Positions 1-64,000 of a DNA stretch of 64,000 bases are shown one piece after another; the stretch's first letter is position 1, and each line of letters starts with the position of its first letter. The stretch is taken from assembly GCA_964188305.1 (NCBI GenBank), contig OZ076890.1; one strand, 5' to 3'. The translations under genes were made by a program, and so were the position numbers. This stretch comes from Podarcis bocagei. Its lineage: Eukaryota. The notes under the pieces are model-generated. The model saw nothing but the letters and a program-made list of their open reading frames with translations. It had not been told where the DNA came from and ran no database searches.

Positions 1-789
1 CTCCTGTGGTTTCCAGCAACTGGTATTCAGAAGTATACTGTATCTGCCAGGTGTGTGTGCCTATGCCAGTATAATCAAATGAGAAGCCAGCACTATTCCT
101 TTCTGGATGAAATGCTCATATTATGATAGGCAGGCATGTATATTGCAGAAACTCTTGCCTCTGGTGATCCCAGCATCTGGAATAGGTCCTACGACTCACC
201 ACCCTCTCAGTGGCATCCCATACAGGTTGACCCATACATCTCAGTTGGAGCCACTGAGAACAAGTCAGTTTCGATCTGCACAATAACCTTAAGAATGGAA
301 AGCAGGGACTTTGGAAGTTGCTCATCAACAGTTAGCACCTGCACAGCTGGTTGATCATAGTCTTCCACACTGCGGTGAAATGTCCTGTTTTCCTATTTAA
401 AGAAATTCTTTATAAATCTAGATTTATGAAAAGCACGTACAAATGTTTTGCGAATCCAGTATGCATTTCCTCCCCCTCCCCATCATTGGGGAAAGGTTTA
501 TGCAAGTAAATTCCACTGAACAAATTTGGACTTACACACGTGGGATTCGGCTGAAAGTGTTCAGAACTTCCCAGAGACAAGGAATGGCAGCTAACTGGAC
601 AAAGCAGAATAAAGTGCCCTACGCATTCACTAATAATTTGAAAACTGGACACACTGCAAAACCCAGCAAGATGGGAGAGCATAAATAAGACAAGTACAGC
701 AAGATCGCCCATATGGGTTCAGTGAATGGTCTTGGGGAGAGAAGCGAGACATCTCTCACATCCCACTGCCTCTCATGTTTGCTGGAGAG

Positions 790-1650
790 ACCAACCAGAG
801 GGCGGATTAAGCCCGCAGGCAAAGCTGTCCTCCCACTTCGCCGGCTGAAACATGCTCACAAGCCCGGCCGTGGGAACTCCCACGCCATACACGTGACCGG
901 CTGGGAAAGAGCGCCGCGACGCCCGCTGGGAGATGTAGTCTTCTGGTGGCTCCTGGTCGGGGCAGGCGCCCGGCTGAAGAAACCGCATTTCCCAGGGTCC
1001 TCCTGGGGGTGGCGCCGAATCTCCTGCCGGCGAGCTGCTGCACCCGGGCGGCGTTGCTGAAAAGGGGGAGGAGGGAGGAGGTCTCTGTTCCGCGAGCCTC
1101 GGCGTTTCCTCGCGCCAGCGCTGCAAGAGGAAGGCGGGTTTCCCGTGAGGCAACAGCAGCAGCAGCAACTTTTGCTTTCGCAACTCCGCCGGCAGCTGCG
1201 CAAGCGGCGAGCTGCTCCGCTCTCGGACTCGCTGCGAGGGTCCCGCGCCACCTGCCTCGCTCCGTCAGCATGAGTTTGTGGGCTCGCGTGGGCATCTTGG
1301 GCACCCTGGCGTACTGCGTAGCGAGCAAGAGGAGAGCCCTGGCCGAGCCCAGGAGGAGCAAAGCGCCGCGCGGAAGCGGCGGCGACGACGACCCGCTGGA
1401 GCTCAAGCTGGTGCAGGTTCTTTTCCGGCACGGCGCCCGCACTCCGCTGAGACCCATCCCCGATGTGGAGCAGGTGAGGGGTGGAAGGAGAGGGGCTGCG
1501 GGGAGAGGGACGGAGCTGGCGGAGCAGGGCTCGCCGTCCCACTCGGCCACCAGCGGGTCACCGGGCCAGGCAGTCCCTCAGTCCAGCCGAACCTGCCTCC
1601 CAGTGTCGTCGTCGGGATGAAATGGGGAGAGGGGAAACCATCTATGCCGC
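790..1650. promoter_or_regulatory. CpG island / ACP6 promoter and first exon
   Basis: Sharp rise in GC and CpG density around exon 1. E-box CACGTGAC at 890-897 and ZNF143-type CTGGGAGATGTAGT at 926-939. Confidence 0.85.
1270..1473 (+). CDS. ACP6: ACP6 coding exon 1 (MSLWARVGILGTLAYCV...FRHGARTPLRPIPDVEQ)
   Basis: ATG in agcATGa context, RHGxRxP catalytic motif, donor CAG|gtgagg, phase 0. Confidence 0.93.
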
Positions 1651-2134
1651 CTTGAACCCCAGGCAGAAATGATGCAGTCAATGCATACATGCCTCTTCCC
1701 TTTCCCTCTGGCCCTTCCCAAAAACAAGGGCCATGGGGGAAGCATCAGCTGGGGGGGGCGACATTCAGCAATATACCCCTCCCTGGGTTGGTTCGACCCC
1801 TCTTGGCTTCTTGCCCCCCACCATAGGTGCCAACTCCTAGGTAAGTAAAATATTATTTGACCCCCCCCAATAAAATATTTGAGGTGGCTGCCCCCCAAGT
1901 TGATGGGCATTGTGATTCAAATAGTATGTGTGCCTGCAGTGCCTTGTGATCAATTATATGGGGTTGGGGGTCACCTCCCCCCCCCATATTTTATTCAAGA
2001 CAGCACCCCAGCACACACACACACCCGCTGTCTGTTCACTTGCATGCGTGCGCGCACACACACACACCCATCCACACAACCACCCAAGTGGGAAGCACAA
2101 GGTGAGGGTCCCATTTGCTCTCCTCGCTGTTTGC

Positions 2135-2280
2135 TGGCTAGGAAGATCTACAGAGTCAGACCGCTCATCCGTTGTCCACACTGGCTATTCTTCAGGCAGG
2201 AGCTTTCCCCAGTCCTACCTGGAAACGCCCAGGGTTGAACTTGGGACTTCCTGCATGAACAGCTGATGCTTTGCAACTTT
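2135..2280 (-). mobile_element. Degenerate tRNA-derived squamate SINE (Squam2-like). Related remnants near 20615-20725 and 42620-42790.
   Basis: Reverse strand reads like a tRNA head (...catgcaggaagtcccaagttcaaccctgggcgtttccaggtagg...). Family name from memory. Confidence 0.5.
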
Positions 2281-4235
2281 CCTGTTCCTAAGAGGGCAAG
2301 TGGGCAATGACAAAAGGAGGTCCAGCAGGGCCAGGAGGCTCAGCAAGTGGGGGCTTTGAGTGGAGCCCCCTGGTACCGCCCCCCCCCTCTGGGCAACACA
2401 GGCAAGCCTCAGCCAAGATCAAACCGGGGGGGGGGGGACAGCTAGTTGGGGGTGCCTGGTTGTGATAGTAGTAAAAAGGGGGGGGTTAAAAGAACATGTT
2501 AATATTGTGTCCTTAAGTGTTAAAAGTATCTCTGCTACATTGTCTCACTAATCTTTGTAACAACCCTGCCAGGTATTATGCACCTGTGATTTTAAAAAAT
2601 GTTTTTATAACCCAGTGCTGTAAATTGGCATGAAAAGCAGCAGCTTGCCAAATAATTATCAGGCATGTTCATGCAGAAATACTAGTGGAGCCGATGATGC
2701 CCTGGGCCTTGGAAATTCCTGGTGCTAACAGCAATCAATTCCTAAAGAAGGTGCTGCATTTTTTCCCCAGCTGACCTAAAAAGCCATTTGGCACATCAGG
2801 AGCAGGTGGAGGAAGCGGAAGTGGTCCGAGGAGCAGCAGAGGTTGCTGAGCTTACTAGCTCAGGGCTGTCAGTGTGGGCATTTTCACGAGGCAGCAGGTG
2901 AAGGAAGCATAGGTGGAAAATTTGGCTTTGCTCAGTGCCAGTAGCCACCAAGCGGAACGCAGGCCAAAGTACAGAAGGTACAGCAATAAGACACCTTTAT
3001 ACCGCCAACCCACAATCTGATAAAGTGGATATTTGCCCCAGAGTGCCTTGGCATAGAGAACATGGAAACAAACGTGGGAATTATGTTAAAATGTGGGCTG
3101 CCGCAGAGCTAAGGGAGTGAGCTCCATGTGAGGTCAACTCTATTGTGGTCACTTGCTTAATGCCTGCCATTCATACTGGTGGGGTGTGCTAGCTTGGGCT
3201 GCTCTGCTGCCTGTCAACAATGAGATGCTTCCTTCATTACCAGCTGGGTGCTGCAGCCCCAAATTGTGAGCGCTGGAAGGTGTAAATGCAACTGTATGCC
3301 AGAGATGGGGAGTGTGCAGACATGGCTGGACAACAATTCCCATCATCATCCCTGACCACTGGCCATGTATGTTATGTGCCTACTGATGAGTAAGAATAGT
3401 GACTCATTTATAGTGCTAATTCTCTAGCCTTGTTTTGTGCATCTCCTCCTATCTTGAATGTTACCAACCCATAGGCTAACTAACAAAGTACTATAAATAA
3501 TTTGATTGGGGTGCTTGCCTCTTGCCCTTTTAACTTCAGGAGATGCATGCATAAACATGCATTTGCATTAGTGCAGGATAGCAGTGAACATCAATCAGCC
3601 TGTAATAATAGTAAAAGTAATAATAATAATTTATATCCCGCCCGCCCTCCCCAGCCAAAGCCAGGCTCAGAGCGGCTGTATAGTCAAGATTTGGAAATTT
3701 TTCACTCTGCTTCAACCAGATCAAAGTTTATGTCACTGTCTTTCATAAACAGGTGATGAGAGAAGGCATTGCAACTTCTACTTACCCAGTTTATGAACTA
3801 CTTACCCAACACCTGCATTTCCTCTTGATTTTGTAGCTGGAATAGAATTAATGGTTGTGTTTATTTTTCCTTATGCACCATGTTCCTCTCTTGGCTCTAC
3901 CTAGCAACTTGTGATAACTTCTGGTGATGAACAGATTTGGCAGATTTACCACCTAAATCAGTAGGAAGTGCAGTTGTGAAGAAATGGAGATTGCTCTTTT
4001 TAAAGTTCCTAAACTCATACACTTTAAAGTGGAAGTTGTGGGGAAGTGGCCAAGAACTACTGATGGCAGATATGCTTCTTAGGATGAATACAGAGAAACC
4101 CTGATATTTTAAACAGTCCAGAGCAAGCCTCATTTGTATTTTCTGTGTTGCAGTGTTTCCAAAGGCAAGTGCTTGGAATAGGTCAAGGATTGGGCGCCTA
4201 CCAGCTTTTCCTCTGAGGACCAGCTGTTTAATAAC

Positions 4236-4440
4236 TTAAGAGCCCTGCTGGATGAAGCATATCTAGTCTGGCACTATGTTCTCACAGTGGCCATCAGATG
4301 CCCGTAGGAGTACCATAAGCAGAACCTGAGTGCAACAGTGCTCTCACCACACATAACTGGTCTTCAGAGGTATTTTGTTTCGGACAGTGGAGGTAGAATA
4401 TAGCCTCCATAGCTGGTGGCCATTGATAGCCTTGTCCTCC
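4236..4440 (-). mobile_element. CR1-type LINE 3'-end remnant. Similar remnants at 1-110, 7700-7806, 54870-54950.
   Basis: Similar to the 3' end of the CR1 copy at 59422 (aagagccctgctggat...gttctcacagtggcc). Confidence 0.55.
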
Positions 4441-5438
4441 ACAAATCAGCTGAGCAGGGTAGGAACACCTGCCATAGGTGATGCTATAATTGCGGCATTG
4501 AACAAGGACCATGACTTGGTTCTCTGTATTTGTAACCCTGACTAAAAGAATTGCAAGCAATCCTCTCTTGACTTTTTAACCAGCAAAATAGTTGGATATA
4601 GTATTTTAGCCCTGGCAGTTCTGCAGAGATCCATTTTTACAAGACTTCCTGATGTTGGTGTCCATAAGGCATGTGCAGCACATTTTATTAGGGGTGTGCT
4701 TACCTAGTAAATTAAATTGAAACACAGTTCTTATGAAGCCGAACAAAGGGAGAGCGAAGTGGGAGGGGGTAAAAAGAAGGGATGGAGACACAGGTGAGCA
4801 CACAGAGACTCCAGTCCACAAGCCCATCTGTGCCCCTTCCCGTCCCATAGTCACTACTTTGCATTATGGCTTCTGAGTCATCCCCAAAGCAAACCCAAAA
4901 CTCCTCCCAGGCTGACCCCACTCCTGCTCCTCCACGAAGTCTAAGAATGACACACAGGAACAAGCTATTCGCTGCTGCTGCTGCTGCTTCTCCTCCTCTT
5001 GTTACACACACAAAGCAGAGCCAGCCAAGGAGGCCTTGCCATGCTCTGACTGCTTCTCCAAACACGGGAGTAGGAGTGCTGCCACCTGCCATTGTAAAAC
5101 ATTGCTGAGGCTGCAGCCACTTTTTCTTTCTCAAGACATTAGAGTATGCATGGGCACACCCAGAAAGTATGCCTACATTGATGTTTTTGTATATTTCAAA
5201 ATCCTGGAGTAAGAAGATTGTAAAATGTGTCACTGCCTGCTCCTCTTGCAGCAGCACAGCCTGAGCGTTGAATGAGATGTTTTAGCACCAAGCTTGCAGA
5301 GTTTGCCATGCCTCTAAGCCCACTGAAATAAATTTGATTTTCCACAGTAGTGGGTTGTCAACCTCTTCTAGCTACTTGAAGGTCCCAGTTGCCTACTCAA
5401 ATGCTTTTTCTTTTCCTTCATCCTTGTTTTTGGAACAG

Positions 5439-5567
5439 GTGGTATGGGACCCTGCTCTGTTGGAGACGCCTGCCGAAACAAAGTTTGACTACACAGTAAC
5501 GAACCTGGCTGGTGGGCCAAGACCTTATTCTCCTTTCGAAGAAAGCTACAAAAAAACAGTGCTGAAG
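5439..5567 (+). CDS. ACP6: ACP6 coding exon 2 ([11 protein letters not shown]...YKKTVLK)
   Basis: Pyrimidine tract + aacag| acceptor, AAG|gtgacc donor, 129 nt. Confidence 0.93.
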
Positions 5568-5648
5568 GTGACCCAACATGTATTCCTTTGGAAATGTTGC
5601 ATCTCCCTTTATTTTTTCAGCCATTCAACAGAGCTTTTCTCTTCCCAG

Positions 5649-5779
5649 GGTGGAGTGAATGCAGGCCAGCTGACCAAAGTAGGAATGCAGCAGACGTTTG
5701 CACTGGGGAAACGGCTAAGGAGACGTTACATTGAGGAGACCCATTTCCTCTCGCCAGCATTCAAACCTTCTGAGGTCTT
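5649..5779 (+). CDS. ACP6: ACP6 coding exon 3 ([15 protein letters not shown]...KPSEV)
   Basis: cttcccag| acceptor, GQLT..G motif of histidine acid phosphatases, TT|gtgagt donor. Confidence 0.95.
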
Positions 5780-6092
5780 GTGAGTCTCTGAACACTCCAG
5801 TTTCCTTCCTAACAGCTTTCTTGCTCTTCCTGCTGACTGTTCCGCTCCCTCCCAGCCCACACGGCATCATAAGCCTTAGCAAAGTTTCATCCAAAGTCCT
5901 CGCTTGCTTTCTCCCTCACACCACGGTGTTCAGTTTGATGTTAAGAATCTCCAGCTAGAACAGATAGCAGTGCTTGGTACTGCCATATTGGTGGCTCAGA
6001 GTGCTGAAACCCCTCAAGTCCCACCCCGTGTCAGTTTGTACAGGGAGCAGCCCACTGTGCTCCCATTTCATTGGCTGCCTTCTGTCTTTCAG

Positions 6093-6172
6093 TGTCCGTT
6101 CCACTAACATTGTTCGGAATCTGGAGTCCACGCGGTGTTTGCTAGCTGGGCTGTTCCAACAGCAGAAAGAAG
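6093..6172 (+). CDS. ACP6: ACP6 coding exon 4 ([21 protein letters not shown])
   Basis: ctttcag| acceptor, RST..R..ES motif, G|gtcagc donor. Confidence 0.95.
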
Positions 6173-6316
6173 GTCAGCAATGAAGGGGAGCTCCTTGCTC
6201 CTCTGTTCGCAGTCCTGCCTTGGAGTTTCTCTCCTAACAGAGATCATTGCCCTTTACACCACTGTTCTCTTTCTGGCTCTTCTGTTTATCACTGTCTATT
6301 ATGCCATACCCTAGTG

Positions 6317-6452
6317 CAGTGTTTCTCAGACTTGGGTCCACAGCTGTTGTTGGACTACAACTCCCATCATCCCTATCTAGCAGGACCAATGGCCAGGAAT
6401 GATGGGAGTTGTAGTCTAACAACAGCTGGGGACCTGAGCCTGAGAAACACTG
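6317..6452. mobile_element. Non-autonomous hAT (Charlie-type) MITE, palindromic, 136 bp
   Basis: 13-bp TIR CAGTGTTTCTCAG/CTGAGAAACACTG and perfect 8-bp TSD CCCTAGTG (6309-6316, 6453-6460). Confidence 0.92.
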
Positions 6453-6976
6453 CCCTAGTGGATTCTGATACTGACACTTGCACTCTAAATGAGGAATTTC
6501 ACGTTTAGAAGGAACTGGTGACTACTCAGAAAAGGAGTGCTATGTTGGCTCCCTTGCTGCAACTCCTAGGGTAGAGGATGTAGTTTGCAAGGTTTGTGGT
6601 GTTGGTGGGCTTTTATTTATACAGTCATGCAATTGGGTGCAGCTCATGCACTGTATCATTTTGGGAACGTTTTCAGTAGGTGAGCTCACCGTGGCAACTG
6701 CATCAGGCCCAGGAGCTAGTAGCATGTTGCAGAGCTGGCCTCAGAAGGGCCCAGACCCCTGCTGCTCCCACAAGTATATTTCTTGCTGCATGCCTGCTTC
6801 ACAGACCTTTGTTAATGCATGCAGGTATTCTCTACATGCCTCCCTTTACCCAGGCAGGGCAAACATCGATCACAAGTTTCTGATACAGCAGAGAGCTTGA
6901 CCCCCGTAGTCAGCACAACTTGCATCATGCCCATTGCCCATTGCACCCTACTACCCTTGAAAACTGAAGGAGATGG

Positions 6977-7511
6977 AAAATTCAGCAGCCAGGTTGATCA
7001 CTGGAGCAAGACGGTCTGAGCGTATTACACCGAGCGTATTACCAATTAGTTTCTGGCTCCAATACAAAGTCCTGGTTTTGACCTATAAAGCCTTAAAACA
7101 GTTCAGGACCACAATACCTCAAGGACCGCCTCTTTCCATATGAACCTACCTAGTCTCTCAGATCATCTTCTGAGACTCTCCTTCATGTGCCTCCTCCCTG
7201 AGAGGTCCGGAGGGTGGCAACACGAGAATGGGCCTTCTCTGCAGTGGCTCCCTGTCTGTGGAATGCTCTCCCCAGGGAAGTTCATCTGGCGCCTTCATTA
7301 TACACCAGGCAAAAACGTTCCTTTTTAACCAGGCCTTTGATTGGCATTCTATGCCCTTTTAAAATGTGTTCTTTTGGGGGGGGGTATTGGGTTGTTGTTC
7401 TTTATTTTGATTATGTATTTTGTGGTTTTATATTTTGACTTTATTCTGTAAACCACCCTGAGACCTCTGGGCATGGGGTGGTATATTATTAATATTATTG
7501 AAATAAATAAA
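6977..7511 (+). mobile_element. 5'-truncated L2-clade LINE (ORF2 C-terminus + 3'UTR + (TAAA)n tail)
   Basis: Encodes NSAARLITGARRSERITP...PISFWLQYKVLVLTYKAL, typical of the L2 ORF2 end, and finishes in aaataaataaa. Confidence 0.8.
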
Positions 7512-7948
7512 TGCAAAATTTACAGAAGAAAAAAAGAGACAAAGCAGGGAGAAAAAATGAGAAGGAAAAGGGGGGCAGAAAAGGAAATTGGCTAGTTCCA
7601 TCTTCCTCCCAACTCCCATGATCAGAGTTGTGGTTCAAAACATGGGGAAGGCTGACCCAGCTATTAGTCCCATTTGCTTGGAATCGCAGGTGGTCAGAGC
7701 ACTGTTGCACTCAGGTCCTGCCTGAGGGTTTCCCATAGGCAACTGGTCAGCCATTGTGGAGTAGGTGGGCCCTTAGCTAATCCAGCAGGCTCTTCTTATG
7801 TTCCTAAGGAGAAGGTTCGAAATGATACTACAAACTGGCAGCCAGAACAAAACTTAAATGGGAAGGCAATGGCCATACTGCTTGTGCCATGCACCTTGAG
7901 GGTTGGGAATGAGCCTCTATTCAAAACCTTTAGTTGCCCAGCTTTAGA

Positions 7949-8086
7949 GAAAGATGGGTAACTTGGGTCCTCTTGATGTTGCTGGACTAAAACTCCCACC
8001 ATCCCCGGCCATTGCCCATGCTGGCTGGAGCGGATGGGAGCTAGAGTTCCCAACCACATCCAGAGAGCCACAGATAACCGACCCGG
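7949..8086. mobile_element. Degenerate palindromic hAT MITE
   Basis: Core ggactaaaactcccaccatcc...gatgggag related to the 6317 copy. Confidence 0.6.
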
Positions 8087-8789
8087 CTCTCAAACGCTGC
8101 TCTGAGCAGGCACCAAACTTATATGTGGAGCTGCACAGAGACCAGGAAGAAGAATGGAACAAACAAGTTAAATCTCAAAAGTTTTGATACTAGGATTAAG
8201 TAAATTGCAATGTTCTGCTACCAAAACATTTGTGCATAAACCACTATTTCTTGCAGAAACTCTTATTGTGTTAAACCTGATTATTGGGAAATGATTAGGA
8301 AGGGAAGAGCGCTGCGCTTACTTCTGGTTTTGTAAACCCCAATGTTTACAATGGTGGCTGTTACAAACTGCTTTGATTAAGATAATGGCATGCTGTGGTG
8401 TAAATTAAGTTACAAGTAAGAGAATCATGTGGTGTAAGTCGTTCTGTGTAAGAGCAGAATATATCACCAACAAGTATCTGAAGGCATGTGTTAATAAGTG
8501 TGCTTTGCTGAGCATTTAGCACAGTGGGCTCTTGCCTTATTAGTGCAGGCATGATTTAATGTTTGCTTGAAGCACAAATGTAATTGGGAGCATAGACTTG
8601 TATGCTCCCAAGTGCAGGGGAAGTTCCCTAATGAGCTTTGCACAAATGAGGGTCGAGATGGGTAAGAGATTGTCCTAGGATTATAAACTATTTTAAATCA
8701 GTACAAGATGTGTTTGAATTAATTCTTAACAGCCCGAAACTTTAAACCATGAATTGCAAGTGCATTCAATGTTTTTTTGTCTTGTACAG

Positions 8790-8877
8790 GACCCATTACC
8801 ATAGTTACAGATGGAGCAGACTCTGAAATCCTTTATCCCAACCCAGTGAACTGCCATGGACTGAAAGTCATGAACAG
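8790..8877 (+). CDS. ACP6: ACP6 coding exon 5 (PITIVTDGADSEILYPNPVNC)
   Basis: tacag| acceptor, AG|gtatct donor, phase matches neighbours. Confidence 0.93.
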
Positions 8878-10185
8878 GTATCTTGCCACAAACATTCTGT
8901 CTGGTGCCACTGTGCAGACAGAAGGTGCAGTAGTTATTGCAGCAAGGCCTTTCAGAAGACCTTGACCTAAATTATATGCATGACATCAGTTGATTGCCAA
9001 AAGCAATGTGCTCCCCTAAACCCTGTGAACGGTTCTGGACCTGTTCAAGCATTTAAAAGAACAGGTGGGAAGTGTTCAAACTGGGCAGAGGAGCATAGCT
9101 TAGCCACCCCTGCTCCTCCTTTTGCAAGGAGGATTGAGCTGCATTCAGAATCATCTTTATCAGGAACTTGTGCAGTCAACATGCAAAGGTTTGCTGGGCT
9201 GGGGAGCTGCACATTTTCACATGCTTCAGTTTGAGCCTTCATACACGCTTGAACCTGAAAGACACCTTCTGACTTCCTGGGGGCGGTTGGCTTGTTGCAT
9301 CCCTCACAGAACCGTTCCAGTGTTCCTCTGTGAAGCAAGCCCAGGCTTGCCATTCTTACCTTGCCTCTTTCCCTGCACCTTTTATGCCATTGCAAAAGTT
9401 TCCTTAGGGAATGACTGTGTGAGATCTAGCCATAGCCTAAAAGCTGCTGACGTGTAAGACTGCGAGACGAGAACAAAATAGCCAAAGCAAATCATGCTCT
9501 TATTGTATGTTAGAGCAGTTGTCCAACTATGTTGTGAATAAACTATTTTCAAACAATTTAAAAAAAAGCAAGCAGTTGGAATGAAAACTTCTGAAGTAGC
9601 CTACCATACTTCTGTGTCTCACAGCTTGACTATTTAAACGGCTCAGATGATAGCATTTGTTTCCCCAAACTTATACTGTAGCGACCGGTTGCATTTTGTG
9701 GAGCGGCTAATGTGCTTGCTGTGGGCTCCTCTGGGATTGTGATGGGAAAGGGCTCTCTAATATGCTGCTTGACAATTCTAGTGATTCGGTGAACTGCGTA
9801 ACTGGTGCCCAGTCAGCTCAAATAAAAGCAAGTATGATCACGCTTGTGTCAAAAGCCTATGGGACAGAGAGTGAACGGCAATTCCCTAACTCCTGGCAGA
9901 GCCAATACGATGCTATTATAATCACTATATTCTAAGACAACCCCATATGCAATTCTGCTTCTCTTTTAAGAACTGCATCGGTAACAGTTTCCTTTTCAGG
10001 GAAGCTGTGGCAAAATTAGGAATTTTCAAAGGTGGCTGTAGGCAAGCATGCCACCTTGTCCCTGCAATTCAAGGGGCCTGGGACCGTGCAACATCAGTGT
10101 GGCATGCACACATAATGCAAGCATGCCCCATGGGCGGCACCCCCCACACACACCTTGGTGCCCCTGTCCATAGGCTACTCTTGTA

Positions 10186-10315
10186 CAATGGTGCAGCTAA
10201 CCTGTGGTCCCTTCCAGATATTGCTGGGCTCTCAAATTCCATCACTCCTGGCCATGCTGGCTGATGGGAGGTGGGATCCAGCAACATCTGGGGCGCCATT
10301 GGTCATTAACATCTT
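10186..10315. mobile_element. Degenerate palindromic hAT MITE
   Basis: Inverted arms ccagatattgctgg / ccagcaacatctgg. Confidence 0.55.
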
Positions 10316-10580
10316 CCCTAGTGAGGCAAGACCTATTTAGTTATTTGCCCTGAAAAAGATCCGAGTCAACTAAGGAAAAATTATTTTCACGTGCTTAAGA
10401 CCTCTTGCTTTTTTGTAACTAATTCTGATGCATTTAGTTGTCTATTGCTCAAGCAATCATTTCAAGCCAAACAGCCCTGCACTCCTTTCTCCCTTCTAAC
10501 AAGCAGGGGGATCCAAGCACAGTAGCTTGTGCAGATTGCCATTTATGCATTATTCTGAAGCTTTCGTTTTTCCTCGACAG

Positions 10581-10716
10581 AGAGAGGCTGGCCAATGTGC
10601 TTCTTCTGCAGCCAGGAATTGCGGAGGATCTGAAGACCATTAAAGAGAAGATGGGCCTTGACAGCAAGAACGGGGCGGACTTCTTTCTCCTTTTTGACAA
10701 CATTTTTGCAGAACAG
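10581..10716 (+). CDS. ACP6: ACP6 coding exon 6 ([18 protein letters not shown]...DNIFAEQ)
   Basis: tttttcctcgacag| acceptor, CAG|gtacgc donor. Confidence 0.92.
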
Positions 10717-10808
10717 GTACGCTGTGCCTTTGTAGGAACAAGCCTGTTTTCTTTAGCCATCCAAGTTGATTCATGCAGGTCTGTGGGAGAAGCTGTGCTG
10801 AAGTAGAG

Positions 10809-10934
10809 CAGTGTGGCCGCCCAGGTGCTGATGGGCTCCAGCTCCCATTAGCCCAAGCCAGAATACCCCATGCCCAGGGATGATGGGAGTTGTAGTCAAG
10901 CAATGTATGGAAGGCCACGTGTTCACCATTTCTG
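10809..10934. mobile_element. Degenerate palindromic hAT MITE
   Basis: ctcccattagcc...gggatgatgggagttgtagtc core, ends in ctg. Confidence 0.6.
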
Positions 10935-11983
10935 TGCTAGCAACTATTCAGCAGAGTAGCTCTTGTTGCAAATGGCAAGAGAGGAAACTATGTGTCTTCC
11001 TTCAACTCTCTCCTCAAATGTCACATTTTTTGTCTTTTGGCTTAATTGTTTAACATTTCCTTTTTATCTTTCTCTCCATCCAAAAAAAATTGTTGCCTTT
11101 TACACTGGCAAAATAGATAAGCTCTTTCTTGCTGTTGTTGCTTATGAAAATCTCCAAAGTAGATTGTGTAATTATTTAATCGACTGAATTTCTGTTAATA
11201 GATCTTACCTAGGACCTGATGACCCAGAAGTAGGTTACATGAAGCAGTTAGCATGATATCAGGGGTGGGCCCAATTCTGTAATTCCCTCCTTAGGGTATA
11301 TCTGTGCTCCCTATATTAGATTGATCCCCAGTGCATCATATGAACAGATAACACATCCCGAGTTGGACCTAGCCAGACTCTTAAGTGGTCCAAGGTGGGA
11401 TATTGGCAAAGGCCTGCTACTCCACTTTATCTCAGGTTTGGCACTAAAGATTAAACTGGATGTGGGAAAAGCTTGCGTGCCGAGACATTTTAAGGGGTTA
11501 CATCAGTTACAGCAGAGGGAATACTGAATACTGTATGCTGAACATGACTATTACGGATGCTTAGGCTTTTAAGTGGCCAAGGATTGTTTTGTTGTTATAT
11601 CTTATCCTGAGATCAATAGATATAGAGTAGGCTAGAAATGTTGTAATAGGAAAAATAATGCTCTAGCTGGGTAAACCAGTATAATTACCAATCAGTAAAA
11701 GCAAAGCATTTAACAGCAATAAAAATGTGTGGTTTCAACGTTCAGGGCTCCCTTTCTTTATGGATTTGTCTGAAAAAGCTGTGCACCGTTGTTATGGAGC
11801 TTCTTTCTCCGAGATGCTTCTAACCACCCCAGGGCTTCCTGCAGCCGAGTTTGAAAGCCATTTTTGTACAACTGAACTGAACTGAACTGAATACTTAAAA
11901 CTTGTAGGAAATGAAATGTAATGAAACCCAGGTTCCTCATTGTAAACTTTCCCCTATCCTGCTGTTGTCCTTCTGATCCTGTC

Positions 11984-12130
11984 TCATAGAATTGTATGGT
12001 TGGAAAGGGGTCCTGGGATTCATCAAGTCCAGCCCCTGCAATGCAGGAATCCTGCCCACCGCTGTCCCAGGGTGGGCTCAAACCACCAACCTTCTGGTTA
12101 ACAGCCAGATGCACTGACCCATTATGCAAT
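11984..12130 (-). mobile_element. SINE with tRNA-Asn(GTT)-derived head and CR1-type 3' tail
   Basis: - strand ggctgttaaccagaaggttggtggtttgagcccaccctgggac resembles tRNA-Asn. It ends ttccaaccatacaattctatga like CR1 3' ends. Confidence 0.8.
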
Positions 12131-12172
12131 TGTTTTAAAATTACTGGTTTTATATTTTAATTTTTTAATGTA

Positions 12173-12530
12173 CCGTATATACTTGAGTATAAGCTGACCC
12201 GAATATAAGCCAAGGCACCTAATTTTACCACAAAAAAAACTGGGAAAATTTATTAGCTCGAGTATAAGCCAGTTCACCACACCACAAACCTCCTGATGGG
12301 CCGGAGTGTGTGTAGATGGCGACTAACAGGCAAACAAGCAGAAAACTGACAGTGGCAAAGGCGGAGGAGTAAGGAGCAGCCAGAAAGGGCTGCTTTCAGG
12401 CTGCTCATTCCTCCGCCGCCGCCGTCTCTGACAGTGGCAAAGGGGACCCTCACTCGAGTATAAGCCAAGGAGAGCTTTTTCAGCATAAAAAATGTGCTGG
12501 AAAGGTCGGCTTATACACGAGTATATATGG
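12173..12530. mobile_element. Tc1/mariner-superfamily (Tc2/pogo-like) MITE, 358 bp
   Basis: TIRs CCGTATATACTTGAGTATAAGC / GCTTATACACGAGTATATATGG, TA TSD on both sides, internal CTCGAGTATAAGCC repeats. Confidence 0.88.
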
Positions 12531-13068
12531 TAACTTGCTGTTTGGTTTTTATATTGCTTTTGTAAACTGCTTGGGTCTGTCTTTTTGAAGTAAGCAGTAT
12601 ATAAATTTGTTAAATAAATTAATATTGTGCCACTTCAGGTAATTATGTTGCCTGACTGTGGCAGCCAGCATTGTAGCAGGTAACATAAGACATGGGAGGA
12701 AATGGTAATCAAGACATATGAATGGGACCATTCATATGGCTTGAACTGAAATCTGTCCACTACATGAAGATGTTTTCAGGTTGTCCAAGTTAAAACTAAA
12801 GGCTTGTTGTTGTTTTTAAAGGGAATCACTCACTTGCTTATTGTAACAGTAATATAACTATTCATATATCTATCTGTTCACATTGTTCTTCGTCTTTAGA
12901 CTTAGAGGAATGGCCTAGTTCCTTGTCTAACACAACTTGTTCAAGTGCATGTCCATGTTATGATATCTAACGATAAGCACATGTGTGTCCATGCCTGATC
13001 TAAAGTAGTGGTGCTATTTGTCACTGCAGCCTTAGAGTTATTTTAATTCACACTATGCTGTCTTTTAG

Positions 13069-13169
13069 GCACACAATCTGCCTAGTTGCCCTATTCTGAA
13101 GAGTTTCATGGAACTGATCGAGCAGAGGGCTATAGACTCACTCCTTTATATCACAAAATCGAATTTAAG
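13069..13169 (+). CDS. ACP6: ACP6 coding exon 7 ([21 protein letters not shown]...)
   Basis: tcttttag| acceptor, AG|gtgagc donor. Confidence 0.93.
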
Positions 13170-13430
13170 GTGAGCAGTCCCAGGGATGGTATGGGTGGTA
13201 AGCCTGGGGATATCTGCAAGACAAAACACAGGATCACTCTTCTGTTTTAAAACATGGACTTCTTGTACAGACAAGTCATGTGTGTCCCTGCTAGCCAGGA
13301 ACCTTTACTTTTAAACCTGCTCCTGTTCCAATTAAGTTCTGCCAGTTATCTAGAACTGTTAAAAGATGTTGCAACTCTTGTTAGAAACATTTTTTTAAAA
13401 ATTGATCTGTTTTGTTATATTTCTGACTAG

Positions 13431-13526
13431 AGAGACTCTCAAGATGTCAGTTGGTCCTCTACTCAATATAATAGAGAAGAACATTAAGGCGGCAATGAAC
13501 CCTTCCTCTCCTGAAATCAAGGCCAG
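13431..13526 (+). CDS. ACP6: ACP6 coding exon 8 (ETLKMSVGPLLNIIEKNIKAAMNP...)
   Basis: ttctgactag| acceptor, AG|gtatgt donor. Confidence 0.92.
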
Positions 13527-13977
13527 GTATGTAGATTATTGGTATTTACGGTCTTGGCAGAACATCCCATTGAGCAGCATCTACAAGCTAAAAACATTAA
13601 AAGGGGAAATGGGACAAATCAAGGGCAGCCGGAGTTGATGGAACAGTGACAATTGCATCATTTAAGATTTGTGTATATATTTTTAACTGGGTAAAGGTGA
13701 CTTGTAAATATCCTAACTTTAAACGGGAGTTATGTAGAACTTGGCTCACAAAAGCAGTTTCATATAAACAAATACCAACTAGGTGCTCGCATGTGGAAGA
13801 CAGAACAAAAAGCAGAGGAAGGAATGCTATTACCCTGATAATTCTCAATTTAGCTTATTACATCTACCAACTGACTTGAGATTCAGTGTAAATGGAAAAT
13901 GCAGCTGCAATGGCTGCTATACACAATGTATGTCATCAGCAAGACTGAATTATTGGTCACTTCTTCTTTTATTTTAG

Positions 13978-14137
13978 AAAGCTTGCTCTGTATGCTATTC
14001 ATGATGTTACCCTCTTCCCACTGCTACTGGCTCTGGGGGTCTTTGATTCCAAGTGGCCTCCATACGCAGCAGACATGACAATAGAACTTTACCAGCGTTC
14101 CAAGGACTGGTTTATACGGCTGCTCTACAATGGAGAG
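13978..14137 (+). CDS. ACP6: ACP6 coding exon 9 ([16 protein letters not shown]...WPPYAAD...YNGE)
   Basis: ttttattttag| acceptor, HD catalytic motif, GAG|gtagga donor. Confidence 0.95.
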
Positions 14138-14379
14138 GTAGGAGACTCCATGGTGATGATGTTACACATATAAATGGGACCTCAAGTGAGATTTGGGCAG
14201 GAGACAAATTCCATACTCTAGCTTGCACAACATCTAAATACAAAGGCTGTTAACAGATAAATCACTGAATCTGGAATGCGGGGATCGTATACCTGTTTCA
14301 AGCTAACTTTTGGTAACTTTTAAAGCAACTCTCTTCTCTTTGCAAGGCTGGCAGTAGTGATGCTGTATGTCAGGATATC

Positions 14380-14480
14380 AGGACTCTGGCCCTCTAGTTG
14401 TTACTTGACTACAAATCCCATCATCTCTGATCACTGACTGGTATTATTAGGAGTCTAATAGAATCTGGAGGACCACAAAG
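14380..14480. mobile_element. Degenerate hAT MITE remnant in ACP6 intron 9
   Basis: gactacaaatcccatcatc core shared with the 6317 copy. Confidence 0.5.
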
Positions 14481-14568
14481 TGTACAAGATATTTTTGTTT
14501 GCCCAAGGGCCTCTTGTAATGGCAGCTTTTTTGTGACGTAAATGTTGATTTGTCTTGTCTTTCTGCAG

Positions 14569-14682
14569 GAGCTGGTTCCAAGAGGATGCAGAGCTGGTCT
14601 CTGTCCACTGGAGGATTTTCTAAATGCCCTTTCAACTTACAGTGCTAATCCAGAGGAATATAAAATGCTTTGCTCTCAGTGA
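14569..14682 (+). CDS. ACP6: ACP6 coding exon 10 ([18 protein letters not shown]...LCSQ*)
   Basis: ctttctgcag| acceptor, C..GLCPL..F motif, TGA stop. Confidence 0.93.
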
Positions 14683-15924
14683 GAAGAGGCGTAGAACAGA
14701 TAAATGATTAGTAATACTAAAACATGATTCACAACATTTGTCTTTTCAAACGCCATAAAGAAAAGTGTCATTCACTTGTGGTTTAACTCTGCTAACAGGA
14801 CAGTTCAAGTAATGTAAAGTATAACAGGGATGAATGCTGCAGCTACATTTTGGAAATTGGGTCCCTGGCTGCGGTGAGAGTTGGTGGTGGCTTAATATCC
14901 AAAAAGTTGTTACTGTATCCCAGTTTTTCAAATTAATGGAATCTTGCAGATGGCAGCCAAGTGATGGCCCTCTGCTGACAGAAGGCATACACCAGTTAAA
15001 AGGGGAGGCAAGGCAATTTTAAATTATCCCTGCCCCTAACCAAAGCTGCTCCAAAAGATCCCAACCTGGAAACGGGGGGTTCCTGAAAATTGCCTGTCAG
15101 TAAGAGAACATTAATTGGACACCAACCACTCTGCACCTACTGCTACATTTGCTTTTGAGCTCCACTAAGACATTCAATGTGCTGAAGCTAGTGCTACTCT
15201 TTGTTTTAAGTTCCCTGTGGTCCTTTAGCAGCTAACCTGAACCACTAAACTAGTCTTTCAAAATTCTCAATTAAGGCGTTTTACTGGAGCTTAACTTTCA
15301 TTCCAGGACACCTATATATAGCCTTGCTGCTGTCAGAAGCTACAGCCATTAGCAGGGCAAAGTCTCTTTCCTTGGAACCTTCAACCAACCACTTTATTAT
15401 AATTATTGCCATATTCACTTTATAACTGAAGTGTTGCTTGATACGGCTAGGTAGGCCAGAGGTGAACTGTTGTGGAAATGCTACAGTTAGCTAAAATGCA
15501 AAAACATGGAAGTGGGCCGATAGAAGCCTGGAAAGATGTAGTTGGATACAAGCACTTTGTCAGACTGAATGCTAAAAGCAGGCAGCAATGTTAATATAAC
15601 CAACCCAAAGACAAGACAGGTGGATAGTCACTGGGTATTCAAAATGACTGTTACTTGTTGTAACAGAAGCATGTTGAATCAGATTGGTGTTGTGCCCTGT
15701 GGGTTATAGGGAATACAAATTGACGACCCGAATCAGTGCGAATGCTACAGCAACCTCTGTACCTGAAACATAGGGTTAGTAATAGTTTGCTCCCTGTAGT
15801 AAAAGGGAAATGAAACCTGGAAGAACCTGTTTTGTGTAGCTGGAGAAAACATGACACATCACAAATATGGATCTTCCAAAGGAATACTGGGGTAGGTGAG
15901 GTTAGTTGTTGAAACAGACTTGAA

Positions 15925-15930
15925 AATAAA
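15925..15930 (+). terminator. First canonical AATAAA noticed downstream of the ACP6 stop
   Basis: Sequence motif only. Nearer non-canonical signals (GATAAA ~14700, CATAAA ~14755) are also possible. Confidence 0.35.
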
Positions 15931-16516
15931 GAGGTAAGAAGTCTCAAGGTTTTTATATACAAAGGTGCTAGCTCACTGGCCCTTTCCTAATGAATGTAAA
16001 CAGATACCAAACTCATGGCTGTTCAAATATTCAGTTGATACTATGATTGTATTACAACTGATTCCGAGGAAATGGGAGTTACTACCTACAGCTTGATCAG
16101 TACTCAGGCTTTGGAGTTGGAGATCTTCATCTGAAACTTATTTTGGATTACTGAAGGTAAACATTTTACAACTTAATTCATTTTCTGGTTGCCTGACTAG
16201 AGTGGATATCTCTGTTCCTGAGCAGCTGCTCACTGCTTAGGGGATCTTCACCTGTGTGCCCATGTTAAGGCTAACTTGCCCCCATGACAAAGGTGAGACC
16301 GGTAGCACAGCCATGCCCTTCTACACCAAGATAGAGGGTGAAAGGGGTTTAAGAAGCGGCCTACCTGGTGTGCAACATAAAAACCTTATCAGAAGGATGT
16401 GATCTGAAACGCACATATGCGGCAAGCACTTTAAACCCGATACAAACAGGCATATTTAGAAGCAAGCTAGACTGTAGCAAAGGAGGAAAGAATAGCTTTT
16501 GTAAGAAACAATATAT

Positions 16517-16522
16517 TTTATT
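16517..16522 (-). terminator. Probable BCL9 polyadenylation signal (AATAAA), giving a 3'UTR of about 1.05 kb
   Basis: AATAAA on - strand followed by U/GU-rich sequence at the end of a TE-free, homopolymer-rich UTR-like stretch. Confidence 0.6.
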
Positions 16523-17554
16523 TTTCTGACACCACAGCCCTGGCAAGTGGTTTTGTACCAAATTTAATGGAGGTTACACAGAGAACGTTTTACGCTGGGG
16601 AACAAAAAAAAAGATAGCCACAAAAAAGGTCAGGATAACTTTTAGTGTCTGTTCCACTCCCACATTAATAAAGTCACCGGGGGGGGGGGTCCTACGAAAA
16701 GGAGAACGAACAGTAAGACTACTGTAGAATGTAACAGTGTCAAAGTCCAGCCTCCTCCTGAAAGTAGCAACACTCTCAGAATGAGAAGGGGCTCTCCTAC
16801 ATATACTCCCCAAAAATAATACAATGTATTGCAGCTGCCAGAGGAGGAGACAGTAAAGGGAGGGGGGGCAAGATGCCTTTTTTTTTTTTAAGAGTGGGAG
16901 GGAGAGACAAAGGTGCTCAACAGCACTCCATAATTTGAAAAATATGTCCTTAACTTATTTTTTTTTTAAGATTCCCCCTCACTGAACTTAAGTTCCTTTT
17001 GTGCTTTTCATTAATACTCTGCTCTGAGGTCGTAGTTTGGTTTTTCTATACATTGGAGTTGAAGGAAAATAGTCCAAAGTTCTGAAGATGGATTTTCCAC
17101 CTAAAAGTAAACAGCCTCTCACCCCAAAGACTAAAGTCTCTGCTAAAATCCCTTTTACAATATAGTACAGTACACAAAAATAACCCCCCCCAAAATAACC
17201 AAGAGTCCTGGGAGAAGCCAGTCCAAAGGACGTAAACATACAGAGAGAATGGTGCAACTTGTGACAAATGGCAATTCTCAAAATACAGCTACAGATTCTC
17301 AAAGCAGGTGCCATCACAGGATATCCAAGTACACAAAAATAATTTTTAAAAAATAAATTTTAAAAAAACAACCTGTTAAAATGAATTCATTTGTTTTCAG
17401 GTAATTCCATACATTCGAGATTTTCCAAAGCATCCTCTGGTCTGTTTTTTTACCTATTGCATGGCCAAACTGTGCTCCTGGAGCTCTCAGGCAGCCCTCA
17501 GGACCTGGAATCTCATCTCAACAAGGATCGAACCATCCAGTCTTATGTAGCAGC

Positions 17555-18639
17555 TTAAAACATCATGTTCCCTGGATTTCCAGGGCCTTGGCTAAATCCT
17601 CCCATTCCTACATCAGCAGCCATTCCCCGGGGTCTCATCTGTGGAGGAATCATGATGTTCTGTTGGGGTCCTATCATGCCCTGCATTGACATCATCATAC
17701 CAGGTGAACCCACAGGTCCCGGATGGCTGTAGAGCCCAGTAGGAGCGCGGTCCTTGCCTGGAATCATGCCTACTGGGTTGCTCATTAGAGTGGGCTGGCC
17801 AGGCATGGTTGGTTGTGCTGGTGACATCATCCGATGGTGAGGTCCCATCATGCCTTGTTGCAGGAAGGCAGGAGGTCTCATTGGGTTGTGACCTGGCATG
17901 GATGACGCTCCTCCAAGAGAAATATCAGGTGGGCCCCCCATGCCAGCTAACGCCAGCCCCATTCTCGGATTCTGTTCTGCCATCATTCCCTGCATGTGAG
18001 AAAACCCAGGCCCCACACCCTGTGGCTGCTTGCGGCCCGGTACTTCCCCACGAGGGAAATACTGTAGTGTCTGGCTAGGCTTCTCTGATGGAATAATCCT
18101 GGACAGGTCAAATTCTGGTATTCCAGTAGCTCCAGGGCGAATCACTTCCTGCAGCTCCGGATCGGTAAAAACTGAAGGCATGTTGTTTCCTAGGACAGTG
18201 AAAGAATCGGGTCCTCCGGGACCTCCAGACTTGCAAAGTGCGGGATCCGTTGAACTTTGGGGCATGCTGGTGGGACGTCCCAGAGGTCCCTCACCGTGGA
18301 AGCTCATTCCAGCTGGGAAGTTGCCTTGTCCTCCACTCGGTCCATTATGTGGAAATGGCACCTGCTGGGGAGGGGACTGTACTGGAGGAAACCCTTGTGG
18401 GAAGCCCAGGCGTCCTTGAGGTACCATTGGTGGATCCTGGGAACTATGACCCATCATTGGATTGTGTGACATCAGGCCAGGGACCCCATGAGGAGGTATA
18501 CTGGGTCCCATAGCATTTGGAGAGGGCATCTGGTTACTGTGAGTTAGAGGCTGCGTCATTCCCATTGGGCTAAGAGTTGGCATCGGGCCCACCTGGTTGG
18601 GACCTGAACTGCGAGGATTCTGGGGGTTAATGCCCATTC
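17555..18639 (-). CDS. BCL9: BCL9 last coding exon (…DLQEVIRPGATGIPEFDLSRIIPSEKPSQTLQYFP…NMMF*)
   Basis: ctctctag| acceptor, ORF 17555..18637, TAA stop. Confidence 0.97.
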
Positions 18640-20240
18640 CTAGAGAGAAGGGGAGGGGGGAAAGGTTAAGATTAGACCAAGTAGGTGATAATACAAAAAG
18701 CTTTCAGGAATGGCAAGTACTGCATACGTGACTTCTAATGTGGAAATGAGTGGATAGCTAAATATCTCCTTGCTATACTACAGCCTCGCATAAAATAAGG
18801 ACCACGTCAAAAGCACACCAACACAAAGAGGTTGTCCCAAATGCTGACATATTTTCGATCAGAGACCGTTGCACATACTGGAATCTCTCAATACAAAGAC
18901 AAATGTCAAAGGGGAGGTTTCATGCTGGTGAAGGTAACAACAATTGCTGAAATGAGGGAACCCTTTCCATTGTTGACTTCTCTGCCAAGGCAACCCGGTC
19001 ACACTGTAATAAGGCATGATTAAGGGTTCACATAGGACAAGGGAAGCCCCAAGTATGCCCTAGAAAACATCCACCATTTTCACCAGGGTGAATCGGAAGT
19101 ATTACGCAAGCTTAAAAAGAATGGGGGGGGGGTAACAATTTGGTCTTTTCCTTGAGGTATTCCATAGGTGACTGATACAACAGCAGAACAATGGAATTTA
19201 ACCCTTCTCTAGAAGGGAAAACAATGCAAGTTTACTCCAAATCCTTCTGCAAGAAGCCACTAAAGGAGAAGGCAGTTATAGGAAAGGTCTCCAGGAATAA
19301 CATTGCCTACAAAAAGAGGGGGTCCAGAACAGAGGCAGAGTGTGTCATTCTGGAGTTGCTTGGCACAGCTAAGCTCCAAATCTTCCACAACCATCTCACT
19401 ACATTTTACTGTTGTAGGATTCTAGTCACTTGAACCGATTTATCTCACTATTTCCATCAGGTTGGTTAAAAGAGCCAAGGTGTGCCTTTTCAAAATAGAA
19501 GTACTACCACCTAAAGTCTAACCATCCTGGAACCTGAATCAAGATCCTGGACACACTTAATCTAAGCCTCAACACCTTTCTGTGAAGAAGAGAAGTTGTC
19601 ACTCTTCTAAGTCAGCTTGACATAAACTCAACAGCTTTTAAAACTCTTAATCCAATTGGAGTCAAACAAAATCTGACATTATTTCTCACTTCCTTGGGTA
19701 GAACTTGTTTCTGGGTTCTAAGAAAGACCCAACTGAAACAGCCACAAGCAAGTCACAGAACACACTACATCAATATCAGAATGATTCTTAGACTGGTAAG
19801 TAGCTCTCATGTAAGCTATGATAAAACGTGATCACTTGAGACACACAGAGACATAATCCCTAGTCTTTTTTCACAAATTACACTTGGTGTAATAGTTTGC
19901 GCTATACTTGCAAGTCAAAATGCTCCATTTTCAATGTGGATAACTACTGTTGGAAAGTTAAAACTGAAAAAAGAGAGAAGGATATGATAATTTATGTAAC
20001 CGCCTACATCAGCAGCCTCCTGCCAAACACTTGGGTTAAGTTACACAGGCTGTTTGCTGCCCCCACCTTAAGCTGTCCATCCTAGGTGAGTAGTTCCTGA
20101 CAACTCAATTTCAGTGAGGCTATTTCAGTGTGTCACTGTTTTGCCACATGCAAGTTGCAATTTCATTAGCTTCTCCCTATGATATTCTCCAAACCACATG
20201 CTACCAGCCACAGCACACCTATACAGCATTTGTTTCTTAC

Positions 20241-20501
20241 CCGAAAGATTGTTCATAGGTGGCAGGTTTGGGGAACGTGCTGGAGGAGAGTCATCATCTG
20301 AGGAAGCTACAGTCTTGATAGCATCATGGTAGAGTGGAGTAGAACTGGGCATTGCAAACTTGGACATCCGGGACATCATGATGGAGAGAGGATTTTGAGA
20401 CAGAGTAGGCTCTGGGGGCATTGTGTATGGACTGCTAGACGGAAGATTTCCAGGAAGAGTCACAGGAGCAGCCTGGCTAACCGTTGAAGGGGGTGCACCA
20501 C
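20241..20501 (-). CDS. BCL9: BCL9 coding exon 6 (…EPTLSQNPLSIMMSRMSKFAMPSSTPLYHDAIKTVASSDDDSPP…)
   Basis: tttatttag| acceptor, G|gtaaga donor, highly conserved BCL9/BCL9L motif. Confidence 0.96.
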
Positions 20502-23500
20502 CTAAATAAATAAATACAAGTTAGCCTTTAACAACTAGTTACCTTGCCTAGAATACTTTGGAAGTTTCACTCAACAGCTTTCTGTTGGGTCTGGGTTAAA
20601 TGCCAATTTGACCATATGAAACTTATTTATATCCAATAATATCACTGGTTAATCTGGCCCTGTATTACTGACTACTCTGATTGGCAGCAGCTGTCCTCAG
20701 GCAGAGCGCTTTCCCCCAGCCCTGAAAAAGGGAACTGTGCCCCTGCTTCGCTCCCTCACCCCTCTCTCATGCATACCACAGTACATCAATACCACAAGGC
20801 AACATAATCAGGCTGTCTGCAGTTTATTTCGTGTTTCATTCTCTATGACACAAACGTTACCCTACACTATATGCAACAGGAAGTTCATTTTCAGCCACAC
20901 ACAAGGACAACACTTGTGTACCACAAAGTCCAGGTATCTGAGGACAACCAAGCCTTCAAGATGCTGTGACACTCTTACATTGGACCAAGAGGGTTCTGAC
21001 TTAAGAGGCATCAATCATAATCCCACAAGTTCACCCCAACTGGCTTCTCTGCCAATATACCAAATGCTCAGAGAAAAGCACACATCCCTATAAGGAGTGG
21101 ACTTTGGTTCCCTCTTGAATCCACTAAAACTACTGTATTGCAATGAAGTTGTTGTGAGCTGTCCCGTGTGGTAGGCACTAAAAGCGTAGGATATAAAATT
21201 TTAAATAAATAAATCTTTGGGACAATAGCAAGCCATAACAGCAATAGCAACTACACAGCCCTGTCCATCAATGGTCTTTCTGCATAAATGAAGCTTGAGT
21301 GTGTGTACATCAGGGACTAGATCTACTTTCTCCTGCTAACACTAGTCCCATAAGTACTTACAAGGATGGTACTATAATCTGCAGTTATGCACGAAATACA
21401 CTGTATTACCATAAACTGAATTTCAGACCTTGTTACAAAATAATTATATGAATCAAGGTATTCAGACAAATCAACCAAGAGGAAGAACTAATGAAATAAC
21501 TGCAGGAAAGGGAAGAGGAGAGGCTATTTTCATACTGGATCCTTCAAGCCATTTGCTTTTTGAGAGCCCAGGTGTCAGAATCTCAACAAAATGCTACTTT
21601 CCCTGCTAAATCCCAGTTTCTCAGCAATCTGGACAGTTCATTATCATCACAACTGCTAGAAAAAACTATTTTACACCCAGCAAATGCAACTACTATGCCT
21701 GGTTTTGTGTGTGCAGAACACCAGAATCTCTCAAGACTAGAATGACAGGCACTAACTGGATAATGCCCCTTGACATCCCTACCAGCCATAGTAGCTCCAA
21801 ACATCCATGCATGCTTCATGCCATTCAGCAATGCCTGCTGCTGAGACAAAGGAGGGAGGACCTGGCTCACAGAGAGACCAGGAAGAGAGCAAGTGCCTTT
21901 AAAAAAAGGCTCAATTTCATAAATACAACTAATAGTGGAGAGAAAAACTTGCCTGTGCAAAAATGTACACCCTCCAGTTACCTAATGGTTGGAATCCCAA
22001 CAAACAGAACAGTTACCCTGTGATGCATATATGAAGCAAAGCTGAACAGCTTGGGAGAGTTCAGAAGTTTAAACGCTATTATTAAATGTGCTGTTTCACA
22101 TAAGAGCACTAACCAGCTTACTAAAAGTTCCATTTCTTATTCAACAATGCACCATGAGCTATCACTGCGTATTTTTAACACATGTCAGACAAGGTCAACG
22201 TTTTCCACTGTCAACCCAAGTCTCTCAAGCAAGATTTCATTCCAATTGTGATGGAATGAAATCAGGAGTGTCTGGATTTGTCTGCAGACAGAAGAAATGG
22301 CAGTGACTATGCATTGGCTGCAAATCCAGCTACCATCAACCAAAGCATCAAGTTGACAAGAGTGGAGGCGGAGAGAAACTTGTTCCAAATCTAATGTTTT
22401 TCAATTCGGTCTCAAATGCTATTCTATAGTTTCAGAGTTATTTCTAACTCTTACTGAGTTTTATCAAAATGTAACTTAGATAATGTGTACTATTTGTCTA
22501 GAATAAAGTGTATGTAGGTCCCAATAAACCTAAGAATGTTTTATCACAGTAAAACCCATTGGAGAGCTGGGCCTCAGAGCTACAGAACTCCCAAAAGAGG
22601 GGTGGGGAAAAGCATGCCATTGCAGTGATTACTCTGAAACAGTAGAGGGCAATGCAGTCAAAGTGTTGTCTTGGTTGCCTTCCTAATTCCTGGAATAATG
22701 TGATTTCACAGACTGAAGAGCTCCCAAGGCTGGCTCCATCAAACAACTGCATGCAAACATTGCACACCTGGGGACTTCCTTTATTAGAACCTTGCAGGAT
22801 GAGAACAGCCAGTTGACTTTAAGCTATAAATCTGAAAGATTCAATGAGACTTGCAATTCTGTAGGGCAAACAGGACCATGTGAAGCAAGAGAGGGGCTTA
22901 TATTTTGTGTAAAGGCAAAAACCATTGCAGAAATCAGCTGGGCATCTGCCTAAAAACCATTCACAGCCAAATCTGTGATCTAATGTTTAACCAACTTCCT
23001 CCCAGGAGGGATCTGTGAAGCCAAGCAAGACACAAAGTTTACCAAATGCTGTTTACCATCTGAATTGTTCGGCGAGGACAACCCTTCACAAAATGTCATT
23101 GTTTCAGGAATTTATATGCAATAATCCTTACAATACAAAAATACTACAGGAACCAGCTTGTGATATGCAAGGGAGCTGGTTCTAAGTTTCCATGGGAGGA
23201 ACTCTCAAATCTGCAACAAATTTGCTTCAGAACAAGGCAAAGGAGTTTACTTTTCCCCCTTCTCACATCTATCCCACTTTGGCATACAAGGTTGGATCCA
23301 GACATGCATGCCCTTCTGAGAAACATCTCAGATCCAGCAGAGGTTCCTGCTGGAGGAAAGGAGAGCAATTTTTGAAGTTACCCCCCCTGAGGCCTCCAAC
23401 AACACTTCCCATGGTGTTTCAGAAGGTCCCTCAACTCCCTAGTAGCTACAGAAGGAACTGCCTCTATAGCAGAGTGTTCTGCAAATAGAACTCAATTTAC

Positions 23501-23857
23501 CCAACACACAATACACTAGTAATCACTCCAAGTCTACCCTGTTTCAACCTAGCCTGTATACAAAAGACTATGTTTCTAAGCTAGTGAGAGTAATCAGTTT
23601 GTGCATCCATCTCTTCACAGTTCAATTAAATTATGTCCATACATCAACTAGTACTATGACAATATCTTTACAGACCCTGATCTTGTGCCCAACATAAAGC
23701 AGTTTAGGAGCAGAAAGGTAACAAGCTAGCCTGCCAAGTCTGGTGCATCAGGTTGTAATTAAAAGGAATCAGAGCAGAATTTGTTTAAAAGAAAGGTAGC
23801 ACCTTAGTGATTATATAGTGAAGAAAAAGGATGGTAGGGAAAGTGAGCACAACTGAC

Positions 23858-26090
23858 CTGATTCAACATTTCCCATCATGGCTGGTGAAGACATGGCAAG
23901 AGACGCTTTGTGGTTGGGGGGTATTCCAGGACTCTGCAGTGGGGGCTTTGGAGATGAAGTCCATCCAGGAGAAGGTGCAGGGAGGGACGGAGACTTGAGA
24001 TGGACAGGAGAAGCGGCAGCAGAGCCCATAACAGGAGGAGATTTGATTGAAGCAGCAGCTGCTGCAGTCGGCCCTGCGAGTATCCCTGCCAGCTGGGATG
24101 GAGTCTGGGGGGACTTGAGGTTCCCGGAGGGCGAACCCAGCATGGGAGACTGGACCTGGCGCATGGTGGGGGACTTCAGTGGATTTATGCCTGGAGAATG
24201 AACCTGGCTGGCACCGACGGAAACATCCAAGGGCTTGCGTCCGAGGTTGCGCTGAACAGGAGGAGCTGTGTTGAGGCTGTTTGGGTTGCTGGAGGGATTC
24301 AGAGGTAGTGGTGGCATGTGGCTAAGCCGGTTGTTAGTCCTTTGGTCGGGCCCCATTTGTTCTCTGTGATTCCGGAGACCAACACCTGGGCCCTGAGACA
24401 TAGGATGGAAAGGTCTCGGGCCCATTCCATAGTCCTGCTGGGGATGCTCACCAAATGGCATGGGCACCATTTTCTGCTGCGAGGGGAGTATCTCCGAGAC
24501 ACCTGGGCGCATTTTCATCATTTCCTCCGGGCCCACTCCAGCTTCCCTCATCTTCTGAGGTATCATTGGTGGATTGGAACTCATGTTGACATTCAGATTC
24601 ACATCCCCCTTCATGCTACCAGGGCCCATCCCAAATTCCAAGTCCCTACCAGCTGCCATCTGAGGTGGCATCCCTTTGGGGAAGTCTCCCCTGGAGGGGC
24701 TCATGGACCCTTCAATCGGCATACGTGGGAAGATGGGGTTATTGCCGGGCTCCATGTGTCTTTGAGAGGGAATCATCCGGTTCATTTCCATGCCAGGCCT
24801 GATGCCTTCAAGGCTCATGCCAGGGGGAAGTCCGAGCTGCTTTTCTGCCAGCTGCTGTTGAAAGATCTCCTCAGGCAGGCCCTGAGGATTGGGGAACCTC
24901 TCCCCTCGCCCAGGCCCACTGAACACACCTTGCCCAGGAGGGAAGTTTCGGCCATCTGGCATTTTTGGCACATCTTCCGGCCAAGGGACACCTGAAAGCC
25001 CAGGTCTAGAAGTGGCGTTTGGGACATTGGGACCCTCTATGTCAGGGTTTATCATTCCAGCAAACCCAGGCAGCCGCATCTGACCACCAGGCACATTGGG
25101 ATGGGGGGCCATGCCCCTTGGGGGCAGTGAATGGGACATAGTCATACTTTCAGGAAAGGGCTCTGGGCCCCCAGGACCCCAGCCCTCACCTGGGGTCATC
25201 TGGTATGGAGGTGGGGGGCCTCTGACCAATCCTCGAGGCCCATGCTGGTGAACCATCATGTCTTGTAAAGAACACTGCTGTACAACCTGCTCCTGCTTCC
25301 TCCTCTTTTCTTCGTAGAACTCCTGTTGCAACTTCAGCCAGGCCACCTGCTCGGGGGTCATGTGATCCAGGTGCTCTGGTCCTATAGGACCAGACTGAGA
25401 GTTTAAGGATGGTGGCCCAACTTCATCTGGTGAGAAGGGCATGTCTCGGTGCCCTGGAGGGCCAAAGGGAGCCCCTCCTTCTGTCCGGGGTCCTGGCCCT
25501 TTACCTAAACTTTGGGATTGAGCCATCAAGGCCTGTATTGGCCCTTCAGGCTTCTTTTGGGGACCATCCAGCACTCCAGAATTGGGTGGGGGAGGCCCAG
25601 CTTGGCCTCCAGTGAACTCCTTCTCATCTGGGAAAAGCATACGCTGAATATCTCGCAGAGTCTGCAGGGAACGTTCTCTATGCTCCAGCTGCTCCTGGGA
25701 CAGTCCATCTGGATTTTCACCCATATTTGGTGGGTCCCCACCAGATACCTGCTGGTTGGGACCTTTAGGGTCCGCAGTGGAACTGTTACTTCCTTGGGAA
25801 ACTGGACTAACGGCTCTATTACTGGGGGTTGAAGTTTGCCCAAATCCTTCAGTTTGTAGAGGGGTGGAGTTTGCAGGACTTCCTGCTGACATCACTTTAC
25901 TTTCTAATCCAGGATTGTCCTGCTCAATAGGACACGGAGGGCCAGTAGGTTTGGGTGCTGGTGCCGGCACTGGAATGGGTGGAGTCTGCTGCATTTTGGC
26001 ATTCTGGGGAGGAGTCTGCTCTTGAGAAGCAGGCAGCTGTGATGGAGCTTGGGGCTTTGTATCATTTCGAAGTGGTGGAATCTGAGTGTT
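23858..26090 (-). CDS. BCL9: BCL9 coding exon 5 (large exon with HD2 beta-catenin-binding helix and HD3)
   Basis: Contains most of ORF 23811..25994. tttttcttcag| acceptor, TCAG|gtcagt donor. Confidence 0.97.
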
Positions 26091-26274
26091 CTGAAGAAAA
26101 AGGAAGACAAGTAAGTAATTTCACATGGCTCAAATGAAGCCTAGTTCTAGGGCAATGAGGACGTCCAAGCTATGAGTTCACCTTTCGCCAATCATGCTTT
26201 AACCATTCAGTCAAGCCACTTGCAGCCTCACCCCTCCTGCCCACAGTGTCTCCTCCATCTGTTAAGTTACTTAC

Positions 26275-26371
26275 CAAAGGTGCAGTGTTTCGTTCCACCT
26301 TGTTAGAGATGTTCTGAATGTGAAAAGATACAATGGTTTCCACTTGTCCTTTCAGCACAGCTTCTGCAGCC
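26275..26371 (-). CDS. BCL9: BCL9 coding exon 4 (AAEAVLKGQVETIVSFHIQNI...APL), rest of HD1 (Pygo-binding)
   Basis: gtcttcag| acceptor, TTG|gtaagt donor. Confidence 0.95.
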
Positions 26372-27102
26372 CTGAAGACAAACACAAGCAGCTGAAACAT
26401 CACAGGGCATGTCAGTCCCTGTCAACAAAAGTCTGCACCCCTTTCTGTAATTGATAACATGCTAGCTGTCTTTTTTCTTAATCGCTCTTCATAGAAAGAT
26501 TCCAGGACAGTGTACAAAACTAAGTGAAATTCGCACAATCAAACAAGATACAAAACAATATAAAATCTTAAGAACTAACATCAGGATAAAGTACAATTGA
26601 AAATAATCTAAAATCTATAAAACCTTGGCAAATGGGAAGGTCTTCCCCTGGTGCAAAAAGCTTGCTGGTGCCAGTCACACCCCATCCCATTAAAAATGGC
26701 ATTCCTAAGTCCATCGGTTACCATTCAGTATGCCCTCTTTCTGTAAACGTAATATACCTCTACTAAAGAGGGCAACATCTAACAAAGATGTTATTTTATG
26801 ATTTAATTGGTTTCTATACCACCCTCTATCAGGGTGCTTTACAAATGCACAATTAAGTGCCAAATTGTCCACAAGGCAAAACACAGTTTTTCATTTTCCT
26901 AGAAGGATTCTCTTTCAACGTAGAACATACATTCATGCCCTTCCTTGTATGATGTGATGGAGATACAGGTACCTATTTAAGCAGATATGGTTGCAAGTGG
27001 AAGCCATGAATGGATATAACTTGTCATCATGTATAAGCAACAAACAGAACTAAACTGGAGGCTTTGGCTACTACATTCAATGTAAACTAAAGTGTCACTT
27101 AC

Positions 27103-27292
27103 TTATTAGCCATCTCTGTTGAAAAGACATAGACCACTTTGGATGGAGTCTTCTGCATACTACCTGGCTCTGAAGGGGCCGCCTGACCATGAGAAGGCGT
27201 GGAAGATCTTGGGGCTGAGGCATTTGAAGGAGCCAAGGAGTGTGCAGTATGCTGGGACTCTTGCGATTTTGCATGGTCAGCAGAGCCAAGAT
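27103..27292 (-). CDS. BCL9: BCL9 coding exon 3 (…SADHAKSQESQH...KVVYVFSTEMAN), start of HD1
   Basis: gtttcag| acceptor, AA|gtaagt donor. Confidence 0.95.
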
Positions 27293-30229
27293 CTGAAACG
27301 GAAGTAGTGGAGAGGTCTCAGTCTCAAGAAAGATAGCAAAATTCCATTCCCATCTTTCAGTAGCTCACTTAGTAGCACTTTCATTTTAGATACAGTACAA
27401 TCACCCACCATAAGATTCATTTGTTCTGGCATTTATATAAGACAATTATTTCTTATGAATGCCCATCCTAATATTGATAGCTGGCATTTACAACTTCAGG
27501 CTTTCTCTCCCATTTCCACCACAGTACTATTTGCACCAAAATACTATTACACTTTGTGTGATTTAAAATCCAGTCATTCATAGTATACTCTTGTACATTT
27601 GTCAATTTCCACACATCCACAAGGAAAACTCTTAAAGAGTATTTTGGCCTGAGGGCCACATTCATCTTTGGCCAATCCTCCAGGGTCTGCATGCCAGCAG
27701 CGGGTATAGCAAACCTATACACTTTTAATGAAAACTTCCGTATGTGTGCGCACACAAAGGATGTGGTTTCACCCCTCCTCAGCTGATCCATGAAGATTCC
27801 CCCCCCCCCGAAACAGGAAAGGAGTGATTCTCCATCCTCATCAGGGTACCCTGCTTCACCCACCAAAATATTGTGCATGGTTCCTCCCCCCCCCCCATCA
27901 CCATTGATGCCAAAAGTCATTGGGATCTCGGGGGCAAAGCAAGGATCAGTCACAGCTGTTGTAAAAAAATCTGACTGGTTTCAAATGAGGTGTGTGAAAT
28001 CCTCCACCGGCAAAGCTACTGAACCTTCCACATTGTTCAGCTAGATAACACTTTCCCACAGTTTGCCTCAAATTGAGATGGCCTGCCCATAGTTGTTTAG
28101 ATATTTTAGTTTAAGACATACTGTAAATTCTACCAAGGTAAGACTAACCTAGGACAATTGCTCCCACCTTGACACACCAACAATGACAACAGCACGCAGG
28201 AGATTGTTCTTAGAAGCTTTACACCACTTCATTGCCTTTCCCAAGAAATACACTAGAGTCAAATCCTAGAGTCTATTCAAAATCAGTACAAAGCTGATGT
28301 GTAAGCAATGTGCAAGCTGATGTATGCATAGGCCAGAGCATTTTGGCTGTATAGATTTTCTCAGCATATTTAGTGTAATATTTTCACATTTAAATTGCTC
28401 TTACCCAACACATGAGACATGGGGGTTGGTTCGGAGGCTAAGTGAGATTCAAATGGTTTCCGAAACTTTAAGAAGTCCACACCACACAGTAATCAAGTAA
28501 TAAAGTTTCAAGATCCACATATGGCAATACAAAACACTTTTATTTTATTTTCTTTGCAAAACATCATAAGCCAAGTAAAATGAGAAACAAGTCATGTGTT
28601 GAAAAATGTGCCGATGGGACAAAAAATGCCCTAATCCTCAGCTATGAACCCATAATGATCAAAACCCATAATGATCAAACTCGAAGGTGCTGCGCAAAAA
28701 TTAAATACACAACATAATCTCACCTGTAGGCTTGCAATCAAATAACAGAAGGGAAAGCAAAAAGTAAAATAAAAGAGAAGAAGAGCAATTTGGGGGGGGG
28801 TGGCCAGATATAATTGCATGCTTCAGCTCACTTGAATTCAGCTAGTGGCCCCTGTGAATATCTTGAGCCCAGCAGCCTCAGGACTGAGTAGAATTCAAGC
28901 AAAGCGTGACACATTTGGGCTTATGTGGAGAACACTGGCCACTATCACACGAATTATGTTAGCCACTGAAGACAGTCCCAAGCATATGTGATTTACATAA
29001 ACAGCACTTCCACAAGTGCAACAACACTTGTAAGACTAACATGAACAGTCCCTATGATATTCCAGGCAGAACAGGACTTCTGAGATTGACAGATTAGAGC
29101 TGCATTCCTGTAGTCTAAGACACCATACAGCAACAACAGAAAGACTTTCCCTACCCCAATCAAATCTATATTTCAAGTGGGTGGAAATGATGGTCATCAA
29201 TTATAAGCTGTGAAAATATCTGACTGCTCAGAGACCAGCCTTACTGAGCTGGGATATACAGGAACAAGCACTACTCTAGAGCAAAAGTTCCTCTCTGGGG
29301 GCTAAGATCCTCTTACTACTTCCATCGTATCCTGAAGTGGGCAAGGATGCACAGCATTTATCTAGTTCTTCCCAACCTGTGAAACACAGACTATTTATCA
29401 TCTGTCCTACTCCAAATTTTGTTTCACAAGCTATTGCTTTCCTTATAGGCCTTCTCCAAGGGGACTAATGTTCCTCTATTGAGGTTTTTAACCCTCTCTA
29501 TCCCAAGAGGGTCTCAGTGGATTAACATATCTATGAAATGAACATGTCAACACAATGAAAAAACAAAAATACCCACTTAAATATCCTGCACACAAACAGC
29601 AGATTGTGTCATTTTTGAGAAGCAAAGCAAAACCCATTCTTTTAACACTTACAGAAATACAGGCTCAGATTTTGATGGCTGCTCCTTATGCGACATTACA
29701 TAATTCACTAGAGATACCCAAGCACAGAATACACTCAGATCATGTCAATTACGAATGGCACTCGGGCCTTTTTATAGTGTGGTGTTTGCATTTAAACCTA
29801 TGGAAAAGACACCCTCTTCCTGAGAAAATGAGACCTTTGCCTGCAGCGGAAGAAAGGTCCACCGCTAGGCACATATCAAAACTGACCACAGCTTGCTGTG
29901 GGGTTTGTGGGACCTGCCTTCTTATCAAGCAAATCAAACGAAACACTCTTGAAAAGACAAATTGTTTGCCTCTTTTTACACTTGAGGAACTATTAGTTTA
30001 AAAGGGGGTCACTGTGACAAGTTTCAGAACATGTGCTTTGGCAGGAAGCTGCTTTTTCCAAGTCTTCCAATCCAATTGTCAAAAAACTTCCTTCATGCCG
30101 ATATACAGAACTGACTCATTTTGGCTGGTACAATATCTAGGGTTCCGAGCAAGTTAAAAAAAAATCACAGAGGCTCTCAGTAAAAGCTGACACCCACTCA
30201 TTTTTCTGCCCCTTCACATGTAGACATAC

Positions 30230-30546
30230 CTTTGATTTCAGATTCATCACTGGGAGTCCCAGCATCTCTTTGTTCAAATGAGTCCGCTGAAATGCTCCTC
30301 TCTCTCTTCCCTTTCCCTTTTGAACCATTGCCAGCCCCGTTCTTCAACCCCATGCTTCCTCCTTGTCCTGGGAGCACTTTTGGTGTGTGGCCCCCACTCT
30401 TGGGGTCGCAGGGAGAGGGCTGGGATTGGCCAGTTGAGCCCCCCTGTTTACCCTGGTTGGAGAATTTAGAGTCCAGCTGGGGGTTGCCAGATGGGGACAT
30501 CACTGTAGGGGGACGGACCATCACCTCCTGCTTTGATTTGGGACTA
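30230..30546 (-). CDS. BCL9: BCL9 coding exon 2 (SPKSKQEVMVRPP...DESEIK)
   Basis: ttttccag| acceptor (NAGNAG), G|gtatgt donor, 317 nt. Confidence 0.95.
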
Positions 30547-31479
30547 CTGGAAAATAAAGGTGGGGAAGAAGAGTAATTTGTAATAAAAGATATAAGAATG
30601 CCAATTTACACAGCAGTAGCCACCAGCTCAGCTTATTTTACAGAGTGTGGCCAGCACCAGTAAGTTAAATTCATCCACATGCATATTGTCCAGCAGCTAT
30701 CTAAAAAAATGCCTTATTATCCAGCTTGAGGTATTACTACTTAAGCAAACAGAGAAAGGCAGCAACTACCCAGATCCTAGGAACCAGTCAGTCACATGGG
30801 GATGTACCTCTGTCACTTCTGTCAATAAAGACAATGGTTTCTATGTACAAAGACATGCCTCACACTAAGACCAGCACAAAGCAAATAAGCAGGGCACCAT
30901 AAAGTTCACAATGCCACCCATCTGGATTCAAACAACACAGCTCAACTGTCGGGGGGGGGGGAATGTTTTTCCATGAAAGTTCAACTGAATTTATACACAA
31001 CTCTGAATTTCTATCCATTACCTGCCAGCGGAATGTAAGTTTTAAAAATGCTCGTTTCAGTTACTTTCAACTGTTAGAGGCAAAAATTGCATCTTTCTGA
31101 AAACAAGTGCAAAAGTGTATTGTAAAATAGCACTGAACTAGATTTCATCAGCACAGTAGATGTGGGGGAAATATATCAAATAAAAAGAGCTGAACCTCAG
31201 AACTGATCCATAATTATAGTCAGCAGCCACAATGTATATGTAGCCAACTTGCATGAAGAGGAACACACCAGATCAGGGGTAGACCTCCCTGATAATGGAA
31301 GCTGGTCTGTAAGATCACTCAATTTCTTTGAGTCGTAGATTACTTGAAAGAGCTGTAAGATGCACATGAGTGGCAGAAGATATGAATCAGCTCTCAGATA
31401 CAATGTAATAAAAAAAAAACAGCAATAAAGATGAGAAGGAACCCACCTGCCCCTTCCCCAATCCAATAATATACACAGG

Positions 31480-31928
31480 GTACAAATGTGCTTCTGGGCA
31501 CAATTATTTTGAAACGGTCTCGCAAGGCCCAGGATACTTCAAGGATCCCCTCCACTCATACCATTCCTAAGATCATAAGGAGAGACCCTTCTCTGTGTCC
31601 CATCAAAGGTAGAAGTATGGCTGGATGAGATATGAGAGAGGACTTGCTCCATGTCAACAACCAGACTACCATATTCATTTGGCCCATGGTTGGTCACTTC
31701 CTACACAGCTTTTCCCCCCAGTTACTGAATAACTGTTTTTTCCCCAGAAGGCTTTTATAATATGAGGCAGATAATGCTTTTTATGATTTTTTAAACTGCT
31801 AACTCTGCCTCTTTTGCAATTGTTTTCAACCATTTTCATGAAACTGGTTTTTCTATATTGTAAGTTATCCTAAGTGGCATGAAGTTTGGGGTATTAATGC
31901 TCTGATAAACTAATAATAATAATAATAA
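31480..31928 (+). mobile_element. Old L2-like LINE 3' fragment with (TAA)n tail
   Basis: Weak similarity to 6977-7511 (ggcccaggatacttcaagga...), AT-rich 3'UTR and TAA tail. Confidence 0.5.
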
Positions 31929-32527
31929 AGAGATCTGGTTACCTCAGGCAAAATAGCTACAATTTCCATTCAATTTTGTGTTCTAAGGATGTTTCTTTGC
32001 ACTTCTACTTATTTGGGGGGGGGGTGTTTTTGTTCCGTCTATACGAAGAATATGCTTCCCCCCTGAACACCAAGACAGAAGTGACATGGGAACACTTCCT
32101 CTATGTGCCAATATTTACCTTCCCCGTAAAATGGAAGTGGAAGCACTGTGTGCTGTCAAGTGGAATGGTCAAAACTGTCACCCTCTCAAAGGCTGTTTTG
32201 TCCAATTAGAGGATTATGCCAGAGATACTCAATGGGGGCAAAAAACAACAAGAAAACACAAGCGACTACAAAATCAAGAACCTCAAAAGAGATTGCAAAA
32301 ACTTGTAATTTCTTAAGAAATATCATATAAAGGCAGAGAGAACCAGCACATGAAGAGAATTCTCCATATCAGAATAAACTTGAATAGCACTCAGCAGATG
32401 AAACTCACATGACAGGGGGTTCCAATTAAAGTACAGAAGGCAAATAGCGATTCATGTCATAATGCCACCAGAGAGACACAGAGAGAGGGGAAGAATATTT
32501 ATATATATATAAATGTATGCTATTTAC

Positions 32528-32580
32528 CTCTGGGCATTTCCTGATGGGGAATTTCTCACTTTGGGGTTACTGGAATGCAT
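32528..32580 (-). CDS. BCL9: BCL9 first coding exon, CDS part (MHSSNPKVRNSPSGNAQS)
   Basis: ATG at 32580, donor AG|gtaaat. The exon extends upstream as 5'UTR to a probable acceptor at 32857 (alternative 32877). Confidence 0.93.
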
Positions 32581-34151
32581 TGACAGAAATCCTAAGCACA
32601 CAGCCACAAGCACTGAGGGGGGCTTCTTGTCAAGTTCCTCTGTTGCTGCTGGCAGTTCTGAAGCACTTTCTGTCCCTTGCTTTCCTCAGTGCTGTCGGTC
32701 TGCTTGTCTTTTTCCTTTTTGCTTCTCTCTGTTGTTGCACTGGGCCTTTCCCTCTCGCAGCTCCAGCATTCTCCAAATGTGTGACTCCTGCTGTTGTGAG
32801 GAAGTCTCGCATCTCCAGGGCAAACTGAACCAAACCCAGTCAAAGAACAAAAAAAGACTATTAAAAAGGGGAGGAATCTAGAACTAAATGAGATCAGTAT
32901 ATGGCCTTTTTTCTCCACCTTTTTAACTGGAAGGGCAAGATGAGAAAGCTCAACCAGATGGAAGCTGAATGTACATTCCGATTATAAAATAAATGCTTTT
33001 CCGGTATTAGCTACGTAAGCAACAACCAGGTGTGCTAGATCTAACAGATGAGAGGGAGGAAGTTTCTCTGTACTCCAATCCAAGATCATGTACAAACACA
33101 TTTATGTGTAGAGAAGCAAGTTGCTCGTATCAATCAGTTCAAGCTTTCTAAAAGTACTATGCAGGCCACATCACTGCAAAAAGATATAGCAACATTTTTA
33201 GAAGATCACACAATTATTAGCACATCTTAAAAACAGGTAACAATTACCCAAGTGAAACACAAGATGGTGATGGGAGGAGGGATCATTTCATGACTTCTGA
33301 ATAATCAATATCCACCATCAAAATTACTGCATCGAAGTGCTAGGTATCCTATGTCAAAGTTGCTAGGCCCAATTTTCTAGACTATTGTCAATAAATACTA
33401 TGTCTCAATCTACATTTAAATGAAAAGTTAGAAACATTGAACATTATGGTGTTTGAGCAGATTTTAACACAGGGCTTATTCATCACTACTATTACTAAAG
33501 GAATAAAAAATGTTTTTCTTTTTCATGCTGAATAGTTTTGGAACAATTTTATATCAGATTCAATTTATTATCACAGTTTTTATATCAGAACAATTTTTGT
33601 ATCTGAATGAAAACTAGATTACCAACCTCTAACACTGGATGACAATATTCAAATTAAGTATTTTTTCATAATTCATAAGTTTATAAGCTATGAAGAAAGT
33701 AAAAATATAAGAAAGTAGTATTTACTGGTCAGATTTCTTTGAAACACAGCAGTATATTTTGAAAGCAAAAAAAAAAACCCTTTTGTGCTGCTGAAACATA
33801 CTGCAAGCTTTTTCATATGACAATGTCGTAATACTGAATTTTGTCACTCTATGACACAGCATCAACATATCTTAATATCAGAAGATAGCAACAGGACATT
33901 TAAGTTCTTTTCCTCCTTCTACCATTCCTTCCTCAAATGCTTCCAAGTCTGAAGGAAGGAAGTCCTACAAATTTGGCAAAGGATCCCCATACTCAAGTAC
34001 GTAAGGCAACAGAGATTTTAAAAAGATGTATTATTTTTGCTCATTGCAAGGAGAGGAATGTGCCAATTAAATTTTAGATAAGGTCACAGGACAGCTATTA
34101 CTAATGTTGATGCTTAAGAACCTTCAAGAAATACAATCCAATCTGCATTAC

Positions 34152-34226
34152 CGGACTGTATTTTACATAAGCCATATACAGAGTTATTGTGAGATCTTGT
34201 TCTCACAAGCACAGGACTCATTCTGC
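34152..34226 (-). other. BCL9: Candidate BCL9 5'UTR exon (75 nt) containing an upstream ATG
   Basis: gctctcag| acceptor (short pyrimidine tract) and CCG|gtaatg donor. Confidence 0.4.
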
Positions 34227-34993
34227 CTGAGAGCATATGCTAATGCCCACAAATTAGACTTGGTGGTTTTGAGAAACTGAGACTTCTAGAAGCATTTTTA
34301 GAAGAAGTGGACAGGCATGCTTATTTAAACATTTTGGATGTGCCACATCTGAATCTGCTATAAGCCAGGCTGTATTTCTACCCCTTCACCCGTAAAACAC
34401 TCAAACACAAGATGGTAGGCATGCTTTCACTGAGGACAAAAGACCATAGCAGACTACACAGAATATGAAGCAGGAGATGAATTCAAACACTCCTGTCTAC
34501 TACAAATCATCCCAATATAATGGGCACTAATTTCACTTATCAATCCCAAAAGGCAAATTTTATTATTATTTTTTAGGTTAATGAAGCTAAAATGCAAGTC
34601 ATCTTTTGGGACATGTTGGACAGGGCGTATGTCTTACAGAAAAGCAAGCTTTGCCAGCCTCGTTTCTGTTAATGCCACTGTCTCAGAAGAAACAATCCAC
34701 AAAAGTTACTTTCAACCCAAAGTGCAGAGTTCACTGCAATCAGGACATCAATGGTCCATTCGTTCTTTTTGTAATATCCTTATTATACGCAGCCATTTGA
34801 CTTCATCCCTGGAGGCACACTCCATTGTCTCTCGAGACAGACGGATGCCAACAATATTATGCTGTCAAATGTTACAGCCAAGCAGACCATTATTAAAACC
34901 AATTTCAGTAGCTCATTCTTCAATATAATGTAGGGAACCCTGTATTTCTGCAAGCCTTTTGGCCTGTTCCCTTTGCTTCTAAAGGCAGCTTAC

Positions 34994-35070
34994 CAGAACT
35001 CCAGTGTCACGACATTGTACTGATCATCCTGAAAATGGGTTCAGAAGCCCTTTGTAGACAAAAAGATCAC
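34994..35070 (-). other. BCL9: Candidate BCL9 5'UTR exon (77 nt)
   Basis: ttgtcttatttcag| acceptor and CTG|gtaagc donor. Confidence 0.6.
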
Positions 35071-37900
35071 CTGAAATAAGACAAAGCTTCATCAAGCAAA
35101 ATCCACAGCAAAATGAGTTTTGCCCAATGCAAAAGAAGATACACCCACCCAGTTTTGGAAATACAGGGCCAAATTAAACTAACCAGTTCCACTACTGGAA
35201 GCCTGAACAAAGTCTCCTGTAGCACAACGGGGGGGGGGCATACCCCTCAATGGCTTGAGGTGTGTGTGTGTGTGTGTTGGGAGACCCCCTCCCACAACAG
35301 AGCACAAGGGGAAGAAAGGGAAGATTGTTCCATCATGCAAGCAGAAAGCTTGTGCTGACAAAACATTGTTAACAGCATGACATTGTGTTCCTCCCACCGC
35401 ATCTGGAAGCATACAGTACTTGACAGCTTATCTGCCCTGATGTTTAAGGATTGGTAGACAAGGTGTATTACAAAAGACCTGCTAAGGAGGCAATTGCTCA
35501 ACAAGTTGCACTGAAACAGAAGAACTGTCTCATCCAAATGATGGAGAGATGGATGGAAAGAGGGACGCAATCCTCATCCCCAAATTAAAGATGTAGTGGT
35601 AAGTAAAGAATGCTTGAGGGGCACAGAAGTCTACTGCCTTGAACAGAATACTTGTTCCAGCAGTTACAATCCTCTTTTAGCCATTTAATATCTATTCTGC
35701 CCAACAGTTAATGGGAACAACATTCAACTCTGAATTGTTATGTTCTTTTCATAGATCCGTTGAAATACAAACTAGATACTCTGAGCCGCGTCTGAGGTAC
35801 AAAACACACAGAAAAAAACAGGATAGATCCTTCATGCTGCTCCTATTGAAAGGGTGATCACAAATGTGTCATCCCTGGATCTGTAGCTGATTAAGCAAAA
35901 ATATTACAGCCTACTGCACCAGCCAAGTTTCAGTGACTGATATGTAATTTCTGAAGATATCTAAAACTTGATTATGACCTAGACCTCCTGCTGTGGCATT
36001 TTCCAACTGGGGTACAATTCTAGAGAAAGCTTGGGTCAATATTATTTTTAAATATTGGATGTATTTTCAGCATTTTTGTATTATGTTCCAATTCCATCAC
36101 TGTCTTCTTCACCTACTATAAGATACAGAGAGTTGCTGTTATCTATAAGATATGCTATGGAAATGATTCTACAGTGCTAGAAGGCAACTCATAGCCAAGC
36201 TACTGAACAATAGCTGGAATACCCTTTGAAACCAAGAGGCGAAGAAAAATAGAGCTCAACTAATGCAAAAACCCAAATTCTTTCACAAAGTATTGCTAGC
36301 TTCCTTGAGTCATGAAAACTGATGGCTCTGCTGCCTATCTTCCTTTTTGTCCTTCCTCTCTCATCCCCCCCTTTGTCTTGTTCTCTTTTGTGCTGTGACT
36401 GTGTGCATTGGAGTGAGTGAGTGTGTCTGTATACAAAAGAAAACTTTATCAAAACAGATCCTAGACAGAGGAGGAGTCTAGAGATGGCACACTGATGAAT
36501 CTAAGATGGAAATGCACAGAGTTCACACCTTAGAAGAGGCACTTCCACATTCCAAATGGGAATGCAGTGCATCTGCACAAATATGACAACCCACTTCTAT
36601 TTCAGCAGCAATACCCCAACAGATGGTAGAGCAGCTCATGCTGAAGCTGGAAACCTTACTGGAATCAAAACAGAATGCAACCCAACAGTATATTCAATCC
36701 CAGCAATAAACCATCACACACAGTTCAAGTGAGCAAGATCTACATAGCAAAGTGCAATATCTACTGAGGGCTCCTAGAAAAGACCATTAGTAGCAGTAGT
36801 GGTAGTAGTTAGAGGATTCTGATTTAGAAAATACAAATTGGAGACCTGTGAGCAGTTGTGGATAGAGTAGTAAGCTGAAAAGCACAAAATGGTTAAACTG
36901 CCTGTTCAACTAGACCTGAACCTCAGCAAACTAGTAATTGCTAAATTGGGATTAGGCTCATCTAGCCCTGAACCTAAACAAGATGTGTACTTACCTCTCC
37001 CACCCTGCTCTGTACAGGAGTGTTTGGGTGGAGAATTGGAGTCAGGGTAAATGTGCGGACACACATGTAAAAGCATCCTGCCAAGTATACAAGGAATAAA
37101 AGAAGTGACTAAACTGTAGTCCAGATCCAGCATAGCAAACTGCAGAAGTTGCCCACCAACTCCTTTGACCTTAGCACTGGAGTAATGAGTGGCTAGGGAA
37201 ACACAGCCAGATGGGCAGGGTATGAATAAATTATTATATTATTATGAGAGCAGAAGTAGTCAGATAAAGGACTCTGCCTGCTATTTAAGAGACTGATCTC
37301 TGAAGCACTTTATCTCCCCCTCTCAGTGCTGTAGAGCTCTGCCTTGGAAATAGGGGAAAGGGCTGTGTGCAGGCTAGCATGTCTGAGAGTGTGCTCAGTG
37401 CCTGTATGTTGGATAAGCATGCACACATGCATATTAAGTATGCACAGGGCATTACCACGGCTGGCATGTGGCCCTCAAGATGGGTGGCTAACCAACAATG
37501 CAGCCCTCAGGTGAAAAATATATTGGCCACTGAATGTGCTATTTTCATTCAAAATCTTGGAAAAGATGCAGCTATATTAAGCCACTCTCTCTTATGAATC
37601 AAAATCCCTGGTTCGCGACAGGTTAAAATTACATCATGCAAACTTTGGAAGTTGCAGGTTTCCTTTATGGCAGACAAAGAATAAAGGTTCCACAGCACAC
37701 AAAGAGAAGAAATATTCTCTCCCACTCAGTGTACCTCTTTTCTCAGATGATTAATAGAGTTTGAGTTGGGCAGAAGCAACTGTTAAGAATACTGGATGAT
37801 GAATGGCCAAGGGTTGATACCTCTGACATACAATGTCCTATGATAAAGATCTATAAGCAGAGACTTCTGTCAATAGTTCAATAAGAAATACATTATGACA

Positions 37901-37901
<1 letters not shown>

Positions 37902-37931
<30 letters not shown>
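37902..37931. repeat. (AC)15 microsatellite
   Basis: Direct reading. Confidence 0.95.
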
Positions 37932-37934
<3 letters not shown>

Positions 37935-38176
37935 GGTCTGCAAATGCTCAAAGTCCATGTTACACAGTTCCCATACAGTTCTTTAACATCCACAAAATAT
38001 ACCAATGAGGTACATAGACTTGGAAGTGTAGTCTATATGATCTGTTTTCCAAGTATATGGCAGTTTAATTGCTTCTGCAACACAGTCTCCTTCAGAGGAC
38101 ATTAATACACATCTCCAATGGAGACCTTCCATGCCATGTCTATCTAATACTGACTTTTCAAGAATAAAGGGCTTTT

Positions 38177-38531
38177 AAAGGTAAAGGTAACCCTGCCCGT
38201 TCGGTCCAGTCTTGCCAGACTCTAGGGTTGTGCGCTCATCTCACTCTATAGGCCGGGAGCCAGCGCTGTCCGCAGACACTTCCGGGTCACGTGGCCAGCG
38301 TGACAAGCTGCATCTGGCGAGCCAGCACAGCACACAGAACGCCGTTTACCTTCCCACTGGTAAGCGGTCCCTATTTATCTACTTGCACCCGGAGGTGCTT
38401 TTGAACTGCTAGGTTGGCAGGCGCTGGGACTGAACGACGGGAGCGCACCCTGCCGCGGGGATTCGAACCGCCGACCTGACGATCGGCAAGTCCTAGGCGC
38501 TGAGGTTTTACCCACAGCGCCACCCGCGTCC
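38177..38531 (-). mobile_element. Full-length Sauria SINE (Squam1/POM-type)
   Basis: - strand starts GGACGCGGGTGGCGCTGTGG (A box), has GGTTCGAATCCC (B box) and ends in (ACCTTT)n. CpG-rich, so young. Confidence 0.9.
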
Positions 38532-39653
38532 TAGAAGACCTATAAAAGAAAAATGATAGCAGAGGAATGTAAAGGTGGCAGCACACAGGGAAGAATGCAA
38601 CAGGTTTCTCTCCATCCTGGCAGCTCACTAAGTTTCAATGCAGAAGGTGTACACAACAGGCACTTTAAAACTGTAATTTTGCCTGCTCCCACAAGATAGA
38701 TAATACTACATGCCAGGAAAAGGTATTCCATTTTTTAAAAAAGAATATGCAAGTTTTCAAGTTACAGAATTTGTCACTCCATGTAATCATAGCTTGTATG
38801 CAGTAGAGATGTTAGCTTGGTGAAAAATGCAAGTAATGTAGGGATCTGTGTGTTTCTTAACTGTGTGTTCCAGTTGTGCCTGGTTGGCAGGAGGGTGCGG
38901 AGAAGAGAAAGCTGGAACCTTAAGATCCTAATGGCACAATGAAACCAAGTCTACACAAAAGTAAGTCTGACTGAATCCAGTGGGGCTTATTCCCAGTTAA
39001 GTAGGACTAGGATTGCAGCCTAAATCCCCTATGTTGAGAGATATTGAAGAAATGTGCAAATCAGGAATGCTTTGATTTCATTTCCTTGCAGATCCCCCAC
39101 CAAAAACCAGTCTCTTCCAAGGTTCAGGAATTGTGGGTGGGGGTCCTGAGGAGGAAGGAAAATCCCTGAAAATCAAGAGGGGGCACCATCTCCAAAGTAG
39201 AAAGATACCTTCACTCTTATTATGGGGCATGCCTTCCTCCTCAGCCTCCTCATCCCACAGCTTATTGCATTCAGCAGGGTAGGAAAGCCTGTTTCCTCTA
39301 AACCTGTTCTACAGGCTTTTCTCTGGATCCATCCCACCACCCCTTTACAATTTATGTGCATTAACCTCAATGCTCCCCTTTAACTGGGAAACTGGAACAA
39401 ACATCAGATGTGATGTAAGCAATGGCCATTACAGGGACAAGAATCAGGACTACTGGCTTGCACTGCTGTAGCTAGCATGTGATCCAATGCCCGAGAGTTA
39501 GAGCAGAGATAAATGAAGACTATGGCCAAGATTAAAATCATGAAGAAGATTCATTCATTTATTTTAGAAATATCTATCTTGTGCCAATTACCATAACTTA
39601 AGGCTTTTGTTAACACTTGGCAACGATCTCAACATTGCTCCGATACTTTGCAC

Positions 39654-39654
<1 letters not shown>

Positions 39655-39694
<40 letters not shown>

Positions 39695-39816
39695 TTATTA
39701 TTTATACCCCACCCATCTGGCTGGGTTTCCCCAGCCACTCTGGGCGGCTTCCAAAAGAATATTAAAATACAATGATACATCAAAAATTAAAAGCTTCCCT
39801 AAACAGGGCTGCCTTC
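39655..39816 (-). mobile_element. L2-type LINE 3' end with (TAA)13 microsatellite tail
   Basis: Stem-loop TGGCTGGG-tttc-CCCAGCCA next to the tail. Identical ~50-nt copy at 56102-56155, diverged copies near 3620-3676 and 37187-37243. Confidence 0.7.
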
Positions 39817-42117
39817 TTTATTTTATGATTTTAAATTTATAGAATTGATTTGTGAAGCACAATTGTCTGTATGTTGATGCAATGTAACTTTAAAAATTGA
39901 ACAGTAAACAATATGCACAGACAATTCCATCATTCACATTTAAAAACCACTAAAAATAATTAAAGAGTACCTTGAGCTTAAAAAAATAATTCAAGCGAAG
40001 AGGTTTTTGCCTGTTGAAGGATAAATGCAAACAGGATTTCAAAGCTAGTGGTTAGAACACCAATATAAGTAAGATCAGTTGTCTTAACAGGTGGAACTTT
40101 AACAGTTTCAGCCATGGTCTGCTTCAAACTGCCTGCCCTAGAGATAGATAAAATTTTGATTCTTTGACATACTTGAGGCACTAGCCAACACTTACTGTCC
40201 AATAGGCTGAGAATAGATGGGTGTATTAAACACCACCTATAAAAGGAAGTCCTTGGACATTCAACTAATCCCTGTGACTACAGCATTTAAAACAACTGCA
40301 ATATCAAAAGAGGTAAATTATCTAATTAACAGATGTAGTCTCTTGCCCTAGCTTTAAACATCAGCAGTTTCTTCGAAGTTTCAAGTTGATGGTGAACAGT
40401 CTCCCACCCCACTGTTTTCACAGTTGTTTCTGCTGCTTGGATAGCCAGTCACTTATCTTACTGTAATGTACAGATGCTATGGTTGTCTTCAACAGGTTCC
40501 CGCAACTGCTACTGATTTAGTGCTAAAGATAAACAAAGGATACATATTTTCAAGCTGGCTTCTGCAAGCATCCTGGGGGACCCTGTGGTTTGGACTTTAC
40601 TACCTCTGCCAACCCCACTAATTTCCCAGTCTGCCATTTGAACTGACAGGGACCTGCAGTTCCTTTTGTGATTTGTGGGATCTGGGTGCAATGAACCAAC
40701 ATACCCAACACCCAAAAACCCTCCAACTGGAAGGGAGCCAACTTTTAGCCTGAGGGGTGTGTGATACTACCTTGTGCCTTGTATCATTGTTCTGCTTGTA
40801 CACAGTTTAGAGCACCCATGAAAGATGGGGAAAACGAAAGAGCCAAACAAATCTTATCGTGCATATTGTAGGACTGTCAGTCTGAATTCTCATCTACTTC
40901 CATATTCAGATGTTACATTCAATGACCAGACTAAGATAATTCCTTTAATCCAGATGGATAATTTGCTACAAGGCACTTTAACATGGATATTTAAGCAAAT
41001 AAAATTGTGTGATAAAGGTTCAGAGGCCCCAAACCTCAAAATAACCAAGGAGTTCCTTATGAAAGGATATTTGACTTTCCTAAGAAGATATGGATAACAG
41101 ACCCATACCAAAGATTAAGCCATATGGTAAGGACATGTACCCTCAAGGTAAATATTAACTAGCCTAACATCTGCTAAAGGAAATACTGTCTTGAGAGCTA
41201 CTGCTGAAGTTCTTCATCAAATCTTAAAACTCAATTATAAAACATTTTCAAATAACTAGCAGAATAAGCTATGTTAAGACAAGATTTGCACTGTTCCTTT
41301 TGTCAAAGGGTTCCAGTTTCTTCAGTAAGGAAACCTAACAGCAGAATGTTATCTTTGCAACCAGTAAGTGAACCACAGCTTCTTTAAATGCCATCCTACC
41401 CTCAAATACATTTACAATATATTTGGGGAAAAGAGGACTCAATATCCATCCCTTGTTTATTAGTGCTTTAAATGTTGAGAATAGCAGGATCAATTTCATA
41501 TGGGGGTGGGGGAGAAAAGAGAAGGCTTCCCCCCCCCCAAGCTTAGAGTGGCTCATTAAAAGATCCTACAAGGTATTTTGAATAAACACCCTGAATTATA
41601 CATTAATAAAGAGGTACAAAATTTAGCTGAAGTTCAGTGAAATCACATTCTCCAGAGACTGAAAATTTGTCCATCAACAGTCAACCTCCTAAAATTCTGT
41701 ATCAAAAGTGTGCTGTGATAACTATTACTCATTATGTTGAAATCTTCTCACTGCTATAGCTGGAAGATGTTACACTCAAATTCTTGGCCAAGAATAAGCA
41801 ATTGCAATCCATACAAAACAGATGTGACAATAGCTCCAACTTGGTAACAAGACATATAAATACATTGTGGTCTAGTGTGCCTGTTTAAATTACAGGTGAA
41901 CAGCAGTAAGAGAGCAGTGTAAGAATGTCTGAAAATCCGTAAGTAGAATTTGAAATCAGAAAGTTCACAATATGCTTCCTTCATACCTATAGCTGATATG
42001 TTAATTATAAGCAGTACCATAATAAATATCCTCTTTTGGATTATGTGAGAACTGACTTCTTAAACTGGCCTAATAGTGGGCTTTCCTGTAACCATAAGAA
42101 CAAGCTATATTCTAAAA

Positions 42118-42218
42118 CTGGGATGGGGAACCTATTGCTCTTCAGATGCTGCTGGCACGGCCAATGGTCATGGCTGGTCCAACAAAAGTTTTGGAGGGCC
42201 ACAGGTTGCCCATCCCTG
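42118..42218. mobile_element. Internally deleted hAT MITE
   Basis: Termini ctgggatggggaacct / aggttgcccatccctg. Confidence 0.55.
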
Positions 42219-43048
42219 ATTAAAATTAAAAGAGCAAGTATGTAACACTGGACTGGTTTGCATGACACTGTAATCTGAAATATGGCTTAGCAGGGACCGT
42301 GCAATCATGCAGACTCCCAGAGGGGATCTTGCAGGCACTTTACTGCTCCCCGGTCTCATGGCATGTTGAGCTAAGCCAAAGTTTGGCTTAGTGTGTCACC
42401 TGAACCCAGGCTCATGGTTATATTTTCTCCTCATTATCAAAGGGCTGGAGCCAACAGCAGATTTCTGCTTAATTTCTGCTTAATTTCTGTGTGGCACAGG
42501 AGCAAAAAAGGACCAGGGAACAGCAAATTGGCTGTGAGCTCCTATACATTCACACAGTCCCAGTACACCATAGTTTGGCTTACCGGATTGTTGTGCAAAC
42601 CAGGCCACTGTCTCACATAAGAACATACAAAGCTGCTTTATATCAGTTCAAACTACTGGTTCACTAGGCAGTGCCGTCTATTACAACTGAAAGACACACT
42701 AGATCCTCAAGGAGAAGGTCTTTCCCTGGTTATTTTAAATCTGGAGATGCTACAGGCAGAATCTGGGGTCTTCTACATGTACTACCGGGTACAATGCAAG
42801 CTTTGATAACAGAAAAACCAGCCAAATGTGCACCCCCCATTTGTAGTACTAACTCCACAGGCACTGGTGAGCGACACATTAGAGCACACCATGTTTCTCA
42901 GCAAATATCAATGTTATCCTAAACATAGCAACTGAAGACAAAACACAGTGCATTTCTAACAGATTAGCATGCAAATGAAGGTTCTTTGGAAACAGAGAAC
43001 TACAAGTCAAGATATAAAATTCTATAAGGAAGAAAAGTGTGATCTTAC

Positions 43049-43135
43049 CATGATCGGAATATTAAAGAAAGTACAGCATCAGTTCTGGGTATCTTTGAGC
43101 AGTTCGTCTCACGAGCACGTCCAGCATTTAGTTGT
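43049..43135 (-). other. BCL9: Candidate BCL9 5'UTR exon (87 nt)
   Basis: ccttttctcctag| acceptor, ATG|gtaaga donor, locally retained CpGs. Confidence 0.55.
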
Positions 43136-44946
43136 CTAGGAGAAAAGGATACAGGAATGTAGTAGGTATCTCTATTGAACGTAAAAGCTATGGATCACTA
43201 CAGATGTTTAGAGCTGTATAAACAGTAGAGTAAAAGTTTCTTTTCACAGCAGCTGAATCCTGAAGTATCACTATTTTGCTTATGGTTCTGTGATCAAGAA
43301 AACCGTTTTCCTAACTGGGACTTAGGTTAACTTTGTCATACTCATGTAATAAAGATCAAGAATATAGACTTTTACTTTTATTTTTTGGTAAGGAATTTAA
43401 GGGAAGTGGTGATTTCATATTCCTAGACAACAGCACTAAGTTTCAGCTGCCAAGCCCTGTGCTACACTGTTTAAAAGGCACCACCTTCAGCTACTAGATG
43501 TTCTGCCATTATCATCTCCCATTTCTAAGCTTTTTGTACATAAGTTTTATTCACAATCACAGGAAAACTTGCTTTGGCTAAAATAAAATGCAAGCACTCT
43601 CACCGTAAAGGGAAGCAATGTAATCTAAGCAACATTTCATGCTGTAATCTTGGCCACACAGGTATCTAAGCCTCACATATGGCCTGGTTCTGATAGTATG
43701 GCTAAACCATGGTTTGGCTCTTAGGGCTCTGCCCTGGGTTCACAGACTCTCCTCTCTCTGGAGCTCCAATTATCTCCTCCACTTCCCAGTTTATGGAAAC
43801 CACAAAAGAAGAATATTGCTTAAGGTGGGGAGAGGAGAAAACATCCATGTGCAACCCGAAGTCTAGAAATCTTAGCTGGTCTTGCTAGCCAACTTGGTCA
43901 CCAAGACTTTTCTCCTCTTCTCTATGCAAGGTCAAGAAAAATCCCCTGCTCTTCAGACCTGCAAATATAAATGAAGCTCAGGTGCGGGGCTGTTCCTGCA
44001 CTTTGGCCTTCAGCCCCAGCCCAGATTTGCAGAAATCAGAGATGATTCCTACAGATGAAGAAGCCCAAGGTGCACACACCACCATCAGTAGTCCGGCCTA
44101 ACTTCTAGAATGATCCCGCTTCCCCCTGATAGCCACTGTGGAGAAGTTGTTTGATTCAGAGTAGGATTGCGACTCTGTTCAACAACCCACCTCAATCAGC
44201 CAATAACTGTTTCTCCACTTAACTATATCTGTGAAACCATGTAGGGTTAGGGAAATAAAGTGGAATATAAATACAGAATAGGTATCTAGAGCTTGTTCGT
44301 GCACTAAGAGCACTTTGGAAGCCAAGGAACAAAGAGACAAACCCAAATAATCCTTTCTAGATATAGAGAAGGGTGCAATAATGTTCCCTTTTCCTTACTC
44401 TGCTCCATGTAATTCTAAAGTCCAGCATAACTGTGGAGACATATCCATGTTCCACCAGTAGGGCCAAGAGATTTCTCATCCTCCACAGAGGATGATGGAC
44501 CATTCAACATGAGGAGTGATGTTATGGCTCCCTATAGGCAGTTTCTTTGAAGAGATCTCAAGATACGGTAGTTTCAATCAGGACCCCCCCCCCAAAAAAA
44601 TAAACCCATAAAAGACTAGTAACTTCTGCTAGGAAAAAATAATTCAGCTCCTGGAAAGAAGCTTTCTCAAAACATTTTCACAAAAGGAACATGCCTTCAA
44701 AGGGAGTGATCCTGGAGCTATCATAGAAAAGGTCCTCCCCAGCAGTCTCTTAAAGGAGGGCCTGTTCAACAGGTCAACTATCATCCAGAAAACCTTAAAC
44801 TACCACAAAATAATTATGAAGGAGGCTTCAACTGTACTTCCCTCACCCAAGCAAGCCAACACTCCTCTACATCTTTCAATCCTCTTCACTGAAAGGAATA
44901 TTTATTTTATTTAACTTAACTTATAGACCACTTAATAAAAAAAATA

Positions 44947-45257
44947 CAGTGGTGCCTCGCAAGACGAAATTAATCCGTTCCGCGAGTCTCTTCGTCTAGC
45001 GGTTTTTTCGTCTTGCGAAGCAACCCTATTAGCGGCTTAGCGGCTATTAAAGGCTTAGCGGATTAGCGGCTAAAAGGCTATTAGCGGCTTAGAAAAAGGG
45101 GGGGAGCGGGAAAAAATCGGAACACTCGCAAGGCGTTTTCGTCTTGCAAAGCAAGCCCATAGGGAAAATCATCTTGCGAAGCAGCTCAAAAACGGAAAAC
45201 CCTTTCGTCTAGCGGGTTTTCCGTCTTGTGAGGCATTCGTCTTGCGGGGCACCACTG
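44947..45257. mobile_element. Tigger/pogo-like MITE, 311 bp
   Basis: TIR CAGTGGTGCCTCGCAAGACGAA / TTCGTCTTGCGGGGCACCACTG, TA TSDs, CpG-rich. Confidence 0.9.
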
Positions 45258-46007
45258 TACCTAAGAGGTCCACACAGCAAAAATTCAACTCCTCTCATGA
45301 GGGACACACAAGTAAATGAAAGGGAAACTGGCCTCTCTCACTGACCATCCCTTTAAAATAGATAAATATAAAATTATACCCTCTACTTTTCAAAATCCTG
45401 ACAACTTCAAACAAGCCCATATCAAAAAATCATGGGTAGACCCACTCTGAGCACCATCACCTCCAGCAGGCAAACATCAGCTCTCACCAAAAGGTCTCTT
45501 ACACAGACCAGAAAACAAACCCCTTTTCTTCAAACACATAGGTAAGATTGGCACATTACTTAACTAACTAGTCAACAGTCAATTGACTATGTATTATTTG
45601 ACCATGGTCAAATATTTTCAATATTCCACAAAACGATGATGCTTGAAAATTTGGCCAGCTGCTTATTTAGCACAGCTGTCTTTTTTTTAAAAAAAAGTTT
45701 TTTGTTTAAAAGTTGCTCCTATATAGTTTTATTTCTGTCTTCATTTATTTGAAGTACTGCAACTGCAGGTTGGCTGCTCCAGGATAAAAGCCCAAGAGAA
45801 CTTTTCCGTGAATTGCACGCAATTGTAAAAGCGTTGCCTAATACCACTGAGTTATACTTTACATGAACAGGTCGTTACTAAAGCTGGTATAAAACGTGGC
45901 AGCCAAGATCCATTTCACACAGCACACCAGAATGACACCTATTCCCACACCAACCTGCCAGTGCCTTGAGAATTCTGCTGAAGTCCTTCTCCAGGTGCCC
46001 CCAGTGG

Positions 46008-46737
46008 TGAAGGCATGTTAGGGGTCAGTGGGAAAGGGATTGAAAAGAAAGCTGCCAATACTGTGGTGCCTTTCCAGAAATCTATGGTGTGACCACATTT
46101 GGCAAACTCTGTACAACTCTTGTCGCTGCATCTCAAGGAAGATATTGTAGAGTTGGGCAAGGTGAAGAAAAGAGCCACAAAAATTACCAGAGCGGTACAG
46201 CAAGACACCTATAAGGAACAGCTACAACATTTGAATCCAATTGGTAGTGGAGTGGTGGAAGAGTAAGGCAGGCATGATAAAAGTGTAATAAAATTAAGCA
46301 CCAAGTAGAGGAAGTGAATAGAGAGACGTTTTTCCTTCTTCTCTCATAATACTAAAAGCAAGGGTCATCCAATGAAGCTAAGAGCTGGGAGATTCAGGAC
46401 AGGCCAAAAAAAAAGAAGACTTCTTCACAAAGCAGAGTTAAACTCTGGAATTCACTGCAACAAGATGTATTAATAACTACCAATTTAGAGTTTTAATTAG
46501 TTTTATCTGCCATGAATTTGTCTCCCAAGGGTTACTAATCATGACGGCTACTTATGAGCTCCAGGATCAGAGGCAGCAAGCCACTGAATACCAGTATCAG
46601 AAGAGCAGAGAGTGCTTTTCTGTTCATATCCTACTTTTGGGACTCTGGGAGGCATTTAGTTGGCCACTGTGAGAAATCAGATGCTGGATTAGACAGGCCT
46701 TTGAACTGATGCTAAAGGGCTCTTCTTCTTTTCTTAC
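46008..46737 (+). mobile_element. CR1 LINE 3' fragment (degenerate ORF2 end)
   Basis: Homologous to the - strand CR1 at 59422-60305 (GIEKKAANTVVP..KSMV.PHL). Confidence 0.8.
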
Positions 46738-49185
46738 ACAATCACAAAGGAGTTTGCTTTTTCAGCATTGGCACCCCATTTATGGAATGTCGTCCCTAAA
46801 GTGGTTTGGCATGGCACCTATGCTGCACTCTTTTCAGCACCAGGCAAAAGTTTTACTCACCCAGGTATTTAAATTGGCTTTCTTTGTAGTTCTGCTTTTA
46901 GGGGTTCTATTTGATATCATCTTCTAGTTGTTTCTCATACTACAATATAATTTGATTATACACTGCCTTAATATACAACCAGGATAAAGGATGGTATTTA
47001 AATGTGTGCGTGCGTGCGTGCGTACGTATGTATACTTCTCTTAAATAATTAGATTAATATTCAGTTATGTATTATCCACATGCTTGTCCTATAGTTCAGA
47101 CAGCAATACTATGGTCTCTTGGAGGGCATCTGAGGGGCTTTAGGAAAGATCTGATCTACCACTCCAACATGAGAGTGAGAGATCCAATGTTGGGGCCTTC
47201 TTATTTAACTGCAATGAGTCTTCCAGCACCCTGGCCCAACCAACATCCAACACTGGATGGTCCAAGAAGGAATACGGAAGGAAGGAGCTGGGATCCTGAG
47301 TCCTCCCAGTCTCCTGTCACACACCCAAACCAGGTTTGTTTATTTATTTAAGTAACACTTCTGAACATGTTTAAATCTCTTCTTCCACTCCCTCTAGTAA
47401 AAATGGAAAGGGAAATGTCAAAACAGAAAAACACAGCAGGAAGTGGACGGAAGAACCCAAAGGCCTTCCACCACTCTCACTTTCATCCTGCTAGCTCAAC
47501 TCGCAGGATTTTCAATTAAGGCAGTTGAATCTCCTTTGGATTTTGCTCCTCCCCTAACATTAGGATTGCAGTCTTAATCACTAAAGCAAATCAATGTATC
47601 TTCCAGATACAGCAAGTTAAAGGATTCTTCTCTATGTAAATGAAGAAATGATTTGCTCATTTATCAGATATGAATACTTGCACAAAACACAAGCTTATGT
47701 TCACCTGGTGAAAATAAGTTTCCCTTGTCTGTCCAGTTACTATCAAATATTGTATTTTTTTGTTTTTAGGAGGGTGGAGCTAGCCCAAGGCAGAATGAAA
47801 CAGAAAGGAGCAATACTGGAAAAAAGAAGAAAAGAAAAAAATGCCCAGTGTGCAGATTCCCACACTTAGGCTGCAATCCTAGACTCAGCTGCTGGGGAGT
47901 AAATGCCTTTGAATGCAATGGGATTTACTTCTGAGTAGATATTACAAGACTGCACTGTCTTGTGCAAGACTCAAACTGTTATAGGAGTTGGTTGTAAGAC
48001 ACAACCTATATTGAATGGTCTCTCTATAGATGAAAAACAAACTAAAGCATGCAAAATTTACACAATGTGACAAAGTCAATGAAAGGAGGCTTGGTTGTAA
48101 TAATGAACCACTGTAGATAATATTCTTGTTGTAAATCAACAAGGTATACTCATCAGATTTAGGAAATATATGAAGTTGTATAGGCCTTGTTCCTTACTAA
48201 TTTAACTCAATTCACTCTGTTACTATGTCAGGAAATTAACTGGAAGCTATTGTGGCTCACATGGCTTCCAATTAGTAACCTGGCACACTTTAAGGTTGTT
48301 AGTAACCTGGCACAATTACCTATGAAGCTCAAAATAGTTTGCAGCCAGGTTATTTAATGGAACACATCCACCCACACAAGTCTTCCCAACATTTAGGATA
48401 ATCATCAGATCCCCAGCTCCATGTCCTTTCCATTCAGAGCCATGGATGGTAGGATGATTGGTGGGGATAGAACAGGGCCTTTTCAGAAGTGGTGTCAAGG
48501 CTACCTTCCCCAGGAAAACTAGTTGGGTCACACTCTCATAATCTTTAGATAGATGATCAATATCTTATTTTAACCTGGTTTTTGGAATCTTTTAACTTTG
48601 CATCCTACTGCTACAAATGATTTATTGCTGGGTTTTAATACTATTTTATTACAATACATTATGTTTTTAATATATTGTAAGCTCTTCGGGGGGCTCTTTT
48701 AACCCAAAACATGAGATATAAATATTCAAAAATAAACAACTTGCACACAAAAATCAAATGCCAAGAACACAAATCCAATTCTCAAGCTTGGAGCTTATGA
48801 AGAAGTGGGAGATTTGTTTCAGCAGCTGCAGAGTGCTTTGGAGATGTTCTCAGGCCCCTTCCACGAATCCTTAAGGCCTCTCCTTAGCTCTAAGCAAGGG
48901 ACCCCATCACTTGAAGCAAGGGCATGGTGATAATGTTTGGAAGCCAAAACTTTTTGGGTGGCCACACAAAATTCGTATGCCCCTGACAAACTGAACTCCT
49001 TTGTTTTTGAAATTAGAAGCCTCAAACTTGTTGATTACTGAAGTATCTTTTTTGTTCTAAAAAGATTAATGCTTACACATACTTGTAAACTATTTAACCA
49101 ATCGCTTTTTAAAGGTCAAGGGCACAACTATAATAATTAGATGGCCTATAGAATGCTGTCAGATGAAAGCACAGTAGGCTGTGGC

Positions 49186-49414
49186 AAAGGTAAAGAGACC
49201 CCTGACCATTAGGTCCAGTCGTGGACGACTCTGGGGTTGCAGCGCTCATCTCACTTTACTGGCCAAGGGAGCCAGCGTACAGCTTCCGGGTCATGTGGCC
49301 AGCATGACTAAGCCGCTTCTGGCGAACCAGAGCAGCGCACGGAAACGCCATTTACCTTCCCGTCGGAGCAGTACCTATTTATCTACTGGCCATTTGTGCT
49401 TTCGAACTGCTAGG
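49186..49414 (-). mobile_element. 5'-truncated Sauria SINE with 10-bp TSD
   Basis: Matches the 3' two-thirds of the other Sauria SINE copies. TAGGCTGTGG at 49175-49184 and 49411-49420. Confidence 0.88.
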
Positions 49415-49604
49415 CTGTGGAGCACCCATTAAGGGTAACACCATGCCTCAATTCAGCTGCTCACTGTTACCTGGAGGGATTGGGAAGTGCAGAAACAAAA
49501 AAGTTTTTACTTCCTCTAGTCAAAATGAGATGCTACTGCTCAGCTAAGAAAGCAACATGACTAGTATTAGTTTGGCAACTCCCTCTTATCAGCAACCATT
49601 TCAC

Positions 49605-49606
<2 letters not shown>

Positions 49607-49647
<41 letters not shown>
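49607..49647. repeat. (CA)20 microsatellite
   Basis: Direct reading. Confidence 0.95.
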
Positions 49648-49649
<2 letters not shown>

Positions 49650-51879
49650 CCAGATGAGGTCCCAGGTCACTCTTATCTGGCTTAAAACCATAAGTGAGAA
49701 CAACAAAAATCCTGAGCATCATTATTTAAAAGTGCAACATCTTCCAAGTTCAATAAAGATAGTCCATGTTCACCATATTTTAATGCACATGACTCATAAA
49801 TGCAACATCTAACTTGACACCAAAAGAATATGTCAAGTGACACGCTTTAGATAAATGTAAATCAGTGTAAACTAGCTGCAGCTCTTCTGCTGGATCCCCC
49901 CCCCCCAGCACACATTGACCAGGTTGCTGAGCCCTACCTCAAGCTAAGCAAAATCAAGTTTATTTCAAGTAGGAAATAAATGTACAGTATGTTGAATTAG
50001 CTTTACATTCCAAATTTGGTTTATGGACCAAAAATTTACCAGGTAGTTTTGAGCAAAACTAGTTCACATTCATCACACTATTCCAACCAACTGGCTAAAT
50101 TTCATTTCATCTGTAAGCTGAATGGAAGAGCCATAATAATGAGAACATACATGCCATTTAAAAGCATTTCTTAACACACCACACTCAGACAACAGTATTC
50201 AACGTGATATATAAATGAAGTTCTTAGCTTCATTTGTGGAAGTGCCCTCAGTTCCCCTCAGATAGAAAGTACTGAGGAACTACCCCTCCAGGAATCGCTG
50301 CAATGACTACAGACTGTGTACACTTGAATATATGAATTAAAAATAAAGCTGAATGGAAGCAAGTGATATTTGTGGATGATATGATGTGCCCACGCTGCTA
50401 TACTCCAATGTGCTTTTCTTTTAACTACTTTTACACAAATGTTTTCTACCTCGCCACCATTTTACAACACATTAAAATAACTCAAGTTTCAGTGCGAACC
50501 AAAATAGACATTTTTTCCTCTCCTCTTAACACAGGTTGATGGACTGCATTTTAGTCAGCCTACTCTGTTGTTTATTTAAATGGAGCATTAGTTTAGTAAG
50601 AAAAAAGTAGCAAACAGGGAGGTAGAATAAACTGAACGCAAAGATTGACAATCTGAAGTTAAGATAGCACACCAGAGTATTTAGCATTTCAGAAAAAAAC
50701 CAAGTTCTCTTTGTATACTACCCCTTCAATGTTACATCAACATTCAAGTGACCTAAAGACCAGACTCAAGAAAGGCTAGGAGAAAAAGGCCCTACTGAAT
50801 TGTGTGGCCTCTCCTACCCAATTCAGCTTTGAAACTCTGTACTAATTCTACATATCACAGGTCAAAACTTAGGAGCATGTCTGTCTCCCCATTTACAAAA
50901 ATGGTTTTGGAATGTAAGAGCAATTAGTCTATTACTTTAAGACCAATGCATAGTATGATCTAATCTGTATGTGGTTCTAACTACAGAACTAAAAAATGAC
51001 TGAATGTGTAAATTTCCAGGGTGGAGATAACCTCAACAGATTTGCACCATCTACCTACGCATGCAATTAAGCAAACAGGGACTGACCAATATTCACAGCA
51101 CTTCAGGAGAAATTATCAAGCCCCTGATTTTTACCCCCCCCCCCATCTACAGCTCCCTTTAACTAGCAATGTGGAATAGTACTCCTTGCAGACTGGGCAT
51201 CTAGTTCACAATCCCTCTGACCAGCATTGTTGGGAGGGGGAGCACTATGCTCTCTGGTCATGTACAGAAAGACCTCTTAAACAGCTCTGCACACCTGACT
51301 TTCTTAACAGCCTTGCGGAGGGTCGCCTTCGGCCACCCCATTTCCATGCACTGGATCCACAAACCGTATTCTTACCCCCTTGCACTTTTATTCTTCTGCC
51401 CCCTAAGGCCCATGGCGACTGCCTAGGTAGCCCAGAAGACACAAACACACACCCCGTCCCTCTCCTCCCCCCCCCACCTCAAAGCCTAAAGCAGCTCCTC
51501 ACCTCCAGAAGCATCTGCAAAATCCTCCCCCTTTCAGCGGCGACCCACAATAGCAAATCCCCTTATTTAACTGGAACGGGGAGAAGGAAAACGGGGGTGG
51601 GGGAGTGTGAAGCGTTCCTTACCCCCAAATTCCCAGGCTCACTCCGTTCCTTCCACCCTGTTTTCCTAACCCAGGCTGCCTTCCTCCGTTACCCACAGAG
51701 ACGCACGAACCCCCCCGCCCCAGAGGGCTGGCATCTCCTGCCCAGACACCCGCCTTGCCACAACACGCACACCATCCACACACACACCCAAGCGCATGCA
51801 CATACTACTCCGTGTACACAGATAGCCCACCCGCCCCCCTTTTCCCAGACTCAAGGTTTCTCTCCCCCCCCCAGGCCGT

Positions 51880-52800
51880 TTGTTCTTCCCCTCATGCGAT
51901 GGACACGCCTCCTCCCTCCGGCCTCCTCCACGGCTCTCCTTCCAACCCGCCCCCCCCCGCCCGCCCGCCCGCCTCGGGCGACTAATCGGAGCCGCCCCCA
52001 CCCCCGCCTTGCTTTGCCAAGCGCCGACCCCTCCCGCCTCTTTCCCTCCCGCCCGCGCCCCCACCTCACTCTCCCCGCGCCCGCCCGCGCCAGGTTTTTC
52101 GACCAGCCCCCAAACTCCGAAACTTTCCCCCGAACAGGAAGGCGGGATGGCGGTTACCCGGCGGCCCCTCGTCCTCTCGCCGCGCCGCCCCCCCCCCCCA
52201 GCACCACCTCAACACACGCGCGCGCACAGCCCGCCTCCCCACGGCCCGCAGTTTCCACGGGTGCCGCTGGCACCATGCGGAGGATCCTCCTGCCCGCCTC
52301 CCTCCGCACGCTCACCGCTCTTGCCCACCAAGGGCGGAGGGGCCTGGCCCGGCCGGGGGGCACCTCTCAGCCCCGGGCAGGAGGCGGCGGCGGCGCAGCG
52401 TCTCCCCCCGGCGACGGCGAACTCGCTCCTTTCCCGCAAACACACACAGGCTCCATTGTCCGCCAGCCAGCCAGCCTCCCCCCTCCTCCTTCTCCTTCTC
52501 CTCCCCCTCTCCCACATGGTACCGCCCATCGCCCCTCGGCCTCCCTCCTTCTCTTGCGCGCCCCCCCCGTCCGCTCCCCGCGAATGAAGCAGCCTATCGC
52601 GCGCGCGCTTCCCCCAACCCCCCCGGCCCACCCAATCAATGGAACGTCCCCTCCTCACTCACGGGCAGACTTTGACTTCTCCAAGCCATCGGGGCCGCCT
52701 CGCCTCCCCAGCAACGGGAATGGTAGTGTCCCGATGGAGAGGAGAGGGGGGGGCTAGATCCCCCCCTTCCCTCTCTCACGGAATGGTATCAACTGATTCC
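51880..52800 (-). promoter_or_regulatory. BCL9: BCL9 CpG-island promoter / probable first exon (donor GCG|gtgagc at 52316)
   Basis: Very GC/CpG-rich, CCAAT at 52632-52636, GC boxes, minus-strand splice donors, upstream of BCL9 exons. Confidence 0.8.
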
Positions 52801-53079
52801 TTAAAGAGACAGGCCTTGAATGCATGGGTCCTTCCTCCCCTGTAAAGCAGCACCGCCCTCACCTCCCTCCATTCATCCTGGCACCGCCCCCGCAATTAGC
52901 ATAGGCCAGCCCCATACCTCAAGGTAGTTTTCTTTCCGCCGCCTCTTCCCTCTTAAAGACGCAGCCACCCAATGGCACTTCTTAAAGCGACATGCTGCCC
53001 TTTAAAAAAATATATATTCTTTCCCCCCACCACACACACACACCCCGCAAAGTCATCTCCACCAGGAACTCCTCGGAGC

Positions 53080-53720
53080 CAGCCTGGAATCTCGGCACGT
53101 TTATTTCAAGGCATCAGAAGGCATAGAAGTGTCTGTGGCAATGCGAGGGGGAGCACACGTCCCAAGCCTAAGCCACACCCAGGCAGGCGCGCACACACAA
53201 AACACACACACGGACGCTCTGCACACTTCCCACACCTCAGGGCCCCTCGTCTCCCAGGTACGGCAGCCGCGCCGCACGCTGCAAAAGCACACACGACACC
53301 TCGCCGCGCTGAGATGCGTAAGCCTGAAGCAGGCTCTTACCAAAATCGAGAGACCGGGCGAGTGAGGCAGGGAGTCGGGCTGCGGCGCAGCACAGGGCGA
53401 ACACACGTTCTCCTCCCGCCTCCACTTGCCCCCCCCCCACCCACCCACCCACAAAATAGCAGACACTGATTTAAAGAGCACCATCCATCTCAATTGCAGG
53501 CGCACAAATTGGATTTTGCAGAATTAAAAGCCGAGCTCTCTGGCCGGGAGGTCGGGGTCGTCGTATTAATTCAGGAGATGCATTCCATCTCGGCGATCGG
53601 GCGGTCCCCGAATCTGATCGGCTCCCAGAATTATTCTCTCCTTCCAACCTCACACGCCCGCTCTCCCGTCTTGTGTGCCCTATTACATAAACCCGGCGGG
53701 CTATCAACAAAACCAAACGC
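53080..53720 (-). promoter_or_regulatory. Second CpG-rich block, possible alternative BCL9 first exon (donor TTG|gtaaga at 53341)
   Basis: CpG-rich sequence with a strong minus-strand donor. Confidence 0.5.
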
Positions 53721-54314
53721 ATCTCACGCTTTAATTTTGCTAGGTATACTCCAGATCCATTAAAATCTATGGAATTGTGCTCATTGGTTTCGATAGGTAT
53801 GTGGATTGCACCCGTATGACACTTCGTTGGCAAAACAGACATAAAAAAGCCAAAGGGCGGCGGGGGAACCATGTTCATATTGATTTAATACAGCTCCTCT
53901 TGGCCTGTGGATTGTGGCTAGCTACAGATATCCACAAACCACAGTGGTTATAATGAATTTGCAGGGATTAGCTTCCAGCATTTTTAATTTCCACACGTCT
54001 TTACAATTAAACGGCAATGAGATGAAATGAAAATTTGTGCCTCCTTTTCTTGTCTCTAGGAGGCAGGAGACTTAACCCTCTCCACCATATACTCTATTAC
54101 TAAAGTTCAATTCTCAAGTCTAACCCCTAACATATTTCCTCCTGTTTCCTTTCCTCATCCTCACCTTCAAGTGGGAATTTTGCACCTTACATTTGCCCAT
54201 CCCCTCTCAAACCCACCCCCACAACAAAGAGATGGAAAACAGAATTGGCACTAACTTTTGTGAATATAGCTGTCTTTCAGAAGGCTGTCTTTCAGAAAGC
54301 ACAGGTTAAAAATC

Positions 54315-54445
54315 TGTTGCAATAATGATAATATTTAGTACTTGTGTTGCACTTTATAGTGTTCCAAGCACTCCATGTACATTGTGATTCTTGTTACACT
54401 CCTCGAAAGTAGGTCAGCATTATTACACCCATATTGCAGATACAA
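54315..54445 (-). mobile_element. Ancient MIR/CORE-SINE-like remnant
   Basis: gtaggtcagcattattacacccatattgcagat resembles the CORE domain. Confidence 0.4.
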
Positions 54446-56089
54446 TTTCCATATCAGTTGCCTGTATCCACCCACTAAGTTTGCAGCTGGGGCAACCTCT
54501 TTGCACAGTTGACACTATTGGATAGCAGATCTCCTAAAATATTTTTTTTATTATTATTAATTTTTATTTTTATTTAGTTTGCTAGTTGCCTTACAAAGAC
54601 AGCCTGGAGGCAACATACTAGAAATCTGAAACAAAAAGTTTTTTAAAAAACACACAGACACACATAAAGAATAAAGATTATAATGTTTAAAAGCATATCA
54701 ACTTCATTTATTTAAAATGGGATTAGATATTTTCATGGGAGGCAGGTCCTTGAACAGGCACTAGCCACAATTACTAAACCAAGCTTCCCAATTCAGAGAC
54801 GACATTCCTTTGAATATCAGTTCTTGGAGGGTAGGCAAACAACAATAGAACTTTTGCCTGAATGCCCAGAACTGTCTGGTTGACTACAGTTGGAAAAAGA
54901 ATGCTGTACTAGAAAGACCCTTGCGTCTTTCCAGCAGGGCTCCTGCATTCATAAAACCAGCGCAACAAGCAAGGTTTATATGCTAGTTTTTAAAGAAGCA
55001 CTTTTTAAAAATGGTGTTCTCTATCCTCAGTCTAAAGAGGTGGAGTGCTTTCTGTCACCTCACCATTCCCCCACCTAGTTCCCAATTCATTTTGATGCAT
55101 GTGTAGGGCTTTTTCAGTGCTGGCACCCCATCTCTGGAGTTCACATGATCTCACAGAGGTTTGCCAGATTCAAGCACTGCACTTTTTAGTGCCAGATGAA
55201 GGCCTTTTTATCTGCCCAGGCTTTTTAGAAGTTTATAATTGCTGTTTGATCTAACAGTTTTAAATCCTTTTTGCCTCTGGCTAATTTTGGTTTTATTGTT
55301 CTGCCCTTTACAGTTATTCGGTGGCTTTATGCTATTATTATATTTCCATCTGGTGGCAATGCAATCACTAATTTACCATTAGATATTCGGCCAAACGTAT
55401 ACAGTTATTACACCAGGAGGACACGCATGACCATAATGCCACAAACCAGTTCCTTGTTAGTTCACAACTGTCTTTTCGTTTTCAAAAGCGATTTCAGTGT
55501 GGTCCTGTTCAATTAGCTGATTTGTCTTTATAAACAATAACAGCGAGAGGTTTTTGTTATTGCAGTTTTGGCACATGTTCAGGTTTCTGATGATGCAAAA
55601 GCTAACTTCACAAGAGAGTTCACTCTATGCAGAGTAGTTTGCTGACATTGGCAACAAAGTTGTTTTTGAAGTCTAAGTATTCACTGAAGCTACTATTTAT
55701 CTCTGGGTTCATGGCAGCATCTTTAAATGCCCCAAGGACGTATCCTTCCAGTTCAACCCCAAATTGAAGCTGGATTGGACCTCTGATTCAGAAACTGTCA
55801 GGACTTTAGTGGCATTCTGCAGAGGCCACATATTGTTCCACAGTGCAGAAATGGACAAAATAACCCACCAAATACAGTAACTTGCTCTCATAGAAAGGTC
55901 TTTCTACCTGTCATTGTAACCTGAGCTCTTCTTAATCGTGTCTAACAGAGTCCTCAAATTATGCCAGGGCCAGAAATACACCTCTGCTGCATGGCCAGGA
56001 GAAAAAGGGAACATACATACAAAAAATATTAAAGGTGCATTAGAATGATAGACACTCCCACAGTGTCCCAGGAAACACCACCACAGCCT

Positions 56090-56155
56090 AACAACAACAA
56101 CAATTTATTATTTATACCCCACCCATCTGGCTGGGTTTCCCCAGCCACTCTGGGC
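56090..56155 (-). mobile_element. Very short L2-type 3' end with (AAC)n tail
   Basis: Identical to 39692-39745 over about 50 nt. Confidence 0.7.
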
Positions 56156-56182
56156 CACAATTGGGGACTGTACTGCCACCAG

Positions 56183-56274
56183 TGCCCACATGACACCCCC
56201 CCCCCCAATACAAGGAGCTAATGGCAATGCCCACATGACACCCCCCCCCCCAATACAAGGAGCTAATGGCAATG
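56183..56274. repeat. Perfect 45-bp tandem duplication
   Basis: TGCCCACATGACA(C)11AATACAAGGAGCTAATGGCAA x2. Confidence 0.95.
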
Positions 56275-56515
56275 TAGAAATCCCAGTCCTCCCTGGCACA
56301 CACTCTTACATCACCACGAGAACAAGACACAAAAAAAGCCCACAGCTTGTAACCCTGTTACAGGCAGTCCCAAGGCAACCTCACGGTCAGGGGTTCAAAT
56401 CCCCTTATACCATTCACGCACACTGTTTTAGCTACAAAGCACAAAGAAAGAGAAGGAGAAAACACACCCACATAACGCCCTGGGCAGAATGACTGCAGAG
56501 AAAACACACACGCAC

Positions 56516-56520
<5 letters not shown>

Positions 56521-56567
<47 letters not shown>
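56521..56567. repeat. (GA)23 microsatellite
   Basis: Direct reading. Confidence 0.95.
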
Positions 56568-56569
<2 letters not shown>

Positions 56570-56722
56570 CCTGAATCAAAGATTTTGAGACCTACCCAGA
56601 GAAAGGAAAAACTTTTTTTGCCAAATAGCTAAGGGGAGGGACCAGGACAGGCAACCAAGGCAGCCAAAGACACACACAGAGAGCAGCAGCCTCCAATGGC
56701 TCACTGCACAGCACTGAACATA

Positions 56723-57000
56723 GGTTCGAATCCCCATGACGGGGTGAGCTCCCGTTGTTCAGTCCCAGCTTCTGCCCACCTAGCAGTTCGAAAGCACAAG
56801 TAGATAAATAGGTACCGCTCTGGCGGGAAGGTAAACAGCGTTTCCGTGCACTGCTCTGGTTTGCCAGAAGCGGCTTAGTCATGCTGGCCACATGACCCGG
56901 AAGCTGTACGCCGGCTCCCTCGGCTAATAAAGCGAGATGAGCACCGCAACCCCAGAGTCTGTCACGACTGGACCTAATGGTCAGGGGTCCCTTTACCTTT
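56723..57000 (+). mobile_element. 5'-truncated Sauria SINE (starts at B box)
   Basis: GGTTCGAATCCCC...GGGGTCCCTTTACCTTT. Confidence 0.9.
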
Positions 57001-59421
57001 TTAAGGAGGGCAGACAGTCATCTCAGGAGTAAAAGAGAGGGAGCTGAAAACTCTGCAAGGCAGCTCCCTAGCCAGTTGGTTACAGCAGAGCTCAGTCACT
57101 GCATGAGGTCTTTGTCCCGTCCCCTGCCTCCCCCCCCCACCCCCCACAAGCACAGGGGATGCAGTAGGAACTATCTGCACAGAATGGCTCATGTTTTGCA
57201 TAGTGAAGGACCATGATTCAAATTAAGACACACCCACCCCACCCTCATGCTAGAAAACAGGAGGGATGTTGGATCTCCATACAAACAGGAGCAGCATTGC
57301 ATCAACCAATAGCCTTGTCCCCGAATAGAGCAATTGCCTTTTGGCCCACTCTTTCATCTGATGTGGCCATCTCCCACCCAATGCTGCCTCATATGCCAAC
57401 CCTGTCATGTAGCATCCTAGAAGGCTTCAATGCCCTTACTGATCTCTTCTGCATTATACCCATCCTTCGCTTTCCTAACCCAGTAACTGCAAAATACACC
57501 CCCAGCACCAATCCCACTTGTGCAATCTGACAGACCCCAGGGAAATGGGGTGATCGGGGTGGGGGAGACCCATATCTACCACCTTCAGCAAAGAAGCAAC
57601 ACATGTCGCAAAACTGAAATCCTTTGTGGAACAGTATCCAGGAGGCAGGAGATTCTGAAAGGGAAGTCAAATGTGTGGAATGCCAGCCAGGCACTCTAGT
57701 AAGGCTCTTGTGCCTTGGACAGTGGCAGGCCAGGACGTTATGGCACCAGCTCCACGGTAGAAACAACTCCACCTGTTGCATAACTGTCTGTTGTGCAGTT
57801 TTCCAGGATACAGGAGCCTGCCTAGCACACATATGTTAACATGAAAGAACAGTCAACAATATCTGGGTTATTGCTGCTGATCACCAGGATGGGCTTGTTG
57901 AGGTGTGGGGTGGACCTCTCTACCTTTGGGACAGTGGCCTGCAGAGAGCCCGGGAAGACAGAAAGAGGACAATGAGCAATGGTCAGCAGCTCGAGCATGT
58001 AGTCCTTGAATCTAGTTGCACAGCAGGTGATTATGATGCCGAGAGAATGAGTGGTGCTATCTAAGCGCGGACCTGAGAAAAACAATACAGGCATATAGCT
58101 CCCCCCTCCGTGCATCTGGGCTGTGATCCTGCAAGGCAAAAGACCTCTTGAGCCTCTGCCCAGTGATGATAATGGTGTTTGCCAACAGAGAGCTTACCTG
58201 CATGTGGGAGTGAATCTTTCTCCTTTGTGGAGATTACTGCTCCCCATGGTTAAGGGAGAAGAGTGCTAGAGCAAAGACAGTTTGTGCAAGACACAGTATT
58301 CACTCATGGCAAAGTGGCTGGGCGAGACAAGGGAAACAGCTGTAGCAGTTATACATGATAACAGGTGTTCCCCTTTCCCTTGCTTACTTGTGTGATGCTC
58401 TGTTTTGGCACCCCCAGTTTTGGGAATGGAGTCTGTTTGTGTCTGGAGTCCTATGCTGAGGTCCTATGCTGTAAAGGTTCTATGCAGAGAAGTGCTATCA
58501 ATGAGCTCAAGTTCATTCACGTAAATCTGCCTTGTGGAGACAAAGCACCCTTTTCCCCATAGTTAGTCATCACCAGAGATCTTTCTTGTAAGCCATTAGC
58601 AGGCAGGCAGCTGTAGCTATTTGCCCTCTCATCTGAGGGCTTGGATACACTTCCGTCTAGAAAGCAGAGGTCCAAGCAGTTTTGCCTTTGCCTCACAACT
58701 TCCCCCTAGAAAACTCACTCTTTAGTGATAAACTGGAACAAACTGCAATCTGTGGAAAACCCAATTGCCATTTGCTCCTTCAGCGCTAAACAACGGGTTT
58801 CCCCAGAGGAAAACGGTGGGCTAAATCGAAGTCTGGATAAGCCCTCAGTTGTGGTCTCCCTCTGTGACAGTGGTTGCTAACCAGTGGGCTATAGTTGTGC
58901 CCACCCCCATATGTTTTCTGTGGCTTCCTAATAATGTATCTTTAAATATATATATATTAGTTTTAAAAACAAAACAAAAACAAACTATAAGTCCCTCACT
59001 ATGATGCCAAAAGGTTTTGTTGTCACTGCACAAGGAGTCTCCAATTTTTGTCCATTTTAATTTTTTTAAAGACATTTTAATTATTACTTTTAAAAGAAAT
59101 CTCCCAGCTTTCATAGGTGCCCTGATGTGATTCCCCAATTTGTCATAATTTTATTTTTTTAAAAAAAGATTACACTGCACTCCCTCCTCTGCTGTGATTC
59201 CCTGATGCCAAAAGGTATTTTTCACCCCTATTTCTACTTAGAAAAGAAATAGTCACACCCCTTTTAAAAACTTTGGCCATGTCCGCTTTCATACTTTCAT
59301 CACTCCCACTCTGGCGTGTGAACCCCTCCAGAGGGTTGGCCATCAGTCAACTTAAACATATTTGTCTTGGGGCATGTGCAAAAGTACTTATCAAATACAC
59401 AATTACCCCATCCAATCACTG

Positions 59422-60305
59422 AAGGAACACAAGAAGAACCTGCTTGACCAGGCCAGTGACCCATCAAGTCCAGCATCCTGTTCTCACTGTTGCCAACCAC
59501 ATGCCTATGGGAAGCCCATGCACAGAACCCGAGAGCACTCTCGTCCCCTGCAGTTCAGAACTCAGCTGGTATTCAGAAGCATACTGCCTCCAAAAGCGGA
59601 TGTAATAGCCCCCTGGGGTTAATAGCCAGTGGTAGCCTTATCCTCCATGGGCTACTCTTTTAAAGCCGTCCAAGTTGGTGGCCATCATTGCCTCTTGTGG
59701 GAGCAAATTCCATACTTAAATTATACACTGTGTGGAAAAACTACTTTTTTGTCTGTCCTGAATATTGCAACATTTAGCTTCATTGGATGCCCACAAGTTC
59801 CGGTGTTATGAGGGAGAGAGAGAAATTTCTCTAACCACTTTTTCCATGCCATGCATAATTTTATAAATTTCTATCATATCACCTCTTATTCGCCTTTTCT
59901 CTAAACAAAAATGTCCCCAAAAGCTGAAGCTTTTCCTCATCCCCTTTGATCATTTTGACTGCACTTTTCTGAACCTTTTCCATCTCTACAATATCCTTTT
60001 TCAGATGACGTGACCAGAAGTGCACATGGTATTCCAAATGTGGTCCCACCACAGATCTGTATACTGCCATTATGATATCAGCAGGTTTGTTTTCAATACC
60101 TTTCCTAATGATCCCTAGCATGTAATTTGCCTTTTTCACAGCTGCTACACACAAGGTTGACATCTTCATTGAATTATCCGCTACAGCCCCAAGGTCTTCT
60201 TCCTGGTCAGTTGCTACCAGTTCAGACCCTCATGAGTGTACCTCAAAGTACGTCATTCTACACTTGTTTACACTGAATTGCCTTTGCCATTTTACCGCTC
60301 ATTTA
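59422..60305 (-). mobile_element. CR1 LINE 3' fragment
   Basis: ORF 59879..60169 AAVKKANYMLGIIRKGI...YRSVVGPHLEY..FWS.HLKKDI..MEKVQ is the CR1 ORF2 C-terminal signature. Confidence 0.9.
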
Positions 60306-60355
60306 CTCACTTTGGCTTTGTAAAGCCTTTCTGTTTATTGACCACCTTTTTAAAG

Positions 60356-61090
60356 CAGGGGTGGCCAACCTGTGGCCCTCAAGATGTTCTTGGTCTTCCA
60401 TTCCCATCAGCCCCAGCCAAAATGGACAATGGTTGTCAAGGACTGGTTGGATGCAGAGTGGGAGGAACCAGCTGGGGAACCAGCAAGGGAAGAAGGCTCA
60501 GAGCCCAGTGGTGGCGGGACAACCATGAGTGGTCAGAGGGAGAAGACTGGGAAGAGGAGGTGTTGGAAGCTGAAGGGGCAACAGGGCATAGTGAGCTGGG
60601 AGTCTGTTCTAGGGAGAAGTCAACATTCAGAAGCTGAAGCTGGCAAGTGAGAGGAGGAAGGTCAAGAGGCAGAGATGAGGCAGGCTGATCAAGAGTCACA
60701 GGGTTCTCCCTTTCCTGCTGTGCTCCACTACCCCCTCCCCATGTCTTTCATAACCAGGAGAGGCATGAAAAGGGCAGAGGAGAGATTGGCTGCATGCAGG
60801 CATAGTCTCTGATTGCTTGGTAAAAGACCTGGAGAGGAAGAGACAGACAGCTGTGGAGATGTAGGGACCTTTAGTCTTGGCAACTAATTTCATGGAGGAA
60901 GAGCCACTGGGAATGAGCTGCTGTGTTCATTAGGCCTGACACTCAGCCAAGTCTGTGGAGATCTTGTTTTTGCTAATACAAAGTTAACTCCAACTTTAGA
61001 TTACTGACCAGCACGTTCTGTGACAGTGGTTAAGGACTGTGGAAATTGCAGCCCAGCACCAGCTGTAGAACCACAGTTTCCCTATCTCTG
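60356..61090. mobile_element. hAT MITE split in two (60356-60433 and 61026-61090) by an LTR insertion
   Basis: Left arm caggggtggccaacctgtggccc, right arm accacagtttccctatctctg. The halves join into the MITE family seen elsewhere in the window. Confidence 0.7.
60434..61025 (+). mobile_element. Solo LTR (Gypsy/ERV-type), 592 bp
   Basis: TGTCA...TGACA inverted termini, 5-bp TSD ATGGT/GTGGT (one mismatch), AATACA-like poly(A) signal near 60975. Confidence 0.7.
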
Positions 61091-61748
61091 GATTTAGAGA
61101 ATCATCAAGACTGGCTCCTGAATAAAAGAAGAAACCAGTTCTTTGCACCCACACACACATACCCCAATTGATGAATCTAGTAGTGAATGAGAAAACGAGA
61201 TTGTCAAGGAATGTAGGAGTGCATAATCCAGCTTTCAGATGCTGGATGCCCTCTGGCCCACAGTTAGCAACCTGCTGAAAAACGTTTTGAGAAAGGGTAT
61301 GTTCCAAGTGGTGGCTCAGACATCACCCCAGACTTCCCACATCATTAATAAGGGCAAATGAACTTTCAAAGACAAGTCAGAAACCTATTCTGGACAATAG
61401 AAACTATAGGAAATCCATCCCTGGATGATGTCCCAGACTTCGTAATACTTGACAGATGGAACTCTGCTGATGATCCAATTGTTGATTCATTTCACAAACG
61501 AGAAGATAAAGGCAAAAAGCAGCACCAGGATTTTCAGAAGGATGACGCTGAAAATTGTGCACGTAATATCTATGATACTAACGGAAAGAACTTCCTTGCT
61601 CTTTTCAACAGCCCACAACCCAAGGCAAAGACAAAAATACAAGTGCATGATGGTGCCATCATTATTCATTATTTGCTGGCACATGCACATTTTGATAACT
61701 ATGCACATTTCACGTTATCCTCACATTAACTGGTGCCTCTTTCCTTTG

Positions 61749-61793
61749 GCGTGTGTGTATGTGTGTGCGCGCACACGCACACACACACACACA
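61749..61793. repeat. Self-complementary (GT)n(GC)3(AC)n alternating purine-pyrimidine tract
   Basis: Direct reading. Confidence 0.9.
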
Positions 61794-63474
61794 AATTCAG
61801 GTTTGGCACTTAGGCCACTGAACCAAGCATGAAAGAAACTGTTGCCTGACGAGACTTTGTTTACTCTTCATCATTTCTCCTTCCTCAATATGTTTTCCTT
61901 TTCTATTTTGGATGCTCCTCGGGGGGGAAAAAAGTCAGCATGCTTTCCTCATTTTTAAAGTTACGTTAGTACTCAGCCTTGTCAACTGTGGGAATCAGCT
62001 GCAGCAACTGCCTTGGGGAATGAATTCCCAAAGCAGGGATTCTCATAAGAGAAATCCCTACTGAGGCATTTCACCATGGGAGCAAACAGCAGTGCATCTC
62101 GGCTGAAGTAAATTGCTGCTTGACAGGTTGTATGCTGAGAACCAGGCTCAGGTGGAGAGGTCCCAGGCTATTTGGGATTTAACAGTCATTGCCAACAACG
62201 TGAATTGGACTGTGAATGGAGGACTTTCCTTTACAAATAACACAACACTCCCATCTCTTTAGCCTATTATAGCAAATCTATTACTATCTAGAATCGCCAT
62301 TGCCGCTGACACAGCTCCCTGTACCACAGCTGAGACTATACTTCAAACTCTGAAGGGTCAGCATCAGTTTTTTCAGACCTTTCAGGTGCTAGTCTCAAGC
62401 CTGGCTAACTAAAGTAAATGCATCCAAGCATTTAACATAACATCACAACTGTTTTGGCCATCAGTGTGCGTAGGAGTGAAGCTTTAAATTGCTACACCAA
62501 AAACAAATTCCTACGGACCAGCATTTAACTTAACAATAACAATACTTGCTATTTATATACATTTTTGAGTGTTCAAAACACTTCACATCCATTATCTCAA
62601 TGCTACAGATACTTCTAGGTACTCAGGCAGCCTAGCACATGGGATTTCCCCAACTGTATTATGTATCGGTTCTGCAAATACCCACTTGGATTCTGAGCTA
62701 TTTATTTCAATGTGTCTCTGGGGCAGAAAGCCGAGCTACTTAGATTTCACACTGCCAGAAGAAGACAAACTGTATGTTCATGAACTCTATGAATATATAT
62801 ATACGAATTCCAATATTTGTACCAGCTTGTGTATTGTTTGCCCGATTCAGTGCAAGTCAGAGTTCCCACGACTTTAAAAGTTGCATAGTATTAGCAATTG
62901 CAGATTCTCCTTCCATAATGGAGTGCTAGAAGAAGCCGTATCTTGCAAAATTCTCTACTCCTATGAACTACGTTAGATACAACTCTACAACGTTTTCTTT
63001 TTAAGGAAAAGGAGTTGCAAGTGCCTGTAATACAGCAAAAGTACTAGTGGAGGAAAATATACCTGCTCCTGGCTGCCACCCAATCCTTGGGCTATTTTCT
63101 TACTCAGCTTCCCCAACTACTTCCTTCCCTTATGGGAAAAGGTATGTGGACCTAGATCTTTTCACAAGGAAAGGTAAAATAAAGAGCAGGCTAGGTCACA
63201 TACACAGCATATATTTAAAACACAGGGTTTCCCCCAAAGGGTGCTGGGAAGTGGATCTGTGAGGGTGTAAATGACAGTTCCCAAGATTCTTTGGGGGAAG
63301 CCATGTTCTTTAAATGTATGTTGCGGATGTGACCTTAGAGGGGCACTTTGAGCAGGAAAACTGAAGAGAGGGAAAGGGTTAACTACCTTCTTCCCACCAC
63401 CTGCTTCTCCAGTCCCACTTACCCACACTGGAAGCGGCTTTTGCTATTTCACATGTCGGCTGGGATCTCTAGGG

Positions 63475-63965
63475 CAGTGTTTCCCAACCGGTGTTCCCCG
63501 GCACACGAGTGTGCCGTGAGACACCGGCTGGTGTGCCGCGAGATGCCTGGAGGGAGGCGGGCGAGTCGGGCGGCGAGAGGCGGGGCGGGGGCGGCGAGGA
63601 GAGGCCGTGCCTCCTGCTGCTGCCTGGCGCTCCTCCTCGCAGCCGGCAGCGCTGCCTGGGCGCCTCCGCGCGACTCTGCCTCGCTGGGTTTGGTCTCCCA
63701 GCAGAGACGGGTCACACGCGCCCCTCCCTCCCTCCCTCAGCCTGCGCGGAGGGAGAGCCAGAGAGAGGCATCGCTCCTGCGCTCCGAGGCGGATTGAGCG
63801 CAGCTGAGAGGAGCTGCCGAGGGAAAAAACGTTCACTTTTGTGCGTCCCTCCCGGCGTGACGCTGCGCGCTGACGTCACGGGGCGGGGCTTTAATGGTGG
63901 TGTGCCGCGAGATTTTTTTTTAGTACACAGGTGTGCCGTTGCCCAAAAACGTTTGGGAAACACTG
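63475..63965. mobile_element. Young non-autonomous hAT (Charlie-type) element, 491 bp, with CpG-rich interior
   Basis: 13-bp TIR CAGTGTTTCCCAA/TTGGGAAACACTG, perfect 8-bp TSD CTCTAGGG (63467-63474, 63966-63973), subterminal GTGTGCCG repeats. Confidence 0.93.
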
Positions 63966-64000
63966 CTCTAGGGCAGCAACATGTTTAATGCTGAAAAATG

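Follow-up and report, generated by a model that had tools for sequence, protein, structure and literature searches.

A Probable Relic of the Ancestral BCL9 N-Terminus in the 5' Leader of BCL9 in the Wall Lizard Podarcis bocagei

The BCL9 Locus and Its Leader Exon

The window analyzed here is a stretch of 64,000 nucleotides from the wall lizard Podarcis bocagei (contig OZ076890.1, assembly GCA_964188305.1), and positions without a label refer to it. A 727-codon ORF in a large exon (23811–25994) matches the UniProt entry A0A670HNM9, BCL9 of Podarcis muralis, with 100% identity. This identity assigns the window to BCL9 of the wall lizard, which is encoded on the minus strand. The 5' part of the gene contains the following features.

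34994..35070, minus strand: upstream non-coding exon (5' end approximate), matching the 5' part of the lizard transcript L001
32528..32824, minus strand: BCL9 leader and first coding exon, with the acceptor AG at 32826–32825 and the donor GT at 32527–32526
32578..32580, minus strand: BCL9 main start codon (MHSSNPK), in the weak context tcaATGc with T at −3

L001 is a 5.7-kb transcript contig from a related lizard, about 91% identical, which maps to the window in spliced exons. The leader exon of L001 corresponds to 32824–32528, and its upstream exon (~35070–34994) is spliced straight onto the base after cag. The similarity between species also starts exactly at this cag acceptor of the leader exon. 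For Podarcis itself, the splice signals are present, and 14 sequencing runs guessed to be RNA contained 60–72% of the words sampled from 32450–32900, a region with an exon share of 66%. The boundary of the leader exon in Podarcis rests on these splice signals and the transcript of the relative.

The upstream exon includes a mini-uORF of 6 codons on the minus strand (ATG at 35027, TGA at 35009–35007). A 6-codon ORF is present at the equal place in the lizard transcript L001 (~43–63) and in the frog transcript L006 (~44–64). The context of the main AUG, with T at −3 and C at +4 (32578–32583), is invariant in seven tetrapod sequences.

Two other parts of the window deserve description. Just beyond the 3' end of BCL9 lies a histidine acid phosphatase gene (Pfam His_Phos_2) on the plus strand at 713–11000, probably ACP6. 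The same phosphatase gene is beside BCL9 in a turtle (L005:25199–29335) and in a bichir (Polypterus), and its position next to BCL9 in lizard, turtle and bichir therefore indicates an old gene neighbourhood. About 18 kb upstream of the leader exon, the region 51000–53500 is G+C-rich and contains long spurious ORFs on both strands. It is probably the CpG island of the BCL9 promoter together with the first exon.

Two Overlapping Upstream ORFs

Two upstream ORFs are present in the leader exon. Here they are called uORF1 and uORF2 in the order of their start codons.

32630..32812, minus strand: uORF1, ATG at 32812, 60 codons, TGA at 32632–32630, in the +1 frame, overlapping all of uORF2
32686..32769, minus strand: uORF2, ATG at 32769–32767, 27 codons, TGA at 32688–32686
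32581..32685, minus strand: 35 codons after the TGA of uORF2, in frame with the main ATG only in squamates; the ancestral frame covers no more than about the last 14 of them (see below)

An earlier note, made from the letters of this DNA, had described an ATG at 32769 with A at −3, followed by a single TGA at 32688–32686 and 35 open codons into MHSSNPK. All of these features were verified on the minus strand. The context of the ATG is agaATGc. This ATG lies 189 nt, or 63 codons, upstream of the main ATG and is in frame with it in Podarcis. The 35 open codons (32685–32581) run directly into the BCL9 ATG at 32580–32578. There is thus an in-frame stop codon before the main AUG, the uORF2 TGA, 105 nt upstream of the main ATG. 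The exon joins of L001 place the 32769 ATG within the mature mRNA of a close relative. It is in a spliced exon of both the lizard transcript L001 and the frog transcript L006, and both upstream ATGs are included there.

The ATG of uORF1 is 43 nt upstream of that of uORF2, and its stop codon is 49 nt before the main ATG in Podarcis. The length of uORF1 is 58–68 codons in amniotes, compared with 42 codons in frog. The peptide encoded by uORF1 (32633–32812, minus strand) is 90% identical to the RefSeq protein XP_062831028.1 of Anolis carolinensis, "uncharacterized LOC128071544 homolog". RefSeq proteins of Anolis and Pogona were matched in a word search with the uORF1 peptide of Podarcis. Exact look-ups of the uORF1 peptides of Mustela and Chelonia found RefSeq clusters from ten mammals and four turtles, many of them named LOC128071544 homolog. 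The comparisons left aside a 161-aa Logan/ENA member of the mammalian cluster (P0172). In total, annotated copies of uORF1 come from ten mammals, four turtles and three lizard species. Nineteen amniote copies (that of Podarcis and 18 others) align well over the first 43 residues. Unlike the overlapping uORF1, uORF2 is not annotated anywhere. In a protein model of Crotalus adamanteus (P0019), the uORF1 frame is read first and MHSSNPK follows after a jump, apparently an artefact of gene prediction.

A smORF in the 5'UTR of human BCL9 was reported to be supported by Ribo-seq, with a negative PhyloCSF score and clear similarity in other mammals; its frame was unspecified (10.1101/523860). The LOC128071544 homologs of RefSeq are probably this human smORF. 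In the literature on a BCL9 uORF, microprotein or N-terminal extension and on LOC128071544, this human smORF preprint was the only report found.

The N-Terminal Extension of Anamniote BCL9

BCL9 homologues were collected by a word search seeded with the N-terminal 110 residues of Podarcis BCL9, and matches were obtained from all vertebrate classes. Of 54 anamniote BCL9 models, 49 begin with MLE(V/L)QE(E/G)R..HF.K(K/R)ER.KKE. and continue as an open frame of 56–99 codons into S-MHSSNPK, whereas 33 of 34 amniote models begin at MHSSNPK. The models with the extension include elephant shark, bichir, paddlefish, many teleosts, coelacanth, caecilians, newt, and about 20 frogs. The extension can be aligned from shark to frog. 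It has conserved blocks at both ends, and all of its length changes are in frame. The methionine used as the main start in Podarcis corresponds to a conserved internal methionine of anamniote BCL9. The weak and invariant context of the main AUG fits a codon that may have started as an internal methionine. Translation of the anamniote extension is judged from frames that stay open and residues that are conserved, both in automatic gene models. No domain was found by Pfam either in the anamniote extension or in uORF1.

The earlier note had stated that teleost Bcl9 proteins have an MLEV-like start. This proved correct, as seen in the 49 of 54 anamniote models, and the lizard ORF opens with the same residues. 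Homology of the uORF2 frame to the N-termini of fish and amphibian BCL9 was also found, with the first 15 codons matching. The possibility that uORF2 is a chance ORF was rejected, as its ATG, length and stop codon recur in six amniotes and its start matches the anamniote proteins.

Some anamniote models have unusual starts. In the model of Callorhinchus milii (P0143), 14 additional codons (MREFL...) precede MLEV in the same frame. This shark model implies 42 nt between the two ATGs; the distance is 43 nt in seven tetrapod sequences, in which the first ATG is out of frame. From the shark model and protein models of Leptobrachium, a 1-nt insertion between the upstream ATGs in amniotes was considered, and was dropped because the spacing is also 43 nt in frog. 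In Brienomyrus brachyistius, isoform X3 (P0137) starts in the third frame (GDAR...RECW.C) and then joins the usual extension.

A 2-nt Deletion Shared by Amniotes

The DNA of the leader exon was compared among Podarcis, a second lizard (transcript), Pantherophis, Pitta, Chelonia, and Mustela, with one frog (transcript) as the outgroup. In this sampling, squamates are represented by two lizards and one snake (Pantherophis), birds by Pitta, turtles by Chelonia, mammals by one mustelid (Mustela), and anamniotes by the frog.

The upstream ATG is present in all six amniote sequences, uORF2 is exactly 27 codons long in each of them, and the stop codon is in the same alignment columns. The earlier note had made its proposal depend on conservation of the ATG and the stop codon in other amniotes, and both are present in 6/6 aligned amniote DNA sequences, Podarcis included. 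The stop codon is TGA in five sauropsids and TAA in Mustela. In Mustela, uORF2 starts with ATG-CTG-GAG-CTG, the start that the earlier note had named for the human leader, and has its stop at codon 28. The spacing of the two upstream ATGs is 43 nt in all six amniotes and in the frog.

The distance from the MLE ATG to the aligned stop codon is 81 nt in every amniote, compared with 83 nt in the frog. In the frog, the aligned TGA is outside the coding frame and ends a 42-codon uORF in the +1 frame, which starts 43 nt upstream of the MLE ATG. The difference and its consequence for uORF2 can be summarized as follows.

32720..32730 (approximate), minus strand: net 2-nt deletion in amniotes relative to the frog, a 2-column gap in 6/6 amniotes in the DNA alignments, at codons 15–16 of uORF2
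32686..32769, minus strand, in two parts: codons 1–15 of uORF2, probable relic of the ancestral BCL9 N-terminus; codons 16–27, outside the ancestral frame

A profile HMM of 18 anamniote extensions supports this frame switch. It matches frames of Podarcis with about 21–24 bits. In Podarcis, the second lizard, Chelonia, Mustela, and Pitta, the match to the uORF2 frame is strong only over the first ~19–25 positions, and the third frame is matched from position 14–15 on. The third frame of Podarcis scores 24.5 bits over HMM positions 14–49, with a run of residues close to that of Xenopus. The Podarcis DNA around uORF2 also aligns with the coding sequence of the frog. In Podarcis, the ancestral frame rejoins the main frame only about 14 codons before MHSSNPK.

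The 2-nt gap is a disabling lesion seen in 6/6 amniotes, and the later frame-breaking indels differ among squamates, bird, turtle and mustelid. The uORF2 ATG is in frame with the main ATG in the three squamates; the distance between the two leaves a remainder of 1 on division by three in Pitta and Mustela, and of 2 in Chelonia. As the lesion is common to sauropsids and a mammal, it dates to the amniote stem. The ancestral state of the overlapping uORF and the exact site of the 2-nt deletion rest on one frog outgroup together with protein-level data.

What is left of the ancestral extension after the deletion lies in the third frame, which is broken in the turtle and the squamates. In Mustela (L004:2741–3003) and Pitta (L002:2747–3003), this frame has no stop codon between the start of the exon and the main ATG, with which it is in register, and contains no ATG. 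An extended protein in mammals and birds, made from a non-AUG start or from a start in an upstream exon, is conceivable.

The earlier note had speculated that a coding N-terminus was converted into a uORF in amniotes. The origin of uORF2 as a relic is supported, since anamniotes keep the extension and amniotes have lost it. The cause differs from a mutation to TGA: the frog has a TGA in the same columns in another frame, and a nonsense mutation was therefore rejected in favor of the 2-nt deletion.

Selection on the Leader Frames

The ratio pN/pS was pooled among the six amniotes over 127 gap-free nucleotides from the first upstream ATG to the uORF2 stop codon. The null distribution was obtained by permutation, in which substitution patterns were shuffled among columns of equal consensus base. 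The results for the three frames are as follows.

uORF1 frame: pN/pS 0.43, null 0.73, P = 0.007
uORF2 frame: pN/pS 0.90, null 0.61, not lower than the null
Third frame: pN/pS 0.75, null 0.67, not lower than the null

Sauropsids alone give the same picture, with 0.78–0.90 for the uORF2 frame. The corresponding value for the first 17 codons of BCL9 is 0.04. Among the six amniotes, no purifying selection on the uORF2 peptide was found by pN/pS against the permutation null. Codon-level conservation of the uORF2 frame, by which the earlier note had suggested that its idea be examined, is absent up to its stop codon (0.90 against 0.61). The coding signal of uORF1 (0.43, P = 0.007) is moderate as judged from substitutions, and it is weaker in the last third. 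All indels within uORF1 are multiples of three, and those between the uORF1 stop codon and the main ATG are not. There are no indels from the first upstream ATG to the uORF2 stop codon in the six amniotes, and many further downstream.

The ATG, length and stop codon of uORF2 have been unchanged for >300 My; in these tests, selection on uORF2 is inseparable from the constraint on uORF1. Two explanations of this persistence can be considered. One is that uORF2 has no function of its own, and that its ATG, length and stop codon persist only through its position inside the conserved uORF1. This explanation is compatible with the origin of uORF2 as a relic, and has a chance not far below even. Over the same 127 nt, pN/pS is 0.43 for uORF1 and 0.90 for uORF2, and sauropsids alone agree with this picture. 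The uORF2 ATG coincides with the codons for E-N-A-G in uORF1, a stretch with almost no variation in 19 amniotes. The contrast between the indels of uORF1 and the later ones points in the same direction, as does the annotation of uORF1 as a protein by RefSeq in mammals, turtles and lizards. Against it stand two third bases at which changes would be synonymous or conservative for uORF1, that of an Asn codon (the T of the uORF2 ATG) and that of a Leu/Val/Ile codon within the uORF2 stop. At both, an ATG and a stop codon (TGA or TAA) are still kept in 6/6 amniotes, in a sample too small for significance.

The other explanation is that uORF2 is selected as a working regulatory uORF. It would offer a short route permissive for reinitiation, and would set, together with uORF1, the supply of ribosomes to the weak BCL9 AUG. 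The A at −3, the length of exactly 27 codons and the TGA or TAA stop codon in 6/6 amniotes are consistent with such a function. So are the lack of indels from the first upstream ATG to the stop codon, the position of this stop codon 102–121 nt ahead of the main AUG, and the T at −3 of that AUG. Ribo-seq is reported to show translation of a smORF in the 5'UTR of human BCL9, although which one is unspecified (10.1101/523860). However, the peptide of uORF2 is under no detectable constraint, and every conserved feature is confounded with uORF1. Selection for regulation by uORF2 itself is possible but, on this balance, rather doubtful.

It can also be speculated that the leader is conserved as an RNA structure or another nucleotide-level element, and that the ORFs are incidental. 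The leader of Podarcis is 67–85% identical to those of frog, mustelid, bird or turtle, and the flanking intron is unalignable. The last third of uORF1, in which there is no clear coding signal, would also be explained in this way. However, the substitutions favor the uORF1 frame. RNAalifold on seven leaders gave 0 compensatory pairs among 46, with an unfavorable covariation term, and no Rfam match was found at E ≤ 1. An RNA structure or a known RNA family is accordingly unsupported by Rfam, RNAalifold and a shuffled-fold test, and the leader as a nucleotide-level element with incidental ORFs is improbable.

Proposed Read-Through of the uORF2 Stop Codon

Besides the conversion into a uORF, the earlier note had proposed that low-level read-through makes a long isoform. 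If the TGA were read through, or if a long isoform had been overlooked, lizard BCL9 would be extended at its N-terminus. Podarcis, the second lizard and the colubrid snake indeed have no further stop codon in this frame between the TGA and the main ATG. This frame relation is specific to squamates, however, and is lost in the bird, the turtle and the mustelid. Most of the 35 codons after the TGA are outside the ancestral frame. Because the ancestral frame returns only about 14 codons before MHSSNPK, read-through of the TGA would not restore the old N-terminus.

The signals around the stop codon do not favor read-through, either. The UGA-CUAG class is a known context of programmed read-through in vertebrates. 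The base after the uORF2 stop codon is G or A (TGA-G in Podarcis), not that of the leaky UGA-CUAG context. The 96 nt around and after the stop codon fold no better than shuffled sequences (z = 0.19), and neither covarying structure nor an Rfam match was detected. The squamate indels between the uORF1 stop codon and the main ATG include one of 3 nt, and there is no other hint of coding in this interval. The long isoform is unsupported, and we consider it highly improbable.

Evolution of the BCL9 Leader

The preferred interpretation is that uORF2 is an evolutionary relic of the ancestral BCL9 N-terminus, disabled by a 2-nt deletion on the amniote stem, and that it may now be translated and, together with uORF1, lower or tune BCL9 translation. 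From the comparisons above we give this reading a probability of about 0.8.

The evolution of the leader was probably as follows. In the gnathostome ancestor, translation of BCL9 could start at the MLE ATG, which would yield an extension of about 60 residues leading into MHSSNPK. Sharks, ray-finned fishes, coelacanth and amphibians appear to keep this start. On the amniote stem, a net deletion of 2 nt near codon 16 would have shifted the old frame onto a pre-existing TGA, leaving 27 codons. The start of the protein would then have been relocated to the conserved internal methionine. The same deletion would have let the overlapping uORF read on, from 42 codons as in frog to 58–68 codons as in amniotes.

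In Podarcis, the putative relic is nested in uORF1, and would be reachable only by ribosomes leaking past the first upstream ATG. Scanning ribosomes would meet uATG1 (G at −3), uATG2 (A at −3) and the main AUG (T at −3) in this order. If uORF2 is translated, its translation would end 105 nt before the main AUG, itself in a weak context. In amniotes, the distance from the stop codon to the main AUG is 41–50 nt for uORF1 and 102–121 nt for uORF2. uORF2 may be translated and, with uORF1, may lower or tune the translation of BCL9 via leaky scanning and reinitiation. With both uORFs and the 6-codon mini-uORF in the leader, BCL9 translation is expected to be lowered and perhaps tuned. Since the conserved features of uORF2 are all shared with uORF1 codons, its contribution beyond that of uORF1 is undecidable from sequence.

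A more comprehensive scenario can also be imagined, in which one 2-nt deletion on the amniote stem swapped the frames. This single event would have removed the conserved N-terminal module of 60 residues and moved the start to an internal AUG in a weak context. It would also have created a 27-codon uORF and a smORF of 58–68 codons, later under selection, and the nested uORFs would now control the translation of BCL9 in all amniotes. All of these steps together are rather unlikely.

BCL9, a cancer gene, encodes a core co-activator of Wnt/beta-catenin signalling. In fish and frog, annotated BCL9 proteins begin with a conserved module of about 60 residues that includes a basic K/R-E-R-x-K-K-E-K motif; this module is made by no amniote. 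This difference of the N-terminus matters when results from zebrafish or Xenopus are transferred to mammals, and also for the design of constructs. The leader gives a clean and datable example of a coding N-terminus that probably became a uORF via a frameshift into a stop codon pre-existing in another frame. The type of mechanism is not new. The nested and conserved uORFs before a weak main AUG make translational control of amniote BCL9 a concrete hypothesis.

Comparison with Known Systems

Leaders of the ATF4/GCN4 type have two uORFs and work through leaky scanning and reinitiation. The BCL9 leader is alike in its sequence, having more than one conserved uORF, and a short uORF that ends far enough upstream (105 nt) for reinitiation. 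It differs from the ATF4/GCN4 type in that the BCL9 uORFs overlap each other and neither of them overlaps the main AUG.

Systems of programmed read-through resemble the squamate leaders in the single in-frame UGA between open stretches. The stop codon of the BCL9 leader is, however, upstream of the main ORF, not at its end. In contrast to programmed read-through, the BCL9 leader has no conserved frame, coding signal after the stop codon, leaky context or stimulatory structure.

The annotated LOC128071544 homolog is in the same exon as uORF2 and overlaps it fully. Its frame is a separate one (+1), and its ATG precedes that of uORF2 by 43 nt.

The closest relative of uORF2 is the N-terminal extension of anamniote BCL9, as annotated in Xenopus tropicalis (P0120), Latimeria (P0132), and Callorhinchus (P0143). 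Both have the same ATG, the same exon and the first 15 residues (MLE-L/V-Q/R-E-G/E ... R-E), and both are at the same position, about 60 codons ahead of MHSSNPK. In Podarcis and the other amniotes seen, unlike in anamniotes, a 2-nt deletion disrupts the frame, which stops after 27 codons and leaves uORF2 outside the protein.
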